From Spirochaetia bacterium (lineage in GTDB: Bacteria; Spirochaetota; Spirochaetia; CADAEX01): 64,000 nucleotides of DNA. Below the pieces are notes generated by a model. That model made no database searches. It had not been told where the DNA came from and saw only the letters and a program-made list of their open reading frames with translations. Shown one piece after another: positions 1-64,000 of this stretch. The first letter of the stretch is position 1. The number at the start of each line of letters is the position of its first letter. The DNA is taken from the NCBI GenBank assembly GCA_963662265.2, contig CAXXHA010000019.1:14820-78819 (forward strand). Reading direction: 5' to 3'. Both the position numbers and the translations under genes were made by a program.

Positions 1-2
1 CT

Positions 3-1298
3 CTTGATTTGTATAAAAGCGTTATAAAAAGAAATCCAGATGATGACATGCTGAAGGTCCAGATAATTCCACTCTTGATAAAGACAGGAAATCAGTCTGA
101 AGCTGCAAGACTAATAGCTGAACTGACAGAGAAAAACATACCTCTGAATATAAATAACCTCAACAGCAGCGATATTAACAGAATACTTGCGATTGAATAT
201 TTCAACAAGAATAACTACAGGGAAGCTCTTCTATATGCTAAAAAAATCATACGTGAAAACTACTATGATAATGAAATGCATATGCTAATGGGGGAAATAT
301 TCAGGCAGACAGGGAGAAACGACAGGGCGGAAAACCATTTCAATCTTGTACTGAAGCGTGACAGTGACAAAAAGGAAGCAAGATACGGAAAAATAATGGT
401 TTTCTGGACTGAAGAAAGGTTTGAAGATCTCTATGATGAAATTATCAAGCTTGAAAATAAATATCCTGAAGACGAAGTAGCATATTACTACAAACCGCTT
501 GTCATGTGCAGGCTTGATTACCCGTCTGAAGAGACAATTCCGCTCATTGAAGAGGTGCTGAGGAAAAATAAAAGCGATCCATACCTGATAAATGCTGTCG
601 GATATGAATATCTGAAAACCGGAGATGCCCGGACTGCAGAACAATGGTTTAAGAATTCCCTTAAAATATCGGATATGAAAGATTCGTATACCGGCCTTAT
701 CAAGTCTTATTATAAGCAGAATAAAAAATCAGGAATCAACTCTGTTTTCAGAAAATATCTTAAGGTCTATCCTGATGACAACAAAATGAGAAAATACTAT
801 ATCAACAATCTGTACGAGCAGAAAAGTTATAAGACAGCAATACGAGAAATTGAAAAATATTCTGCATGTACCGAAAAAAGAGGCAGACTTGAAGTAATGC
901 TTGCCAAATGCTACATAAAGACTGATAATCCTGAAAAAGCAATAGTGTTATACAGGAAAATACTTTCAGAAAACCCTGACAGCATAAATTATCTTATGGC
1001 TTATTCTTACTGCCTTGAAAAGCTTGACAGGATTGATGAAGCTATTAACCTGCTGGAAAAATCAATTAAATATTTTAAAAACAACAGAAGGATACTTCTG
1101 ACAGCGGGAGTTTTATATTTCAGGCAGGCGAAATATGAAAAAGCAATGGACATATTCAGAAAAGTACTTGAAATCAGAAGCAGTGACTGGAGAGCATATT
1201 ACAATATGTCGAAAATATATGAACTTCAGGGATTAAAAGTCATGGCTGATAAATTTATGAAACATTCACAGCGTTATAAAAAAATGCTTGATAAATAA
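3..1298 (+). CDS. TPR-repeat protein (5'-truncated by window edge)
   Basis: Frame is open from the window start. Many TPR-like helical repeats, e.g. MLMGEIFRQTGRNDRAENHF, LTAGVLYFRQAKYEKAMDIF, AYYNMSKIYELQG. Confidence 0.85.
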   Translation, partial: LDLYKSVIKRNPDDDMLKVQIIPLLIKTGNQSEAARLIAELTEKNIPLNINNLNSSDINRILAIEYFNKNNYREALLYAKKIIRENYYDNEMHMLMGEIFRQTGRNDRAENHFNLVLKRDSDKKEARYGKIMVFWTEERFEDLYDEIIKLENKYPEDEVAYYYKPLVMCRLDYPSEETIPLIEEVLRKNKSDPYLINAVGYEYLKTGDARTAEQWFKNSLKISDMKDSYTGLIKSYYKQNKKSGINSVFRKYLKVYPDDNKMRKYYINNLYEQKSYKTAIREIEKYSACTEKRGRLEVMLAKCYIKTDNPEKAIVLYRKILSENPDSINYLMAYSYCLEKLDRIDEAINLLEKSIKYFKNNRRILLTAGVLYFRQAKYEKAMDIFRKVLEIRSSDWRAYYNMSKIYELQGLKVMADKFMKHSQRYKKMLDK

Positions 1299-1316
1299 CA
1301 GTATTTGAAATAACTT
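1288..1316 (+). promoter_or_regulatory. Sigma70-type promoter for the 1403 gene
   Basis: TTGATA (1288-1293), 17 bp spacer, TAACTT (1311-1316). Confidence 0.5.
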
Positions 1317-1402
1317 TTTAGCAGGAGAAATGATAAGTTTTTATCAAAAGCAGCAGAGACTTTCCGGAAGGAAAGCGCTTGAACGCTTTATAGGAGGAAA
1401 AT

Positions 1403-1954
1403 ATGGCAGATCCAAAAGCTTTAGATCTTTTCCAGGCATATCACGAAGGTAAACTTCCTCAGGATGGAGGATATATTGTATCATCTTTTTTTAATGTAAA
1501 CTCAACATATTCTATTTATGAAATTGTTGCATATGATAACGTAAAAAGCATATATGCCGGTGAAAACGGACTGACATTTCAGACTGACGGTCATAAGCTT
1601 TATGTTCTTGTTGAACCTACAAATTATGCCCATAAATATCAGGAACCATTTACACGCGGTAAAAAAGAACAGATTCCTCACAGGTTTTCTGAACTTGATA
1701 TTATTACAGCAAAAAACCAGACAAAAGTCATGATCAGTAAAAAACCTGTAGTATCATATTCATCATTTACCATTCTTAAACCTACAGGTATTAATTTTTC
1801 ACTGGTATTTTACAATCGGGAAGATGTACTGGAAACACTGGAATTCTTTTTTACACAGACTCTGAAGAAGGAAGCCGGGGTTCCGACTATAGATACAAAA
1901 AAATGCGCAAGAAGCGTAATAGCAGGGATTAAAAAATTCAAGATCTGGGATTAA
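1403..1954 (+). CDS. Hypothetical cytoplasmic protein, 183 aa
   Basis: Strong SD (TAGGAGG 1391-1397), ATG start, followed by a terminator. No recognisable domain. Confidence 0.85.
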   Translation: MADPKALDLFQAYHEGKLPQDGGYIVSSFFNVNSTYSIYEIVAYDNVKSIYAGENGLTFQTDGHKLYVLVEPTNYAHKYQEPFTRGKKEQIPHRFSELDIITAKNQTKVMISKKPVVSYSSFTILKPTGINFSLVFYNREDVLETLEFFFTQTLKKEAGVPTIDTKKCARSVIAGIKKFKIWD

Positions 1955-1982
1955 AGATTTTCTTAAAAAAATAGAATGATAT

Positions 1983-2020
1983 AAAAAAAAGCTGTCAGGT
2001 AAAACCGGACAGCTTTTTTT
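1983..2020. terminator. Bidirectional intrinsic terminator
   Basis: A8-GCTGTC-(AGGTAAAACCG)-GACAGC-T7 between convergent genes. Confidence 0.9.
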
Positions 2021-2042
2021 ATGTTTAAATATTTTTGTTATA

Positions 2043-4685
2043 CTATTTGGCAAGATCTTTCAGTTCAAGCTGGGCAACTGCTAGTGTTGCTATAGGAACT
2101 GAATAAGTTGAACAGGAGACATAATCGAGTCCCGCATTACGGCAGAATTCAATATTGACAGGAACTGCACCCTGTTCCCCGCAGAGTCCAAGCTTAATGT
2201 CCGGTCTTGTCATCTTTCCTCTTCGAACTGCAAAAGATACTAGTTCCTTGACACTGGGGTTTAATATTTCAAAGGGATTGGAAGGTATAATATCAAACTG
2301 GGTATAATCAGGCATGAAGTTGTTGAAATCATCCCTTGAAAGACCCAGAGTTGTCTGGGTAAGGTCATTGGTTCCGAAAGAGAAAAACTGTGCATACTGG
2401 GCAATCTCTCCTGCAGAAAGTGCTGCAGCAGGAAGTTCAATCATTGTACCGATTTTATATTCAAGCTGTCTGGCTTTTAATGTTTTTCTAAGTTCCTCTT
2501 CAGTGGTTTTTATACCGACAATAGCTGCACCTTCAATTTTTTTGCCGTAGATTAATGCTTTTACCTCTTCCTGGTTCATGACAATAGGAATCATTATTTC
2601 AGGATTTACCTTTACACCCTCTTTCTGAAGTGTGTAGGCAGCTTCAAAAATCGCATTAATCTGCATTGCATATATTTCAGGATAGGAAATAGCAATTCTG
2701 CATCCCCTGTGACCCAGCATCGGGTTGAATTCTGAGAGAGAATCACACATGGCAGCAACATCTTTCCTTGTGATCTTTTCAAAACCTTTCTGCTTTTTAA
2801 GATAAGAGATAAACTCATCCATCTCAGCAGTATTATGGGGGAGAAATTCATGAAGAGGAGCATCCATGAGCCTGATAGTAACCTCTTTTCCCTCCATGAC
2901 TTTGAAAATCTTATAGAAATCTGTTTTCTGCATCTTCTGAATTTTAGAGAGAGTTTTCTTCCGTTTTTCAAAGTTGTCGGAAAGTATCATTTCACGGAAA
3001 ACATTAATTCTTGAAGCATCGAAAAACATATGCTCTGTACGGCAGAGACCGATTCCTTCAGCCCCGAATTTCCTGGCAAGTGAAGCATCACGGGCGTTAT
3101 CAGCATTTACCCTTACATGGAAATCTTTGCTGTATTTCTTTGAAATTGCAATGAGTTCACTTATACCGGAAGATTCATAATCAGGCTCAATAAGGTCTGC
3201 CTTTCCGATATATATTACAGGATCACCGTAGTTTGGAACATTGAGAGTGATGTAATCACCTTCATTAATCACAATATCGCCGATCTGTATTTTTTTACCC
3301 TTGTATTTTATATCATGGTTGACAAGTGAAACTTTACCGTACTGTCTTGCTACTACTGATGCATGTGCCGCATAACCGCCTTCAGAAGACAGAACACCTG
3401 TTGATACTTCTATAGCCTTAACATCTTCTGCAAAAGTTGCTTCCATGCAGAGAATCATTTTTGTATCAAGATCTTTCTGATGGGCTTCTTTCTGTGCATC
3501 CAGAAGTGCTTCTGTAGAAAAGAAAATCCTTCCTATTGCAGCCCCTGGAGCACCGGCAATACCGCCTGAAATTTTCTTCAGTTTTGTAACAGAACTTGTA
3601 TTGATAATCGGATGGAGTATTTCATTGAGCTGTTCAGGTTTCAATGAGTTGATGACATATTTGTCATCTACTATTTTCCTGTTCATAAGGTCAAGAAGCG
3701 TGATAATTTCTGATTTGACACTCTTGTTTTGTACTTCCCTCTGGTCAACCATCCAGAGAGTCTTGTTTTCAATTGTAAATCTTATATGACGAATATTTTT
3801 AAAAGTATCTTCAATAGTTCTTGCGATTTTCTCAAGCTTTGTAAGATAGTTTTTCTCAATCTTATTGATATCCTTACCTTTTGTGCCTGTAAAATCAAAA
3901 GTATTCTGGAAATATTCTCCGGAAAGCTTCTTCTCGCCGCTAATGACATTCCTGGTGAAAAAGGAACCTGCAAATGATTTGTCGCCTGTATTTCCGTATA
4001 CCATTGCCTGTACACCGATTGAAGTATCATCTTCATTCATATCATCAAGAGAAAGAAGACGGCTGACTCGGGTCAATGTGTAATCAAGCTGTTCATATGC
4101 ATCTTCACAGAAACTTTCAGGTATAAACTGCTCAGCATCTGTAATCAGTTTTACCTTGTCAGCTTCCTTTATCTTTTTTCCCAGTTTCGTGTTTATATAA
4201 TCTATTACAGTCTTTATTTTTGATGCTTTTTCATCATTTTCTTCAAGTACTGATATTTTTTCCTCAATAATGAGAATACCTTTCATCAAAAAAAACAGTT
4301 CATTGTAGGCAAAGTTTTCACCCACAAGTTTACTGAATCCTGAAAAAGTATTTTTAGTAAGACCGAAATTATGAAGAGCAGGATAACTGCTTGTAATAGT
4401 AAGATTCGGGCTTATAACAACTTTCAGAGTAAGAGGTTTTGTTTCCGCGTTAAATTTCTTACCCATTTTTGTTTCTATTTTTTCAATAAAAGGATTTATG
4501 AACTTTATTATTTTTCCTGAAGCAAGAGAAGATGCAACATCGCAGTCAATTGCAAAACCTGGGACAACGGGAAGTTTAAGACTAGCAAAGTTATTTGCTT
4601 CCCGGTTTCTGCCCCCTATTTTTTCAAGAATTGACGGATTTTTTATAAACTCATTTTCACTGAAATAGTGTATGTTTTTTTTCAT
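2043..4685 (-). CDS. ppdK: Pyruvate phosphate dikinase-like protein with a degenerate ATP-grasp domain (intact phospho-His and PEP/pyruvate domains)
   Basis: Retains GGYAAHASVVAR (H441), GIGLCRTEHMF, RLMDAPLHEFLP, EFNPMLGHRGCR, FSFGTNDLTQ and GLCGE (C835). The N-domain motifs VSVRSGA, GEDVV and QDMEF are replaced. Confidence 0.85.
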   Translation of the reverse strand: MKKNIHYFSENEFIKNPSILEKIGGRNREANNFASLKLPVVPGFAIDCDVASSLASGKIIKFINPFIEKIETKMGKKFNAETKPLTLKVVISPNLTITSSYPALHNFGLTKNTFSGFSKLVGENFAYNELFFLMKGILIIEEKISVLEENDEKASKIKTVIDYINTKLGKKIKEADKVKLITDAEQFIPESFCEDAYEQLDYTLTRVSRLLSLDDMNEDDTSIGVQAMVYGNTGDKSFAGSFFTRNVISGEKKLSGEYFQNTFDFTGTKGKDINKIEKNYLTKLEKIARTIEDTFKNIRHIRFTIENKTLWMVDQREVQNKSVKSEIITLLDLMNRKIVDDKYVINSLKPEQLNEILHPIINTSSVTKLKKISGGIAGAPGAAIGRIFFSTEALLDAQKEAHQKDLDTKMILCMEATFAEDVKAIEVSTGVLSSEGGYAAHASVVARQYGKVSLVNHDIKYKGKKIQIGDIVINEGDYITLNVPNYGDPVIYIGKADLIEPDYESSGISELIAISKKYSKDFHVRVNADNARDASLARKFGAEGIGLCRTEHMFFDASRINVFREMILSDNFEKRKKTLSKIQKMQKTDFYKIFKVMEGKEVTIRLMDAPLHEFLPHNTAEMDEFISYLKKQKGFEKITRKDVAAMCDSLSEFNPMLGHRGCRIAISYPEIYAMQINAIFEAAYTLQKEGVKVNPEIMIPIVMNQEEVKALIYGKKIEGAAIVGIKTTEEELRKTLKARQLEYKIGTMIELPAAALSAGEIAQYAQFFSFGTNDLTQTTLGLSRDDFNNFMPDYTQFDIIPSNPFEILNPSVKELVSFAVRRGKMTRPDIKLGLCGEQGAVPVNIEFCRNAGLDYVSCSTYSVPIATLAVAQLELKDLAK

Positions 4686-4703
4686 TTTTAAAATTCCTCT
4701 TGA

Positions 4704-5723
4704 TTAAAATAGTTTAAGTATTGCATTAACAGGGAATTTGAGAAAATCTTCAAATCTCTGACTTGCACCCTGCTTCAGATATCGCTGAAGCTTTGCAACA
4801 TCTTTTATATCCCTGCCGGCAACTGCAAACATGATTGCACTGCCGTGTTTAACCTTTCCCCATTTGAAGAGTGTATTGATATCATGTATCCTTTCCCCTT
4901 CATAGAATATAATAACTTCAAGTCCGGGATATTTTGTTTTGTAGCTTGTTATAATTCTTTTCCATGCTTCAACATTACCGTTATGGAAAAGCTCATTTGT
5001 TACAGGAACTGAATATAGAGGAGTCATTCTTGCATTTGTAGGTACCGGAGCTGCTGATGGTTTCTGTACTTCCTGTGGCTTTGCTTCAGGAGTTTTTACT
5101 GCTGCGGTATTTTTAGCAGTTTTTGCTGATGCAGCTTTTTTTCTTCCTGCAGTTTTCTTTGGTTCAGATGTTTTCTTTGCCATTTTAACTGTATACTTCC
5201 CATTCAAGACAGAAGGCGGTACTTTATATTTTTTATTTTCAAGAATATTAATTACAGCATTTATTGCTGATACATGATTTTTACTGTTTTTACTGCCTGC
5301 ATGATCGCCGGCATATATTGTTATAAGCTCAAAATTCTTTAAACCGCCTGTAAGATTCCAGCTGTCAGCTTTTTTTGGATTAAAAACTACATAACCGATA
5401 TTCGGATTATGGTATCCAATGACAATGTCTACCCCTTTCCAGCCGGAAAGTATCTCTGTAATTTCATCAAATTTATCAAAAGTTTCCTTCATATTGTAGG
5501 ATTTGAAACTGAACCCATATTTATCCGCAAGAAGAGAGTTTACAATAGGAAGAACCTGATGCTGTTCTATTGTATTGTCATCAAGATATTCATTAATGGA
5601 ATCTGCAATGTTATCGTAAGATTCGAAGTTATCGATTATTGATAATACAGACTGGAAATGATTTAAAGAATTATTAAAACCCTTACGTGTATAAAAGCGT
5701 TCATATTCTTTTACATCAGTCAT
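4704..5723 (-). CDS. cfpA-associated protein (TP0747-like position): unknown N-domain, Lys/Ala/Pro linker, C-terminal HPr-like domain
   Basis: Likely start is ATG 5723 after AGGCAGGGT; the longer TTG start lies inside the cfpA terminator. C-terminus VPVTNELFH...EVIIFYEGERI...GKVKHGSAIMFAVAGRD aligns by eye with HPr. Confidence 0.8.
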   Translation of the reverse strand: MTDVKEYERFYTRKGFNNSLNHFQSVLSIIDNFESYDNIADSINEYLDDNTIEQHQVLPIVNSLLADKYGFSFKSYNMKETFDKFDEITEILSGWKGVDIVIGYHNPNIGYVVFNPKKADSWNLTGGLKNFELITIYAGDHAGSKNSKNHVSAINAVINILENKKYKVPPSVLNGKYTVKMAKKTSEPKKTAGRKKAASAKTAKNTAAVKTPEAKPQEVQKPSAAPVPTNARMTPLYSVPVTNELFHNGNVEAWKRIITSYKTKYPGLEVIIFYEGERIHDINTLFKWGKVKHGSAIMFAVAGRDIKDVAKLQRYLKQGASQRFEDFLKFPVNAILKLF

Positions 5724-5742
5724 GGATTTACCCTGCCTTTTA

Positions 5743-5779
5743 AAAATAGAAAAAGTTGGCAGCCTTAAAGCTGCCAACT
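5743..5779 (-). terminator. Intrinsic terminator/attenuator after cfpA
   Basis: 10-bp stem AGTTGGCAGC/GCTGCCAACT (5754-5763 and 5770-5779) with a 6-nt loop, followed on the minus strand by TTTTCTATTTTT. Confidence 0.85.
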
Positions 5780-5798
5780 GATAAGATTATTAGATTAA

Positions 5799-7844
5799 CT
5801 AAATAGTAGTAAGTTTGTTACCGGATGATTTTCTTCTTCCGGGTTTTTTCTTTTTTGAATTATCAACTATTCCTGTTGATTTTTTCCGTCCCCGTTTTGT
5901 TGGTTCAGGTTTTTCGACAGTAAGAGCCTGTTCAATTTCTGGATTTTCTGAAGATGTGTTGTTTAAGAGGTCAAGGTAGCTTTCACCTGCGTTTTCACCA
6001 TCTTCTTCCGGGAGATCAGTAGTAAAAGACTGGTTAATATCGCTTCTTACAGTAGATCTTCTTCTTGAGAATGCTGCAAATGCCGCATCCTGGAATCCTT
6101 TTGATACACCGTAAAGGAATTCATTAAGAACATTAGCCATTCCGTCAAGTGTTGCTTTTTTTCTCTTGATTGAAGTTATATCTAGATCAAGGAACAGACC
6201 AGGCTGTACATGGTACGGATTTATCATGTAGTCAAAAGAGTTGAATTTCTTTTCAAGATTATCAATTCTTTCTTCCATAACTCTTCTCTGTATCGGATAT
6301 TTGTATCCATACATTTCATGAAGCCGTTTTTTCATTATGATGAATCTCTTTTTAACCTTGTCTTTTTCAAAAACATAAGTCCTGTTGAGTTCTTCAACAC
6401 TTGTTTCTGCAGGTTTTACAAAGGAAATCTCATCCCATACTTTTTCAATATCTTCATAAACAGGATCGCCTGTCTTGGATTTAATTGTTTTTGTTATCTT
6501 GTTTTTATAAGCTTTAGCAAGATCTTCGAAATCTGTTACACCTTTGAAACGTTTCGCATCCTGATAAACCATTTCAAGAATATCCCATACATGTGAGCAT
6601 TCAACTTCGAAAGACTTGATCTGAACATCATAAGCTTTCTGCTCTTCAATAAGCTGAGCATTGTCATAGTATCTGAGTCTGATCTGGTATCTTTCATCAG
6701 GAAGGTTCTGAACATCTGTATCTTCATATTCTCTTATAAGAAGTTCTCTTCCGTTTTTAAGGTTTTCAATATACTGGTAACCCATTTTTGAAGTATCAAG
6801 AATTGAAGTAATAGAGTTTACAGCTGTGTTGTAACCCCTGTTTCTGATATTTTCGATATCAATTATTTTTTTAAGATTTTCCCTGATATTGAGCTGATCA
6901 AAACTTTCAGGATCAATTTCAGCTCTCAGACCGTCAATTGCATCCATAAGGTTTTTGGCAACCATAGAATATCTTTTTGATTTGGGACTTGTCTTGTCAT
7001 CATCAGTATGATTTTCAACAAGTTTCATCTTTTCGAAAATTATTTCACTGTCAGTCAGTTCCTCTTTACCTTCATCAATAAGAAGATCTTTAACATTTTC
7101 AATTTCTTTGTCCAGAAGATCTGTAATATTTTTTGAGATGAGTTCTTTTATAAGATATTCAACTGTAGCCTGATAATGAAAAATCGGACTGATAAGTTCA
7201 GAGTCCAGAATATTTACAGACATTTTAACATCACAAACTGTTTTAGGTTTGTATGCATTGTCTTTAAATGCACATTTAACAACTGAATATGCATTTTCAC
7301 CCCTGATAAAGGCACCTACATCTGTTTTCTGTCTAAGGAGAGAGTTAGTCAGGTTTTCAAGCTCATTAACTCCTCTCTGGATGTGGCCCTGAAGGTGACC
7401 GTACATATTAACAATCGATTTTTCAATTTCACCGGTGTTGAATTTGTCCATTCCACCGACTTCATCAAGAAGTGATGCAATTTCCTTAGGTGTATACCGG
7501 TTGAGGACTTTCATTTCCTCTTTGTCTATGAAATTTCGTACCTTTTTAACCATTTCATCTTCAGATGTAACAATATATCTGTTGAACATGTTCTGGTAAT
7601 TCTGGTTAAAATAGTTATAGACTTTTTCTTTAAGTCCACCCATTATGTCGACTTTTTCTAGAACTTCAAGAGGAAGTTTTGATGATAAGTGATTCATCAC
7701 TTTATCTACTTCTTCTGCAAGAAGTCTATCAACCTCTTCCTGCTGATCCCTGCTTTCCTGAGCAAGAGAGTTCCTGGATCCTACAGCACTGGGCTTTTCA
7801 GGATGGAAAACCATCGGGCTTTTTGGTAGATCAATACTTCCCAT
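5799..7844 (-). CDS. cfpA: Cytoplasmic filament protein A
   Basis: 681 aa helical protein with the CfpA-type N-terminus ([25 protein letters not shown]) and C-terminal [29 protein letters not shown]. Lies upstream of a ppdK homologue, as I recall for Treponema pallidum. Confidence 0.93.
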
Positions 7845-7863
7845 AATACTCTCCTTATTTATC

Positions 7864-7922
7864 CTTACATTTATAGAATATCAACAACTTAATACAAATG
7901 TAAAGCAAGTTTTTTTTTTTTT
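7864..7922 (-). promoter_or_regulatory. Putative cfpA promoter with flanking inverted repeat and A-tract
   Basis: Minus strand: A13 tract, TTTACA, 18 bp spacer ending TGA, TATTCT (extended -10). 8-bp inverted repeat TTACATTT (7865-7872) / AAATGTAA (7896-7903). Confidence 0.45.
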
Positions 7923-8263
7923 CATGTTTAATGGAAATTATATATTTTAATTAGAGAACGATTAAATCAACAAATCTGCAATTAATTAAAAATACTAATC
8001 AGATTATACGGAAAATAATTATATAATTCAAACACATTTTTTAAAAATAAGTATTTGTAATATTTTGTTCAGAATATTATGATTAAAGAGACTATGAAAC
8101 GGGTTTTTTATTTTCCGTATTTTCATTACTTATAAGGAAAATAATAATTTATAAACAACAGGCATGTTAAAAATACTGTCTGTAAAAATGACTGCAAAGA
8201 TTTAAGTAAGCAATAATATTTAAAACCCGGAAATATAGGTTTAATAATGAAAAGGTGCTTAAT

Positions 8264-9631
8264 ATGTTAAAAAAAATTATTCTCTGCTTGCTGGTTTTAG
8301 TTAATTCATTTTTTGTTTTTTCAGATGAAAGAAAGGAAAATATTGAAATATTCATACTGCTGGATAAATCTCTTTCAATGGAAAACAATATTGAAGAAGT
8401 AAAAAACTACATAGAAAGCTTCATAATTGATAAAATAATCATAGACGGCGACAGGTTGTTAATAATAAATTTCTACGGTGAAACAGAAAGATTTCTTGAT
8501 ACTGTAGTAGCAAATGAAAACGCAAGGAATGATGTTAAAAGAAGACTCGAAACAGTCTCAGCCGACGGACGTTTTACCGATATAGGAAGCGCACTGGACA
8601 GACTGAATGAAACCGCAGGTGATGAAACTGAAACACTCAGGTATATGCTTCTGATAACTGACGGTAAGCAGGAAGCTCCTCCCGGAACAAAATATTACAG
8701 CCCTGATGGAAGTTTTAACCATGAACTTCTAAAACATACAAAAACAATACAGAAGAAGGGGTGGAAAATAGAAGTACTTGGGATTGGAAAGCTGAATAAA
8801 GCAGCAGATATAGCTGAAAAACTGTCAGGTACCTATGTTGAAGTTGAAAAAGCAGATGCATTAGATCTTGCAGAAAAAACATCTGATTTTCTGACAGTTG
8901 TTTCAGTAAAAGATAAACCAGTAATTGGAAAATTAAACAGTAAAAATGAATCCTCTATGACTTTCACAGCTGTTTCCTCAAATACTGATGAAAATACTGA
9001 AATAGTAATAGAATCAATAAAGTTTTCAGACAGTAAAACTGTTTATGAAATGATAGAGGAACCTTTTGAAATTAATATAATACCTGGTACTGAAAATGAA
9101 ATAAAAATCCCGGTAAAGTTAAGCAGAGATATTGATCCCGGAACTGCAAATGGAAGCATTGAATTCTTCTATTCATCTGAAAACATTCTGACCCCTTCCC
9201 TTTTCGACATGGAATTGGTAAAAAAAGAAGGTTTCAAAGCTGTTTATATTTATATACCGGCAGTAATTATAATTATTCTGATTCTTTTTCTTTTCTTAGG
9301 CAGATATCTGAAAAAAGGGGGAAAAGAGGAGGACAGAGGTTTTGATGTTTTTATTGACAATGAAAAGCTTTCAGAAATACCATATAAACTTAAAAACAAT
9401 GAAAAACTGTTTCTGTTATTAAATACTGCAGGTGAATTATCCTTATCAAGAATAAAATCATCACTTGCAAAAGGCTATATTATAAAAACAGGAAGTAAAG
9501 TTGATTTTAAAATACTGGACAGCAAGATATTCCCTGATTTCAAGGATAAAATTGATAATATATTGGGAAAAACTGTAAATATTAAATTAAAAAGCGGTAA
9601 ATTGCTGAAAATTCTTTTTAAGAGGAAATAA
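8264..9631 (+). CDS. Secreted vWA-domain protein with C-proximal TM helix (TP0750-like)
   Basis: Signal peptide. MIDAS motif LLDKSLS...FTDIG...LLITDG. TM segment VYIYIPAVIIIILILFLFLG. Confidence 0.85.
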   Translation: MLKKIILCLLVLVNSFFVFSDERKENIEIFILLDKSLSMENNIEEVKNYIESFIIDKIIIDGDRLLIINFYGETERFLDTVVANENARNDVKRRLETVSADGRFTDIGSALDRLNETAGDETETLRYMLLITDGKQEAPPGTKYYSPDGSFNHELLKHTKTIQKKGWKIEVLGIGKLNKAADIAEKLSGTYVEVEKADALDLAEKTSDFLTVVSVKDKPVIGKLNSKNESSMTFTAVSSNTDENTEIVIESIKFSDSKTVYEMIEEPFEINIIPGTENEIKIPVKLSRDIDPGTANGSIEFFYSSENILTPSLFDMELVKKEGFKAVYIYIPAVIIIILILFLFLGRYLKKGGKEEDRGFDVFIDNEKLSEIPYKLKNNEKLFLLLNTAGELSLSRIKSSLAKGYIIKTGSKVDFKILDSKIFPDFKDKIDNILGKTVNIKLKSGKLLKILFKRK

Positions 9632-10749
9632 TGAATTTTACAACCCTTTTTTTTGATAAAGGGGGTATTAAAAAAGATATACCCGGCTTTACTGAATATT
9701 TTTCTTCATCAGAACTCGGGTTCTGGGGCGAATATACTTTTCTGGATTTTGCATTATTTATAATAAATCCGGATAAAAGTTTTTTTATCTGTGACAGGGA
9801 AATACGGAAAAACATCAATAACATTCTGATGAAATGGGATGAAAAAAACTATGATTTTTTTACATATCAGAACGATTTTGATACTGTAAAGAATTTCCTG
9901 AACAAAATAGAGGATGAAATCATAATTTTTTATGATATTAATTTTGCTGCTGTTGCGGAAACAGATGAATTAAAGAAAGCTGTAGATGATTTTGCAGATG
10001 ATAAAAAGGAGACAATATCCAAAATATCAATAAATTCAGTACCTGTTGATATTTATATAGCTGATAAGAATTATTTGGTACAGCAGATGGATATTCTGAG
10101 GAACAGAATACAGTCTGATTCTTATGTTTTTGATTTTATTATAGAAGAAATACTGGCAACAGGTTTTGAAGAAATAAGAGATTTAAAGGGTGAAATACTG
10201 TTTAACAGCAGCGTGAACCAGTTTTTAATAAATAATTTATCTCTGCTGAATAAAGAAGCAGGAGATATTATGGATGATTTTATGAAATATACCCCACCCC
10301 CACATGAGAAGGAATCATTTATCGGAAAAAAAGGGGAAGTCGTAAATTCCATAATTTCTTCCAATTCAAGAATAGATGGATATGTGGAGAATTCTGTTAT
10401 TTTTTCGGGTGTAACAGTTAAGCAGAATGCTGTTATCAAAAACTCGGTGATAATGAACGGTAATCAGATTGGTAAATTTGTAAACATTGAAAATTCTATT
10501 ATTCTACCGAATTTGAAACAGCAGGGTAATAATTCAAATATTCAGGACAGGAGTATTATCGGAGGAAAATCCAGAGTAAAGAACAAAGATTATCCTGAAC
10601 ATATATTTGGCGGTATTACCGTGATTGGTATGAACAGCACAATACCTGTAAAATTTGTGGCAGAACCTGGATCTTTAATAGGTGCCGATGTTACAGCAGC
10701 CCGGTTAAAGGAATTAAAAAAGGTTAAAAAAAGTGGTTCAGTTATATGA
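9631..10749 (+). CDS. GlgC/GlgD-family-like protein with left-handed beta-helix; nucleotidyltransferase motif absent
   Basis: C-terminal VVNSIISSNSRIDGYVENSVIFSGVTVKQNAVIKNSVIM...GGITVIG is typical of ADP-glucose pyrophosphorylases. No ILAGGxGxRL at the N-terminus. Confidence 0.7.
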   Translation: MNFTTLFFDKGGIKKDIPGFTEYFSSSELGFWGEYTFLDFALFIINPDKSFFICDREIRKNINNILMKWDEKNYDFFTYQNDFDTVKNFLNKIEDEIIIFYDINFAAVAETDELKKAVDDFADDKKETISKISINSVPVDIYIADKNYLVQQMDILRNRIQSDSYVFDFIIEEILATGFEEIRDLKGEILFNSSVNQFLINNLSLLNKEAGDIMDDFMKYTPPPHEKESFIGKKGEVVNSIISSNSRIDGYVENSVIFSGVTVKQNAVIKNSVIMNGNQIGKFVNIENSIILPNLKQQGNNSNIQDRSIIGGKSRVKNKDYPEHIFGGITVIGMNSTIPVKFVAEPGSLIGADVTAARLKELKKVKKSGSVI

Positions 10750-11750
10750 AAAACCTAAAAAGATTTTATAATTATCTGGATAAATATGATAAATTTATTC
10801 TGACAGCACATGAAAATCCTGACGGGGATGCGATAGGAAGCGAATATGCGTTATGCCGTCATTTGAAAAACTGCGGGATAATAGCAAGAATTATCACTTG
10901 TGAGACTATACCTGATAAATACAGCTTCATTGACCAGGATAATCTTATTGAGTTTGTTGCTTCTGCAGATGATCTGCCTGATAATTTAAATGAATATGCA
11001 CTTATTATTCTTGATACAAACACACCATATAATACAGGAATGATATACAGTTTTATAAAGGAAGAAATAAAAGATATTTTTATTATTGATCATCATGAAA
11101 ATCCTGATGAAGATTCAATTACAGATTATAACTGTATAGAAACAGAAGCCTCTTCATCGAGTGAAATTGTTTACCGGATAATTAACAACAGCAAACGAAA
11201 CAGTGATATATCATTTGACATGGCACAGGCGATGTATGCCGGTATAGTCTATGATACAGGTTCATTTATATATCCTAAAACAGGCGATCAGACACTTGCT
11301 ATAGCTGCAAGTCTTGTTAAAACAGGAATTAAACCCAATTACATATATTCACAGATGTATGAAAGCAGCAGCCTTTCAGCTCTGAAGCTTCATTCAAAGG
11401 TTTTTTCTGATATTGAATTTTATCATAATCACAGAACTGCTCTTCAGATAATGACAAGAGATATTCTCAGGAAATTCAATGCTTCATACGAAGATGGAGA
11501 TACCATCATAAACATACCGTTAAAGTGCAAAGATATTAAAATATCAGTTTTTTTCAAGGAAAATAAAAAGGGAATACTGCGCTGTTCAATGAGATCAAAG
11601 GATAACCTTGATGTTGCCTCAATCGCAAGGAGTTTCGGAGGTGGCGGACATACAACAGCCGCAGGCTTTAAATGCAATGAACCACTTGAAATTGTCCGGA
11701 AAAAAGTGTTAAAAGAAATTAAAAAAATATTAGGGCTGATAATAAAATGA
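10746..11750 (+). CDS. nrnA: DHH/DHHA1 phosphoesterase (NrnA/DhhP-like nanoRNase/pAp phosphatase)
   Basis: HENPDGDAIGS, IIDHH, YDTGSF, SMRS and FGGGGHTTAAG motifs. Confidence 0.92.
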   Translation: MKNLKRFYNYLDKYDKFILTAHENPDGDAIGSEYALCRHLKNCGIIARIITCETIPDKYSFIDQDNLIEFVASADDLPDNLNEYALIILDTNTPYNTGMIYSFIKEEIKDIFIIDHHENPDEDSITDYNCIETEASSSSEIVYRIINNSKRNSDISFDMAQAMYAGIVYDTGSFIYPKTGDQTLAIAASLVKTGIKPNYIYSQMYESSSLSALKLHSKVFSDIEFYHNHRTALQIMTRDILRKFNASYEDGDTIINIPLKCKDIKISVFFKENKKGILRCSMRSKDNLDVASIARSFGGGGHTTAAGFKCNEPLEIVRKKVLKEIKKILGLIIK

Positions 11751-13265
11751 AATATCTTAAACTGTTTATTCTCTCTCTGATTATTGTTTCTTTAAATATA
11801 TCCTGCAGTAAAAATACTGAAGAAGAAAGCAATGCACCTCGGAAAGTTGTGACTGACAATAATGAAAAACAGCTTACAGATGCTGGAATTGAAAACGGAC
11901 TGAAACATCAGTATCCTGAAGAAAAAACTGAACCAAGGATAAATATCGAAAATCAGGATCTGATTGCATATATTCAGAATGTAAATCTCGACTTTGATAC
12001 AGAAGAGGAACAGGTAATCATACAGAAAGACAGGGACGTTAAAAACAAATTAAACCTGATTGTTGTTGATTTCGATTCTGTGAGAAACAAGTATATAAAG
12101 ACATGGGAAACAGTTCAGGAAAAATATAAATCCAAGAACATTTATCATATCTTATGCAGATACTGTAGGGGACCATAACCTTGAAATTATTTTCAGGGGA
12201 ACAGGCAGCAGTAATGAACAGATACTGTCAATATACAGGAAAACACACTCACCTGCAGGTATCAGCCTTTACTATAAGAATATAGCAGATATAAAAATAG
12301 ATGGTCAGATCGAGATTGTTGAGAAGGAGAGAAGTTCCGCATATCTTCTGGGACAGAAGAACGGGATCAGTTTCCCTGTTATTACCTACGAGAGGGATGA
12401 GGAATCTCAGAATCTTCTTGATATGGTAAAGAAGACTTTCATCTGGAATTACCAGTCCAGCAGATTCATAAAATCATTTGAAGAGAAAATTCCGGGTGAG
12501 AAAATAGAGGAAGAAAGGCTTAAAAAGCTTTTTAACGAAGGAATTGATTCATATCAGGATTTTCTGCAGGGACAGTGGATTAATACAGATTCAAGTGATT
12601 CTGTAATAAGTTTTGACAAGGAATCAAAGGAAATAGCACTTTATTCAAAAGATATACTTGAAATATATAAATGGACAGATTTCAAACAGATCAAAAATAC
12701 CCAACAGTGTTTATATAAGCGCCAGAAATGATCTTATACATTTTATTAGAAAAAACATATTTATCAGGATTGAGAAACTCAACAGGATAAGAATTGTTGT
12801 CAATGACAGGGAATTTTCTAATAATATAAATCCATGGAATGGTAATTATGAGAAAATTAACAGCAGTTATACAGAATCAGCTGAAAAAGACAATGAATCA
12901 GCTGAAGAAATCAAACTAGAAGGAATATTTACCGGTATAAATGACACTATTACTTTCAATGGTTCTGAATTCACCCAGAAAGGATCTGACTTTGTTAAAA
13001 GCGGTATTTTTTCTGTATTCAACTATAACGGTCAAAATATTATAGAGTTGAGATATCTTGATTCAAACAGGCTGGTCGGCGAGAAAAAAGAATACAGCAT
13101 TGACTACAGGGCAGTACAATATTGATAACAAAACAGTTAATGAACCTGAGGCTTCAGAGAGGCGAAATAAAATCACAGTATTTTGATGCTTCGGGTGAAG
13201 ATATCATGATCTATAACCAGACAATTGAAAACGAAGAAGCTGAAGAAAATAAAGAAGCTGAATAA
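11747..13265 (+). pseudogene. Pallilysin-related adhesin lipoprotein (TP0752-like) broken by 3-4 single-base frameshifts (pseudogene or assembly errors)
   Basis: Lipobox LNISC. The protein reads through shifts at ~12120 (NINPRTFIISYADTVGDHNLEIIFRG), ~12681, ~13110 and possibly ~13139, ending ...ENKEAE-TAA at 13265. Confidence 0.65.
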
Positions 13266-13399
13266 GTTGAAACTATAATTTATTTATTGTGATTGTTATG
13301 TAAACTGTGTTTTTCCTGAATAGTTCTATTAGATAACTGGCCAATTGTCTATTAATTTGAATAACAAGCTGGAAATAAATTGAGAGATTTAATAAAAAA

Positions 13400-14461
13400 T
13401 CATTTAAACACCATGAAGCTTTCTATTGAATGTTCCTTCAGTTTAATATGGTATTCTTCAGCTTTTTCCCTAGATTCTGCAGGAATCAGGACTTTGTATA
13501 TTTTCCGTCCCTTATAGTCAGATTCCCTGACATTTACATTGAAACCGATTGCAGAAAGTCTTTCCGCCATCTTATCAGCATTTGTTCTGCTGCTGTATGA
13601 ACCTGTCTGAAGAAAAATCAAACTGCCTGTATTATCTGAAGCTGTATTTTCAACAGTATTATTATCCGGAGATATCAGAGAATAGTTTAAATAAACTGCG
13701 GGAGATATCATGCTGCTGTAAGAGAGAAGAGCTTTTATATCTGAAATATCTTCTTTTTCCTCAAGACGTTTCTTTGCCTGTTCTGAAGGGGTATTCAGGT
13801 TATATTTATCTGAAATCAGTAATACTGCCGCAAGATTTTCAGAAGATATATCTTTTTTTGAAGTTAATTTCTGAAGAATATTTTCCCCTTCACTCTTGTT
13901 TCCGGAAAGAATATTTATCATGGATTCAATAATATCTGCCCTGTAGATACTGTTGGAATCCAGTGGAAGAGTTTTGTAGAATATTATCTGTTTTAATGCT
14001 TTTGTGAATTCTCCGTTATCCATAAGTATTCTTGATGAAATAAGAAGTGAGCTGCTGTTTGATGGATCTGGATATTCGTTGTATGATGAAAGATAGAATT
14101 CAACTGCAGTTTCTGTTTTTCCGGAAAGTTCCGATATTTCCGCCGCATCTCTTAAAATTGATGATTTCTGTTTATTGTTTTTTACTCTTTTTATGCTGTC
14201 TTTTACTGAAATAATTATCTTATCAACATCTTTTTCATATTTTAATATTTTATCAAGTGAATCTGATATTTTTTCTGGAGATGCAGATTCAGTTTTAATA
14301 TATTTATAAAAGTAAGAAAGACTTTTTTCTGTATTGCCGTTTTTAAGACTTTTTACAGCATTATCATAAGAATCTGAATAAACAGGGAAACATGATAAAT
14401 ATATTAGTAAAAAAGATATAAAAAATTTATTAAATACTGTTGTTTTCAATATTTTTATCAT
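13400..14461 (-). CDS. Periplasmic TPR-like protein with C-terminal SPOR domain
   Basis: Signal peptide, helical body, and a SPOR signature FLQTGSYSSRTNADKMAERLSAIGF...IYKVLI. Confidence 0.85.
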   Translation of the reverse strand: MIKILKTTVFNKFFISFLLIYLSCFPVYSDSYDNAVKSLKNGNTEKSLSYFYKYIKTESASPEKISDSLDKILKYEKDVDKIIISVKDSIKRVKNNKQKSSILRDAAEISELSGKTETAVEFYLSSYNEYPDPSNSSSLLISSRILMDNGEFTKALKQIIFYKTLPLDSNSIYRADIIESMINILSGNKSEGENILQKLTSKKDISSENLAAVLLISDKYNLNTPSEQAKKRLEEKEDISDIKALLSYSSMISPAVYLNYSLISPDNNTVENTASDNTGSLIFLQTGSYSSRTNADKMAERLSAIGFNVNVRESDYKGRKIYKVLIPAESREKAEEYHIKLKEHSIESFMVFK

Positions 14462-14723
14462 CTTCCTTTCTGAACAGCTTTTTTTTCTTTTTATCAGGTT
14501 TATTTTCAGCTGGCTTGATTTTCTTTTTCCCTCTGATCAAAGTGAAAGGGAGGACAATTAAGGCTCCGGATACAAATGATATCAGAATACTGAGAAAGAC
14601 AGGAACATCTTTAAGTGTTGTAAAGCCGAATGAAATATCTGAAACATTTTTCATATTGAGTCCTGCAAAAATTGCTTCAATTGTAATAATAAGAACAATA
14701 AGTATTATTTTAAATTTCATCAT
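14430..14723 (-). CDS. LapA-family small membrane protein
   Basis: Two TM segments with the IFAGLN...ISFGF...DVPVFLSILISFVSGAL pattern and a basic tail. Confidence 0.75.
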   Translation of the reverse strand: MMKFKIILIVLIITIEAIFAGLNMKNVSDISFGFTTLKDVPVFLSILISFVSGALIVLPFTLIRGKKKIKPAENKPDKKKKKLFRKEDDKNIENNSI

Positions 14724-16002
14724 TCAGAATTTCCCCTTTTAATGTGTTTCCGTTGAGAGAAATAATTTTAAGGTTTACAAACTGTCCTATTTTATCATGT
14801 TTTCCGTTAAAAACAATCATTTCATCGCTTTCATTCCTGGCAAGAAGTTCTTCCTCATTGTTTTTTGAGACAGACTCGACAAGGCATCTGCATATTTTTC
14901 CGATTTTTCTCTGTTTCTCTTCAAGAGATATTTTCCTCTGAAGTTTTATAATCTTATCAAGCCTTTCAAGTTTAGCTTCTTTCGTGACTGTGTCTTCAAA
15001 ATTATAAGAAGCAGTACCTTCACGCGGATTATAATAATAGGTAAAAGCATCTGAATATCTGACTGTTTTCATTATATCGATAACTTTCTGAAAATCATCC
15101 TCTGTTTCACCCGGAAATCCGATAAGAATATCTGTTGTTATTGAAATGTCAGGTATTGTTTTCTTAAGTTTTTCTACATATCCCAGGTAATATGCTGTAT
15201 CATATTTCCTGTTCATGAGTTTAAGTATTCTGTCAGAACCGTGCTGAACAGGGAGATGGAAATGGTTGCAGATTTTGCTGTTTTCAGCCATGACTCTTAT
15301 GAGTTTATCTGATACATCTTTGGGATGAGAGGATGTAAATCGGATCCATTCTATAGAATCTGTGTTTTCCGCTATCATCTGAAGAAGATCAGGGAAATCA
15401 ACTTCAGCATTATATGAATTAACATTCTGACCAAGTAGTGTTATCTCTTTCACATTTTTTGATTCAAGATATTTTATTTCATCAAGAATATCGGAAATGC
15501 TTCGTGATACTTCTCTACCTCTGACGTATGGAACAATGCAGTAACTGCAGAAATTGTTGCAGCCATGCATGATAGGGACAAATGCCTTGAATGCTCCCTC
15601 TTTGTAATGGAGCTTCTGGAATTCGAAGATGCTGCTGTTTGTTGAATCGGAATAATTGTCATTAATAAAATCTATAATATTTTGTTTATTAAATGTTCCA
15701 GATACAAAATCAACAGGCGATGTTCTGGATTTCAAGCTGTCCCCAAGCCTTTCTGCCATACATCCAGTAATAATCAGCCTGAGTTCCGGATTTGTTTCCT
15801 TTACTTTTTTATAGAAACCGATCCTTCCGTAGATCCTGTCTTCTGCTGTTTTTCTGACAGAACAGGTATTGATTATCACAACAGATGCTTCGTTTGGCGA
15901 TTCAGTTTCTTTCCATCCGTTCCCGTTGAGTTCAAGTTCCAGTGCATCAGATTCCGCCTTGTTCATCTGGCATCCGTAAGTTTCAATCAGATATCTGTTC
16001 AT
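14710..16002 (-). CDS. miaB: tRNA-2-methylthio-N6-dimethylallyladenosine synthase MiaB
   Basis: TYGCQMN, NTCSVR, GCNNFCSYCIVP (radical SAM CxxxCxxC), RFTSSHP and a C-terminal TRAM domain. Confidence 0.95.
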   Translation of the reverse strand: MNRYLIETYGCQMNKAESDALELELNGNGWKETESPNEASVVIINTCSVRKTAEDRIYGRIGFYKKVKETNPELRLIITGCMAERLGDSLKSRTSPVDFVSGTFNKQNIIDFINDNYSDSTNSSIFEFQKLHYKEGAFKAFVPIMHGCNNFCSYCIVPYVRGREVSRSISDILDEIKYLESKNVKEITLLGQNVNSYNAEVDFPDLLQMIAENTDSIEWIRFTSSHPKDVSDKLIRVMAENSKICNHFHLPVQHGSDRILKLMNRKYDTAYYLGYVEKLKKTIPDISITTDILIGFPGETEDDFQKVIDIMKTVRYSDAFTYYYNPREGTASYNFEDTVTKEAKLERLDKIIKLQRKISLEEKQRKIGKICRCLVESVSKNNEEELLARNESDEMIVFNGKHDKIGQFVNLKIISLNGNTLKGEILNDEI

Positions 16003-17997
16003 ATTTATTCCCTTCAATAATGCAGTTTATATAGTATTTCAATTCATCCCAGTCATTGTCTTTAGGTACAAGAATCCAGGCACCCTTGTAGAAATCATCA
16101 TCAACTTCATCTTCAGTTTTCCCAAGATAAAGAAGATTAGAATATGTCTGGTCCAGTACATTTTCTGTTGATAAAACATTCTGCCTGATTGTATCAATTG
16201 TATTTATTTTATTGTACAGGCTGAATATTTCCATCATATTCATGTTTGTATCAATATAGGAAAGCAGTGTTTTAAATATATCAAGAACTTTGTTAAGGTC
16301 ACCAATGCCTATTTCCCGGAAACGATCCTTAACACTGATAAGGATTTTCTGCTGACGGGAGTCCCTGGAGAAAACAGGCGTAAAATGCCTTGCCCTGGCT
16401 ATCCTGAGTGCTTCTACTCCGTTAACATGATGAGTTCCTTTCCTGTAGTAGAGAGTCGACCATTTGCCGTTGTTTCTTACTTTATATGTAGGATCAACGA
16501 GATCTTCGGAAAGTTCGACATCTATGCCGTCGAGAATATTAATAACATCAATAAAAGCAAACATATCAATTATTATATAACCTGAAATATCAAGACCTGA
16601 CAGCAATGAGATTATTTCAGTAAGTTTTTCAGCACCGTAAGTCTTGTAGTAACTGTTGATTTTCCTTCCGTTATAATACAAATCTCTGGGGATGCTGAAA
16701 AAGTCAATTATCATGTTTTCAAAATCAACTGTAACGAGAATTATTGTATCAGCATTGCGTTCATGGGAACCGCAGATCAGGAAGTTGTATCTTGAAACAG
16801 AAGAATTATCCAGGTTTAAATTCAGTTTTTTTTTTTTGAAGATGAGTCAAATCGGTTCAGGGAGGATAAAGGTACCTCTTCATGGTCTGTAAGGTATATT
16901 TCCCCGCTGACTTTATGAACAGCATAGGAACCGATTTTTAAACCTGTCTCCAGGGAATTTATATCATAATAATAATAGTCCTTGTCTTCCCTGACAGTGT
17001 CGGAAAATGCATAACCGTTATCTGATAGGTATTTAATGAAATTTTCATCTTCATTCAGGATTTTAAGATTTTCCCTGGATTTTTCTATTCTTTTTTCATC
17101 ATCAGTTCTGATATCGCACTTATGACTTATATTGAGGATATCATTTCTGAGAGTATTGTAATCAGTATATTTTTTGCTGCAGAAACTGAATATATTTTCT
17201 GCATGATCAAGAATAACAGTTGCAATTGTAACTCCTGATTCCCTTTTTATTTTGACAGCAGTTTTTTCCTGTCCTGAACTGAAATTATCAAAATAGAGTT
17301 TGTTTTTTCTCAAAGTTGCTTTTACAACTGAATCGCCGGTAATGTTTCTTAATTCAGTTATGTTTGCATTTAATGCTTTATAAAGAGATCTTACCAGAGG
17401 AGTTGTAACTGTTATATATTCAGAAGCTTTTTCTGCTGAAGCATCAGGGAAAAATCCTTTATCTATGCTGCTGAAGACAGATTCTGCAATAATTGTATTA
17501 TCAGAACTGTCAGCTTTCAGCCTGAAATAAATATTACCGCTGTTGTCCTGTAAAATATAACCGTCGCCGGTTTCCATGATTTCCAGGCTGCTTTCTGATG
17601 CTGCTGATTTAAGTAAATCACTATCAGCCATTAATGAAAGTTTTCTCAAAAGCTCGGTATCATTGAAATGATTTTTCAGATATTCGAAACCCAGGAAATA
17701 TACTGTATTATCTGATTCCTGTTTTGTATTGCTGCTGTTATTGTTTCCGTCAGATGATTCAAAAGAATAATCTGACTCGGGAAGGCCCACCAGGTTACGT
17801 GTCTGGTTGACATCAGAACTCAGCCTGACAAGGTTTTTTCTTATTATTTCTATCTGTTCATTATTTACAGTAAATTCCGATATAATTCTATCTTCAATGC
17901 TGCCTGTTTTTTTCAATATTACAGCAAGAGTGATAATAATCAGTAAAAGAGGAAGAACTACAGCTGTATATAAAAGTATTTTCTTTATATTAAGCAC
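15983..17997 (-). CDS. Membrane-anchored protein fused via a frameshift at an A12 tract to an LCP (LytR-CpsA-Psr) domain
   Basis: Upstream ORF 17997-16822 (N-terminal TM) ends TCA AAA AAA AAA AAC TGA. The -1 frame continues LNLN...NFLICGSHERNADTIILV...FSIPRDLY...ARARH...DSRQQKIL, a complete LCP domain. Confidence 0.85.
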
Positions 17998-17998
17998 T

Positions 17999-19267
17999 TT
18001 AGTGTTTGAAACTCCTCTGACCGGTAAAAACCATTGCCGCGTTATATTCGTTGCATGCTTCTATTGATTCGAAATCCCTTAGAGACCCGCCAGGCTGTAC
18101 AACTGCTGTTACACCTTCTGAAAGTCCGACATCAATACCATCTCGGAATGGAAAAAAAGCATCAGAAACCATTGAGCTGCCTTTGAGGCCGCCATTGACA
18201 GCTGATGTTTCCTTTATTATTTCTTCAGCCTTGTCTTTATCATTGAGGAGGTTCCATGGAGTCTTAAATTTCTCCCATGCGAGTCTGTCCCAGGATTTTC
18301 TGTAGGCTTTGTCACGTGCAATTTCTGCAACACCTACCCTGTCCTGTTCTCCTGTACCAATACCGACTGTAACGCCGTCTTTAACATATATTACTGAATT
18401 ACTTGTAATGCCGCTCTCGACAAGCCATCCGAAAACAAGGTCATCATATTCCCTGTCGCTTGGCTGCCTGTTTACAGAGTACTTTTTATCCCTGTATACA
18501 GTTTCAGCTTTGAGGAAATCATCCTTACTGAGAGTTTCAGGGGAATATGACCACTGGGTAATTATACCTCCGTCCATCATCGATTTAAAATCAATGACCC
18601 GCTTACCTATGTAATTATGAAGTTTTGAAATGGAATTGATTCTCATGACTCGGAGGTTCTTTTTCTTGCTGAAAATTTCCATAACACCTTCTTCAAAATC
18701 AGGAGCAGCAACAACTTCTGTATAGTTCGCACAGATAAGCTGTGCAGTTTCAACATCTACTGCCCTGTTTAAAGCAACAGCTCCGCCGAAAGCCGCAACC
18801 CTGTCTGCCATAAGCGCCTTATGGTAAGCTTCGGAAAGGTTGGCCGCTTTTGCAGCACCGCAGGGGTTATTGTGTTTAACAATAATTGAAACAGGAGTAT
18901 CTGAGAAATACCTCATTATATTCAGAGCATTGTCAACATCTGTTATATTGGTTTTTCCGGGATGTTTGCCTGACTGAAGCAGTTCAACATCGGAAGCTAG
19001 GTACTGCCCAGGCTGTATGGTTTCTACATCTCCAAGAGTGATATTGCCGTTTACAAGCCTGTAAAGAGATGCTTCCTGACCCGGGTTTTCACCGTATCTC
19101 AACCCTTTTTTCTCACCGTCAATGACCCATTCCGCTTTTTCGAAGAAAAGTGTCTGCCGGTTATCATCATTATCATAAAATGATATATCCATTTTTGAGG
19201 GAAAAGAATCACTGTTGACAGTGTGGTACATTTTCTTAAGGTTATCCATTCCTGCTTTATACTCCAT
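17999..19267 (-). CDS. purH: Stand-alone AICAR transformylase (C-terminal half of PurH)
   Basis: LRYGENPGQEA, IVKHNNPCG, AFGG, GIGTGEQDRV, SDAFFPFRDG, QPGGSLRD and MVFTGQRSFKH. Confidence 0.9.
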   Translation of the reverse strand: MEYKAGMDNLKKMYHTVNSDSFPSKMDISFYDNDDNRQTLFFEKAEWVIDGEKKGLRYGENPGQEASLYRLVNGNITLGDVETIQPGQYLASDVELLQSGKHPGKTNITDVDNALNIMRYFSDTPVSIIVKHNNPCGAAKAANLSEAYHKALMADRVAAFGGAVALNRAVDVETAQLICANYTEVVAAPDFEEGVMEIFSKKKNLRVMRINSISKLHNYIGKRVIDFKSMMDGGIITQWSYSPETLSKDDFLKAETVYRDKKYSVNRQPSDREYDDLVFGWLVESGITSNSVIYVKDGVTVGIGTGEQDRVGVAEIARDKAYRKSWDRLAWEKFKTPWNLLNDKDKAEEIIKETSAVNGGLKGSSMVSDAFFPFRDGIDVGLSEGVTAVVQPGGSLRDFESIEACNEYNAAMVFTGQRSFKH

Positions 19268-19288
19268 TTATAATATGTTCATTATATA

Positions 19289-19963
19289 TTAATTATAGAT
19301 TTTATCTACGTTATTGAAATCAAGAGATGTGAAATAACTGCTTATTGCTGAATCATAATCAGCTGTATGTGTAAATGTCTTGCCTGAAAGTCTGAATCTT
19401 GTTTCGAGAGAAAGAAACCCGCCTGATTCTTTGAGTTCATCAATAATAGAACTGTAGTCTGAAGGGTTACAAACTGAAGCAACTCTAAGAAAATTTTTGG
19501 CTGAAGCTCTTAGCATGCATGGACCGCCGATATCAATGTTGGTACGTGCATTTTCAGCCGTTATATCTTTTTTTGAAACTGTTTCCTTGAATGGATAAAG
19601 GTTTACTATAACCATGTCAAAGGATACGGCTGATACTCTTTTTATATCATCCTGATGATCATTATTGTAGGTTTCACTAAGGAGTCCCATATATATTTTG
19701 AAATCCAGGGTTTTAACAAGTCCTCCCTGCATCTCCGGCTGGCCTGTGTAATCTGAAACTGAAATAAGGTTTTCCCCTTCTTTAATACAGTCTATTTCCA
19801 GCAGCTTCTTGTAAGTACCGCCTGTTGAAAAAAACCTTACTGAAGGATTTATGGAAACAATTTCCTTAACAAAGGAATCGAGACCGCTTTTATCTGATAC
19901 ACTCAGAAGAATGTTGTTTATTTTTACATTTTTATCGATTTTATCGACAATATTTAATGCCAT
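19289..19963 (-). CDS. purH: Stand-alone IMP cyclohydrolase (N-terminal MGS-like half of PurH)
   Basis: LLSVSDKSGL, STGGT, VKTL, VNLYPF and IDIGGPCMLRASAKN. Start placed at ATG 19963. Confidence 0.9.
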   Translation of the reverse strand: MALNIVDKIDKNVKINNILLSVSDKSGLDSFVKEIVSINPSVRFFSTGGTYKKLLEIDCIKEGENLISVSDYTGQPEMQGGLVKTLDFKIYMGLLSETYNNDHQDDIKRVSAVSFDMVIVNLYPFKETVSKKDITAENARTNIDIGGPCMLRASAKNFLRVASVCNPSDYSSIIDELKESGGFLSLETRFRLSGKTFTHTADYDSAISSYFTSLDFNNVDKIYN

Positions 19964-20035
19964 TTTTTGCCCCTTTTTCCGATGCAGGATACAATAAATC
20001 TGAAGTGATTTCAAGATTTATAACAACTTGTTTAC

Positions 20036-20064
20036 TTGCAAAAAGGTTACTCAGGTGATATCTT
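20036..20064 (+). promoter_or_regulatory. Sigma70 promoter with extended -10, ~290 bp upstream of the OMP gene
   Basis: TTGCAA (20036-20041), 17 bp spacer ending TGA, TATCTT (20059-20064). Confidence 0.55.
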
Positions 20065-20080
20065 ATTCGCAAGGTGGGTT

Positions 20081-20118
20081 ATACCCTGTGGGCATTATGT
20101 ACCCTGTTGGGTATGATG
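20081..20118. repeat. Tandem imperfect ~18-19 bp repeats, each a TACCC/GGG(T/C)A pseudo-palindrome (candidate operators)
   Basis: TACCCTGTGGGCATTATG (20082-20099) followed by TACCCTGTTGGGTATGATG (20100-20118). Confidence 0.6.
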
Positions 20119-20350
20119 TATACATATATTGGTAAAATGTACTTGGATTGATGAAGAATTTATTTAAATTTGATTGGATATAGGACATATTGTCATAAAC
20201 TGCACAAGGTGCTTTTTAATAATCTTAAAAGGATTATTAAGCCATAATGAATAAATTACAGGTTAATAACACTGATTTTTTGAAGAATGGTAAAAGGGTA
20301 CTGCGAAGCTTTTGATATATACAGAAAAAAATAAAGCAAAGGATATAATT

Positions 20351-20956
20351 TTGAAAAGAAATTATTTAATATTATTGATATTTTTACTGCTTGTACCAGT
20401 CATGGTAAGCTATTCACAGGAAGAAGAAGAAGAGTTCTATGAGGAAGTCTATGGTCTCGGAGACCAGACATTTACAATTACAGCAGGACTTTTTCATCCG
20501 CTATTTTACTCGACTCCAAGCTTTGAATTTGTTGATGACAATCTTTCAATGGGTGGATGCGGGTCACTTCAGTGGAATGCGTATATAAATACCAAATGGT
20601 CTCTCGGCGGAGAGTTCGGAGGTATGTTTGCATTTACCCCGAATGACAGAATACTTTACATGATGCCGCTGACATTCAAAGTAACAAGATACTTCAGAGC
20701 ATACCCTTTTGAATTCCCTGTGTTTCTGGGAGCAGGCTTCAGTTTCAACAGTGTAGCTGATGCATTTCATCTTGACCCGATACTAAAGCCGGGTGCAGGT
20801 GCTTACTGGAACATGAATGAGGAATGGGCATTCGGGTTTAATCTTGTTTACTGGTGGGTTCCCCAGATTTACACCGGAAGCGGGAAAGTTCCTGCAAGCA
20901 ATACAAGATTCGGCCACTTTCTTGAAACTTCACTGTCATCGATGTTCAGGTTCTAA
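20351..20956 (+). CDS. TP0733-like (OmpW/OprG-type) outer-membrane beta-barrel
   Basis: TTG start after AAGGA. Signal peptide, alternating beta-strands, GDQTF and YWWVPQ motifs, C-terminal aromatic residue (MFRF). Confidence 0.8.
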   Translation: MKRNYLILLIFLLLVPVMVSYSQEEEEEFYEEVYGLGDQTFTITAGLFHPLFYSTPSFEFVDDNLSMGGCGSLQWNAYINTKWSLGGEFGGMFAFTPNDRILYMMPLTFKVTRYFRAYPFEFPVFLGAGFSFNSVADAFHLDPILKPGAGAYWNMNEEWAFGFNLVYWWVPQIYTGSGKVPASNTRFGHFLETSLSSMFRF

Positions 20957-20967
20957 GGATTATTATT

Positions 20968-22101
20968 ATGAGAAAAAACAATATAATTTTGAAAGCCATG
21001 GTGTTTTTCACACTTGCAGCTCTATGCTTTTCTTTTGTTTCATGCAACCAGAGTGATATCGGTATATTCTACGGTATTGAAAAAGAGCAAAAAATAGTAG
21101 ACAGATCTCTTTCCAATTCGCTTACTATAGGGGCAATGGATAAGCTTGGTTCAACACTGTATATTGCAGCAGGTAAGGTTTATAAGAAAACTTCCGGGAC
21201 AAACAACGAATGGTCAAAGTGTTCTACCCCTTCAGGGTATGATTTATGTACAAGCCTTACTGTTTTTGAAGATACTACTATCTTTGCTGTATGGTTTAAT
21301 AAAGACACAGCTGAAACAGCTTTTTTAAAGTCAACAGACGGGAATTCATGGTCTTCAGTATCTGGAAGTTTTTCAGGAGAATTTTCACTTGTAAAATCAG
21401 CCCATGCTGCATCAAATGACGGAGTGATGGTTGTTTCTACTGTAACAGATTCCCAGAATAATAAAGGTAATTATTATACAACAGTAGATGGAAGTACATT
21501 TTCGCTTATATCAGGAGTTAATGCACTCGGAGGTCATTTTGATATTGATTATGATGGCTCAAACTACTGGTTTTTAACTAAAGAAAATATTTATGAAGAA
21601 ACTGATACAGATTTATCAACACTTCCTTCAGCATCTCTAACAAAAATCGATAAAGATGAGTATTTTAACTATCTTTATGCCTATGATGAAACTCATGTTT
21701 ATGTAAACAGGTCTTACGGTAAATTCAGTTTCTACAACAATTCAACATGGAATAAAGAAATCGAAGATATTACTCCGAATGTAAATGACATGATTGTTTT
21801 TGAAGTAAACTCAACTCCCACATTTTTTGTCGGTACTTATTATATGGGATACTTTGAACCTACTTCCCCGGGACTATCAATAAGCGATCTTGATGACCCT
21901 GAAAGCGATTCAATAACATGCGACTACCAGACATATAATGCAAGTGATCTTGATTCTGCAGCAGTTCAAGGTTTTTACCACGATGATCTTAATACTGTTG
22001 GAGATACTTCCGATGATGAACTGTATGCCCTTACATACGGACGGGGACTCTGGAAAAATGTTGATGACAATGACGGCGGAAGGAAATGGGAAAGGGAATA
22101 A
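20968..22101 (+). CDS. Surface lipoprotein, probable beta-propeller (TP0136-family-like)
   Basis: Lipobox FVSC followed by GIFYGIEKE. Ser/Thr/Asp-rich with an Asp-box-like KSTDGNSW and blade-like LYIAAG, FFVGT and LYALT-GLW. Confidence 0.7.
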   Translation: MRKNNIILKAMVFFTLAALCFSFVSCNQSDIGIFYGIEKEQKIVDRSLSNSLTIGAMDKLGSTLYIAAGKVYKKTSGTNNEWSKCSTPSGYDLCTSLTVFEDTTIFAVWFNKDTAETAFLKSTDGNSWSSVSGSFSGEFSLVKSAHAASNDGVMVVSTVTDSQNNKGNYYTTVDGSTFSLISGVNALGGHFDIDYDGSNYWFLTKENIYEETDTDLSTLPSASLTKIDKDEYFNYLYAYDETHVYVNRSYGKFSFYNNSTWNKEIEDITPNVNDMIVFEVNSTPTFFVGTYYMGYFEPTSPGLSISDLDDPESDSITCDYQTYNASDLDSAAVQGFYHDDLNTVGDTSDDELYALTYGRGLWKNVDDNDGGRKWERE

Positions 22102-22123
22102 GAAATTAAATTATTTATAATAT

Positions 22124-22153
22124 AAAAGCATCCTTTTAACGGATGCTTTTTTT
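22124..22153. terminator. Bidirectional intrinsic terminator
   Basis: AAAAGCATCC-TTTTAAC-GGATGCTTTTTTT between convergent genes. Confidence 0.88.
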
Positions 22154-22302
22154 ATAGCTGATAAGTTCTATTTCAAAATAATGAAATAAATCGGACAAAA
22201 GTTCAACAGGTAAAATATTGTGCTGAATGAAAAAACATCTGATATTTGTGCTGTGTTTATTTAATTGAATAATTAAAAGTGAATAACTCTATAAAAAGAG
22301 AA

Positions 22303-25300
22303 TTATTCCTTCAGCACTGTAACTCCGGATGATCTTCTTATTAGCTTCTGCTTGGGTGTGAAGCTGCTTTCTTTGATAAGTACTGTTCCGTTCCCGCTGA
22401 AATCCATCAATGTTTTTTCCATACCTGACAGTGTATTGATATCAGAAGAATAAATTTCTATAATTGAATTATTTGAAGATATAAAACCCCCGTTAACTGA
22501 ATTATTAAGTGTAATATCGCTGTTTTCAAATCTCAACTCGATATCATCAACTTCAAAACTGGAAAAAGTATTGTTTTCGCTATTGATAATTGACATTGTA
22601 TTGTTGAAATTTATTTTACCCTTATTTGATAAAAGAAGACTGCTGTCGGAAATGCTGTTGAGATTGATATTGGAATCTGTGACATTTATATCTGAAGCAA
22701 TTGAATCAATATAAACAGATTTCTTTGAATCCTGTGATTCAGAAAAAAAGGAATCAAGGATCTGTATACGATCCTTTTCCGACTTGAAAAAATAGGAATT
22801 AACCCCTGAGATAATTTTCACCCTTACATTGCTGTTTTTTAATGAGCTGTTAACTGATTTTGAAAACAATGAATTATCACTGTTGAGAAGAAAAGATGAA
22901 TCAGAAATATCAGCAGTGCTTCTGTTGCAGTTCAAAGAAGTTATTTCTGAAGCTGATATAATATCCAGATTACTATCCTTTATTTTAAGATGTCCGTAAT
23001 CTGAGACAAGAGGCCGTGAATAGAAAACTGTTTCCTGTGTAAGGTCAGTATTTTCGATTATTGTTGTGCTGTTTTTCGCATTAACAGATGTACTGCAATT
23101 AATTTTTATTTCAGAATTATCAAAAACAACCAGTGAGTTTTCCGCATTTATGAAAGTATTTTTATAAATTTTAGATATCATTGTTATATCTTTCAGAATC
23201 AATGATGAATCATTCAGGCTGAAAAGAGAAGCTGCTCCGGGAGACTTGTCTGTGATAAAAGTTTTTCCGGATGTTCCTTTAATAAGGAGTGTCTGCTGCG
23301 CCTGTACTTTATTATTGATTTCATAATTGCCGGGCATCAGGAAAAACGTATCAACTTCCCCGTTCCTGTAAATATCAAAAGCCCTGTCCAGTGTTTTTAC
23401 AGGATAATCAGAATCAGTCCCTTTATTTTTGTCGTTCCCTTTTGAATGAGAAACATAAACTGCTTTCCCTGAAATATAAAAAGAATCTTCAGAAGCATCG
23501 CTCAGATTTCCCGCCTTGTCTCTGGAATATGCTTTAATAATATAGCGACCTGGTGGAAGATACCTGTTGAGCATGAAAGGTTTAATGTATTTTTTGTATT
23601 CAGGATTAATGATACCTGTTTTTTCAGGGTATGCGGTATATAGGACAGTGTTTTCACCTGATATATGTATTTTATTATTATCTTTGATAGTTATTGCAGG
23701 TTTTTCAGGTTTTTTCTTATCAATAAATATTCTGAAGATTTTTTCTTCAGACCCTTTATTATCATTAATATCAAAATATGCTTTAACTGCTATGTAAAAA
23801 GCTTTTTCCTCTCCAGAATTCATATCAAAAGCAACCGGACTTTCCATAACAGAAGAATATGAATTTACTGCTGGAAGGGATTTTTCTGTATTTGATATTT
23901 CATACCGGTAAATAAAATTATTTGAAGGTTTATTAATAACAACATTGTCAGGAGTTATATAATTTTCAGTTAATGAGTCAAATGTAATTTCTGGATAGTT
24001 CCTGTTGTCAATTACAAAACTTATAATATCACTTTCAGCTGATCTGTTCCCTGCCCTGTCCTGGCTTGCAGTTTTCAGATATACTGTTTTTCTGTCTTTT
24101 TCAGGAAGAGGAATAACTATTGTGTTGTCTGAGGCACGTGTGCCGTTAAAAGGTGAATCTATACTGTTTTTATCTGAAGAATAGCTGTAATAAACAGTAT
24201 TGCCGCTTTCAGTGCCTTTTAATCTGATGACAGCGTTATCTGAATAATAAACAGATTTGAGATGATGTATCTGCGGAATTTCTGGTTTTATTTTATCTAT
24301 ATGGAAATAAAATATTTGAATATTACCCCTGTTGGAATTAACAGAAGAAACAGGAAGAATTTTCATTGTATAGTATTTTTCCTCACCATCTGCACAGTCA
24401 AGAACTAAATTGGAAGTCAGTTTTTTTGAATTAATATCAGGATCCCGGGGAGGAATAAGATTTTCTGAAAGTGTATAATATATTTCATAATCATGTTTGA
24501 AAAAATCTTTTAAAACATTGAAACTGCTGCTGGAAAGATTTTCTTTTTTTAAAAAGCCGGAATCAACGATATCAGGATATCTGTTGTCAAATACAAGTTT
24601 TTTCAATCCCGGCATGCTTTTATTTTCATATTTATCCAGAGAAAAATATTCAACAGAAATATTTTCCAGAATACCGGGGATTGTTTCAATTCGGAAAGCT
24701 TTTGTGTATTTGAGATAATTACCTGATTTAATATCTTCCCTGATAAAACGGTAAAAAACATCATATTTGCTTTTAAATTCAATTAAATTATCTTGAATAA
24801 TAATTTCAGGGATTTCAGGGGGATAGTGGTCTACTGAAAGATTATTAATAACAAGAGGTTCAGAAATAATTCCATATTCATCTGCAGTACACACCTTTAC
24901 TGAGTAGTTACTGTCTCTGCCGTAGGGATTTTTCAGGACTATAAAGTTTTCAGCTGTTGCAGAAGACTTTTCCGGGTTTTCAGCAGTCTTTATGTCACTT
25001 ATTGAATAAATAAATGATTTGTTTTTTTCCTGCCTGAGTATTATTTTTCTGCTGCCATCTGATAATGTTTTAATACCTTCGAGAACAGGTCTTTCAGGTG
25101 TTATTTTTTTTGTATTATTTATTTCATTATCATTTTTCAAAGAAGTGCTTCTTTCATCAAAAAGGTAAAAATATCTGTAGCAGTATCCTGAATAATCATC
25201 ATATGTCTTCAGATAAACAGTATTATAATTTACACGTAAGGGATCGGAGGATAGTTTTACAGGTCTGTCATATCTTGAAAACTGATCTTTATTGTTTATG

Positions 25301-26178
25301 GCTTTCAGTATTATTCTGGAAGACACAGCTTTCAGGTATTTATCATTACCCGATTCAAAAAGTTCGGCAGTTAAAGATTTAGAGTCCTCTATAACGTTGA
25401 AAGATATTTTGTCGTGAATGAGATTATTGCTGTTGAAAGGTTTTGCAGCAATAAAAATATCTACATCACCTGATCTGTTTATTACAAAAGGTGACGTGTA
25501 GAGAGTTCCGTTAACAGCAGTTTCCTTATCAGTGAAGCTGTACCGTATCCATTCCATATCAGTTTTATCAATAAAGAGCTTCTGTTTATTGTAGAACATG
25601 CCCTGTTCAGGACTGAATACTCTTAAACTGCTCTTCTGAGATCTGTAGTTTCTATAATACTGGTTTGACCAGGTTGATACAGTGCTTTTATTGCCTGAAG
25701 AATCAACACAATAGTAATAAACAGTGTTGAAATCTGAAAGACGCAAACTTTCCCCGTTCCACTCTATCCAGTTACCCCTGTCTATTCTGAAGAAAACAGA
25801 AGAACTTTCTTCCGGTTTATTGAAAAAAAGAAAATTATCATAAATTTTTATATCAGCGGAACCTGGTTTTTTTCTGTCTATTCTATAATTGAGAGTAATT
25901 GCTGAAGACTTATCTGTTTTATTTAAAAAAGTTATTTTATAATGTTTTTCCTCACCATCGGCAGCGGAAAGGATAACCGGGTATTCTTTCTGATTGTACA
26001 GGAGGGGTGTCTTTGAAATACTGTTTTCAAAGTAAAAATACAGATCGCTTCCTGTATTTTTTACATCAAGAATTATATTATTATTATATTCCCCCTCTGA
26101 AGGGGAAATATTGTTTTTATCAAAAGCGTACAGGTTAAAGGAAAAAAATATTATTGTTAAAACAAATATTTTTTTCAT
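22303..26178 (-). CDS. Large secreted protein: tandem Ig-like beta-sandwich repeats plus C-terminal beta-helix with a DUF1565-like cap
   Basis: Signal peptide. Recurring DxxGNxS, DGEEKxY and IDxxKP motifs. VYVSHSKGNDKNKGTDSDYPVKTLDRA precedes an Asn/Ser/Ile-rich beta-helix. Confidence 0.75.
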   Translation of the reverse strand: MKKIFVLTIIFFSFNLYAFDKNNISPSEGEYNNNIILDVKNTGSDLYFYFENSISKTPLLYNQKEYPVILSAADGEEKHYKITFLNKTDKSSAITLNYRIDRKKPGSADIKIYDNFLFFNKPEESSSVFFRIDRGNWIEWNGESLRLSDFNTVYYYCVDSSGNKSTVSTWSNQYYRNYRSQKSSLRVFSPEQGMFYNKQKLFIDKTDMEWIRYSFTDKETAVNGTLYTSPFVINRSGDVDIFIAAKPFNSNNLIHDKISFNVIEDSKSLTAELFESGNDKYLKAVSSRIILKAINNKDQFSRYDRPVKLSSDPLRVNYNTVYLKTYDDYSGYCYRYFYLFDERSTSLKNDNEINNTKKITPERPVLEGIKTLSDGSRKIILRQEKNKSFIYSISDIKTAENPEKSSATAENFIVLKNPYGRDSNYSVKVCTADEYGIISEPLVINNLSVDHYPPEIPEIIIQDNLIEFKSKYDVFYRFIREDIKSGNYLKYTKAFRIETIPGILENISVEYFSLDKYENKSMPGLKKLVFDNRYPDIVDSGFLKKENLSSSSFNVLKDFFKHDYEIYYTLSENLIPPRDPDINSKKLTSNLVLDCADGEEKYYTMKILPVSSVNSNRGNIQIFYFHIDKIKPEIPQIHHLKSVYYSDNAVIRLKGTESGNTVYYSYSSDKNSIDSPFNGTRASDNTIVIPLPEKDRKTVYLKTASQDRAGNRSAESDIISFVIDNRNYPEITFDSLTENYITPDNVVINKPSNNFIYRYEISNTEKSLPAVNSYSSVMESPVAFDMNSGEEKAFYIAVKAYFDINDNKGSEEKIFRIFIDKKKPEKPAITIKDNNKIHISGENTVLYTAYPEKTGIINPEYKKYIKPFMLNRYLPPGRYIIKAYSRDKAGNLSDASEDSFYISGKAVYVSHSKGNDKNKGTDSDYPVKTLDRAFDIYRNGEVDTFFLMPGNYEINNKVQAQQTLLIKGTSGKTFITDKSPGAASLFSLNDSSLILKDITMISKIYKNTFINAENSLVVFDNSEIKINCSTSVNAKNSTTIIENTDLTQETVFYSRPLVSDYGHLKIKDSNLDIISASEITSLNCNRSTADISDSSFLLNSDNSLFSKSVNSSLKNSNVRVKIISGVNSYFFKSEKDRIQILDSFFSESQDSKKSVYIDSIASDINVTDSNINLNSISDSSLLLSNKGKINFNNTMSIINSENNTFSSFEVDDIELRFENSDITLNNSVNGGFISSNNSIIEIYSSDINTLSGMEKTLMDFSGNGTVLIKESSFTPKQKLIRRSSGVTVLKE

Positions 26179-26182
26179 GAGT

Positions 26183-26788
26183 TTAAACTTCCAGTATTTT
26201 TAAAGCTTCCTTCAGTTCCGGGTCATCCTTGTAGTAATACTCAGCAAGTTCATCTGATGTCAGCCCCTGAAGCTCATGACTCATATAGTGTATCCAGATA
26301 TCTTCGTCTGGATTCTTGATAATATGTTTTTTACAGTAGTAATCAGGGTGTATATGAAGATCTTCATCATTGAAATCAAATATCTTGTAGTCATGAACAG
26401 CTATTTTTATATCTTCCCTTTTTATCCCTTCTGAAAGAATTATATTAACAAGATAATTAATTGTTTTTCCTGAATCAAATATATCATCGATAAAAAGTAT
26501 TTTATCGCCGTTGCGTAAATACTTCGGGTCATATGTCCATCCGTCTACAACTATATTACTGTTTTCTCTGATATCTGAGTATGATCTTGCAACTACAGCA
26601 GCATAAAAAACCGGACGTTTACCTTTCTGAACAATTTTAAAATATTCACTTATTATATTTCCAAGATATGCTCCGCCTCTTAAGGGAACATAAATAATAT
26701 CAGGAATAAAACCATCCTGATAAATGCGGTGTGCCAGTTTGATTGCATTATTACGTACAGTTGTGTACGGTAAAAATATTTTATTCAT
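26183..26788 (-). CDS. Type I phosphoribosyltransferase
   Basis: PLRGG and the PRPP loop ILFIDDIFDSGKT. Confidence 0.88.
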   Translation of the reverse strand: MNKIFLPYTTVRNNAIKLAHRIYQDGFIPDIIYVPLRGGAYLGNIISEYFKIVQKGKRPVFYAAVVARSYSDIRENSNIVVDGWTYDPKYLRNGDKILFIDDIFDSGKTINYLVNIILSEGIKREDIKIAVHDYKIFDFNDEDLHIHPDYYCKKHIIKNPDEDIWIHYMSHELQGLTSDELAEYYYKDDPELKEALKILEV

Positions 26789-26832
26789 AAATACCTGCTT
26801 AATTATATTTTAATCCAAATAACAGAAAAAAA

Positions 26833-28221
26833 TCATTCGTTATTTGTATATTCTATATCATTACGGATATATTTTATAATATTTTTTTTGTTATTCCTGT
26901 CTATTGAAGAATAAAAGTCATTTATATTGGAAATATTTTTTCCGTTTACGTTGGTTATAATATCTCCGGACTCGAGGAAATCAAGAACACGTTTTTTCTC
27001 AACATTTGCAACAATAACTCCAGTAGTATTATCTCCTGTGCTGAATATTTCACTGTTTTCCTCATCAATAGTTATTACTGATATACCGGGCCAGTAAGAT
27101 GATTTCCTTTCTGAAAGAACCTCATTTTTAGGCCTGAGGTCGGTTTTTATTTTTATTTTTTTTATGCTTCTGTTTCTTAAAACAGTAAATTCTGTTTCAA
27201 TGTCTGCACCAAGATTTCCAACTACCCGTGTAAAAAGATCAACATCATTGATTTTTATATTGTCTACAGACAGAACAATGTCGCCGGGAAGAACCCCTGA
27301 CCTGTCTGCCGGATCATCTACAACAGTCTGGAAAATAAATACACCTTCCAGAATATTGTCTGATAAAAGGTATTTCTTTTCTGAATAAATGATTTCTCCG
27401 CCGATCAGGCCTACCCAGCCGTACCTGACCTCTCCGTATTCAATAATGTCTGATACAGTTTTTTCTGCATTGTTTGAAGGAAGAGCAAAACCAAGACCAA
27501 TGCTGCCGCCTGTAGGTGTTGTTATCCAGCTGTTAATCCCAATCAGTTCACCCTTGAGATTGACAAGAGCGCCGCCTGAGTTGCCATGATTGATTGACGC
27601 ATCAGTCTGTATGAAATCGCTTATATTACCGCCATTGCTGTTTTTCCTTCCGACTGCACTTACAATTCCTGCTGTAACACTGGAAGAGTAACCGTAAGGG
27701 CTGCCTATTGCCATTACCCATTCGCCTACTTTAAGAGTGTCTGAATCTCCCCATTTTATAACCGGAATTCTCTTATCTGTATCAATACAGATAAGGGCAA
27801 GGTCTTTTCTTTCATCGATACCGGCCAATTCCGCATTAAGTACAGAACCGTCATAAATTATGACAGAAACATTTTCCGCTTCTCCGATAACATGCTTGTT
27901 CGTGAGTATGTAATACCTGGTCCCTTTTTTCGAGACGACTATTCCCGAACCAAGCCCTTCATCCTGAAATTCCTTTTCATCATTTTTCAGGGAATCTGGT
28001 GACGGATCGAAAGGATTATATGAAAAATCCCAGCCGTCAGGTATTTTCTGATACTTTGTATCAATTACAGTAACCTGTACAACAGATGGAAGGACTTTTT
28101 CAGCTGTATCGGGGAAAAGACAAAAACTGTTGCTGTTCCCGAAAAAAGATTTGTCTGAACCTGTTGTAAAGCATGATGAAAAAAAAGGAATAAGAATAAT
28201 CAGGGAGATAATTTTTTTCAT
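26833..28221 (-). CDS. htrA: HtrA/DegP-family serine protease with two PDZ domains (lipoprotein)
   Basis: Catalytic triad TNKHV, DLAL and GNSGGAL; IQTDASIN; lipobox FSSC. Confidence 0.93.
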   Translation of the reverse strand: MKKIISLIILIPFFSSCFTTGSDKSFFGNSNSFCLFPDTAEKVLPSVVQVTVIDTKYQKIPDGWDFSYNPFDPSPDSLKNDEKEFQDEGLGSGIVVSKKGTRYYILTNKHVIGEAENVSVIIYDGSVLNAELAGIDERKDLALICIDTDKRIPVIKWGDSDTLKVGEWVMAIGSPYGYSSSVTAGIVSAVGRKNSNGGNISDFIQTDASINHGNSGGALVNLKGELIGINSWITTPTGGSIGLGFALPSNNAEKTVSDIIEYGEVRYGWVGLIGGEIIYSEKKYLLSDNILEGVFIFQTVVDDPADRSGVLPGDIVLSVDNIKINDVDLFTRVVGNLGADIETEFTVLRNRSIKKIKIKTDLRPKNEVLSERKSSYWPGISVITIDEENSEIFSTGDNTTGVIVANVEKKRVLDFLESGDIITNVNGKNISNINDFYSSIDRNNKKNIIKYIRNDIEYTNNE

Positions 28222-28250
28222 ATGTTACTCCGGAATTTAATCAAAAAAAA

Positions 28251-28997
28251 TTAAAGTGAAGTCAGGATTTCGGCATGATCCTCATATACAGCAACAGTAT
28301 GTTCAAAATGCGCTGAATTGAGTTTGTCAGCTGTCTTGACAGTCCATCCGTCTTCAAGAATATAAACTTCATCTACTCCAAGGTTGATCATAGGTTCAAT
28401 TGCTATAACCATTCCTTTTTTAAGACGTGGATTTGGTCCTGAGCTTATATAGTTGGGAATCTGCGGTTCTTCATGCACATTGAAACCAACTCCGTGTCCG
28501 CAGAAATCACGGACAACACCATAGTTATTTTTTTTTGCATGAGTAAAAACAGCTTTTGAAATATTACTTATCCTGTTTTTAGCTTTAGCCTGTTCAATCC
28601 CGAGATAAAGGCATTCCTCTGTAACTTTCATCAGCTTTCTGTCAGTTTCCGAGATGTTGCCAACAGGAAGTGTAATTGCAGAATCTGTTATATATCCGTT
28701 AAGGTCTATACCAAGGTCAAGACTTATTATATCACCATCATTGATAATCCGTTTTCCGGGTATGCCGTGAATAACTTCATCATTAACAGAAATACAAATA
28801 CTTGCGGGATATCCCATATATCCCTTAAAAGCAGCTTTTGCTTTTTTACTTTTTATATAGTCTTCTGCCATTTTATCAATATCCAGAGTAGTAATTCCAG
28901 GCTGTAAACTTTTTTTTATTTCATTGAAAGTTTCTGCCAGGATCTTTCCGGATTCTCTTAATCTTTTTATATCATTTTCATTCTTCAGTCTTATCAT
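28251..28997 (-). CDS. map: Methionine aminopeptidase type I
   Basis: CISVNDEVIHGIP, GHGVG, HEEP, AIEPM and SAHFEHT. Confidence 0.96.
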   Translation of the reverse strand: MIRLKNENDIKRLRESGKILAETFNEIKKSLQPGITTLDIDKMAEDYIKSKKAKAAFKGYMGYPASICISVNDEVIHGIPGKRIINDGDIISLDLGIDLNGYITDSAITLPVGNISETDRKLMKVTEECLYLGIEQAKAKNRISNISKAVFTHAKKNNYGVVRDFCGHGVGFNVHEEPQIPNYISSGPNPRLKKGMVIAIEPMINLGVDEVYILEDGWTVKTADKLNSAHFEHTVAVYEDHAEILTSL

Positions 28998-29445
28998 TTT
29001 CCAGTCTTGCTTTCCGTTCTTTAGATGTTATTTCTTTTCCAATATTTTTGAATTCAGCTTCAGTATCATTACCATATGATGTATTGATAATATCCTCGAC
29101 ATTGCTGCTTTCCGATGTAATTGTAACTTTACCGCTTGTTATTACACCAGGTTCAACATTGATCTTTGGTGTAGTGATATTTCCAAGTACTTTACCGGTT
29201 GCCAGAAGGTTTACCTCTTCTGAAGCACTGATATTCCCTATTATAGTTCCTGAAACAGTAACTTTCCGCGCAGTAATATCAGTTTTCACCTTGCCTGTAG
29301 GGCCAATTACCACCTGGTCGTCTGTTCTGATTTCTCCCTGAAATTTACCTTCGATAAGAACAGGACCGTTTACGAAAAACCTGCCTTCGAAAATTGAACC
29401 TTCACCGATAATACAATTTGTATTCATATCTGTTATTTTTGACAC
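28978..29445 (-). CDS. Bactofilin (polymer-forming cytoskeletal protein)
   Basis: IIGEGSIFEG...IEGKFQGEI...IGPTGKVKTDITA...VSGTIIGNISA...GKVLGNI beta-helix. GTG start after GGAG. Confidence 0.92.
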   Translation of the reverse strand: MSKITDMNTNCIIGEGSIFEGRFFVNGPVLIEGKFQGEIRTDDQVVIGPTGKVKTDITARKVTVSGTIIGNISASEEVNLLATGKVLGNITTPKINVEPGVITSGKVTITSESSNVEDIINTSYGNDTEAEFKNIGKEITSKERKARLENDKTEE

Positions 29446-29528
29446 CTCTACTCCATATACTTTGTATTTAATTGTGATACGTTTTTATGATAGATTTTTA
29501 AGATATATAAACTATAGCATTTATGGTA

Positions 29529-31238
29529 TTACGATTCAACTATTTTGGATTTAATATGGTTAAGAAGAAATTTGGAATTGAGATTTGACCTGTCTGCAGA
29601 TATTGATTTATTGAGAAAGTCATATGATTTACTGTAGATTCCTGTTCTGTAATAAGTATAAGCTTTCCAGAAATAAATAGAGGAGAGATATTCTTTTGTA
29701 CTGTTTTTTTTCAGTATTGCTGTATCAAGGTATTTCAATGCTTCTGAATAATTCTCTTTTTTGATTGAAATCAGGGCAAGATTAAAATAATTTTCTCTGT
29801 TCAAGTTGTTTTCAAGATAATTGCTGTAATGGAAAAATGCATCTGAATAATTATTCACGCTTATTTCACAGAAAGCTTTGTAAAGATTAAAAAATTGACT
29901 GTTTCTAATTTCATTTTTCTGAAGAAGAATCTGCAGATCCTTTATCTTTCTGTTTTCAAGAAGATAATAAGCAAGATATTTTTTGTAATCATCATCAGTA
30001 TTATAGTTATTTAATATGTTCCATAATATTTTCAAATACCTGTCTCTGTTTTCTTTTCTGCAGCTGAGAAGCTCATCAACTGCGTTAAGAGAACTGTTAA
30101 GCATTTCCTTCTGGATTTCTGATATATATTTGTTAAGATTTATATAGTAAAGAATATTTGTTATATTTGTTTTAGATTTTTTATCGATTAACGATATGAG
30201 ATATTCTGAATTTATATTTCCGGTTTTTATGTATTCTATCCATATAAGATTCATTAAAGATAAATTATCTGAAATTTGACCGGAATTGTAAATGTTTTTA
30301 TAGATAATAGAACTTTTATCATAATTTCCAAGATACATTTCAATATCTGCCTGAATAAATTGTAAATCAGTGTTTTTGCTGTCAATTCCAGAAATTATAT
30401 TGAGGCTGTCAATGAAACTCCGGTTATCAAGAAGAATAAGTGCTTGTAATAATGGATTTATTTTCAAGGCTGATAGATATTTCAGTGCTTCTTTTTTTTC
30501 TCCTTCTTTCATTTTCAAAATAATATAATTATTCAGAAAATTGCTGTTACCCTCTTTTTCATATATTTCAAGGTATTTATCAGGATTCAAACTGTCATCA
30601 AGCAGGTTAATATAGATATTGTCATTGAAATGATCTTTTATTTTATTATTACAAATAATCTTTTCATTGCTTTTGCATGTTGAATAATATTCAAGGAAAA
30701 GATCATTCTTAAAAAAATCACTGGTATTTCTTTTTTTGTATGTGGTTAAGAAAAGATCAATATTATCAGTTCTTAAAAGAGAAAAAAGATAAATATTTCT
30801 TATTCTGCTGTCTTTTTTATATTTTAAAAATAATTTCCGGGATAATGATTCAAGTATTTCATAATTTTCTGTATATTCAGAAACCCTGTATTGTCTTTTT
30901 AAAAGAATAAGAGCATTCTTTCTTGTTTTGCAGTAATTGAAAGCTTCAGTAATATGTTCCTGACTGAGATCATAATTATTTCTGACAAGTAACTTATCAA
31001 TCCTGAATATGATGCTGTTGAAATTCCTGTTGTTTTCCGTATTGGTATAAACAAGTAAAACAATTGAAAATAATATCAGGATATTTGCGGTAACAAGTAT
31101 TATTAAAAGGTTTTTAAGTTTTGATGTAATTGATTTATATTTCAAGTCAGAATAAGTTTCATATTCTGTATTTTCATGACTGTTGATATGTTTATGAAGT
31201 TTTTTGTATTTTAATTTGTTGTTTCTGAAAAACCTCAA
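29529..31238 (-). CDS. Membrane-anchored TPR protein, very AT-rich
   Basis: N-terminal TM and C-terminal TPRs (YFNLALISIKKENYSEAL, YFWKAYTYYRTG). Confidence 0.75.
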   Translation of the reverse strand: MRFFRNNKLKYKKLHKHINSHENTEYETYSDLKYKSITSKLKNLLIILVTANILILFSIVLLVYTNTENNRNFNSIIFRIDKLLVRNNYDLSQEHITEAFNYCKTRKNALILLKRQYRVSEYTENYEILESLSRKLFLKYKKDSRIRNIYLFSLLRTDNIDLFLTTYKKRNTSDFFKNDLFLEYYSTCKSNEKIICNNKIKDHFNDNIYINLLDDSLNPDKYLEIYEKEGNSNFLNNYIILKMKEGEKKEALKYLSALKINPLLQALILLDNRSFIDSLNIISGIDSKNTDLQFIQADIEMYLGNYDKSSIIYKNIYNSGQISDNLSLMNLIWIEYIKTGNINSEYLISLIDKKSKTNITNILYYINLNKYISEIQKEMLNSSLNAVDELLSCRKENRDRYLKILWNILNNYNTDDDYKKYLAYYLLENRKIKDLQILLQKNEIRNSQFFNLYKAFCEISVNNYSDAFFHYSNYLENNLNRENYFNLALISIKKENYSEALKYLDTAILKKNSTKEYLSSIYFWKAYTYYRTGIYSKSYDFLNKSISADRSNLNSKFLLNHIKSKIVES

Positions 31239-31249
31239 TTTTAATTATC

Positions 31250-31678
31250 TCATGATTTTTTATTAATTTCTCTGAAAATACTGTCAAGTACACCGTTTAT
31301 AAAACGGTATGAATCATTGCTGCTGTATTCTCTTGAAATATCAATTGCTTCATCAATTGTAATATTACCGGCTATATCTTTCTGGTAAAGAAGAGAATAT
31401 ACACTGAGTCTTAAAATCGCGAGATCAACCTTGCTTATTCTTTCGAATTTCCAGTTATCGATATGCTTTTTAATTGTAGAATCAATAGTATCAATATTTT
31501 CAATTGTTCCGTTTAAAAGCAGAGAAGCAAACATTTTGGTTTCCGGCTTAATGCTTTCTTTACTGTCATCAAGCCAGTTGAAACTGTCAATATTTTCCTG
31601 TTTTTTTTCACTGTTGAAATCCCAGCTGTATATGGCCTGAAAAGCCAGTATCCTGCTTTTTCGTCTTGATCCAGTCAT
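31250..31678 (-). CDS. nusB: Transcription antitermination factor NusB
   Basis: RRKSRILAFQAIY, WKFERISKVDLAILRL, IDEAI and FINGVLD. Confidence 0.96.
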   Translation of the reverse strand: MTGSRRKSRILAFQAIYSWDFNSEKKQENIDSFNWLDDSKESIKPETKMFASLLLNGTIENIDTIDSTIKKHIDNWKFERISKVDLAILRLSVYSLLYQKDIAGNITIDEAIDISREYSSNDSYRFINGVLDSIFREINKKS

Positions 31679-31684
31679 ATACTA

Positions 31685-32698
31685 TTAAAGAAAATATTTA
31701 ATTTCAGCTTCATCTTCCAGTTCTTCTACAAGTTCCTGTACTGATTCCTTGAAAAGCTGTTCCTGTGTTTTCATCATCAGATAATCTTCAATCCTGTTTC
31801 TGACTGTTTTATCAGTTGCAGGATTTATTTTTTCATTAATCTTAAGAACATGCGGATTGATAATTTCCTTTAACCTGACAATATGATAACCCATGTTGGA
31901 TTTAATTACATCGCTTACCTGATTTTTCTTTAGTTCAAAAACACTGTCAAAAAAATGTTCACCAAGAAGTTTTTTTCTGGGAAGATCATTGATTCTAAGG
32001 TATCCGAAATCACCCTTGTTGTATTTAGATGTGGAATCATCGGAATTTTCAACAAGCTGGTCAAAAGTTTTGCTGCCGCTTCTGAGGTCTTTCAGATAAC
32101 TTTCAGCTCTATTGGTTGCCTTTTCCATATCTTCAGGTTTTGAAAGCATTCTTGTATCAACAAAAATATGATCAAATCTTACAGTCTTGGGTATGGAAAA
32201 TTTAGTGCTGTTTTCATCATAAAATTTCTGAATTTCTTTTTCAGTCGGCCGCGGGATATTTGATAGTTTATCGCTTTTAGCCTTGTTTACATATTTCTGA
32301 AGCTGGATAGTCTCCTTGCTTTTCTTGGAATACCTGTCCCAGCTGACACCTGTCTGTTTTCTCACGAAATCCTTTATCTGGCTGTCACTCATATTTACAG
32401 CAGCGTTACCTATCTGCTGTCTGATAAGCTTCAGAACATCCTTGTCAGAAACAGTTATTCCTGCCCGCTCTGCACCCTGCTGGAGAAGAATATCCCCCAC
32501 CATTGTTTCGAGTACTTCACGATGAGACTTGTCAATACCGTTTCGTTTAAGTATTTCAACAGTCTGGTCCAGTTTTTTTCTTGATATAATTTCCGGTTTT
32601 GTGAGATTTACAGTTGCAGCTCTCTGGTCTATCAGATCCTGACAGAATACAGATGATGCAATAAGTAAAAAAATTAATATAGACAGGTATTTTTTCAT
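31685..32698 (-). CDS. SurA/PrsA-like periplasmic parvulin PPIase
   Basis: Signal peptide, SurA-like N-domain, and parvulin motifs HIFV...SDD...KGDFG...SDVIKSNMGYHIV. Confidence 0.88.
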   Translation of the reverse strand: MKKYLSILIFLLIASSVFCQDLIDQRAATVNLTKPEIISRKKLDQTVEILKRNGIDKSHREVLETMVGDILLQQGAERAGITVSDKDVLKLIRQQIGNAAVNMSDSQIKDFVRKQTGVSWDRYSKKSKETIQLQKYVNKAKSDKLSNIPRPTEKEIQKFYDENSTKFSIPKTVRFDHIFVDTRMLSKPEDMEKATNRAESYLKDLRSGSKTFDQLVENSDDSTSKYNKGDFGYLRINDLPRKKLLGEHFFDSVFELKKNQVSDVIKSNMGYHIVRLKEIINPHVLKINEKINPATDKTVRNRIEDYLMMKTQEQLFKESVQELVEELEDEAEIKYFL

Positions 32699-32712
32699 TT
32701 TATACAGCTTTT

Positions 32713-33045
32713 TTATTCAGTTTTTTCTGCTTCTGAATTGTTCCACCATTCAGTAACATTTTCAGTTTCTGCATTTTCTCTGTATGCAGCTCCAAGAACA
32801 TCACCTTTATCCGGTGTTCTGTTTACCCATGCAAGTCCGAGTGATACTACAATAAAAACAACAGCAAGGATTGAAGTGAATTTGGTAAGAACATTTCCTG
32901 ATCTTGAACCAAAAGGGGTAGCACTGCCACCCCCGAATAATCCACCAAGTCCTTCACCCTGTTCATCCTGTATGAGTACCATTGCAATAAGAAGAAGACA
33001 TGCAATAACAAAAATAATTAACAGTAAAACAGTTAGAATTCCCAT
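32713..33045 (-). CDS. secG: Preprotein translocase subunit SecG
   Basis: Two TMs around VLIQ...GLGGLFGGG...FGSRSGNVLTKFT; lies downstream of tpiA. Confidence 0.95.
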   Translation of the reverse strand: MGILTVLLLIIFVIACLLLIAMVLIQDEQGEGLGGLFGGGSATPFGSRSGNVLTKFTSILAVVFIVVSLGLAWVNRTPDKGDVLGAAYRENAETENVTEWWNNSEAEKTE

Positions 33046-33067
33046 TTTTAATAACTCCAGTAGATAT

Positions 33068-33820
33068 TTATGCGTTTATAATCGGTAAAAATAATTCAGG
33101 CTTGAGCGCTGCCCCGCCGACAAGTGCGCCGTCGATATTCTCCATTGAGAGAAGTGAAGCTGCATTTTCCGGTTTTACAGACCCGCCGTACTGAATTATC
33201 ATTCTGGAAGCAGCTGCATCTGAATAAATATCAGCTAGCTTTTCCCTGATTACCTTATGAATGCTGTCAGCATCTTCTGCTGTAGCAGTTTTTCCTGTTC
33301 CGATTGCCCAAACTGGTTCGTAAGCAATTGTAATATCTTTGAGATCTTTTTCATCGATATCACTGAGGCCGTTAACAACCTGGCTGCATACTACATCGTT
33401 TGCCTTGCCTGATTCTCTTTCCTCAAGAGTTTCACCTACACAGAAAACAACTTCCATCCTCTGAGAGAGAGCAAGTTTGATTTTTGAGTTAATAAAATCA
33501 TCTGTTTCTCCGTAGATTATTCTTCTTTCAGAATGTCCAAGTATCACAGTGTCAACACCTAGATCTTTGAGCATTTCAACAGAAATTTCGCCTGTATGCG
33601 CTCCTGAAAGAGCATTTGACATATTCTGTGCACCAAGAAGAACTTTTGTACCCTTTGTTATTTTTGAAACTTCTGCAAGTGCAGTAAAAGGGGGTGCAAT
33701 CATAACCTTTGCATCGGAATCTTTGGAACCTTCTACAACAGCTTTTGCAAGTTCTGCTGCATCAGCTGTAAGTTTGTTCATTTTCCAGTTTCCGGCAATA
33801 TATTTAATTCTATCAGACAT
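33068..33820 (-). CDS. tpiA: Triosephosphate isomerase
   Basis: AGNWKMN, GHSERR, AYEPVWAIGTG and YGGSVKP. Confidence 0.98.
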   Translation of the reverse strand: MSDRIKYIAGNWKMNKLTADAAELAKAVVEGSKDSDAKVMIAPPFTALAEVSKITKGTKVLLGAQNMSNALSGAHTGEISVEMLKDLGVDTVILGHSERRIIYGETDDFINSKIKLALSQRMEVVFCVGETLEERESGKANDVVCSQVVNGLSDIDEKDLKDITIAYEPVWAIGTGKTATAEDADSIHKVIREKLADIYSDAAASRMIIQYGGSVKPENAASLLSMENIDGALVGGAALKPELFLPIINA

Positions 33821-33834
33821 ATATATCCTCTTTT

Positions 33835-35016
33835 TTACTTTTCAAGCGCAACTATGCCAGGGAGTGCTTTACCTTCGAGAAATTCGAGTGAAGCCCCTCC
33901 TCCGGTTGAAACATGACTGATTTTATCAGCAAAACCGAATTTATTTACTGCAGCAACAGAATCTCCGCCGCCTACAACAGTTTTGCCTGTACTTTCAGCA
34001 ACAATTTCAGCAACTGTCAGCGTACCTTTCTGAAATTCAGGGAATTCAAAAACTCCCATCGGTCCGTTCCAGACAATTGTCTTAGCTTTTAAAAGTTTTT
34101 CTCTGATTTTCTCAATAGTCTTGACACCGATATCCATTCCGAGTTTTCCTTCAGGAACATCAGCGCCGTCAACATATTCTGCTGCCGCATTTTCTGAAAA
34201 TTCAGTAGCTACAATATGATCTATTGGAAATACAATGTCAACTCCCTTTTTCTCCGCAGCAGTAAGAAAATTCTTTGCTGTTTCAAGGAATTCCTCTTCG
34301 AAAAGTGAGTTTCCGATTGTGTGGCCTTTGGCTTTGAGAAATGTATAAGCCATTCCCCCGCCTATTACCATCGATTCGCAGGTTTTTAAAAGAGATTCGA
34401 GAACTGCAATTTTTGAAGATACTTTTGCACCTCCGATAATTGCTACAAAAGGCTGTTCAGGTGATTTTAGAACAGGCTCGAAAAACTCAACCTCTTTTTC
34501 AATGAGAAAACCGGCAGCTGAAGGAAGATAATGTGTAACACCTTCAGTTGATGCATGTGCCCTGTGAGCTGTTCCAAATGCATCATTGATATAAATATCA
34601 CCGTTTTTAGCAAGTTTTTCCGCGAATTCAAGATTGTTTTTTGTTTCTTCGTTATAATAACGAACATTTTCCAGAACAAGTATTTCGCCTGCTTTGAGTT
34701 CATTTACCTGTTTAAGGACTTCATCCCCTATACAGTCATCTGCCATTTTTACAGGCTTGCCGATAAGTTTAGAAAGTTCTTTAACAACAGGGGAAAGGCT
34801 GAATTCAGCCTTTCTTTCCCCTTTAGGTCTACCAAGATGACTCATCAAAACAAGAGATGTCCCTTCCTGCTCAAGAATATAGTTGAGTGTCGGAAGAGCA
34901 GCTTTGATCCTTGTGGAATCTGTTACAACTCCGTCTTTAAGAGGGACATTGAAATCCACTCTTACAAGAACTTTCTTATTTTTAAGATCTATATCTCTTA
35001 CTGTTTTTACAGCCAT
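33835..35016 (-). CDS. pgk: Phosphoglycerate kinase
   Basis: [31 protein letters not shown] and STGGGASLE. Confidence 0.98.
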
Positions 35017-35029
35017 TTTATTTCCTTAA

Positions 35030-36037
<1,008 letters not shown>

Positions 36038-36063
36038 TCACCTCTTAAAATATTTTCACAATA

Positions 36064-36092
36064 ATCATATTCAAAAGATATTCTTATGTCAA
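36064..36092 (-). promoter_or_regulatory. Near-consensus sigma70 promoter of the gap operon
   Basis: Minus strand: TTGACA (36092-36087), 17 bp, TATGAT (36069-36064). Confidence 0.8.
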
Positions 36093-36187
36093 TTGAACAT
36101 GATTTAGTTTGTATTATTGTCTTATATAATATCAATAATTTTTTCACGAATTTAAGAATAAATCTGAAATCAGTATATCAGGTTTCG

Positions 36188-38158
36188 TTATTTAATATTT
36201 ATTATAAAATCATAAATTTCTGATTTATTAAAAAAATCATCATTCTGTTCTTTTTTTTCTTTTTCCCTGCTGTCCCTCACAACAATATCACCGTAATTTA
36301 CCAGATCAAACATCTCACGTCCGGTAACTGTTCCTTCGGAAACAGATTCGTCGGTATTAGTTACTGTAAGATTTCCAATGATATCTGAATCCTCAAAAAT
36401 ATAACCTATTCTGCTTCTATCGATTTTTATCCTGTCTTTTCTTATAATGAGAAAACTGTCATCATTGCTGATATTTTCAAGTCTTCCGATATTTATAAGA
36501 CCTTTTTCAAAATCAAGCCCAATGATCTGACCGTATGTATTGATATCGGAAAGAATATCATTCATCAAATTATTAAGCGTATCCCAGACTCTGTTGTTTC
36601 CTGTTTTTATAATCCTGTATTTTCCGATTTCAGCACCTGTATATGATGAATAAACAGTACATTCTGCACTGAAAAGCCTTTCAGTTTCACTGAAATCAAT
36701 TATAAAAAAGTAATCACTCTTTGTTTTTCCGGTTCTGGACTCTGAAAAAGCCTGAGAAAAATTTTCAATTCTTTTTCCTGAGTTTAATATATGTATATTT
36801 TCCGCATGACCTGCGATTGTATTGAAAATATCTGTAAGTACAGATTCCCCATTCTGATGAAGCATGCTGAAACTGTCTCTGTAGTAGAGATTTATATTGA
36901 AACAGTGTTTGTTTACAAGAAACTGGTCAATTTTCCACGATGATGAAACACTGGAACTCTGAAGACTCTCCTGTATTTCTATGTCATCCTTTATTGACTG
37001 GTAATTGCGTTCCTTTTCCGGAAGTGTATAGAGTTCTGACAGATATTTTGATCTAAACCCCTTGTTGAGGAATATTCTTGAATATGCAAGCCTGACTTTT
37101 ACTGAATTAGGGTCAATAAGTAGTGCCCTCCGGTATGAATTCAGTGCCTTATTTATATAGTTGCGCTCTTCAAGCCCCTTTCCCCGGATATAATGGTATT
37201 CAGCTGCTTTTTTTCTTATATTGTCATTTATATCTTTTTCAGACCTTATAAGGTTTTCAAACGCAAACCTTGAAACTTCATCATCAGGATTTATTCTGAA
37301 TGCTTCGGAATAATATCTGAGAGCAGTATCTGTTTCCCCTTTTTTCTCTGCTGTTCTTCCAAGGGTGTATGCAACAATATTGTTATCTCTTTTAGAGTAA
37401 AACCTGTTGAGAATTTCGGGTATATGATCATAATCACCATTGCTTAAAAGAATACGCGAATAAAGAAGAGCAGCTTCCAGAAAATCAGGATCAAGGTTTA
37501 TTGCCTCCCTGATTTTTATCTCTGCCAGATGGGTGTTGCCTGTCATAATATAATGACGGGAAGCTATAAAAAGAACAGCAGGATCTGTGTTGTAAAGCCT
37601 GAGTGCATCAGAGACATATTTTTCAGACTCATTGAATTGTTTCTGGTAATCAAGAAGTACAATAATTGAAAGAAGAGCTTTCCTGTTTGATGGCGAAATA
37701 GTCAGAATGTCCAGGTAATTATTGCGGGATTCTGTGAATTTTCCATTTAAAAGTGCAGTTTCCGCGAATCCGAAATATGCATTGATATTGTTGGGCTCGG
37801 CTTTTTTAATCTTATTAAATATTTCCTCTGCAGCTCGTATTTCTCCTTTTCCAAGAAGTATCCGCCCTTCAAGACTTAAAAGATCTATACTTGTCTTATC
37901 ATATTTTCTGGCAAGAACAACCTGTTTGTGAGCCTCTTCATATTCTCCCAGAAAGTAATAAGCTTCTGCAAGTCCTTTCACAGAGAGAATGAAATCAGGA
38001 TTAATTTCAAGGACAGCTTTGTATCTTTCAATAGCAGAGTAATAATCTCCTTCAAGAAGATAGACATCCCCTTCACTGTTCAGTGAAAAAATATCATCTG
38101 CACTATAAAGCGGCATTAACACTGTTAAAAATATAAAAACTGTCAGTATTTTTTTCAT
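36188..38158 (-). CDS. Periplasmic TPR protein
   Basis: Signal peptide, about ten TPR-like units and a beta-rich C-terminus. Confidence 0.85.
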   Translation of the reverse strand: MKKILTVFIFLTVLMPLYSADDIFSLNSEGDVYLLEGDYYSAIERYKAVLEINPDFILSVKGLAEAYYFLGEYEEAHKQVVLARKYDKTSIDLLSLEGRILLGKGEIRAAEEIFNKIKKAEPNNINAYFGFAETALLNGKFTESRNNYLDILTISPSNRKALLSIIVLLDYQKQFNESEKYVSDALRLYNTDPAVLFIASRHYIMTGNTHLAEIKIREAINLDPDFLEAALLYSRILLSNGDYDHIPEILNRFYSKRDNNIVAYTLGRTAEKKGETDTALRYYSEAFRINPDDEVSRFAFENLIRSEKDINDNIRKKAAEYHYIRGKGLEERNYINKALNSYRRALLIDPNSVKVRLAYSRIFLNKGFRSKYLSELYTLPEKERNYQSIKDDIEIQESLQSSSVSSSWKIDQFLVNKHCFNINLYYRDSFSMLHQNGESVLTDIFNTIAGHAENIHILNSGKRIENFSQAFSESRTGKTKSDYFFIIDFSETERLFSAECTVYSSYTGAEIGKYRIIKTGNNRVWDTLNNLMNDILSDINTYGQIIGLDFEKGLINIGRLENISNDDSFLIIRKDRIKIDRSRIGYIFEDSDIIGNLTVTNTDESVSEGTVTGREMFDLVNYGDIVVRDSREKEKKEQNDDFFNKSEIYDFIINIK

Positions 38159-38928
38159 TTTTCGCTGTTTAATTCTATTTTTATAGTTTTGATCTTGTGA
38201 CCATCCATATTGTTTATTATAAAATTTATCCCCTCATAGCTTACTTTTTCATATCTCACAGGTATTTTGCCGAAAAGGTCAAAGACAAAACCGCCGAGTG
38301 TATCATAGTCATCGTGAGGTATATCAAGACCCAGATGCTTGTTTATGTCTTCGATATCAGCCCTTGTATCACACAGGTAGTTGTTTTCATCCAGTTTGAT
38401 GATATCTTCCTCTTCATCATCAAACTCATCCTGGATATCACCGACAATTTCTTCGATAATATCTTCCATGCAGACTATTCCGGAAACTCCGCCGTATTCA
38501 TCGACTGCTACTGCTATATGCACTCTTCGCCGTTTGAATTCATGAAGAAGAGTATTGATTCTCTTGCTTTCTGGTATGAAATAAGGTTTCCTGATTAATG
38601 ATTCGATATCGAATTTTTCTTTTTTAAATATAGATCTGAGAAGGTCCTTTACATAAAGAATTCCGATAACATTGTCTATAGTATCCTTGAATACAGGAAA
38701 TCTTGAATGTCCGCTGTCTGTTACATTTGCGAGAATTTCATCAGGAGTCATATCATCCTCTATAAACATAACATCTATACGCGGTATCATTACCTCCTTG
38801 ACAGTTGTTTCAGAGAGTTCCACAACTCCCCTTATCATATCTTTTTCTTCATGATTTAATTCACTATAACTCTCTTCTTCCTCATCACTGCTTCCGAAGA
38901 GTTTGTTTAAAAATCCCTTTTTTTTCAA
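38155..38928 (-). CDS. corC: CorC/TlyC-family CBS-domain protein
   Basis: VMIPR, GHSRFPV, GILYVKDL, VDEYGGVSG, EDIIEEIVGDIQDEFD and TLGG. Confidence 0.9.
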   Translation of the reverse strand: MKKKGFLNKLFGSSDEEEESYSELNHEEKDMIRGVVELSETTVKEVMIPRIDVMFIEDDMTPDEILANVTDSGHSRFPVFKDTIDNVIGILYVKDLLRSIFKKEKFDIESLIRKPYFIPESKRINTLLHEFKRRRVHIAVAVDEYGGVSGIVCMEDIIEEIVGDIQDEFDDEEEDIIKLDENNYLCDTRADIEDINKHLGLDIPHDDYDTLGGFVFDLFGKIPVRYEKVSYEGINFIINNMDGHKIKTIKIELNSEK

Positions 38929-39470
38929 AATATATCAGCTCCTGTGATTGCTTTGAGTAATTCTTCCTGTTTTATCAGCATTTCCTGATCAGGGTCATTG
39001 GATTCATGTGTCATCCCGTATAAATGGAGAATACCATGAATAAGCAGACGAATAAGTTCCTCATTTTTATCAACATTAAAATATTTACTGTTTTTTTCAA
39101 CTGTATCCAGCGAGATAATAATATCTCCTGCATAAAAACTTCTGTTTATATTATCTTGTCCTTCAGAGACATCATCCCCATTCAGAGGATTTTTCAAAAG
39201 GGAAATATCTTCACCTTCGCACTGAGGGATAAAATCCCATCCAGGTATTTCCGCGCCCTCTATCTGTGGGAATGACAGAACATCAGTTGCCTCATCTTTG
39301 TTCCTGTAATCCCTGTTGAGTTCTCTGATAAATACATCATTACAGAATACAATTGATATTTCCCAGTTATCAACTTTAAGTAATTTTAATATATTATTGC
39401 ATATTTTAACAATAAATTTATTATCTATTTCAGTATTTATATTTTCATATGTGATCTCAATATTATTCAT
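38925..39470 (-). CDS. ybeY: rRNA maturation RNase YbeY
   Basis: LNRDYRNKDEATDVLSFP, GDIIIS and HGILHLYGMTH. Start placed at ATG 39470. Confidence 0.93.
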   Translation of the reverse strand: MNNIEITYENINTEIDNKFIVKICNNILKLLKVDNWEISIVFCNDVFIRELNRDYRNKDEATDVLSFPQIEGAEIPGWDFIPQCEGEDISLLKNPLNGDDVSEGQDNINRSFYAGDIIISLDTVEKNSKYFNVDKNEELIRLLIHGILHLYGMTHESNDPDQEMLIKQEELLKAITGADIF

Positions 39471-41728
39471 TTGAACTCTTCCTCTTTCCGGGTTTTTTCC
39501 CGTTTCCGTTGTTTTGAACTGAATTGCTTTCTGCAAATTCTGTATCAGGATATTCGATACGTGAATGGTAGCTTCCTGCAAGTGTTTTGAGAAATGATTC
39601 AGTTATTATTTCAAGTTCCCTGAATGTCAGCTCACTTTCCGTAATCTGTCTAGTCTCAATTTTAGACATTATTATTTTCCATACAAATTTTTCAAGCTGG
39701 CTCATGGAAGGTTTTTTCAGAGTTCTTACCGAAGCTTCAATATTATCGGCAAGAAGAACTACTGCGGCTTCCCTGCTGACAGGTTTACCTTCAGTGTATG
39801 AATAGTCTTCCGGGGATATTTTAGCCTTGTTTTCGAGTTTAAGAGCCTCTACATAGAAATAAGCTATAAGGCCATTTCCGTGATGCTGGGCAATAATATC
39901 AATGACAGCCTGGGGAAGACCAAGCTCTTTCGCTTTCTCAATACCGATTTTCACATGGGATTTAATTACCGATACAGACATACTTGGCTTAAGGTCATTG
40001 TGTTTGTTGTAGTTTGTCTGGTTTTCAATGAAATATTCAGCCTGATCAATTTTCCCTATATCGTGATAATATGCTCCCGCACGGGCAAGAAACGGATTTG
40101 CACCTATTTCCCTGCAGGCTGTTTCCGCAAGATTACCCACATTTAGCGAATGATTGAAAGTACCCGGTGCCAGGTTGTGCATCTTCTTGAATATTGGATT
40201 GTTGAGATCTGAAAGTTCAATAAGCCTGAACTGTGTCGGGGAATTCAGAACATGCTCTATAATAGGCATTATCCCTAGTACCAGGATGCCTGATACAAAA
40301 CCGTTCAGAAATGCAATACCTGATGATATAAGAGTTGTAGTGAAAGTCTGTTTTAGAAAAAGTGACAGAGATACTATGAAAAATATGCTGAAAAGCCCGA
40401 TTTTCAGGCCGGAAAATATAAGGTCTAATCTTTTTTCGACTTTCTGAACAACAAGAACTCCGGCAACTGCAGTGAAAAGTGAAAAAAGTACGGGAAGCGG
40501 CTGGAAATTGATAACAGGCAGAAGCATGAAACTGGCAATGAATGAAAAATTAATTCCGGCAGCCGGAGAAATTATTATTGCCAGTATTGCCGAGAAAAGA
40601 GGAGCAGGTATTAAAAGGGCAAAGTTGAACCATTCCGGTATTTCAAGAATTTTGAAAAAGAATACAGAATAGATAAGATACAGTTCACCCATTACTATTA
40701 TGAAATATATATCTGCCTTGCTCAGTGTCTTTCTCAGTACCTTTTTTGAAAAAAAGAATGAAGCTGATAAAATAAACAGAGATCAGAAAAAGGAAAATAC
40801 CTGAAACTTTTCTGTAATTTGTGGAAACCACAATATTCCCCATTGCCTTGATCTTATCCATATCTGTTTCTGATATAATAAAACCCTTTTTAACAATAAG
40901 GTCGCCTTTATTGATTTCAAGATAAAGAGGTTCTGCTTCAGAAAGTATCCGTTCCCTTTTTGTTGTTGTTTCCTCGAAATCGTAAAAGCAGTTTTCCACT
41001 GCAAAAACCTTAACAAGTTCAGATACAGTGTCCCTGTCATCACCCTGCAAAGCTGATTCTGATATTATGTATTTATCAATACCAGTCAGGGAGAGTATAT
41101 CTGCAAATCTAATTTCCTCTTTTTCCCTGCTGTTGTTACGCCATCGCCATATTTCAATAATATTGTTTCCCTGATAAAGAGAATTATCACTCTTTACAAT
41201 ATCGACAATTCCCTCTTCCATGACTGATTTTAGTGTGTCAGATGCTATATCAAGGAGAGACAAAACCGAAGGCTTTTCCAGGAGCCTCAAAAAAAGAGAT
41301 CTGCTTATTTCCGGGAAATTCTGTGAAAAAGTATCATAAACAGGGTCAATCCAGTCTGAAGAATAGTTGTTCAGATAAATTTTCTTGAACTGTTCATAGA
41401 AATTGCTGAATCTCATTAATGTTTCATCATTGATTTCCTTGTAAACCTTGAAAACAGGAGTTATATTCTTTTCCAGTTCATAATCCCTTTTAGCCGTGCT
41501 TTTCCTGTCAAGATACTTGAAATCATATTCCGCAAAAATATCACGAACAGCCACCCTTCCTGCTTCATAATCTTTTATTTCACGGTTATAGAGATATGAA
41601 TCAACCTTGAGAAAACCGATAATCAGCAATGCATTAAAAACAGCTGTAGCTATGATCATTGTAAGAATTATCCTGTCTTTCAGGACAATACTGTTTAATA
41701 ATAAATTAATTTTCTTTTTCATAGGCAT
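39463..41728 (-). CDS. 7TM-HD (PgpH/YqfF-type) phosphohydrolase, split by a single extra base at ~40742-40755
   Basis: Extracellular domain, TM helices, then APGTFNHS, YYHDIGK, FIENQ, HHG and LAD. Frames join at TTTTTTT-C-AAAAAA to give KKVLRKTLSKADIYFIIVMGELY. Confidence 0.88.
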
Positions 41729-42671
41729 CTATGATTTTTTTTACCAGAGGATTTCTCATCACATCTTCCGAGGTGAAAAAGGTAAATCCTATTTGTTTGA
41801 TGTTTTTCAGGGTATTCAATGCATGTATAAGCCCTGAATGTTTTTTATTTGGAAGGTCTATCTGGGTAATATCTCCTGTAATGACAGCCCTAGAACCTTC
41901 TCCGATACGGGTCAGAAACATTTTCATCTGTTCCCTGGTTGTGTTCTGAGCTTCATCAAGGATTATATAGGAATCGCTCAAACTCCTTCCCCTCATATAA
42001 GCTAGAGGTGCAATTTCTATCATATTGCTCTCTTCCATTTTCTGAATCATTTCAAAGGGAAGAAGCGCTTCAATTGCATCATACAGAGGACGAAGATACG
42101 GGCTTATTTTCTGAACAAGGTCTCCCGGAAGAAAGCCGAGGCTTTCTCCAGCCTCAACAACCGGGCGTGTAATAATAAGCTTTCTCTTTTTCTTCTGAAG
42201 TATCTCGCTCAATGCTTTTGCAACAGCCAGGTATGTTTTCCCTGTACCTGCAGGTCCTGTTGCAAAGACAATATCGTAATTATTGAATTTTCTTATAAGC
42301 TCCACCTGGTTGACAGAACGGGGAAAAACTTTTCTTGAACTGCCCGGTATTATAAGTTCAAGGTTTTCAATATCGCTTTCATTTTTTATTTTTTCAGAAA
42401 TATTACCGGCGGAAATACCTGAATAAATGCATTTGATGAGATCTTTACCGGGAATCCCCCCTCTTTTTGTATAATCTTCCATTTTTTCTACAATTATTGA
42501 GAATATTTCCCTTTTCGAGGTATCTGTTGAGGATAATAATATTTCATTTCCGTTTGTATATACTTCTGAATCAAGAAGTTCTTCGATAAGTTTTAGATTT
42601 GTATCATTTGAACCGCAGATATCTGTAAGGATAGAGTGGTCTTCAAGTACAATAGAAAATTTTTCTTCCAA
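41706..42671 (-). CDS. phoH: PhoH-family ATPase
   Basis: GPAGTGKT, RPVVEAGESLGFLPGD, LAYMRGR, DEAQN and GDITQIDL. TTG start at 42671 after AAGGA. Confidence 0.95.
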   Translation of the reverse strand: MEEKFSIVLEDHSILTDICGSNDTNLKLIEELLDSEVYTNGNEILLSSTDTSKREIFSIIVEKMEDYTKRGGIPGKDLIKCIYSGISAGNISEKIKNESDIENLELIIPGSSRKVFPRSVNQVELIRKFNNYDIVFATGPAGTGKTYLAVAKALSEILQKKKRKLIITRPVVEAGESLGFLPGDLVQKISPYLRPLYDAIEALLPFEMIQKMEESNMIEIAPLAYMRGRSLSDSYIILDEAQNTTREQMKMFLTRIGEGSRAVITGDITQIDLPNKKHSGLIHALNTLKNIKQIGFTFFTSEDVMRNPLVKKIIDAYEKEN

Positions 42672-42690
42672 TTTAATTCCTTTAAAAAAG

Positions 42691-42720
42691 ATTTTACAAA
42701 TCATTTTTAATTTAAGTCAA
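42691..42720 (-). promoter_or_regulatory. Sigma70 promoter of the phoH operon
   Basis: Minus strand: TTGACT, 18 bp, TAAAAT. Confidence 0.5.
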
Positions 42721-42774
42721 GCGCAAAATCATGACGAATCACGTAAATCATTTTTAATATTTACCAGTTTTTTT

Positions 42775-45700
42775 CTACATATTTATATCATCATCAGTAA
42801 TACTGATATCAGTTTTAATTTCAGGAATAGGATTCCACTGCATCAGTATTGTAAGTTTAGAATCCCATTTCCACTTAGAATTACCTGAATCTTCTGTAAA
42901 AACTTTAGGTTCACCTGTATAATCAAGAGTAAGATCCCAGTCATGGAGATGATGAATTGCCTTGAATTCAATAAGTTTAAGCTTGAAAAATGATTCATAC
43001 CTGTCATTTGTATTGAAAAAATTGAATGATTTAATAAGATCATCTACAGGGTTTACCCATTCTTCACCCATTTCCTCTGCATAAGAAGGTATATATCTGT
43101 ATGTCTTGTTGTTTTCAGATTTTGTATTGAAAGTTATATCAAGGAATTCTGATACATTGAGATCAAATCCCAGGTTGAATACAAGAGCATTTTCTGTAAA
43201 TTTCTGAAGATCCATTTCCCAGGAGGTAGACATATTTGTCTTATACCTGATCCTGTTTTTCCAAATAGGATAAAAATACCTGGAAAAATCTATTTTTGCG
43301 TTGAATTCTGACGGTACAAATTTCTCATTATCTTCCTCCTGCCATCCTGTAGCCTGATCATAATACCAGGGTTTTTTGTATTCAGCCTTGTATACAGAGT
43401 TGAATATCCACAGATTGACAGTTGAAACAAGTTCATCAGGTGTATCTTTCATAAGATCATATTTATAAGTCTGCTTAAGGTATAATTCATCATCATAAAA
43501 ACTGAGCCTGCCTATTGTTTCAGATGTTTCCCAGTTGGTATCTTCAGAATCATATTCAAGTATCTCTTCAATATAGTTATAATCATCATATCCGTATTTT
43601 TCCTTCCACTTGATTGGATCAAAACTCCATACATCTTCTCTTGTCTCTACAGCTTTGACAATTACAGTAGATGTAAGCGGCCCGGTTCTGATTATATTCT
43701 CATTTTCAATTTCCTGAAGAAGCGGAGGAAGAACAGTCCGTACCCTGAAATGCTGAACCTGGTTCCAGTTTGAAAGATACTTGAGATTCATATCAAGTTC
43801 ATTTTCCGTGAAAGATTCCTTGTCCCAGCTGAAGAAACTGTCTTCATAGACTGCATCACCTTCAGGATCTGTGTAATCATATTTTTTCTCGAAAATAATA
43901 GTATCAAGCTGATATTTTATAAATGACTGGTCAAATGCATCATATTTATACAGTGGGTATGAATAAAAAGTTGATTTGTTTTCAAGTTTTGTAAAGGTTG
44001 ATTTGGCATCAGAGTCTTTATAATCCTGCCATGCGGAATCGGAAATATTTTCTCCCCTTGATCTGTGTTCCTTGTAATCATAGGAAAGAACAACATAGTC
44101 ATCGAGTGATAATATATCTTCATAGAAATCAGCATTATAATTAAGCTTTATATTACCGTATGTCCTTAATGTGTCGTAAGACTTGTCAAAATCAACATCA
44201 TCAGGTTCAGTCCAGCTGCTGCTGTCAAGTGTTGTTGCTGATGTTATATTTGGAGAAAATGTGTATGAAAGTGAATGTGAAAAAGGATTTCTGGAATCAT
44301 AAAGCTTTATTTCAAGATTATCAAGAATTTCAGATTCCTGAATATCGCTGTATCCATCAGTCTTTTCAGAGTCATCATTCTCATTTGTTTCCCATGGGGT
44401 TTCAACCTGGTCGCTGTTTTTAATTTCCTCCTCTTCATCAGCCTTGTATTCTTCCGGAAGTTCGGAATTGCTGTAGGTCTTTGAAAAAACTTCGCCAGAC
44501 AAAGTCACGGAAAAGTCAGGGAGTGTATATGTTTCAGGGTAATAAAAATACTGCTCAGGCATGAAATACTCTGTCCTGTTTGAAGGGGGAATATAATCAG
44601 GAAGAGCGGAATCAAGTCCTGTAATTCCTGAAGTGCTTCTGGTTTTGTTTTTCCAGTTCATTGAAAAATCCAGTTTTGTAATATTTACCTCTTTAAGATA
44701 ATCACCGAATAATTCAATTTCAGGATTCAGGGAAAGATGTATTGACCACCATAGCCTGTCTCTGATTCCCTGGAAATCTGTATCATCAGTTTCTTCCTCT
44801 TCTTCCAGGCCAAGCAGCTTGCTCCAGTCAATATATTCTGCCCTGTCGTTGAAATCCCTCAGGAAATATGGATCAGAATAGAGTTCAAAAGATATATCGC
44901 TGTCAAGTGAATTGCTTACAAACCCTGTATCAAGTTCGAAACCAAACCTGAAAGGTATTGTATATTTCAGAAAATTCCCTTCATTCCAGCCGCTTTTATA
45001 ATTACCGTTATCATTTTCATAAAACGGGGAATAATAACCGTCAGAATTTATATAAATATTCCTGCTCCGTCCCAGACCTGCAAACAGTTTTGTCTCTTTG
45101 AGAAAATCGTCTTCTCCCGAATATAACTGAATACCTGAAAAAAGACCGAGACGGGAATAAATATCAAACATGATTTTTATGAAATTATCAGATATGTCAG
45201 ATTCCTTTTTTTTTTCTGTTTTCCGCAGATATATGCCGTTGAGTTCTGTTTCATACTGAACATCATCTTCCGTGAGTGCAAGGAAAGAAAGGTTCTGGCT
45301 GTTGTCAGGCTGTCCCTTTAAATATGTTGTTGTCTGGAAAAAGGAAGCCTGAAGGATCCCGTGAACCGAGAGCCGGGTTAAATACAAGCTTGTCGCCGGG
45401 ATGAAAGAAAAACGGGAAATAAAATGTCGGAATATGTCCGACATATAAAACAGCGTTTTTTATTCCCCATTCTCCCGGGGCAAGCACCCATATTCTCCTG
45501 GCTTTCAGATGATAATATGGATCTTCAGGTTTACTTGATGTGATGCTTGCATCATCGATAATAACTACATCATCATCCGACCTGTAGATTTTTTCACCTG
45601 AATAATAAAATTTAAGATCTTTTTCATCCTGCTGCTTGTCTCTCTCTGAAATTCCCCTGAAAAACATCCCTTCCCAGTTTGTAATATCGAAAGACAGCTT

Positions 45701-46321
45701 TTCACCCTTGAAATTCTCCCTTTCTTCACCGCTTATCCTTGTATAGTCGACATTGCCTGTTGCTGTAATTATATTTTCATCCTGGTTAAAGAGAATCTTA
45801 TCAGTTTTTATGAGGTGGGTAACATTTTTCTTTGTATCATTCATTTCAAGGACAACACTTCCTGAAATTTTGATATATTTTTCATCTATTTTATCAATTG
45901 TAAAATATTCTGTCCTTTCTGCAGATTCTATGGAAAGATATTTTCCGCTGCCTTTTGTACCTTCAGCCTCTTCCTCTTCTTCTGGAAGATCTTTTTTGTA
46001 ATACTCTGCAATTCGGTTTTTTAAATCTTTTTTTGATCCGGATTCGTCTATTCCGAGGTATCTGCACCAGCTTAAAAGATCATAATAATCCGAAGTGTTG
46101 ATATCTGATAAAATTGTTTTTTCAAGAAGAGTCTCTTCCTTTACTTCGTTATCAGAATTACTGTTTGGAACAACGGCAGATCCAGGAATTTCAGAATCCG
46201 CAGGTGAAATATCTTCAGGAATTTCGATGTTTTCATCTTCAGGGATATCCTGGGAAAAGACATTTAGAGCAGGAAAGAAAATTATAATTATAAATACAGT
46301 AAGTATTTTGATAATTTTCAT
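42775..46321 (-). CDS. lptD: LptD-like outer-membrane assembly protein, split by a single extra base at ~45338-45346
   Basis: OstA-like jellyroll N-part (ITSSKPEDPYYHLKARRIWVL...NAVLYVGHIPTFYFPFF). It continues in the next frame as FFQTTTYLKG into a long aromatic beta-barrel ending ...QWNPIPEIK. Confidence 0.8.
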
Positions 46322-46324
46322 AAA

Positions 46325-49141
46325 CTAATTGATAATTTCCCTTAAGAATTTACCTGTATGGGATTTTCTGCATGAAGCAATATCTTCCGGAGTACCAGAT
46401 GCGACAATTGAACCGCCGCCTACCCCTCCTTCCGGGCCAAGATCAATAATATGGTCTGCAATCTTGATGATATCCATGTTGTGTTCAATTATTATCACTG
46501 TATTGCCTTTGTCTGCTATAGCATTTATCACATCTGCGAGCTGCTTGACATCGGCAAAGTGAAGACCTGTTGTGGGTTCATCCAGTATGTAGAGTGTATT
46601 CCCTGTGTTGACCTTTGAAAGCTCGTGTGCAAGTTTAACACGCTGGGCTTCTCCTCCCGAGAGAGTAAGTGCTGACTGGCCGAGTTTAATATAGCCGAGA
46701 CCTACATCGAAAAGAGATTCAAGTTTTCTTTTTATTTTTGGAATATTTTCAAAAAAAGAAAGCGCATCTTCAACAGTCATCTCAAGTACATCATGGATAT
46801 TTTTACCCTTATACCTGATATCCAGTGTATCCCTGTTGAATCTCTTGCCGTGACATACATCGCATGTTATATAGACATCGGGGAGAAAATGCATTTCAAT
46901 TTTTATAGTTCCTCCCCCTTCGCAGTTTTCACATCTACCTCCCTTCACATTGAAAGAGAACCTTCCCGGTTTGAATCCACGTGCCTTTGATTCAGGAAGC
47001 GAGGCGAAAAGTTCCCTTATCGGGGTAAAAAGACCCACATATGTTGCAGGGTTTGACCTGGGCGTCCTACCTATCGGGCTCTGGTCAATATTTATGACCT
47101 TGTCGATATGTTCAATTCCTGATATTGACTTGTATTTTCCTTCCGGGTTTTTGCTTTTATTTATTCTGTTGCTTACAGCAGGGTAAAGAATATCGTTTAT
47201 AAGTGTTGATTTACCGGAACCGGAAACTCCTGTAACAAGGATAAGCTTGCCGAGCGGAAATTCAACATCAATTTTCTTGAGGTTATGTTCCTCGGCTTCT
47301 TTCAATACAATTTTATTGCCGTTTCCTTCTCTCATACCCTCATTTATATCAATAGTCTCAGATCCGGTAAGAAAGCGGCCTGTTATGCTTTTTTTGTTTG
47401 AAAGTATATCATTTATAGAGCCTTCCGCAGTCACCTTGCCGCCATGAACTCCTGCAGCCGGTCCGAGTTCTATTATGTGGTCTGCTGACCTTATAGTCTG
47501 CTCATCATGTTCAACAACAATGAGTGTATTCCCGATATCCCTGAGATGGCGGAGAGTATTCAGAAGCCTTTCATTATCCCTCTGGTGAAGCCCTATTGTC
47601 GGTTCATCAAGGATATAAAGAACCCCGACAAGTGAAGAACCGATCTGGGTGGCAAGCCTTATTCTCTGGGCTTCACCGCCTGAAAGGGTTGAAGCTTTTC
47701 TTTCAAGTGTAAGGTAGTCAAGCCCGACGCTTATCAGGAAATCAAGCCTTGATCTTATTTCCTTGAGTATCTGGTATGCTATCTTTTCCTCTGTATCTGT
47801 AAGCTTTAATGACGCAAACATTTCATAAAGCTTTTTCACAGACATTGAAGTTGTTTCAAATATGTTTTTACCTGATACAGTAACATGGAGGCTTTCAGTT
47901 CTGAGCCTCTTTCCGCCGCATTGAGCACACTCTGCCTGCCTCATAAACCCTTCAAGCCACTCTTTTATACCGCTTGAATAGGATTCCCTGTACCTTCTTT
48001 TAAGGTCATTGATAATACCGGGAAATTTACCGCTGTATTCATAACGGGATGATCTTTCCTTGTTTGAGTAGACAATATCAAGTTCCCTGTCAGTGCCGGA
48101 AAATATCTTCTCCAGCACAGCCGGTTTAATATCCTTTACAGGCGTATCAAGTGTGAAATTATATTCTTCAGCAAGAGCCTCAAACCAGCTCCTGTGCCAG
48201 TTTGAAGTAGGTTTATAGGGTTTAAACCCGTTTTCATTGAAGGAAAGGTCAGGATCAGGAATTATCAGGTCCCTGTCAAATTCCATAGTCATGCCGAGTC
48301 CTGAGCATTCAGGGCAGGCACCTTTCGGGTTGTTGAATGAAAACATTGCAGGTTCGAGTTCAGGTATACTGTAATTACAGTGTGGACATGAATTTTTTAT
48401 AGAGAAAAAATATTCCCTGTCATCTTCTGAATTGTTTATGACAATTACCCTTCCGTCGCCGACTTCGAGTGCTGTTTCAATAGACTCGCTTATCCTTTTT
48501 TTTGAATCATTGCTGTTTTTTATCCTGTCAATGATAATATCAATGCTGTGTTTCTTTTTCTTGTCAAGTTTACTTCTTTCTTCAATATTTACTATTTCAC
48601 CATCAATTCTGGCCCTGATGAAACCGGATTTAAGTGCATCTTCAAGGATTTTTTCATGTTCCCCTTTCCTTCCGGAAACAACAGGAGCAAGTATAATCAG
48701 CCTGGATCCATCCGGAAGTGCTGTAACTGAATCAAGTATCTGGTCTTTCGACTGTTCCTGTATTTCCCTTCCGCATTCAGGGCAATGGGGTTTCCCAATC
48801 CTGGCGAAGAGAAGCCTTAAATAGTCATAAATTTCAGTGACAGTTCCAACTGTAGATCTGGGGTTCCTGTGAGTTGTCTTCTGTTCTATGGAAATTGCAG
48901 GCGACAGCCCCTCTATATAGTCAACATCAGGTTTGTCCATACGGCCGAGAAACTGCCTTGCATAGGATGAGAGTGATTCTACATATCTTCGCTGACCTTC
49001 AGCATAAATTGTATCAAAAGCAAGCGAAGATTTGCCTGATCCGCTCAAACCTGAGATAACAACAAGTTTGTCTCGAGGTATTTCAATATTAATATTTTTA
49101 AGATTATGTTCACGCGCGCCTTTGATTATTATTTTATCCAT
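46325..49141 (-). CDS. uvrA: Excinuclease ABC subunit A
   Basis: GAREHNLK, two Walker A motifs ([16 protein letters not shown]), LSGGEAQR twice, and zinc fingers. Confidence 0.98.
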
Positions 49142-49154
49142 AAATAAGTCCGTT

Positions 49155-50051
49155 CTATTCTACAGGTAATAATAAAGATTCCTTTACCTTCTCAATATAC
49201 ATAGATTTTTTACCGTTTCTAACTATTCTGCCGGAAATATCTCTGTATTTGCCGGAATATCTGCTGCTGCAGATAATTTTCAGAAGACGGAATGTTTCAT
49301 CAGTTTTTTCGTAATTGTGAAGTGTAAGGGAAAGATAAAAAAGATATTTATAAAAACCTGTTGATTCAAGATATTTTCCGCATTTATCAAACTTTTCAGC
49401 ATCCTTTAAAAATGATTCAAGATTTACATAGCTGTACTGAGGATCATATTCTCTCAGGATAAGAAAAGCCTTTGACATTACAGCAGAAACTGCGGGAGTA
49501 AGAAATTTCAAAGAGTTGTTGTCCTGTGAAAGTGTGTAATAATAAGTACCAAGTTCGCCTGAAGGATTTATTATCTCATCTCCGTCAAGACGGTAATAAT
49601 ACATTAACCTGTCAAGACCTATGCTCAGTATTTTTTCAGGAAGCAGTCTCATGTATTCTGTAATTCTTTTTTCAGATGCAGTTGTCTTTATAAGTTCCCG
49701 CATTGTCTTCTGGTAAAGGTTGTGTCGGTTGAGTTTTTTATATACAGAAGCCTTCTGAATAATTATCAGGTTGATGAAATTTTCTGTCAGCAGTGAATCA
49801 CTGAATGATTCAGCCCTCTCATACTGCTTGAGAGCAAGAGGAAAATCTCCCTCGTTTTCGAAAATACGTCCAATGTAGTATTCCGCTTCCGGAAAGTCCC
49901 TTTTTACAGCAGCTTCCCTGAAATACTTGAAAGCTTCGCTGAAATCCCTTGAGTTGTAGAAATTTATCCCCTTCCTGTAGAGAATCCAGTCAGGTTCATC
50001 AGTATTCTGTGAATACGCCGGTACAAGAGTGAATATAAATAATAAAAACAA
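49155..50051 (-). CDS. Exported TPR/SEL1-like protein (start uncertain)
   Basis: Hydrophobic N-terminus; [28 protein letters not shown]. Confidence 0.75.
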
Positions 50052-50060
50052 ATAATTTTA

Positions 50061-51128
50061 TCAGACTTTTTCCATTTCTTTCCAAAATTCTTCTTCCGCT
50101 TTTTCTTCTGTGGTTTTTTTAATTATCTCACCTTTTCTGAAAATTACAACAGAATTTCCGCTTCCCGTGATTCCGAAATCTGCATCTTTTGCCTCATCAA
50201 GGCCGTTAACTATGCATCCCATAACAGCTACAGTAACAGGTTTCTTTACAGCATTGAGTTTGTTACTGATTTTTGAAAGGAAATTGTGTACATCAAAGGT
50301 TGCCCTGCCGCATTTGGGACAGGAGACAATATTAACGAAATTCTTTTTTATCCCGTAAAGTTTCAGTATTGCTCTGCCAGCTTCAATTTCATCAACTGGA
50401 GGGGAAGAAAGTGAGACTCTTATTGTAGAACCAATACCTTCATTAAGCATTGCCATAATTCCTGCAGTATTTTTTACAATTCCCGGAACAAGAGGACCTG
50501 CCTCTGTTACACCTATATGGAGCGGATATCTGTATTTTGAAGAAAAAATCCTGTTAGCCTCGACTGTAGTGTCGACATCTGAAGATTTAAGGGAAAAAAC
50601 CGCATTTCTGAAATTATATTTCTCAAAAATATCAATTTCCATTTCAGCAGCTCTGATCATTGCTTCAGTCTTGTTTTTTTCATTTTTCAAAGAAGAAGGA
50701 AGTGATCCACCGTTTACACCAACCCTTATGGGTATGTTTTTAGCATCTGCCTGTTTCAGTACCTCTTTAACTTTCCATTCTTCGCCGATGTTTCCGGGAT
50801 TTATCCTGATTTTTGCTATACCTGAACCTTCTTCAAGGCATTTGAGTGCTATTCTATAATCGAAATGAATATCTGCGACAACTGGAACCGGGCTTTTGAG
50901 GGAAAGTTCTGACAGTATTTCCGCTGATTTTATATCAGGAGCAGCAAATCGTATTAAATCACACCCTGCTGCTTTCAATTCTGTGAGTTCTCTTATAATG
51001 TTATCTAATTCTGATTGTGTCAGCCCAAGAAGAGGAGTTTTCCACATAGTCTGAAGGGTAATATCTGAATTCCCGCCTATTATGACTCCTCCTGCATTGA
51101 CTTCATAGGTTTCTGTTTTCTTTATCAT
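50061..51128 (-). CDS. ispG: HMBPP synthase (flavodoxin)
   Basis: ADIHFDY, RINPGNIG, RVGVNGGS, HIGVTEAG, CPKCGR and AVMGCIVNG. Confidence 0.96.
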   Translation of the reverse strand: MIKKTETYEVNAGGVIIGGNSDITLQTMWKTPLLGLTQSELDNIIRELTELKAAGCDLIRFAAPDIKSAEILSELSLKSPVPVVADIHFDYRIALKCLEEGSGIAKIRINPGNIGEEWKVKEVLKQADAKNIPIRVGVNGGSLPSSLKNEKNKTEAMIRAAEMEIDIFEKYNFRNAVFSLKSSDVDTTVEANRIFSSKYRYPLHIGVTEAGPLVPGIVKNTAGIMAMLNEGIGSTIRVSLSSPPVDEIEAGRAILKLYGIKKNFVNIVSCPKCGRATFDVHNFLSKISNKLNAVKKPVTVAVMGCIVNGLDEAKDADFGITGSGNSVVIFRKGEIIKKTTEEKAEEEFWKEMEKV

Positions 51129-51134
51129 TTTATG

Positions 51135-51761
51135 CTACCAGCTAAGTTCTATTATTACAGGTTCTTCTGAAGAGAGAATTTCCGGGATTGTCATTTCAAT
51201 TTCTGCTATATTGTTACGGGCAGTCCCCCTGTTTGTTTCTTTAATATTTGAAGGTGTCTTGATTGTAAATTTAACAGGATAATTGCTGTAAAGATCTGAT
51301 ACAACCTGCATTGTTTCGTTATCAATGTTTCCGCTGTTGCCCTGGTAGAGATTGTGAGTATAGACAGTTTTAGTCAGTCGTTTATCAACAGTAATTAAAG
51401 GTTCTTCTCCGCTTCCTGCAACTGCATTCAATGCATCTATATCTTTGAAAGAGAATTCCGCTGTAATGAAAACTTCCTCTTCATTATCCTCTCTTTTAAA
51501 AGAGATTAGAGTCAGGTTGTTGTTTTCTGTAGCTTTTTCTACAAAATCCTTTCTTTCAAGCGGAAGAGGAAGAAAGCTGCTGTCAGAATCTATTTCAGCT
51601 GTATTAAGGACCATGTTTGAAACACGGTATTTCAGCTTCACAGTTCCTGATTTTTCATCTTTAAATTCAATTTCTGTTTCTATTCCTATACAGGAAACTA
51701 TTGATATTAAAAATACAAATAATAATGTATATTTTATTATTTTTTCTGAAACTTTTACCAA
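51135..51761 (-). CDS. Hypothetical lipoprotein (LppM/DUF3153-like pattern)
   Basis: Lipobox IVSC followed by IGIETEIEFKDEKSGTV; ends in ...IELSW. Confidence 0.7.
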   Translation of the reverse strand: MVKVSEKIIKYTLLFVFLISIVSCIGIETEIEFKDEKSGTVKLKYRVSNMVLNTAEIDSDSSFLPLPLERKDFVEKATENNNLTLISFKREDNEEEVFITAEFSFKDIDALNAVAGSGEEPLITVDKRLTKTVYTHNLYQGNSGNIDNETMQVVSDLYSNYPVKFTIKTPSNIKETNRGTARNNIAEIEMTIPEILSSEEPVIIELSW

Positions 51762-51977
51762 GTTAAATTCTCCTTAATGCTGCGGATAGTGAAAAGTCAT
51801 TACCCGCCATGTATTAAATAACAGGATATATGTGCAAAAACAAAAAATCAATAACAGATTGAAATAAATTATCTTCACATTGGTAAACAAAGTGTTATCA
51901 ACAGGTAAATAATCTGATTTGATTGTTTTTAACATGCATTAATTGCAGATGCCGGGATTAAGAGAAAAACTAATGTT

Positions 51978-54314
51978 TTATTTCAGATATACAATTGTCT
52001 TTCCGAAACCGCCCTGGTCGGGATGAGCAAAGCTGAATTCCTTTACAGAACTGCAGGAATGAAGATAATCCCATACACCTTTCTGTAGAATTCCTTCACC
52101 CATTCCGTGTATAATAGAAAATTCCCTGAAATTTGTGAGTACAGCAGTATCTATCTGTTGCTGCAGTCTGCCTAAAGCTTCTTCAAGTCTCATTCCCCGG
52201 AGGTCAAGCTCAAAAACCGGTCTTGTATCAATTTTTATGTGTGATGTGATTTTAACATTTTTTTCCTGTTTTTTAGCAGGTATAAGATCTGAAGCTGGTA
52301 CTTCAATTTTCATTGAACCGGTCGATACAATAAACTTGTCTTTTTTTGTTTTTCTGACAACTACTGCATTTATTCTTCTTTCACCGACAAGTACATTCAT
52401 ACCCTCAGCTATTTCCCTGCCTGTATCTGCTTCAGAAACTAAATCCTCATCCTTTTCAATCTCCTCGCTGAGAGAATCATTTTTCTCTTCAATTTCAGAT
52501 ATTAATTCCTTTGATTGAGCAATTTTTTCTTTTGTAAGTTCCCCTTCCCTGATTTCCCGCACAAGGTTTTCAATCTTTTTCCTTGATTCCTTAAGAAATT
52601 TTGTTGTTTCCCTCTGCTCTTCCTGCTTAAGTTCATGCTGTCTCTGTCTTATAGTGAGTTCCCTGAGAAGGATTTTTCTTTCTCCCTCTTTAATTTCATT
52701 TTCTCTTGTTTCAAGCTCAGCTGTCTTTTCCTCAATTTTCTGCTGCTGTTCAGATATTGTCTTTAAAAGTCGGTTAAGGTTTACTTTTTCACTTCCCATG
52801 TTTTCCCTGGCAAGATCAATAACATAATCAGGGATACCGTTTTTAAGCGCAATATCTATACCGTAGCTTTCTCCGGGAAGACCGTATATTATTCTGTATT
52901 CCGGCCTGTATGTTTCAGGGTCATAGGCTACTGAAACGTTTTCACAGTGGGGTTCTGCAGATGCATAGTTTTTAATAACACCCTGATGTGTCGATACCAT
53001 GAGAAGGGAATCCCTTCTTATTATTGTCTCAATAAATGCTATGGAAAGAGATGCTCCCTCTTCAGGGTCTGTACCGGTCCCTGGTTCATCAAGAAGAACA
53101 AGGGATTTGTCAGTTGATTTTTCAATTATTGCGGAAACATTTTTCATGTGGGCTGAAAAAGTTGAAAGAGATCCAGTCACAGACTGCTCATCGCCGATAT
53201 CAGCCAGTACATTGTCGAAAAGAGAAATTGATGAGCCTTCATCGGCAGGAATTCCCATCCAGAACTGGTTCATCAGCACAAGAAGACCTGCTGTTTTAAG
53301 TGCAAGTGTCTTGCCGCCAGTATTAGGGCCGCTTATGATGAGGGCCTTTGTTTCACCCTGAATAACAATATCAACCGGCACGGCGCTCTTTCCCAGCAGA
53401 AAATGCCGCCCTTTTTTAATATTCATACCTGATTCAGTAATATCAGGGATAACATGACTGTTGAAGAATGCAAATCTGGCCCTTGCTATATAGCTGTCTG
53501 CCAGAGATATCTTTCTGCAGATATCAGATATTGATTCAATATTGTCACGCAGAAGCTCAGAAAGCTCTCTGAGTATCTTGAATATTTCAATTTTATACTG
53601 CTCTTCAAGTTCTATAAGCTCATTATTGTGTTCTACAAGATCCATCGGCTCAATAAAGAAAGTCAGACCTTTGGAAGATTTGCCGTGAACAATACCCTTT
53701 ATTTTTCCCTTGAAATTACCTTTGACAGGAAGAACAACTCTTCCGTCTTTGAGTGCGGATGAGGAGTCCTGCAGGTACGGGCTGTAGTCATTTCCTGTAA
53801 CATAGGAATTTACAGTGCTGTTTATTGTCCTGTTGACACTGCCGATCCGTTTCTTGATTGATACAAGCTCTTTTATTGAATCCTCTTTCAGAGTCCCGTC
53901 AGGGCGGAGGTATTTTTTTAGCCTGTTTTCAACTGGGGAAAGATCATTGAAAGATACAGTATTGAGGATTTCTTCGTTATCAATTGCAGAAAAAAAAGTC
54001 TTTCTAAGCCTGGAAGCGGAGCTCAGGAATATCATGACTTCTGACAGCTCCTCCTGCTCAAGCACTGTCCCCTCAACAGAAAGAGAGCCGAGAAAAATAT
54101 CAACTTCAGGGAAACTCAGGTCAGGAATTGAAATCCCGTCTTTAATTATTTTCAATACAGAATCAACTGCTGCTGTTCTTGTTTCCCATTCATCTAAATT
54201 GTCAGTAAAATTCTGCCTGTCAATAAGTTTTTCACCGCCTTTCCCCAGGCAGTATGATTTAAGATTTGATTTTATTTTATCAAATTCAAGTAATTCAATT
54301 GTATGATTTTCCAT
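51978..54314 (-). CDS. mutS2: Endonuclease MutS2
   Basis: LEFDKI, FFIEP, ISGPNTGGKT, DIGDEQS, SLSTFSAHM, LLDEPGTGTDP and the Smr domain LDLRG...IIHGMGEG. Confidence 0.95.
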   Translation of the reverse strand: MENHTIELLEFDKIKSNLKSYCLGKGGEKLIDRQNFTDNLDEWETRTAAVDSVLKIIKDGISIPDLSFPEVDIFLGSLSVEGTVLEQEELSEVMIFLSSASRLRKTFFSAIDNEEILNTVSFNDLSPVENRLKKYLRPDGTLKEDSIKELVSIKKRIGSVNRTINSTVNSYVTGNDYSPYLQDSSSALKDGRVVLPVKGNFKGKIKGIVHGKSSKGLTFFIEPMDLVEHNNELIELEEQYKIEIFKILRELSELLRDNIESISDICRKISLADSYIARARFAFFNSHVIPDITESGMNIKKGRHFLLGKSAVPVDIVIQGETKALIISGPNTGGKTLALKTAGLLVLMNQFWMGIPADEGSSISLFDNVLADIGDEQSVTGSLSTFSAHMKNVSAIIEKSTDKSLVLLDEPGTGTDPEEGASLSIAFIETIIRRDSLLMVSTHQGVIKNYASAEPHCENVSVAYDPETYRPEYRIIYGLPGESYGIDIALKNGIPDYVIDLARENMGSEKVNLNRLLKTISEQQQKIEEKTAELETRENEIKEGERKILLRELTIRQRQHELKQEEQRETTKFLKESRKKIENLVREIREGELTKEKIAQSKELISEIEEKNDSLSEEIEKDEDLVSEADTGREIAEGMNVLVGERRINAVVVRKTKKDKFIVSTGSMKIEVPASDLIPAKKQEKNVKITSHIKIDTRPVFELDLRGMRLEEALGRLQQQIDTAVLTNFREFSIIHGMGEGILQKGVWDYLHSCSSVKEFSFAHPDQGGFGKTIVYLK

Positions 54315-55230
54315 ATACCTCATCCGACATATCTGTCAGTTCAAAATAAAGATTCAGATAGGACTGATATCTGTCTGGGTGAATCAGATTGTTTTCAAGA
54401 GCTTCGAGAACTGCGCATTCAGGTTCATTTACATGGGTGCATCCGGAATATGAGCATTTGCTTAAATAAGGTATGAATTCAGGAAACCGGAATGAAAGCT
54501 CATAAGGCTTTATTTTCTCAATAAATATTTCCCGTATTCCCGGTGTGTCTATTATTCCGCCTGAATTTTCATGATCAGGAAGAAGAACGGAAAAATTTGT
54601 TGTATGTCTTCCCCTGTTGTATTTTGATGAAATATTTCCGGTTTTCTGACCGGCTTCGGGGTAGAGACTGTTTATGAGTGTTGATTTCCCGACACCTGAC
54701 TGACCGATGAAAGCTGAAATTTTACCTGAAAGTAGTTCCCTTATTTCATCTACACCTTCCCCTGTTTTTGCAGAGCAGTAGACTGTATTTATGCCTGTTT
54801 CCCTGTAAACCTCCAGGCGCTCTTTCATAGCACTGTTTATTTTCTGATCATTCTTGTTGATTATTAATATTTTCTCCACATCATAATTGCAGTTTATAAA
54901 AACCCTGTCTGTGAAACGGGGTCTGAAAGGGGGATGTTTAGGGCAGGTTATGCTTACAAGCGTATCAATGTTTGCTGCCATAATCTGGGGCAGCATCCTT
55001 TTCCTGTTCCACCTTGTCACAATGTTTTTTCTTTTTATGAGAGCAGTAATTACTCCCTGATCTTCCGAGTGTATATCACCTTCAAATTCAACAAGGTCGC
55101 CTGCTGCAATCGGGTTATAGAATTTTTCATCATTCTTCAACACCTTGCCCTTGATTCTGCAGAGATACTTGCGGTCTTCTGTTTCAACAGTATATATGTT
55201 GTTTATTCCTGAAAGAACTCGTCCTGTCAT
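54295..55230 (-). CDS. rsgA: Ribosome small-subunit GTPase RsgA
   Basis: AANID, NKND, GQSGVGKSTL, GRHTT, DTPG and the zinc motif CSYSGCTHVNEPEC. Confidence 0.96.
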   Translation of the reverse strand: MTGRVLSGINNIYTVETEDRKYLCRIKGKVLKNDEKFYNPIAAGDLVEFEGDIHSEDQGVITALIKRKNIVTRWNRKRMLPQIMAANIDTLVSITCPKHPPFRPRFTDRVFINCNYDVEKILIINKNDQKINSAMKERLEVYRETGINTVYCSAKTGEGVDEIRELLSGKISAFIGQSGVGKSTLINSLYPEAGQKTGNISSKYNRGRHTTNFSVLLPDHENSGGIIDTPGIREIFIEKIKPYELSFRFPEFIPYLSKCSYSGCTHVNEPECAVLEALENNLIHPDRYQSYLNLYFELTDMSDEVYGKSYN

Positions 55231-55232
55231 AC

Positions 55233-56021
55233 TTATAATATTCCTGAAAATTTCAAGTTGAAATATTCGGCAAACTCCCTGTAGTTTTCTGTTTCCTTGT
55301 TATCAGATGTTACAAACAGTGAATTTTCACAGTTTATATCATCGCGGTTTTCCGCTGATTCAAGGATTCTCAAAGCCTGGTTAGACACCCCTTCCCTGGA
55401 ATCCACAATTTCGACTGTATCGGGAACAATCATTCTAAAATACTTTTCAAGATAGAGAAAATGTGTGCATCCCAGGATTATACTGTCTGTCCTGTTTTCA
55501 AGGAAATAATCAACAGCAGGCCTGATTGCACTGATGATTTCATCTTCATCAGCGCTGAAAAACTGCTTTTCAACGAAAGATACAATATCCGGATCTGCAA
55601 AACTGAAAACTTCACAGTTTTTTGCAAACAGATCTATAAGATTTGCTGTGTAGCTGTCAGATACTGTCCTGTTAGTTGCAAAAAGTCCAATTCTTCCTTT
55701 TTCAGAAATAACAGCTGCAGGTTTTATTGCAGGTACAACACCTATAAACGGTATTTCGTATTTTTTTCTCAGTGCATCAAGCGCTGTTACCGAAGCAGTA
55801 TTGCATGCAATTACAATAACGGATGGATTCTCCTTTCTGATGAAATCACCAATAACGTCTGTAACAATAGATACAAGTTCTTCTTCTGTTTTTATACCGT
55901 AGGGAAAATTCCTGCTGTCTGCAAGATATTTATAGCAGTATCCAGGAGACTTTTCCCTCATGTAGGAAAGATATGGAAGTCCCCCGATACCTGAATCAAA
56001 AAAGCCGATTATTTTACTCAT
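55233..56021 (-). CDS. murI: Glutamate racemase
   Basis: FDSGIGG, PYG, IACNTAS, GVVPAIKPA and LGCTHF. Confidence 0.96.
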   Translation of the reverse strand: MSKIIGFFDSGIGGLPYLSYMREKSPGYCYKYLADSRNFPYGIKTEEELVSIVTDVIGDFIRKENPSVIVIACNTASVTALDALRKKYEIPFIGVVPAIKPAAVISEKGRIGLFATNRTVSDSYTANLIDLFAKNCEVFSFADPDIVSFVEKQFFSADEDEIISAIRPAVDYFLENRTDSIILGCTHFLYLEKYFRMIVPDTVEIVDSREGVSNQALRILESAENRDDINCENSLFVTSDNKETENYREFAEYFNLKFSGIL

Positions 56022-56304
56022 TATCGAAAAGTTTCAGAAAATCTGATTTTGCCTCATTTATTTCTTTTTTGAAATCACCGTTTGACTGTGAATCAATTTT
56101 ACTGCTGTAACGGAAGTAATCGCAAAAATTACTCCTGTCCTTATCTCTGACCTCTTCGCTTATGTTTTCCCTGCACTGCCAGTGGGCATTTTTATCATAA
56201 AATTCGCAGTTTAAACAGATTTTCAGGTCTTTACCGCATACCGGACACTCAGTATTTCTGAAAATACTTATGTCACCCGGATTTACTCCGCAATTATAAC
56301 ACAT
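56014..56304 (-). CDS. Small 8-Cys metal-binding protein
   Basis: CYNC, CPVC, CLNC plus two more Cys (QC, NFCDYF). Overlaps the murI start. Confidence 0.8.
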   Translation of the reverse strand: MCYNCGVNPGDISIFRNTECPVCGKDLKICLNCEFYDKNAHWQCRENISEEVRDKDRSNFCDYFRYSSKIDSQSNGDFKKEINEAKSDFLKLFDNE

Positions 56305-56381
56305 ACTAATATTTTAGCCTGATAAACGTTATACTTCAATTACCCTGTTGTAAATACTGATTTTTTGTATATAATTTGTAT
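56305..56381. promoter_or_regulatory. Back-to-back sigma70 promoters, each placing +1 at or near a start codon (leaderless)
   Basis: Minus: TTGAAG (56339-56334), 17 bp, TAAAAT (56316-56311), 6 nt, ATG 56304. Plus: TTGTAA (56348-56353), 16 bp, TATAAT (56370-56375), 6 nt, ATG 56382. Confidence 0.7.
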
Positions 56382-56993
56382 ATGTTTTCATCGGTTAAAT
56401 GCATAAAAGAGGGCTGTAACTCGCTTGCAGTATCAGAATCTGAATACTGCTTCAGTCATCTTGAAGATAAAAATGATTATACAGACAGAATAATTGATTA
56501 TATTGAAAGTAATCAGAAAATAATAAATCTGAATATTTCAGGTATAAAACTTAAAGACCTCAAGATAAAGGGAAAAAAATTCTTTTCCTGTAAATTTTCA
56601 GATGCTTCTTTTGATAATGTACTGTTTGATGACTGTTACATCAGGCAGTCTTTTTTCGATATGTCAAATTTCAGAAATTGCAGGTTCACAGACACAAACA
56701 TGAAATTTGTAAGCTTTGCCGGTTCTGTAATGAAAGAATGCAGGATTGAAATGTCAGATTTGCTTCATACGAATTTCAATGGAATAAAATCAGACAAGAC
56801 AGTTTTCGAGGAATCTGATCTCTATTTTTCAAGTTTTATTAAAGCAGACTGCCGAGATACTCTCTATGATGACTGCAACCTGAGAAAGGTGAAATTCTTT
56901 TTTACCGATATATCAGGAATTAAATTCAAGAACTCGAATCATGAAGATGCATACTACGACAGGAAAGACAGGATATCACTGGATAAAATATGA
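56382..56993 (+). CDS. Pentapeptide-repeat protein with N-terminal C-x4-C-x10-C-x2-H motif
   Basis: CKFSD ASFDN VLFDD CYIRQ SFFDM SNFRN CRFTD repeats; N-terminal CIKEGC...YCFSH. Confidence 0.88.
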   Translation: MFSSVKCIKEGCNSLAVSESEYCFSHLEDKNDYTDRIIDYIESNQKIINLNISGIKLKDLKIKGKKFFSCKFSDASFDNVLFDDCYIRQSFFDMSNFRNCRFTDTNMKFVSFAGSVMKECRIEMSDLLHTNFNGIKSDKTVFEESDLYFSSFIKADCRDTLYDDCNLRKVKFFFTDISGIKFKNSNHEDAYYDRKDRISLDKI

Positions 56994-57558
56994 AAGTTTT
57001 TTTACAATATATAATACTGAAGGATACATTAATACATATCTGATAGGCCCTGAAGAGGGGGGAGACGCAATTATAATTGACCCGGGTCAGACTGACCTTC
57101 ACCTGCTAGAGCTTATTGAAGGAAACAATTATTATCTGAAATCAATATTTGTTACACATTCTCATGAAACTCATATAAAGGGAATTAAAACTCTTCTTAA
57201 AATATATGATGCTGATATATACAGTAAAGTACCTCTAATAGGAGATACAGAGACAAAAACTCTCAAAGACAGGGATATAGTCTCGTTATCCGGTTATGAT
57301 ATCGAGGTAATAGATATTCCCGGGCATTCAGATGATTCCCTTGTATTTAAAATAAGAAATCTTCTTTTCACAGGAGATGTTCTGTCGGCTGGTCTTATAG
57401 GTTCTACGACCAACAGTGAATCCAAAAAAATTCTGCAGAAAGGGATAATAAGGAAGCTGTTTTCAATAAGAGATGATATGGTTATCTTCCCCGGACACGG
57501 AGCACCTACTACACTCGAAGTTGAAAAGATGATGAATCCGTATCTGAATCTGTCATAG
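56990..57558 (+). CDS. MBL-fold metallo-hydrolase (GloB-like); the likely start ATG 56990 is out of frame by one missing T
   Basis: IDPG, THSHETH, PGHS, FTGD and PGHG. ATGA coupling with the upstream stop. A T8 instead of T7 at 56997-57003 restores MKVFFTIYNTEG. Confidence 0.85.
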
Positions 57559-57669
57559 TTAAGTAATTTTATTTAAATAATTTTGTATTCACATCATCTC
57601 AATTGCAGGGAAATAATTACTGATATGGTGGAAAAAGAAACATTAATCTTATAAAGTTGAATTTTTGTA

Positions 57670-58575
57670 TCAGATTTCACCGATAAGTGTCTTGAACCTT
57701 TCCGGAAGAGTTGCAGAGAACTGCATTCGTCCCTTACCCGGAATGTCAATCGCAAGTATAAAGGCATGAAGCATTAATGTAGCTTCGGGGTATTTATTGT
57801 CTTTCCTGCTGTAGACAGGATCTCCGAGCACCGGGCAGCCGAGATGCGACATATGAACTCTTATCTGGTGAGTTCTTCCTGTGTGTAGTTTAATAAGGCA
57901 CAGGCTGAAATGTTCATACTCCTTAAGCACCTTATACTCTGTAACTGCATGTTTGCCCTCTTTTTCATCTGCTGTGAATTTTTTACGGTTTATCCTGTCT
58001 CTTTTAATAAATGTTTCTATTGTCCCCTCTTTATCCTTCAGCATTCCCTTTACTACTGCAAGATATTTTTTATCAGCACTTCTTTCCCTGAACTGTTTTG
58101 AGAGGAACTCGTGTGATTCCACATTTTTCGCAATTATCATGACTCCAGAAGTTTCCTTGTCCAGCCGGTGTACAATACCGGGTCTCACAACATCACTTTT
58201 AAAGTTACTCTGATGGTTTTTAAGGTAATACAGAAGTCCGTTGACAAGTGTTCCTGAATAATTGCCCTCGGCTGGGTGAACAACCATACCCTGCGGTTTG
58301 TTGACAACTATAACATTTTCATCTTCATAGATTATATCAAGATCAATTTTCTCCGGCAGTATATCCTGCTCTTCCGGATCTGAAAATTCTATAGTTATTT
58401 TCTCATCAAGATTTATCCTGTGTGAATACTTGACTTCACTGCCGTTAACATAGAATACAGCATCTCTCTGCTTAAGCTGGCTTCTGGACATAATTTCCCT
58501 GTAATCAGATATATACTTGTCAATCCTCAGCCCGCAGAGATCTTCTTCAGTAACTGTTATTTCTTCAGTATTCAT
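57670..58575 (-). CDS. rluD: RluA/RluD-family pseudouridine synthase
   Basis: S4-like RIDKY, NKPQGMVVHP, RPGIVHRLDKETSG and TGRTHQIRVH. Confidence 0.93.
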   Translation of the reverse strand: MNTEEITVTEEDLCGLRIDKYISDYREIMSRSQLKQRDAVFYVNGSEVKYSHRINLDEKITIEFSDPEEQDILPEKIDLDIIYEDENVIVVNKPQGMVVHPAEGNYSGTLVNGLLYYLKNHQSNFKSDVVRPGIVHRLDKETSGVMIIAKNVESHEFLSKQFRERSADKKYLAVVKGMLKDKEGTIETFIKRDRINRKKFTADEKEGKHAVTEYKVLKEYEHFSLCLIKLHTGRTHQIRVHMSHLGCPVLGDPVYSRKDNKYPEATLMLHAFILAIDIPGKGRMQFSATLPERFKTLIGEI

Positions 58576-58644
58576 TTATTATTTACCCGGTTTTAATTCT
58601 GATAGTTTGAATTGATGATGTTTTTCATTGCTGTTTTCATGATA

Positions 58645-59058
58645 TTAATCAGTTTCCGCTTTTTTCAAATTCCTGGCCTTTTTTTCTTTTGCTTCACCTA
58701 TAAGATAGTCTGTAAGCGCAAAAGCTGCAGATACAAAAAGAGCTGTTACAAGTATCTGCTTTGTTTCATCGTTTGTAGGAGCTTCCTGTTTTGCACCGCC
58801 GAAAATTGCAGGAGCTTTTGATCTTGAAAAACCGCTTCCCGCGTAATCTGCAAAATCATAGCCGAGCTTGGTAAAAAGCAGTGAAAAAGGATAACTTCCC
58901 GCAAATATGATTTCAGCCCTTCTGAGTTTTTTCCAGCCGTCTGAAAATTCATCTTCGCTGTATTGCTCAGGAACCAGGTCTGCATATTCATCATCGCTGC
59001 AGAAGATGCTGGAGGTGAATGAAAATAATAAAAAAACAATAATGATGTTTTTTTTCAT
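58645..59058 (-). CDS. Hypothetical membrane protein
   Basis: Signal peptide, LRRAEIIFAGSYPF and a C-terminal hydrophobic helix; in an operon with yggS. Confidence 0.75.
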   Translation of the reverse strand: MKKNIIIVFLLFSFTSSIFCSDDEYADLVPEQYSEDEFSDGWKKLRRAEIIFAGSYPFSLLFTKLGYDFADYAGSGFSRSKAPAIFGGAKQEAPTNDETKQILVTALFVSAAFALTDYLIGEAKEKKARNLKKAETD

Positions 59059-59061
59059 AAA

Positions 59062-59757
59062 TCAGTAGTTTCTTGATCCGAATAATCTTGTACCGATTCT
59101 TATGATAGTCGAACCCTCATTGATTGCCAGTCTGAAATCAGATGACATTCCCATGGAAAGAGTATCAACTGCAAGATCAGGATGCCTTGAATCCAGTCCC
59201 CTGTAAAGACTGTAAAGTTTTTTGAAAGATGCAGAGACTGCTTTTTCATCATCTGTAAACGGGGCGATTGTCATGAGACCCCGTATTTTTACAAAGTCCA
59301 GTTCACGTATTTTATCAACTGTTTCGTAAAAATCCTTTTCATCGAGAAAACCGCTCTTTGATGATTCATCAGAAGTATTATATTCAAGAAGAATATTCAT
59401 TACCTTTCCGTTTTCCATGCAGTGTTTATTTATTTCGCCGGCTGTTGAGTATTTATCAATAGAATCAATGGAATCAGCATATAACGCAGCTTTTTTTGCC
59501 TTGTTTCTCTGAAGATGCCCGATAAGATGTACTTCAACACCTTCTCTTTTTGCAGAGAATTTATCTTCAAGTTCGTTTACCCGGTTTTCCCCAAAAAGCA
59601 TCATGCCTGCGCTGTAGGCTGTGTCCACATATTCTACCGGTTTTGTCTTTGTAACTGCCATTAGTCTTACAGTTGAAGGATCCCTGCCTGCCTTTACAGC
59701 TGCTTCAGATATTTCCTCCAGTACTTCTTCTATGTTAAGTTTTATATCGATTGACAT
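59062..59757 (-). CDS. yggS: PLP homeostasis protein YggS/PROSC
   Basis: AVTKT, FGENR, HLIGHLQRNK, GLMTIAP, LSMGMSSDF and IRIGTRLFG. Confidence 0.96.
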   Translation of the reverse strand: MSIDIKLNIEEVLEEISEAAVKAGRDPSTVRLMAVTKTKPVEYVDTAYSAGMMLFGENRVNELEDKFSAKREGVEVHLIGHLQRNKAKKAALYADSIDSIDKYSTAGEINKHCMENGKVMNILLEYNTSDESSKSGFLDEKDFYETVDKIRELDFVKIRGLMTIAPFTDDEKAVSASFKKLYSLYRGLDSRHPDLAVDTLSMGMSSDFRLAINEGSTIIRIGTRLFGSRNY

Positions 59758-59811
59758 TTAAAATCTCCTGACTTGATATTATCATAAAGCAGATAATTTG
59801 GGCAGTAATAA

Positions 59812-60555
59812 CTAAATTTTAACAGCTGTCCGGCCTGTATAATCAGACCTGTTGAGCAGAAGCCGGCCATTTTTTCTGAAAAATTCATCAACAGCTTTTC
59901 TGGAGCCTGTGAAATGTCCGTAATCATCAATTATCAGCACCCCTTTTTCAGAAAGAAGAGGATAAAGATGTTCCAGTTCTGCTTTAGTTGAATCATACCA
60001 GTCTGTATCAAGACGGAGCAATGAAAGAGATTCAGGTTTTACATTTTCAAGAGTTTCTCTCACATCACCTGCAACATATACCAGATTATCCTTATCATAT
60101 CCTGTAGATGACATGTTGCTTTTTACTTCTTCAAGAGATGAAGCCCACATATAGCTACCGTCATCTTCCCTGCTTTTTTCCCATCTCCTGTAAATATTTT
60201 CACCGCTTGATGCGATACAGTCGTTATCTGAAGGCTCTGTCATACCGCTGAAAGTGTCATAAAGAAATATTTTCCTGTTATTAATGCCGAAATGCATGAG
60301 TGAAAATGCTGCTATCATGCAGCTTCCACCTTTCCATACGCCGCATTCAGCAAAATCTCCGTTAATTTCATTATCTTTTATATATTCAATTGATTTAAAA
60401 ATTGAATATCCTCTTTCAATGGAAATCATTGTGTATGGAGATGATTTTTTCCAGATCTCAAGATATTCCTTCTCCATGTCAATTATATATTGAGAAGGAT
60501 GAGTTACGCCGTAACCCAGAGACAATAAATAATCTGATGCTTCTTTTTCAGTCAT
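59812..60555 (-). CDS. TylF/MycF/NovP-family O-methyltransferase
   Basis: GDFAECGVWKGGS, YDTFSGM, LRLDTDWYDST and IIDDYG. Confidence 0.92.
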   Translation of the reverse strand: MTEKEASDYLLSLGYGVTHPSQYIIDMEKEYLEIWKKSSPYTMISIERGYSIFKSIEYIKDNEINGDFAECGVWKGGSCMIAAFSLMHFGINNRKIFLYDTFSGMTEPSDNDCIASSGENIYRRWEKSREDDGSYMWASSLEEVKSNMSSTGYDKDNLVYVAGDVRETLENVKPESLSLLRLDTDWYDSTKAELEHLYPLLSEKGVLIIDDYGHFTGSRKAVDEFFRKNGRLLLNRSDYTGRTAVKI

Positions 60556-60709
60556 AATACTCTTCTTGATTTAACAATAATAATTTTTATAATTTTATCA
60601 TATATAAGTGATATTTGTTTAAATGTATAAAAAATATATTAGTAAACTTTTTATAAAAAATATATTATTTGAACTTGTTTCAATAAAATATTGAATAACA
60701 GAATTAAAA

Positions 60710-62797
60710 TCAGCTGTTCTTTTCAATTAGACTGAGGAAGTCTTCTTCATTTAAGATAATGCAGCCGGATTTTTCAGCCTTTACAAGCTTTGATCCTGCT
60801 GATTCCCCTGCAAGTAGATGAGTTGTCTTCCCTGTTACTGATGAGACAGTCCTGCCTCCCCTTTTCTCGATTTCCCTTGCTGCTTCTGAACGGGGTTTGA
60901 AATTATCAAAAGAACCAGTAATACACCAGACCTGTCCTTCCATTGAATTATTCAGCCTGTCATCAATAATTTCATAGCTGAAATTAAGGCCTGCTTTTTC
61001 AAGTTCTTCAGCTTTTACAAGAAAATCAGGATCTGTGAAGTATTTTATTACAGTTTCAGCTGTTTTAATACCAATGCCATTGATTGATGTAAATAAATCA
61101 TAGTCTCTGCTTGATGCAGCAGACTTTATCTTTTCAAAGCTGTTTAAACCTGATTTTATTATCAGTTCACATGCTTTTGGGCCCAGATCAGGTATTCCCA
61201 GTGCTGAAAGAACAGTGGTGAATGGTTTTTTTCTGCTTTCATCAACACCTTTTCTGATAAGGTTTATTTTCTTTTCTCCGAAACCGGGATATTTATCCAG
61301 AAGGCTGTAATCCAGGTTATAGATATCCGACCATGTATCAATAAGTTTTTCATTGATAAGAAAATCAAGCGTTTCAAATCCCAGATTTTCTATATCCATC
61401 TGCTCTCTTGAAACAAAAAATTTCAGCTGCCCTTTTTTTCTTTCAATACAGTCTGTATCGGGACAGAAACTGTGGGCACCTTCTGTTATCAGCTCAGATC
61501 CGCAGAAAGGACATTTTTTCGGCATCTGCCAGTTAGACTCATTTTTGTTTTTCTTTTCAACTACGCTTTCAACTGCGGGAATTACATCTCCCCGTTTTGA
61601 AACAACAACGCGGTCGCCGACAGAAAGTCCCAGGAAATCTATATAATCCTGGTTGTGAAGAGTAACATTTGAAACAGTTGAACCTGCAACAGCAACGGGT
61701 TCTATTCTTGCCACAGGAGTGACCCGGCCTGTTCTTCCTATTTGTATATCTATGCTGTTGACTACAGATTCCTTTTCATCAGATTCAAATTTATATGCAA
61801 TTGCCCATCTCGGATGATGTCCTGTATATCCTAATACTTCCCTCTCTTCAATATCATCTATTTTAAAAACAAGGCCGTCAATTTCATATGAGAGAGTTTT
61901 TCTTTCTGCTGTTTCCTTTTCAATAAAGCTTTTTATATCATTTAACTTCCCGGTTTCAAAGAAGCTATCCAGTTCCGATTTGTCTGAAGATGAGTCGGTA
62001 AAGGCTGCAGTCCGGCTGTTCATTCTGAAACCCAGATCATTAAGTTTTTCAATTATCTCTGAATGTTTTCTGAAATTTATCTCTGAGAAATAACCTTCAT
62101 ATATGAAAATATTAAGAGGTATATTTTTAACCTCGCTGCTTTTTTTTCTCCTTATAGTACCGGCAGTAAGATTTCTGGGGTTTGCATAAGGGATTTTCTG
62201 ATCTGTGTTTATTTTCTCAAATTCTTTCAGGGGGAGGTATATTTCTCCTCTTACAGTGAGATCAACTTCCTCTTTGAGCTTCAGGGGGACAGAACCTATA
62301 GTCTTTACATTTTCAGTAACATCATTGCCTGTATAACCGTTTCCCCTGGTTACTGCACGTGAAAGAAGACCTTTTTTATAGTAAAGAACGATGGATATAC
62401 CGTCTATTTTTTCTTCTGCTATGACAGTATGTGAAAACCCGCTGTTTTTATTGATTTTTTCTATCCATGAGAGCAGTTCTTCATTTGTATATGATTTATC
62501 GAGACTCAAAACAGGAATTGTATGTTTAACTTCAGGCAGGTCTGATGCAAGATCAGAACCTACCCGCTTTGTCGGAGAGTTTTCATCAGATACTTCGGGA
62601 TGTTTCTCTTCAAGCCCTAGAAGTCTGTCAAAAGCTGCATCATATTCAGCATCTGAAACTGACGGACGTGCAAGAACATAGTATTCATGCTGATATTTAT
62701 ATAGTTTTTCTCTCAGTGAATATATTTCATCAATTTCACCGGTTTTATCTGTATCTCTGCTGTCGTTAAACAGATCTAATTGTTTCTGATTATTCAC
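60710..62797 (-). CDS. ligA: NAD-dependent DNA ligase
   Basis: KIDG, TRGNG, RGE, ANPRN, DGLVFK, PRWAIAYK, GRTG, TLHN, zinc finger and BRCT domain. Confidence 0.98.
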   Translation of the reverse strand: MNNQKQLDLFNDSRDTDKTGEIDEIYSLREKLYKYQHEYYVLARPSVSDAEYDAAFDRLLGLEEKHPEVSDENSPTKRVGSDLASDLPEVKHTIPVLSLDKSYTNEELLSWIEKINKNSGFSHTVIAEEKIDGISIVLYYKKGLLSRAVTRGNGYTGNDVTENVKTIGSVPLKLKEEVDLTVRGEIYLPLKEFEKINTDQKIPYANPRNLTAGTIRRKKSSEVKNIPLNIFIYEGYFSEINFRKHSEIIEKLNDLGFRMNSRTAAFTDSSSDKSELDSFFETGKLNDIKSFIEKETAERKTLSYEIDGLVFKIDDIEEREVLGYTGHHPRWAIAYKFESDEKESVVNSIDIQIGRTGRVTPVARIEPVAVAGSTVSNVTLHNQDYIDFLGLSVGDRVVVSKRGDVIPAVESVVEKKNKNESNWQMPKKCPFCGSELITEGAHSFCPDTDCIERKKGQLKFFVSREQMDIENLGFETLDFLINEKLIDTWSDIYNLDYSLLDKYPGFGEKKINLIRKGVDESRKKPFTTVLSALGIPDLGPKACELIIKSGLNSFEKIKSAASSRDYDLFTSINGIGIKTAETVIKYFTDPDFLVKAEELEKAGLNFSYEIIDDRLNNSMEGQVWCITGSFDNFKPRSEAAREIEKRGGRTVSSVTGKTTHLLAGESAGSKLVKAEKSGCIILNEEDFLSLIEKNS

Positions 62798-63941
62798 CTT
62801 TTCTTATGAAGGCATCGCTGATGCCTTTTATCCTGACCTGGTATAAAGCAGCACCTTTTTCATCATTCTTCAAAGGTCCAGCCATAACTCTGTATATACC
62901 ATTTTCACCCTTTTTGTAAAGAAAAACCGGATAATCAAGATTAATCCTCTTTGCAAGCAAATCTGCGCTTTCAAAATCCTTATAAGCACCTATCTGAAGA
63001 TAAAATGAATCTCTTTCAAGGCTGTCTTTCGGTAAATCTGATGAGCTGTATTCTTTTATTTCAGCTTTTTCCTCTTCAATAGCAGCCGGTACTGCAACAG
63101 TGTCTGTTGATTCTGTTTCCCCGTTTACAGGAGGTTTCGGGCCTGAAGGGACAAGAACATATTTTTCTTCAAATTCTTCTGTTTCTGAATCCTTATCGTC
63201 TGTTTCAGGAACTATGACTGTATCGGGTTCATATTTTTTAAAGAGCTCGTCTTCAGAAATCTCTTCAGTAACTTCTTCTGTTACTTCCTCTACAGGTTCT
63301 TCGTCATCAGGTACTATTATTGCTGTAACTTCGACATCTTCCTCTTTATCATCCTCAATAACTTCTTCAGAATCCTCTTCTGTTTTTTCTTCAGGAATGT
63401 CAGAAATAATAATTGTTTCTATAATATAATCAGCAAGATCTTTTTCCCTTCTACCGGCAAGCTCTTCTTCAGGAACTTCTTCCGGTTCTTTTTCTTCAGG
63501 TATTTTTTCTTCTTCAAGATATTTTTCTTCAGGTGATTCTTCAAGAACCATGGCTGCTGAAGGGTTAAGATCGGGATCTTCTGAAAGATCTTTCTCTTTC
63601 GATTCATCTGTAGTGAATTTCTTAACTATTCTGGCTTTCACTGAAACAATTTCATCCTCTTTAATTGATAGCTTTTCAGCAGCATCTTTTGAAATAAGGA
63701 GAAAAAGATTATTGTCATCAAGCTTATTAACTATTATTATTTCCGCCTTTTTCCCGGTTGAGGGATTTGTAACTTCAACTACAGAGTTCAGCGGGAAAGA
63801 ATTTGATGCACCGTAAAATCCATTTACAGGGAATTCACCGTATCTGCTCATCGATGCAGCACCTTCCCAGTATGATTCTGCACCTGCAAAAAGAGCTGAT
63901 AAAGTGAGAAATACTGATAACAATAATATTTTAATTTTCAT
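62790..63941 (-). CDS. RlpA-like DPBB domain, acidic linker and SPOR domain protein
   Basis: Signal peptide; WEGAAS...GASNSFPLNSVVEVTNP...LISKDAAEKL; long Glu-rich linker; SPOR FYLQIGAY...YRVMAGP. Confidence 0.85.
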   Translation of the reverse strand: MKIKILLLSVFLTLSALFAGAESYWEGAASMSRYGEFPVNGFYGASNSFPLNSVVEVTNPSTGKKAEIIIVNKLDDNNLFLLISKDAAEKLSIKEDEIVSVKARIVKKFTTDESKEKDLSEDPDLNPSAAMVLEESPEEKYLEEEKIPEEKEPEEVPEEELAGRREKDLADYIIETIIISDIPEEKTEEDSEEVIEDDKEEDVEVTAIIVPDDEEPVEEVTEEVTEEISEDELFKKYEPDTVIVPETDDKDSETEEFEEKYVLVPSGPKPPVNGETESTDTVAVPAAIEEEKAEIKEYSSSDLPKDSLERDSFYLQIGAYKDFESADLLAKRINLDYPVFLYKKGENGIYRVMAGPLKNDEKGAALYQVRIKGISDAFIRKGE

Positions 63942-64000
63942 TGAAAACTCCTGTCAACTTTTAAACTTTGTACATTGAATCCAGATGATTCGATGTGCAA

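What the first reader, a model, noticed from the sequence alone, without database searches (positions are those of the whole stretch)
2043..7844. Candidate PTS-like PEP phosphorelay wired to the spirochaete cytoplasmic filament: cfpA, HPr-like protein, EI-like pseudo-PPDK
Seen: three co-oriented adjacent genes. Gene 3 has an intact PEP-binding domain and phospho-His but a disabled ATP site. Gene 2 ends in an HPr-like domain with the acceptor His. Gene 1 is cfpA. Established: PPDK and PTS Enzyme I share homologous PEP-binding and phospho-His domains, and EI passes phosphate to His15 of HPr. CfpA forms the treponemal cytoplasmic ribbon and is implicated in division and chromosome segregation. 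From memory, the order cfpA-hypothetical-ppdK matches T. pallidum TP0748-TP0746, where the last gene is treated as an ordinary metabolic PPDK. Inference: a PPDK was repurposed as a dedicated Enzyme I (PEP to His441 to the partner His), reporting the PEP/pyruvate ratio to the cytoskeleton. No sugar-transport EII gene is nearby. I do not know of a description of such a system.
Basis: partly seen in the sequence, partly recalled or inferred. Interest (0 to 1): 0.92.

Follow-up and report, generated by a model that had tools for sequence, protein, structure and literature searches.

The report
Spirochaete filament operon with PPDK relic
Next to the gene for the spirochaete cytoplasmic filament lie, almost everywhere that filament gene occurs, a pyruvate-phosphate-dikinase copy that has lost its ATP site but kept its PEP site and phospho-histidine, and a small protein built of two HPr-like folds with one invariant histidine, which suggests an undescribed PEP-driven signalling or docking module on the bacterial cytoskeleton.

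Summary
On the minus strand lie cfpA (7844-5799), a terminator-like hairpin, a 339-aa gene (5723-4704; Pfam PF27497, 'TP_0747_N') and an 880-aa PPDK paralogue (4685-2043).

In 83 of 83 orthologues of the paralogue, the ATP/Mg positions K22, R92, D321, E323 and Q335 (C. symbiosum numbering) are replaced. H455 and the PEP-site residues stay invariant wherever the position is covered. Seven of 7 canonical spirochaete PPDKs keep all of them.

Both domains of the middle protein are predicted to fold like HPr (Z 8.0 and 7.7). The C-terminal domain carries an invariant His at the His15 position. Sequence profiles show no HPr homology.

In a sample of 401 Spirochaetota genomes, cfpA, gene 2 and the paralogue occur in the same families (148, 145 and about 141 genomes). 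Gene 2 and the paralogue are adjacent in 128 of 138 genomes.

One 1.1-Mb genome has only this paralogue, with no canonical PPDK and no pyruvate kinase.

Phosphotransfer to the partner His is plausible but unshown. The complex prediction gave no answer, and distant stand-alone relatives of the domain lack a fixed His.

Literature searches found no description of such a system.

The parts
5799..7844 (-). cfpA, the cytoplasmic filament protein (681 aa plus stop)
   Evidence: NF040882 scores 1180.5 bits against a cut-off of 500. Orthologues are 70-94% identical in 78 of 80 related loci.
5744..5779 (-). Terminator-like hairpin (11-bp stem with 6 G-C pairs, 4-nt loop, then a T-rich tail) between the cfpA stop and the gene 2 start
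   Evidence: Found by the pattern scan and seen in the sequence. A hairpin plus T-tract of differing sequence lies at the same place in 72 of 78 related loci.
4704..5723 (-). Gene 2 (339 aa plus stop), a member of Pfam PF27497 'TP_0747_N'. The start is taken as the ATG at 5723.
   Evidence: The exact 339-aa form is P0004 (100% identity). 3162 homologues reach E<=0.001, and every named one among the 120 listed is a spirochaete hypothetical protein.
5232..5513 (-). Gene 2 residues 71-164: first HPr-like fold, with no His at the His15-equivalent position
   Evidence: In the VIA-wide search of the full model, 9s8b_C (E. coli HPr) scores Z 8.0, rmsd 2.0 A, 80 of 85 residues, aligned to model residues 71..164. 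hhalign against 31 spirochaete HPr sequences gives a probability of 2%.
5040..5186 (-). Gene 2 residues about 180-228: Lys/Ala/Pro-rich linker of variable length, predicted disordered
   Evidence: pLDDT is below 50 for residues 183-223. The length and sequence vary in alignment A1.
4707..5039 (-). Gene 2 residues 229-339: second HPr-like fold, nearly invariant, with the motif NELFHNGNVEAW
   Evidence: The domain model has pLDDT 91.2. HPr chains are the top four VIA-wide matches, Z 7.7-6.8. Mean column identity is 78-81%.
4983..4985 (-). Codon of His247 of gene 2, the invariant His just before helix A
   Evidence: The codon CAT is seen. The His is invariant in A1, A2 and A4. In the model helix A starts at residue 21 and the His is residue 20.
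2043..4685 (-). Gene 3 (880 aa plus stop), a PPDK paralogue with a degenerate nucleotide site
   Evidence: TIGR01828 scores 666.9 bits, below the 843.45 cut-off.
3666..4685 (-). Gene 3 residues 1-340: domain derived from an ATP-grasp, with its catalytic residues replaced
   Evidence: K22>R in 83 of 83 orthologues and R92>V/I in 83 of 83. E323 is R in 73, K in 4, H in 2, G in 2 and M in 2. Q335 is D in 69, E in 12 and N in 2. Mean identity among orthologues is 0.51, and 0.25 to canonical PPDK.
3186..3563 (-). Gene 3 residues 375-500: swivelling phospho-His domain. The His441 codon is at 3363-3365.
   Evidence: PF00391 matches residues 408-481. H455 is kept in 83 of 83 orthologues; T453 becomes S or A and S454 becomes A. 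Mean identity is 0.69 among orthologues but only 0.33 to canonical PPDK.
2058..3128 (-). Gene 3 residues 520-876: PEP/pyruvate-binding domain, intact
   Evidence: PF02896 scores 236 bits. R561, R617, E745, N768, D769 and C831 are kept in every orthologue that covers them.

Best explanation
This is a conserved three-gene module of the cfpA-bearing spirochaetes.

What the sequences show for gene 3: it descends from PPDK and still has everything needed to take the phosphoryl group of PEP onto its swivelling His441. It has lost the residues that PPDK uses to bind ATP/AMP, Mg and PPi. It is therefore not a pyruvate,phosphate dikinase but a PEP-charged phospho-histidine protein.

What the predictions show for gene 2: it is a two-domain protein in which both domains are predicted to fold like HPr, joined by a disordered basic linker. 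The C-terminal domain is almost invariant and carries one invariant His at the structural position of HPr His15.

Inferred mechanism: PEP phosphorylates His441 of gene 3, and the phosphoryl group passes to His247 of gene 2. The phosphorylation state of this pair, which reflects the PEP/pyruvate ratio, acts on or at the CfpA filament ribbon. Gene 3 and perhaps gene 2 are physically associated with that ribbon.

Operon layout (shown): cfpA is followed by a terminator-like hairpin, so genes 2 and 3 are either read through from cfpA or transcribed apart from it.

Odds for the separate steps:
- Gene 3 is not a working PPDK: about 0.85.
- It autophosphorylates from PEP: about 0.75.
- The module acts with the CfpA filament: about 0.6.
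- Phosphate passes to His247 of gene 2: about 0.35-0.4.
For: Gene 3 residues:
- Across 83 orthologues the recalled ATP/Mg positions are replaced: K22>R in 83; R92>V in 79 and I in 4; G101 deleted, S or T; D104>P in 81; D321 never D; E323>R in 73, K in 4 and other residues in 6; Q335>D in 69, E in 12, N in 2.
- H455 and R561 are kept in 83 of 83.
- R617, E745, N768, D769 and C831 are kept in every row that covers them.
- Seven of 7 canonical spirochaete PPDKs keep all of these residues.
- The replacement residues are themselves conserved, and the N-domain is 51% identical among orthologues. That is purifying selection, not decay.
- The His domain is conserved among orthologues (0.69) but far from canonical PPDK (0.33), more so than the PEP domain (0.51). 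This fits a changed docking partner.

Gene 2:
- HPr is the best PDB fold match for both domains, Z 8.0 and 7.7 at rmsd 2.0 A, and HPr chains dominate the Foldseek lists.
- H247 is invariant and sits just before helix A.
- The two invariant stretches (NELFHNGNVEAW and LFKWGKVK) lie at the start of helix A and on helix B. From memory, that is the face HPr uses for its partners.

Genomic linkage in a sample of 401 Spirochaetota genomes:
- cfpA is found in 148, gene 2 in 145 and P0001-type matches in about 141, in the same families. None is found in families f19 (0 of 75) and f24 (0 of 38).
- 144 genomes hold both cfpA and gene 2.
- Gene 2 and gene 3 are adjacent in 128 of 138 genomes, including genomes where cfpA lies elsewhere.
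- In family f46 all three genes are dispersed yet all are kept.
- In 80 named loci, gene 3 is downstream in 80 of 80 and cfpA upstream in 78 of 80. The other two are cut by contig ends.

Published experiments (passages read):
- In T. denticola, TDE0842-0844 (cfpA, hypothetical protein, 'PPDK putative') are repressed together (PMC3914990 Table 5).
Against: - No phosphotransfer has been shown, here or in print.
- Sequence methods do not link gene 2 to HPr. Pfam PTS-HPr gives no hit at E<=0.1. A profile of the family finds no HPr chain in the PDB at E<=10. hhalign against 31 spirochaete HPr sequences gives probability 0.6% for the C-domain and 2% for the N-domain.
- The HPr active-site Arg two residues after the His (recalled signature H-x-R-P) is Gly here.
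- Fold Z-scores of 7.7-8.0 lie in the range that the tool says a common arrangement can reach.
- Distant stand-alone relatives of the C-domain (10 aligned) have no His at a fixed position, and 2 of 10 have none in the loop. They lie beside purH-like and ubiE-like genes, so the ancestral role of the domain need not be phosphocarrier.
- One genome (G347) has a gene 3 without the N-domain, and some families carry a different N-terminal part. The role of that domain is therefore unclear.
- In a few metagenome loci (L185, L188, L200, L219), cfpA and gene 2 are followed by other genes.
Confidence: 0.4

Rival explanations
1. Docking or sensor module without transfer to gene 2. Gene 3 is charged by PEP, and its phosphorylation state only switches the position of its swivel domain, and with it its binding. 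Gene 2 is an adaptor whose conserved C-domain binds CfpA or gene 3. The pair may be the unidentified bridging or anchoring parts of the filament ribbon.
For: - TDE0844 is a major band of the T. denticola envelope fraction together with CfpA (PMC3931704).
- Passages from the T. pallidum tables list ppdk and cfpA with similar values, 683/557 and 596/322.
- The title of Izard et al. 2004, seen only in a reference list, reports bridging and anchoring components whose identity I do not know.
- The C-domain (78-81% column identity) is conserved about as strongly as CfpA (70-94% identity) and more strongly than gene 3.
- Stand-alone relatives of the domain have no fixed His.
- E323>R together with Q335>D/E could be a salt bridge filling the lost metal site. 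That is my inference.
Against: - The strict invariance of a His at the HPr His15 position, inside a 12-residue invariant motif, is not needed for a mere adaptor.
- Full conservation of all PEP-site residues shows that catalysis, not only shape, is under selection.
Confidence: 0.3
2. Gene 3 is still a metabolic enzyme that turns PEP into pyruvate, with a changed second half-reaction in its remodelled N-domain (another phosphoryl acceptor, or water). Its place beside cfpA reflects co-expression only.
For: - G102 is a 1.1-Mb single-contig genome, 99% complete, of the same class. It has only this paralogue (608.5 bits) and no match over the PPDK cut-off. It has no pyruvate kinase match.
- Papers treat TP0746 as the glycolytic Ppdk (passages).
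- The N-domain is under purifying selection, and its new residues R26, V90, Y101, P102, R302 and D314 are conserved.
Against: - G102 has a GTP-type PEP carboxykinase (544 bits) and an oxaloacetate decarboxylase alpha subunit (939.6 bits). A route from PEP via oxaloacetate to pyruvate therefore exists without this protein.
- Four of the 5 genomes tested keep a canonical PPDK beside it, and so does the window's own genome.
- The N-domain is missing in G347 and remodelled in other families.
- This reading does not explain the near-perfect co-occurrence with cfpA and gene 2.
Confidence: 0.15
3. Gene 3 is an alternative Enzyme I for the ordinary HPr or for other targets, and gene 2 only regulates or localises it.
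For: - Every genome tested has a canonical HPr (5 of 5; 60 of 61). The HPr of G102 keeps GVHARP and KS.
- The Enzyme I of G102 matches only in pieces and barely passes the cut-off (345.7 against 341.7 bits).
Against: - Gene 3 is built on the PPDK plan. I did not look for the helical HPr-binding subdomain of Enzyme I, so its absence is an inference from architecture.
- HPr occurs throughout the phylum, including the families without cfpA, so it does not share the module's distribution.
- The window's genome has four Enzyme I-like genes of its own.
Confidence: 0.1

Closest known systems
Pyruvate,phosphate dikinase (PPDK; TIGR01828; C. symbiosum 1dik, maize 1vbg)
   Same: The three-domain order and length are the same, and it aligns end to end (E 1e-142 to 1e-145). 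The swivelling His and all PEP/pyruvate-site residues are kept.
   Different: It scores below the equivalog cut-off. K22, R92, G101, D104, D321, E323, Q335 and the QGEDVVAG motif are replaced or deleted. TSH becomes S/A-A-H. It is always an extra copy linked to cfpA, except in one reduced genome.
PTS Enzyme I with HPr (and the regulatory PTS-Ntr pair EI-Ntr/NPr)
   Same: It would use PEP to charge a swivelling His and then a His at the start of helix A of a small HPr-fold domain. As in PTS-Ntr, no transporter is attached. The PEP domain matches EI at E about 1e-20.
   Different: Gene 3 scores 115 bits against an EI cut-off of 341.7 and has an ATP-grasp relic in place of the EI N-terminal arrangement. 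Gene 2 has two HPr-like folds in a 339-aa protein, no sequence match to HPr, and no Arg after the His. The link is to a cytoskeletal filament gene.
VadK (Rv1127c) of Mycobacterium tuberculosis, a PPDK-derived autophosphorylating histidine kinase (PMC13400623, abstract and outline read)
   Same: A PPDK descendant that left central metabolism for a regulatory phospho-His role.
   Different: From memory, and not checked in the paper, VadK keeps the ATP-grasp and His domains and lacks the PEP domain, so it is charged by ATP. Here the opposite half is kept, so PEP would be the donor.
Rifampin phosphotransferase (PMC4844700, passages read)
   Same: A PEP-utiliser relative in which a swivel His domain serves a new acceptor site. 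One subdomain of that site resembles HPr.
   Different: It has a working ATP-grasp, its acceptor is a small molecule, and it is a single polypeptide.
CfpA cytoplasmic filament system of treponemes
   Same: Gene 1 is CfpA. Loss of cfpA gives chromosome condensation and filamentation (PMC3398590, passages read).
   Different: That paper describes the filaments as having 'single protein composition'. The two downstream genes have not been tied to them in any paper found.

Membership tests
CfpA (NCBIfam NF040882) | Whole-protein score over the curated cut-off of 500 bits | tested here: met
   1180.5 bits over profile positions 1-604 of 605.
PPDK (NCBIfam TIGR01828 equivalog) | Whole-protein score over the curated cut-off of 843.45 bits | tested here: not met
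   666.9 bits. The canonical copy in the same genome scores 1329 bits.
PPDK | Nucleotide/Mg-site residues of the ATP-grasp domain. The list K22, R92, G101, D321, E323, Q335, R337 is recalled from Ye et al. 2001. Only K22 was seen in print, in PMC4844700. | tested here: not met
   Six of the 7 are replaced in the window's protein, and consistently so in 83 orthologues. Seven of 7 canonical spirochaete PPDKs keep all of them.
PPDK / PEP-utilising enzymes | Catalytic His on the mobile domain, and the PEP/pyruvate-site residues R561, R617, E745, N768, D769, C831 | tested here: met
   All are kept in the window's protein and in every orthologue that covers them. PF00391 and PF02896 are over their cut-offs.
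PTS Enzyme I (TIGR01417) | Whole-protein score over 341.7 bits | tested here: not met
   115.2 bits, restricted to the PEP domain. The genome has four true EI-like genes scoring 407-623 bits.
PTS Enzyme I | Helical HPr-binding subdomain beside the phospho-His domain | not tested
   No structure model of gene 3 was made, because both prediction jobs went to gene 2. Absence is inferred from its end-to-end alignment with PPDK.
HPr (Pfam PF00381) | Sequence match to the family profile | tested here: not met
   No PF00381 hit at E<=0.1. No HPr chain at E<=10 with the family profile. hhalign probability is 0.6% for the C-domain and 2% for the N-domain against 31 spirochaete HPr sequences.
HPr | Open-faced beta-alpha-beta-beta-alpha-beta-alpha fold | tested here: inconclusive
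   HPr chains are the best PDB matches for both domains (Z 8.0 and 7.7, rmsd 2.0 A, 78-80 of 85 residues). Z is below 8, Foldseek E-values are 0.018-0.3, and the structures are predicted models.
HPr | Phospho-acceptor His at the N-terminal end of helix A | tested here: met
   Met for the C-domain, judged by secondary-structure landmarks only. The His is model residue 20 and helix A starts at 21. The aligned ranges are model 7..95 to chain 1..85. The His is invariant. The N-domain has no His there.
HPr | Arg two residues after the His (signature H-x-R-P, recalled) | tested here: not met
   The motif is F-H-N-G-N-V, with Gly at +2, and is invariant. All 31 spirochaete HPr sequences collected have H-A-R-P. 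They were picked with that motif, so this count is circular.
Pfam PF27497 (TP_0747_N) | Family assignment | not testable with these tools
   The local Pfam copy lacks the model. The assignment is the database's precomputed one for P0004 and all 120 listed homologues. The name comes from the Atlas clusters, where it covers 94-98% of members.

The most novel reading that the evidence does not exclude
All cfpA-bearing spirochaetes carry a dedicated PEP-driven phospho-histidine relay that reports the PEP/pyruvate state of the cell to the cytoplasmic filament ribbon, and so to division and nucleoid handling. The relay runs from a PPDK relic acting as a private Enzyme I to the invariant His of a tandem-HPr-fold protein. 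In reduced genomes of the G102 type, the only gene annotated as PPDK is this relay protein and not an ATP-yielding glycolytic enzyme. By inference the same would hold for the treponeme whose genes named the family (TP0746-TP0748), and its energy budget would then need redrawing.
Probability: 0.3. Interest if true: 0.9.

Novelty: new variant of a known kind. Interest (0 to 1): 0.75.

Why it matters
1. Annotation and metabolism. A whole orthologous group is annotated as pyruvate,phosphate dikinase: TDE0844, and by inference TP0746, which papers describe as making ATP from PEP, AMP and PPi (PMC10013896). That group lacks the residues for the nucleotide half-reaction. In the one reduced genome examined, this paralogue is the only PPDK-like gene and there is no pyruvate kinase. 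Models of energy yield in such spirochaetes may rest on an enzyme that cannot do the reaction.

2. Filament biology. The treponemal cytoplasmic filament has a strong mutant phenotype but no known accessory or regulatory proteins. These two genes share its phylogenetic distribution almost exactly, and one of them co-fractionates with it. They are the obvious candidates.

3. Phosphorelay wiring. If the His-to-His transfer is real, it would be a PTS-like relay wired to a cytoskeleton, assembled from a PPDK rather than from Enzyme I. It would be the mirror image of the recently described PPDK-derived kinase VadK.

All of this can be tested with standard biochemistry and with T. denticola genetics.

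Tried and rejected
- **Complex prediction** (collected). Full gene 3 (alignment A3, 36 rows) was folded with the gene 2 C-domain (A4, 36 rows). Scores were 0.13 and 0.05 against a mark of 0.32. The verdict was 'no answer' and no controls were run. I do not count it either way. The N-domain of gene 2 and CfpA were not tested as partners, because only one job is allowed and the limit is 1000 residues.
- **Sequence links to HPr.** All negative or insignificant. The short hhalign alignments were in the structurally expected register, but at P 0.02-0.1, so I do not use them.
- **Profile of the C-domain against 1.84 billion representatives**. 131 proteins reached E<=0.001. They were the family itself, fragments, a set of about 110-130-aa stand-alone relatives, and three long repeat proteins (P0232, P0245, P0247). 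On reading, those three are surface-repeat proteins matched through many short stretches, so I rejected them as false.
- **Fused forms of gene 2.** None was found among proteins of 595-2000 aa. The tool itself calls this weak evidence.
- **Stand-alone relatives.** None of the 26 loci L148-L172 and L176 has a cfpA or PPDK-like match. Of the 5 longer ones examined, 3 have a purH-like gene upstream and 3 a ubiE-like gene downstream.
- **RNA.** Two metatranscriptome runs labelled marine sediment (X1, X2) hold 0.10 and 0.07 of the sampled words. Short contigs with 0-2 differences lie on all three genes. Contigs in an RNA library do not prove transcription and say nothing about levels or ends, so I draw no conclusion on read-through of the hairpin or on habitat.
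- **Tree.** A maximum-likelihood tree of the PPDK set did not finish in its call and I did not repeat it, so I make no claim about monophyly or origin.
- **Promoters.** Promoter-like sites were no more frequent than in shuffles (23 against 26.9), so I name no promoter.
- **Papers not held.** PMC94139, PMC2519799 and PMC94976 could not be read. The cfpA papers of Izard and of You are therefore known to me only from a reference list and from memory.
- **Supplements.** These are closed. From memory, a published two-hybrid map of T. pallidum may list partners of TP0746-TP0748 in its supplements. I could not check this.
- **Claims that something is not in print** rest on these searches: TP0747/PF27497 found in 0 papers; TP0746/TDE0843/TDE0844 in 6 papers, all of which treat the gene as PPDK or merely list it; and the searches.

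Full report
**Anatomy**

The region 2043-7844 holds three genes on the minus strand.
- Gene 1 runs from 7844 to 5799 and is cfpA. NCBIfam NF040882 scores 1180.5 bits against a cut-off of 500.
- Twenty bases after its stop lies a strong terminator-like hairpin at 5779-5754. It has an 11-bp stem with 6 G-C pairs, followed by a T-rich tail.
- The TTG at 5777 that the ORF list gives as the start of gene 2 lies inside this hairpin. The ATG at 5723 has a purine-rich stretch before it and gives the 339-aa form that is on record (P0004, 100% identical). I therefore take gene 2 as 5723-4704.
- Gene 3 starts 18 bases after the gene 2 stop (4685-2043).
- The flanking genes encode a TPR protein, an unassigned protein, a VWA-domain protein, a hexapeptide transferase and a DHH phosphoesterase. 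No PTS permease gene lies nearby.

**Gene 3 is a PPDK that has lost its nucleotide site**

P0001 aligns end to end with solved PPDKs (E 1e-142 to 1e-145). It matches the PPDK equivalog TIGR01828 over positions 3-864. Its score of 666.9 bits is below the 843.45 cut-off, and Pfam PPDK_N matches only residues 273-325.

I anchored numbering on chain 1dik_A, whose index 455 is the catalytic His.
- The window's protein has K22>R, R92>V, G101>S, D321>H, E323>R and Q335>D, and it keeps R337.
- The QGEDVVAG stretch is replaced and shortened.
- That these positions form the ATP/Mg/phosphate site is my recollection of Ye et al. 2001. Only Lys22 was seen in print here (PMC4844700, passages).
- The catalytic His (H441) and the PEP/pyruvate-site residues R561, R617, E745, N768, D769 and C831 are kept.

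**The pattern holds for the whole orthologous group**

I took every stop-to-stop frame in loci L001 and L021-L118 that matched P0001 at E<=1e-50. There were 101, and I dropped 8 that were shorter than 560 aa. I then aligned 83 orthologues (including the window's own protein), 7 canonical spirochaete PPDKs and 4 oddities.

| Position (1dik numbering) | 83 orthologues |
|---|---|
| K22 | R in 83 |
| R92 | V in 79, I in 4 |
| G101 | gap in 75, S in 6, T in 2 |
| D104 | P in 81 |
| D321 | never D |
| E323 | R in 73, K in 4, H in 2, G in 2, M in 2 |
| Q335 | D in 69, E in 12, N in 2 |
| H455, R561 | kept in 83 |
| R617, E745, N768, D769, C831 | kept in every row that covers them; the rest are gaps from cut contigs |

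The 7 canonical PPDKs have the canonical residue at every position.

The replacements are themselves conserved, so the N-domain is under selection for something else. Mean identity by domain is as follows.

| Domain | Among orthologues | Orthologue to canonical PPDK |
|---|---|---|
| N-domain | 0.51 | 0.25 |
| His domain | 0.69 | 0.33 |
| PEP domain | 0.68 | 0.51 |

The His domain has moved unusually far from canonical PPDK.

The N-domain is not sacred. In G347 the gene is a 587-aa frame with only the mobile and PEP domains, and it still lies next to gene 2. In some families a 965-972-aa form has a different N-terminal part.

**Gene 2**

It has no hit in the local Pfam or NCBIfam copies.
- The big protein collection holds 3162 relatives at E<=0.001.
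- All 120 listed carry PF27497, and all named ones are spirochaete hypothetical proteins.
- The Atlas gives the family name as TP_0747_N.

A model built from 34 sequences (pLDDT 77) shows three parts:
- a helical start followed by a beta-alpha-beta-beta-alpha-beta-alpha domain (residues 71-164);
- a disordered Lys/Ala/Pro-rich linker of variable length;
- a second domain of the same secondary-structure order (residues 232-325).

Searching 48,161 PDB representatives with the full model put HPr chains first, aligned to residues 71-164. The best was 9s8b_C at Z 8.0, rmsd 2.0 A, 80 of 85 residues.

The C-terminal domain modelled alone (39 sequences, pLDDT 91.2) also had HPr as its four best matches. 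Their Z-scores were 7.7, 7.4, 6.9 and 6.8, and the first unrelated row scored 6.3. Foldseek lists are likewise dominated by HPr, but with E-values of only 0.018-0.3.

It is not a statistically secure one.

Sequence methods give nothing:
- no PF00381 hit;
- no HPr chain at E<=10 with the family profile;
- hhalign probability 0.6% for the C-domain and 2% for the N-domain against 31 spirochaete HPr sequences.

**The histidine**

The C-domain is the most conserved part of the whole cluster, with 78-81% mean column identity.
- The motif NELFHNGNVEAW is invariant or nearly so.
- His247 is present in 34 of 34, 39 of 39 and 36 of 36 aligned rows, and by eye in all 87 distinct C-domain sequences printed.
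- His293 is replaced in 3 of the 87, and His280 varies.
- In the model His247 is residue 20 and helix A begins at 21. With aligned ranges of model 7..95 to HPr 1..85, this puts it where His15 caps helix A in HPr. I could not inspect coordinates, so this rests on landmarks.
- The residue two places on is Gly, not the Arg of the HPr signature (recalled).
- The N-domain has no His at the equivalent place.

**A caution from distant relatives**

The C-domain profile, run against 1.84 billion representatives, found only 131 proteins. Among them is a set of about 110-130-aa stand-alone proteins that share the EAW helix, the LFK helix and the C-terminal LF.
- In 10 aligned members the His is not at a fixed place, and 2 have none in the loop.
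- Their loci hold no cfpA or PPDK-like gene (26 loci).
- Three of 5 longer loci have a purH-like gene upstream, and 3 of 5 a ubiE-like gene downstream.

The fold family is thus not tied to PEP-utilising enzymes in general.

**Distribution and linkage**

A scan of one genome per species found 532 stretches encoding a relative of gene 2. In the best 80, all uncultured Spirochaetia and relatives, a P0001 orthologue lies directly downstream in 80 of 80. cfpA lies upstream in 78 of 80, and the other two are cut within 350 bases.

In an even sample of 401 Spirochaetota genomes:
- cfpA was found in 148, gene 2 in 145 and P0001-type matches (584 bits or more) in about 141;
- all fall in the same families, and none in families f19 (0 of 75) and f24 (0 of 38);
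- 144 genomes have both cfpA and gene 2. Four have only cfpA, and their completeness is 82-100%, with partial or contig-end matches in two of them. One has only gene 2.

From the listed rows:
- Gene 2 and gene 3 are adjacent on one strand in 128 of 138 genomes. Of the 10 exceptions, 6 are in family f46 and 4 are at contig ends.
- cfpA and gene 2 are adjacent in 118 of 141.
- Where cfpA lies elsewhere (genus g40, G233, G325, G010), genes 2 and 3 stay together.
- In f46 all three are dispersed but kept.

A hairpin plus T-tract of unrelated sequence lies between cfpA and gene 2 in 72 of 78 loci. The layout 'filament gene, terminator, two accessory genes' is therefore itself conserved.

**Relation to the ordinary enzymes**

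The window's genome has all of the following:
- a canonical PPDK (1329 bits);
- four Enzyme I-like genes, one of them fused to HPr;
- two stand-alone HPr genes;
- pyruvate kinases.

Of 5 other genomes tested, 4 have both a canonical PPDK and the paralogue, and all 5 have HPr.

G102 is a 1.1-Mb single-contig genome, 99% complete.
- It has only the paralogue and no pyruvate kinase.
- Its copy shows the same degenerate pattern: R, V, gap, P, E, R, E.
- It also has a GTP-type PEP carboxykinase and an oxaloacetate decarboxylase alpha subunit. PEP can therefore reach pyruvate without this protein.
- It has a divergent Enzyme I and a normal HPr.

**Literature**

- TP0748 is cfpA and TP0746 is called the glycolytic Ppdk. 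It is said to 'most likely' make pyruvate and ATP from PEP, AMP and PPi (PMC8525777 and PMC10013896, passages).
- In T. denticola, TDE0842-0844 are cfpA, a conserved hypothetical protein and 'PPDK, putative', and they are repressed together (PMC3914990 Table 5).
- TDE0844 is band 1 and CfpA band 3 of the 16 major envelope-fraction proteins (PMC3931704 Table 2). This is an odd place for a soluble glycolytic enzyme, but the expected place for something bound to the membrane-anchored filaments.
- cfpA mutants show chromosome condensation and filamentation (PMC3398590).
- No paper was found that mentions TP0747 or PF27497, or that questions the PPDK assignment.
- VadK of M. tuberculosis is a PPDK descendant that became a regulatory histidine kinase (PMC13400623, abstract).

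**Reading**

Shown by sequence and comparison:
- Gene 3 cannot be expected to carry out the nucleotide half-reaction of PPDK, but it keeps the PEP half-reaction and its His.
- Genes 2 and 3 form a tight pair whose distribution is that of cfpA.
- Gene 2 has one invariant His in an invariant motif.

Predicted:
- Both gene 2 domains fold like HPr.
- The His sits at the His15 position.

Inferred:
- PEP charges His441.
- The phosphate goes to His247.
- The pair acts at the filament.

I put about 0.4 on the full relay and 0.3 on a docking or sensor role without transfer. I put 0.15 on a still-metabolic enzyme with a changed second half-reaction, and 0.1 on an alternative Enzyme I for ordinary HPr. 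The one complex prediction allowed gave no answer.

Noticed in passing
L156:3191-3577, L172:5734-6279, L154:6001-6354, L170:3286-3639 (metagenome loci): A family of stand-alone proteins of about 110-130 aa is distantly related to the gene 2 C-domain. It repeatedly lies between a purH-like (AICARFT/IMPCHase) gene and a ubiE-type methyltransferase gene. It has no conserved His and no known function.
   Followed up: partly
L102 (G347:C1:2405500-2412000); cfpA match at G347:C1:2249885-2251645: In one complete 4.1-Mb genome the gene 3 orthologue lacks the whole N-terminal domain (587-aa frame) but still follows gene 2. Its cfpA lies 158 kb away, in an open frame of 2159 aa with one TAA inside.
   Followed up: partly
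L104 (G018), L117 (G044) and other genomes of families f27, f13 and f35: These gene 3 orthologues are 965-972 aa long. BLAST alignment to P0001 begins only at about residue 160-178, so the first part of the N-domain is replaced or greatly diverged. Pfam sees no PPDK_N at all in the one scanned (L104).
   Followed up: partly
window 8255-9628 (+); L185:7046-8284: A VWA-domain gene is transcribed divergently from cfpA in the window. A VWA-domain gene also follows cfpA and gene 2 in a lineage (L185, L188, L200, L219) where the PPDK relic is not directly downstream.
   Followed up: no
G000 contigs C6, C1, C8, C10 (loci L013-L016) and C32:136750-140468: The window's genome carries four Enzyme I-like genes, including an 869-aa HPr-EI fusion and an 817-aa form. 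It also has two pyruvate kinase genes 2 kb apart.
   Followed up: no
G145, G245 (same family f1, genus g2; 1.5-1.7 Mb; 99% complete): The two other sampled genomes of the window's own family lack cfpA, gene 2 and the PPDK relic altogether. The module has therefore been lost as a unit in close relatives with small genomes.
   Followed up: no
L103 (G078:C2:24000-31500): This is a fast-evolving copy of the module. The gene 3 orthologue is only 39% identical to P0001, with K22>L, E323>L and R337>Y, and His293 of gene 2 is replaced by Ser.
   Followed up: partly
window 2237-2430: RNA-library contigs of two marine-sediment runs pile up at very high summed depth (444 and 320) on one 194-base bin at the 3' part of gene 3 (the conserved PEP domain). 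This most likely comes from other organisms' PEP-utilising genes.
   Followed up: no

What the first reader, a model, noticed from the sequence alone, without database searches (positions are those of the whole stretch)
4707..5027. Cryptic HPr-like domain at the C-terminus of the cfpA-adjacent hypothetical protein
The last ~105 aa (LYSVPVTNELFHNGNVEAWKRIITSY...LEVIIFYEGERIHDINTLFKWGKVKHGSAIMFAVAGRDIKDVAKLQRYL) follow the HPr pattern (xxxVTNxxGLHARPAxxLVxxAxxF...xITLxYxGKxVNAKSIMxLMxLGVxxGxxIxIxAxGxDExxAxxxL). The order and spacing of strands and helices match, and a His (codon 4985-4983) caps helix 1 like His15. The Arg17 and Ser46 equivalents differ (HNGN; DINTL). This would explain why standard HPr profiles might miss it and suggests a non-canonical partner. 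The domain hangs on a flexible Lys/Ala/Pro linker, consistent with a swinging phosphocarrier.
Basis: partly seen in the sequence, partly recalled or inferred. Interest (0 to 1): 0.82.

Follow-up and report, generated by a model that had tools for sequence, protein, structure and literature searches.

The report
HPr-fold domain beside degenerate PPDK paralog
The small gene between the spirochaete cytoskeleton gene cfpA and a degenerate pyruvate-phosphate-dikinase copy encodes two HPr-shaped domains, and the last one keeps a histidine where HPr carries its phosphate, which suggests an unrecognised PEP-driven phosphorelay.

Summary
Window 4707-5027 (-) encodes the last 107 aa of a 339-aa protein of the TP_0747 family. 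It follows a disordered Lys/Ala/Pro linker.

- **Histidine:** His247 sits directly before helix 1 and is His in 202 of 205 homologues.
- **Family signatures:** Arg17 and Ser46 equivalents are Gly and Asp. No HPr HMM matches, and profile-profile similarity is only suggestive (P about 0.03).

- The neighbouring "PPDK" is a divergent paralog. It keeps the catalytic His and the PEP/pyruvate site but has lost most invariant ATP-grasp residues, so it resembles Enzyme I in logic.
- This paralog lies next to the gene in 21 of 21 genomes that carry it and in 0 of 40 that lack it. The genomes also carry canonical HPr.

Phosphotransfer itself is untested. The fold claim is strong (about 0.9). The phosphocarrier reading is plausible (about 0.35).

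The parts
4704..5723 (-). Gene for the 339-aa TP_0747-family protein (called X here), stop codon included
   Evidence: ORF and translation. The start at ATG 5723 agrees with the N-termini of homologues. All 120 listed homologues carry the precomputed PF27497, which the Atlas names TP_0747_N.
4707..5027 (-). C-terminal domain (residues 233-339). The HPr-fold core is residues 236-323 (4755-5018), followed by a short C-terminal helix and tail.
4983..4985 (-). Codon of His247, the residue at the HPr His15-equivalent position
   Evidence: CAT. It is residue 15 of the domain and helix 1 starts at 16. It is His in 202 of 205 near-complete domains and in 21 of 21 genome copies retrieved by HMM. Low-confidence extended hhalign places it on HPr His15.
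5028..5195 (-). Lys/Ala/Thr/Pro-rich disordered linker (residues 177-232)
   Evidence: pLDDT below 50 for 183-226. Composition and mean pairwise identity of 0.26. Length varies among homologues.
5232..5513 (-). First HPr-fold domain (residues 71-164), a pseudo-HPr with Phe85 near the His15-equivalent position
5514..5690 (-). N-terminal three-helix segment (residues 12-70) preceding the first HPr fold
2043..4685 (-). PPDK-derived paralog (called PPDK* here), 880 aa, 18 nt downstream of X. The PEP/pyruvate domain and catalytic His are kept and the ATP-grasp domain is degenerate.
   Evidence: TIGR01828 scores 666.9 bits, below the cut-off of 843.45. Pfam scores for the paralog against the genome's own canonical PPDK: PPDK_N 27.6 against 188.7 bits, mobile domain 33.0 against 82.9, PEP-utilizers_C 236.3 against 261.9. 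Residue comparison. Separate clade with branch length 1.52 and support 1.0.
3363..3365 (-). Codon of His441 of PPDK*, the phospho-histidine of the swivel domain (GGYAAHASVVAR)
   Evidence: H441 is invariant in 43 paralogs. It aligns with the His of the canonical GGMTSHAAVVAR motif.
5799..7844 (-). cfpA, the cytoplasmic filament protein gene, upstream on the same strand
   Evidence: NF040882 scores 1180.5 bits against a cut-off of 500.
5754..5779 (-). Terminator-like hairpin (11 pairs, 6 G-C, then TTTTCTATTT) between cfpA and X
   Evidence: This is a consensus scan only, not evidence of function.

Best explanation
The C-terminal 107 residues are a true HPr-fold domain. It is the second of two HPr folds in a spirochaete-specific TP_0747-family protein, and it hangs on a disordered basic linker. 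Its most conserved surface is the loop carrying His247, the first half of helix 1, and helix 2 with its following loop. These are the elements that form the phosphorylation and docking face in HPr.

The gene forms an invariant two-gene module with a PPDK-derived paralog. That paralog keeps its phospho-histidine and its PEP/pyruvate site but has lost most conserved ATP-grasp residues. It should therefore still be able to charge its own His from PEP, but probably cannot pass the phosphoryl group to AMP/PPi.

The most likely mechanism is an Enzyme I/HPr-like pair built from PPDK: PEP to His441 of the paralog to His247 of the tethered HPr-like domain. In most lineages the module is encoded beside cfpA and probably acts at the CfpA filament ribbon.

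Shown here: the fold, the position and conservation of the His, the linkage to the paralog, and the decay of the paralog's ATP-grasp domain. Inferred: binding between the two proteins, phosphorylation of His247, and location at the filament.
For: **Fold**
- The C-domain model has pLDDT 91.9.
- Foldseek ranks 1-34 are all HPr/Crh.

**Histidine**
- It sits at the residue before helix 1.
- It is His in 202 of 205 homologues and in 21 of 21 genome copies found by HMM.
- The three exceptions have also lost the FKWGKVKHG patch.

**Conserved face**
- 13 of 15 positions in the loop plus the first half of helix 1 are at least 95% conserved.
- 7 of 14 in helix 2 plus its loop reach that level, against 0 of 20 strand positions.

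**Weak in-register sequence signal to HPr**
- hhalign P = 0.028; 5 of 200 column-shuffled controls reach the score.
- Extended alignments put His on His15.

**Context**
- PPDK* lies directly downstream in 80 of 80 loci.
- In a 61-genome phylum sample, PPDK* is adjacent to X in 21 of 21 X-positive genomes, including 3 where X is unlinked from cfpA. It is absent from the 40 X-negative genomes.
- Of the 21 X-positive genomes in that sample, 20 also have a canonical PPDK elsewhere.

**PPDK* residues**
- Of columns at least 95% invariant in 20 canonical PPDKs, the ATP-grasp part keeps 24 of 132 and changes 92.
- The PEP/pyruvate domain keeps 102 of 129 and changes 15.
- The catalytic His and the RTEHMFF, NPMLGHRGCR, FGTNDLTQ and GLCGE motifs are kept.

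**Literature (passages read)**
- In T. denticola, TDE0842-0844 (cfpA, hypothetical protein, putative PPDK) are co-repressed (PMC3914990, Table 5).
Against: - No phosphorylation data exist and none can be obtained here.
- The HPr signature is not met: Gly stands at the Arg17 position and Asp/Asn at Ser46, and there is no PF00381 hit.
- The whole loop is as conserved as the His, so conservation does not single out the His as catalytic.
- Enzyme I binds HPr through a helical subdomain that PPDK lacks (recalled knowledge).
- One 1.1-Mb genome (G082, 99% complete) has only the paralog and no canonical PPDK. The literature treats the syphilis spirochaete's single PPDK as a working glycolytic enzyme (PMC10013896, passages). 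The paralog may therefore still use nucleotide in some altered way.
- The paralog's N-domain is itself strongly conserved within its clade, so it is not decaying; it has some function.
- Solvent exposure of His247 could not be checked.
Confidence: 0.35

Rival explanations
1. Non-phosphorylated adaptor. The two HPr folds are reused as protein-binding modules that tether or regulate the PPDK paralog at the CfpA ribbon or inner membrane. His247 is a structural helix N-cap or contact residue and is never phosphorylated. HPr itself is known to bind and regulate metabolic enzymes without phosphotransfer; glycogen phosphorylase and Rsd complexes appear among the hits.
For: - The N-terminal HPr fold has no His yet is conserved, so the fold is used here without phosphotransfer at least once.
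- Arg17 and Ser46 equivalents are absent.
- The whole face, not only the His, is conserved.
- HPr complexes with glycogen phosphorylase, Rsd, FruR and CcpA appear among the structural matches.
- The soluble-type enzyme TDE0844 is a major band of the T. denticola envelope fraction together with CfpA (PMC3931704, Table 2).
- X shows perfect co-occurrence with the paralog.
Against: - A His kept in 202 of 205 homologues exactly at the phospho-acceptor position, beside an enzyme that keeps a phospho-His and a PEP site but has lost its normal acceptor site, would then be a coincidence.
- Asn, Ser or Asp are commoner helix N-caps than His (general knowledge).
Confidence: 0.35
2. Filament or nucleoid accessory with no functional tie to the paralog. 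The C-domain binds CfpA, and its basic linker may bind DNA or membrane. On this reading it would be one of the unidentified bridging or anchoring parts of the cytoplasmic filament ribbon, and the adjacency to the paralog reflects co-expression only.
For: - X and cfpA co-occur: cfpA is in 20 of 61 genomes, and X is in the same 20 plus one where the contig ends just after X.
- cfpA is upstream in 78 of 80 loci; the other two are too short to tell.
- One protein (P0263, 841 aa) is a CfpA-X N-domain fusion.
- C-domain identity (0.82) resembles that of CfpA (70-94%) more than that of the paralog (53-91%, mostly about 60%).
- GRP (AT-hook-like) cores occur in 25 of 180 linkers, against 2.8% of shuffled linkers.
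Against: - X stays next to the paralog in the 3 genomes where it has left cfpA (G010, G011, G039).
- The paralog clade is found only with X.
- A terminator-like hairpin separates cfpA from X, while X and the paralog are 18 nt apart.
- A search for longer fused forms found none, so P0263 is a single case and could be a gene-calling artefact.
Confidence: 0.15
3. Convergent or common fold. The b-a-b-b-a-b-a sandwich arose independently, the resemblance to HPr says nothing about origin or function, and the aligned His is a coincidence.
For: - No HMM-level similarity.
- hhalign probability is 1.8%.
- All Foldseek E-values are above 1e-3.
Against: - HPr alone fills the top ranks in two aligners, with a gap to the next fold.
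- Both domains give weak but structurally in-register profile alignments.
- The neighbour belongs to the PEP-utiliser superfamily that includes HPr's natural kinase.
Confidence: 0.1

Closest known systems
HPr (PtsH), the histidine phosphocarrier of the PTS (Pfam PF00381), with its relatives Crh and NPr
   Same: - It has the same open-faced b-a-b-b-a-b-a sandwich.
- A His sits immediately before helix 1.
- The conserved face is made of the His loop, helix 1 and helix 2.
- It is encoded beside a PEP-utilising enzyme with a phospho-His swivel domain.
   Different: - No PF00381 match.
- Gly stands at the Arg17 position and Asp at Ser46.
- It is about 20 residues longer, with an extra C-terminal helix.
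- It is fused behind a second, His-less HPr fold and a three-helix segment.
- It is not next to EI or EII genes. The genome has its own canonical HPr genes (one beside an HprK-like gene) and four EI-family genes.
- Canonical HPr is present in 61 of 61 sampled Spirochaetota, so this protein does not replace it.
The Enzyme I / HPr pair of the PTS
   Same: The logic is the same: a PEP-binding TIM-barrel domain plus a phospho-His swivel domain, without a working nucleotide site, encoded next to a small His-bearing HPr-fold protein.
   Different: - The enzyme is derived from PPDK, not from EI (TIGR01828 667 bits against TIGR01417 115 bits).
- It keeps a conserved but remodelled ATP-grasp-like N-domain instead of EI's helical HPr-binding subdomain (the EI architecture is recalled).
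- No EII partner is evident.
- Transfer between the two proteins is not shown.
Canonical pyruvate, phosphate dikinase (TIGR01828), e.g. maize 1vbg and Clostridium symbiosum 1kbl
   Same: The neighbour has the same three-domain order and length. Its best PDB sequence matches are PPDKs (489 bits to 1vbg). The catalytic His and PEP/pyruvate motifs are kept.
   Different: - It scores below the family cut-off.
- It forms a separate clade.
- The GGKGA Lys becomes Arg, SVRSGA..SMPGMMDT is replaced, NAQGEDVVAGIRTP is deleted, DMQDIEFT becomes eIRsIRFT, and LQTR becomes iDQR.
- That these motifs bind nucleotide and Mg in C. symbiosum PPDK is recalled, not tested here.
TP_0747 family (Pfam 38.1 PF27497, TP_0747_N)
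   Same: The protein is a member. All 120 listed homologues carry the precomputed PF27497, and the Atlas clusters name it TP_0747_N.
   Different: That Pfam family covers only the N-terminal domain. No Pfam family is listed for the C-terminal domain in those sources. I could not read the Pfam entry text, so I cannot say whether its curators noted an HPr fold.

Membership tests
PTS HPr (PF00381) | Open-faced beta-sandwich, b-a-b-b-a-b-a topology | tested here: met
   [not shown]
PTS HPr (PF00381) | Phospho-acceptor His at the N-terminus of helix 1 (His15) | tested here: met
   His247 is domain residue 15 and helix 1 starts at 16. It is His in 202 of 205 homologues. It is placed on His15 in low-confidence extended hhalign. 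Its exposure was not measured.
PTS HPr (PF00381) | Arg17 of the G-x-H-x-R-P signature | tested here: not met
   The motif is F-H-N-G-N. Gly249 (202 of 205) stands at the Arg17 position. The genome's own HPrs have GIHARPA and GLHARPA.
PTS HPr (PF00381) | Regulatory Ser46 at the N-cap of helix 2 (in HprK-regulated HPrs) | tested here: not met
   Asp281 (167 of 205; Asn in 27) aligns with Ser46.
PTS HPr (PF00381) | Match to the family profile or detectable sequence homology | tested here: not met
   No PF00381 hit at E up to 1. The family profile finds no HPr chain among PDB sequences at E up to 10. hhalign against 31 spirochaete HPrs gives probability 1.8% and P 0.028, and 5 of 200 shuffles reach the score. 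This is suggestive only.
PTS HPr (PF00381) | Phosphorylated by a PEP-dependent enzyme and passes the phosphate on | not testable with these tools
   This needs biochemistry.
TP_0747 family (PF27497 TP_0747_N) | N-terminal domain matching PF27497 | tested here: met
   The window's own protein cluster (P0003, 100% identical) and all 120 listed homologues carry the precomputed PF27497.1. The name comes from the Atlas. The model is not in the local Pfam copy.
Pyruvate, phosphate dikinase (TIGR01828), for the neighbouring gene | Score over the curated cut-off | tested here: not met
   666.9 bits against a cut-off of 843.45. All 21 X-adjacent copies score 620-740 bits, while canonical copies score 1265-1465.
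Pyruvate, phosphate dikinase (TIGR01828), for the neighbouring gene | Conserved ATP-grasp (nucleotide-binding) residues | tested here: not met
   24 of 132 canonical-invariant columns are kept and 92 are changed. PPDK_N scores 27.6 bits against 188.7 in the genome's own canonical PPDK.
Pyruvate, phosphate dikinase (TIGR01828), for the neighbouring gene | Catalytic His of the swivel domain and the PEP/pyruvate site | tested here: met
   H441 is invariant in 43 paralogs. In the C-terminal domain, 102 of 129 canonical-invariant columns are kept. PEP-utilizers_C scores 236.3 bits.
PTS Enzyme I (TIGR01417), for the neighbouring gene | Score over the curated cut-off | tested here: not met
   115.2 bits against a cut-off of 341.7. 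The resemblance to EI is one of logic, not of family.

The most novel reading that the evidence does not exclude
Cytoplasmic-filament-bearing spirochaetes carry a PTS-independent, PEP-driven phosphorelay built from a PPDK duplicate. The duplicate's ATP-grasp site was converted into something else, perhaps a dock for the HPr-like domain. The relay also uses a tandem-HPr-fold carrier that swings on a basic linker at the CfpA ribbon. In the most reduced genome examined (G082) this paralog is the only PPDK-type enzyme. If that holds, the last step of glycolysis there would hand the PEP phosphoryl group to a protein histidine rather than, or before, making ATP from AMP and PPi. That would revise the textbook energy budget of such treponemes and link carbon flux to the cytoskeleton.
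Probability: 0.2. Interest if true: 0.88.

Novelty: new variant of a known kind. Interest (0 to 1): 0.72.

Why it matters
- **Function for an unannotated family.** TP_0747-family proteins are annotated as hypothetical in every named source I saw. I found no paper that discusses them: searches for TP0747 and TP_0747 returned 0 papers, and TDE0843 appears in one table only.
- **A concrete, cheap experiment.** Showing that the protein is a tandem HPr-fold protein locked to a PPDK paralog with a dead-looking nucleotide site gives a direct test: PEP-dependent phosphotransfer to His247.
- **Candidate filament components.** It offers a candidate identity for unknown components associated with the treponemal cytoplasmic filament.
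- **Annotation caveat.** The gene annotated as PPDK next to cfpA in treponemes belongs to a divergent clade. In at least one reduced genome it is the only copy. This bears on metabolic reconstructions of uncultivable or fastidious spirochaetes.
- **A new context for the fold.** It would also be an example of the HPr fold recruited outside the sugar PTS.

Tried and rejected
- **Complex prediction.** Complex prediction with the paralog (alignment A3, 880 aa) and the C-domain (A2, 107 aa) gave "no answer" (ipSAE 0.01 and 0.00 against a mark of 0.32; controls were not run).
- **Protein Atlas.** A search on the C-domain alone (named clusters, PF27497 skipped) gave no usable hit. On the whole protein it only returned its own family.
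- **Sequence searches.** Pfam and NCBIfam scans of the protein and of the C-domain gave nothing significant; the best was ubiquitin at E 0.13. phmmer and profile searches of PDB sequences gave no relevant hit.
- **Fused forms.** The search for longer fused forms found none. The tool says this is weak evidence.
- **Odd architectures.** P0240 (X N-domain plus a LigA fragment) looks like a chimeric call and was not pursued.
- **Full-model Foldseek.** The search with the full model gave HPr hits but does not say which of the two domains matched, so I do not use it for the C-domain.
- **A circular count.** The count of His in 80 of 80 loci is circular, because those loci were retrieved with a pattern containing NELFHN. 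I rely instead on the 205 domains from HMMER searches and the 21 genome copies found by HMM.
- **Residue roles.** I found no paper in the library giving the roles of PPDK ATP-grasp residues. Those roles are recalled.
- **Not examined.** Supplementary files of papers were not opened; transcript or proteome tables there might show TP_0747 or TDE0843 expression. Solvent exposure of His247 and per-residue structural alignment could not be obtained, because no coordinates are returned.
Full report
**Observation**

Codon 4985-4983 is CAT, His. The peptide is the C-terminus of a 339-aa protein, which I call X. Its ATG is at 5723 and its stop at 4704-4706. The start agrees with the N-termini of homologues.

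X lies between cfpA (5799-7844; NF040882 1180.5 bits against a cut-off of 500) and a PPDK-like gene (2043-4685). All three are on the minus strand. X ends 18 nt before the PPDK-like gene. A terminator-like hairpin (11 pairs, T-rich tail) lies between cfpA and X at 5779-5754.

**Family and conservation**

X has 3197 homologues in the 90%-cluster database. All named ones are hypothetical proteins of Spirochaet* organisms, and all 120 listed carry the precomputed PF27497. The Atlas names this family TP_0747_N. The full HMMER scan finds 191 clusters at 50% identity. The local Pfam and NCBIfam copies give no significant hit for X or for its C-terminal part.

Conservation by region, in a 30-sequence alignment:

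| Region | Mean pairwise identity |
|---|---|
| N-domain | 0.49 |
| Linker | 0.26 |
| C-domain | 0.82 |

The linker (residues 177-232) contains K12, A12, T7 and P6 of 56. It is predicted disordered, with pLDDT below 50 for 183-226.

**Fold of the C-domain**

The model was built with a 46-sequence alignment and has pLDDT 91.9 and pTM 0.87. Its strands are at 5-8, 37-42, 45-47 and 64-70. Its helices are at 16-32, 50-53 and 77-87, with a short extra helix at 90-95. This is the HPr order of elements. The His is domain residue 15, directly before helix 1.

Foldseek against the PDB puts HPr or Crh at every rank from 1 to 34 (E 5e-3 to 8e-2, probability 0.94-1.00, TM normalised to target 0.54-0.70). 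The first other fold, MoaE, follows at rank 35. No match reaches E 1e-3.

VIA-align does not depend on Foldseek and compares all 48,161 representative chains. Its top four are all HPr:

**A second HPr fold**

X is therefore a three-helix segment, an HPr fold, a linker, and a second HPr fold. The first copy has no His near the His15 position; conserved Phe85 stands there. It is a pseudo-HPr.

**Sequence-level relation to HPr**

I extracted 31 spirochaete HPr proteins from genome loci and compared profiles with hhalign.
- The C-domain aligns to HPr with score 16.3, P 0.028, probability 1.8%, over 50 columns. The alignment is in the structurally correct register, from strand 2 to helix 3.
- 5 of 200 column-shuffled HPr alignments reach that score, and the reversed alignment scores 9.4.
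- The N-domain aligns residues 110-164 to HPr 38-84 with P 0.0075-0.021, also in register.
- Extended alignments of very low confidence place His247 on His15, Gly249 on Arg17 and Asp281 on Ser46.

This is suggestive of remote homology but does not establish it.

**The histidine and the conserved face**

I collected 205 near-complete C-domains from the two HMMER-scored searches. Position 247 is His in 202 of them, and Ser, Gln or Asn in one each. The three exceptions are the most divergent members and have also lost the FKWGKVKHG patch.

In 21 genome copies found by HMM rather than by motif, all 21 have His.

Neighbouring residues are equally conserved: N243 in 204, F246 in 203, G249 in 202, N250 in 205 and W254 in 202 of 205. 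Conservation is concentrated as follows:

| Element | Positions at least 95% conserved |
|---|---|
| Loop 9-15 plus first half of helix 1 | 13 of 15 |
| Helix 2 with the following loop | 7 of 14 |
| Strands | 0 of 20 |

By position in the fold, the two conserved elements are the ones that make the active and docking face of HPr. The role of that face in HPr is established knowledge that I recall.

**Genomic context**

In the 80 best loci from species-representative genomes, the PPDK-like gene follows X in 80 of 80. cfpA precedes X in 78 of 80; the other two have only about 300 bases upstream.

Results for an evenly drawn sample of 61 Spirochaetota genomes:

| Gene | Genomes with it |
|---|---|
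| Canonical HPr | 61 of 61 |
| cfpA | 20 of 61 |
| X | 21 of 61 |

The 21 genomes with X are the 20 with cfpA plus G048, where the contig ends 64 bases after X.

The PPDK search showed two classes.
- **Canonical copies** score 1265-1465 bits.
- **Copies scoring 620-740 bits** fall below the cut-off of 843. These lie directly beside X in 21 of 21 X-positive genomes. No full-length copy of this kind appears in the 40 genomes without X. The only other sub-cut-off matches are contig-end fragments (G010, G050) and four proteins of about 1470-1510 aa that match only the N-domain.

X is adjacent to cfpA in 16 of the 21. It is elsewhere in 3 (G010, G011, G039) and undetermined at contig ends in 2 (G036, G048). 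In the three unlinked cases X stays next to the low-scoring PPDK.

The window's genome has a canonical PPDK on another contig (1329 bits). It also has two stand-alone HPr genes with the GIHARPA and GLHARPA signatures, one beside an HprK-like gene, and four EI-family genes. X is therefore not a replacement for HPr.

**The neighbouring enzyme**

I aligned 20 canonical spirochaete PPDKs with 65 X-adjacent paralogs. Of 311 columns at least 95% invariant in the canonical set, the paralogs keep 149 and change 133. The split by domain is sharp:

| Part (numbering of the genome's own canonical PPDK) | Kept | Changed | Total |
|---|---|---|---|
| ATP-grasp, positions 1-349 | 24 | 92 | 132 |
| PEP/pyruvate domain, positions 550-885 | 102 | 15 | 129 |

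Specific changes in the paralogs:
- In GGKGA, Lys becomes Arg in 98%.
- SVRSGA..SMPGMMDT becomes KiViSPnL.I.YPtLHN.
- NAQGEDVVAGIRTP is deleted.
- DMQDIEFT becomes eIRsIRFT.
- LQTR becomes iDQR.

The following are kept: the swivel-domain His (GGYsAHASVVAR; His441 is invariant in 43 paralogs), RTEHMFF, NPMLGHRGCR, FFSFGTNDLTQ and GLCGEHG.

Pfam scores tell the same story:

| Pfam domain | Paralog (bits) | Own canonical PPDK (bits) |
|---|---|---|
| PPDK_N | 27.6 | 188.7 |
| Mobile domain | 33.0 | 82.9 |
| PEP-utilizers_C | 236.3 | 261.9 |

In a FastTree tree, 22 paralogs separate from the 20 canonical enzymes by a branch of 1.52 with support 1.0. That the changed motifs bind nucleotide and Mg in the Clostridium symbiosum enzyme is my recollection. 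A search of the paper library for those residue names found nothing.

The paralog's N-domain is itself well conserved within the clade, so it has a function, but probably not the ancestral one.

**A caveat from a reduced genome**

In a family-level sample, G082 (1.1 Mb, one contig, 99% complete) has only the low-scoring type (608.5 bits), again directly beside X. Its X keeps the full NELFHNGNVEAWK and FKWGKVKHG motifs.

Papers on the syphilis spirochaete describe its single PPDK, TP0746, as the enzyme that most likely converts PEP, AMP and PPi to pyruvate and ATP (PMC10013896, passages read). They list cfpA as TPANIC_0748 (PMC8525777, passages read).

If the paralog type is the sole PEP-to-pyruvate enzyme in such organisms, there are two possibilities. 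Either it still uses nucleotide in an altered way, or the phosphoryl acceptor is something else. This cuts both ways for the phosphocarrier idea, and I count it as the main uncertainty.

**Experimental hints from the literature (passages read only)**

In T. denticola, TDE0842 (cfpA), TDE0843 (conserved hypothetical) and TDE0844 (putative PPDK) are repressed together in co-culture (PMC3914990, Table 5). [quoted passage not shown] That TDE0843 is the X orthologue is inferred from gene order. No paper in the library mentions TP0747 or TP_0747. TDE0843 appears only in that one table.

**Interpretation**

Shown:
- an HPr fold with a conserved His at the acceptor position;
- a second HPr fold;
- an invariant module with a PPDK paralog that keeps PEP and His chemistry but not the ATP-grasp signature;
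- frequent linkage and co-occurrence with cfpA.

Inferred: the paralog charges its His from PEP and passes the phosphoryl group to His247. This would be an EI/HPr-like pair made from PPDK, acting at the filament.

The chief rival is a non-phosphorylated adaptor or regulator that uses the HPr face only for binding. I rate the two about equally. The fold claim itself I rate at about 0.9.

**Membership**

The domain fails the sequence tests of the HPr family: there is no profile match, no Arg17 and no Ser46. I do not file it as an HPr. It has the fold and may work like one.

**Steps that gave nothing**

The complex prediction gave no answer. These steps are listed under Tried and rejected.

Noticed in passing
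[not shown]
   Followed up: partly
window 2043-4685 (-); G082:C1:810752-813313: The PPDK next to X is a separate clade with a degenerate ATP-grasp domain. One 1.1-Mb, 99%-complete genome (G082) has only this type and no canonical PPDK.
   Followed up: partly
window 5754-5779 (-): A strong terminator-like hairpin lies between cfpA and X, while X and the PPDK paralog are 18 nt apart. This suggests cfpA is largely transcribed on its own and X is co-transcribed with the paralog.
   Followed up: no
window 5028-5195 (-) and the linkers of homologues; cfpA tail at window 5802-5900 (-): The linker is basic (mean K+R 0.19). An AT-hook-like GRP core occurs in 25 of 180 homologue linkers, against 2.8% of shuffled linkers. 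The window's copy has AGRKK instead. The CfpA C-terminal tail is also basic ([12 protein letters not shown]).
   Followed up: partly
protein P0263 (841 aa): A single protein fuses CfpA (residues 8-594, 626.8 bits) to the X N-domain (residues 620-832). It may be a real fusion or a missed stop. The search for longer forms found no others.
   Followed up: partly
G011:C18, G039:C47, G051:C8, G026:C49: Open frames of about 1470-1510 aa have an N-terminal part that matches only positions 17-335 of the PPDK model (231-249 bits). This is another architecture using the PPDK nucleotide-binding domain.
   Followed up: no
L001 (G000:C10) and L002 (G000:C1): The genome has two canonical stand-alone HPr genes. 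One lies directly downstream of an HprK-like 322-aa gene, and the other lies beside a small gene that looks like a sorbitol-type EIIA (my reading of the sequence, not tested). It also has four EI-family genes.
   Followed up: no
window 1403-1954 (+): A 183-aa ORF lies downstream of and convergent with the PPDK paralog and has no Pfam match. The other neighbours look unrelated to the module: a TPR protein (3-1298), a VWA-domain protein (8255-9631), a hexapeptide-repeat protein (9631-10749) and a DHH/DHHA1 protein (10746-11750).
   Followed up: no
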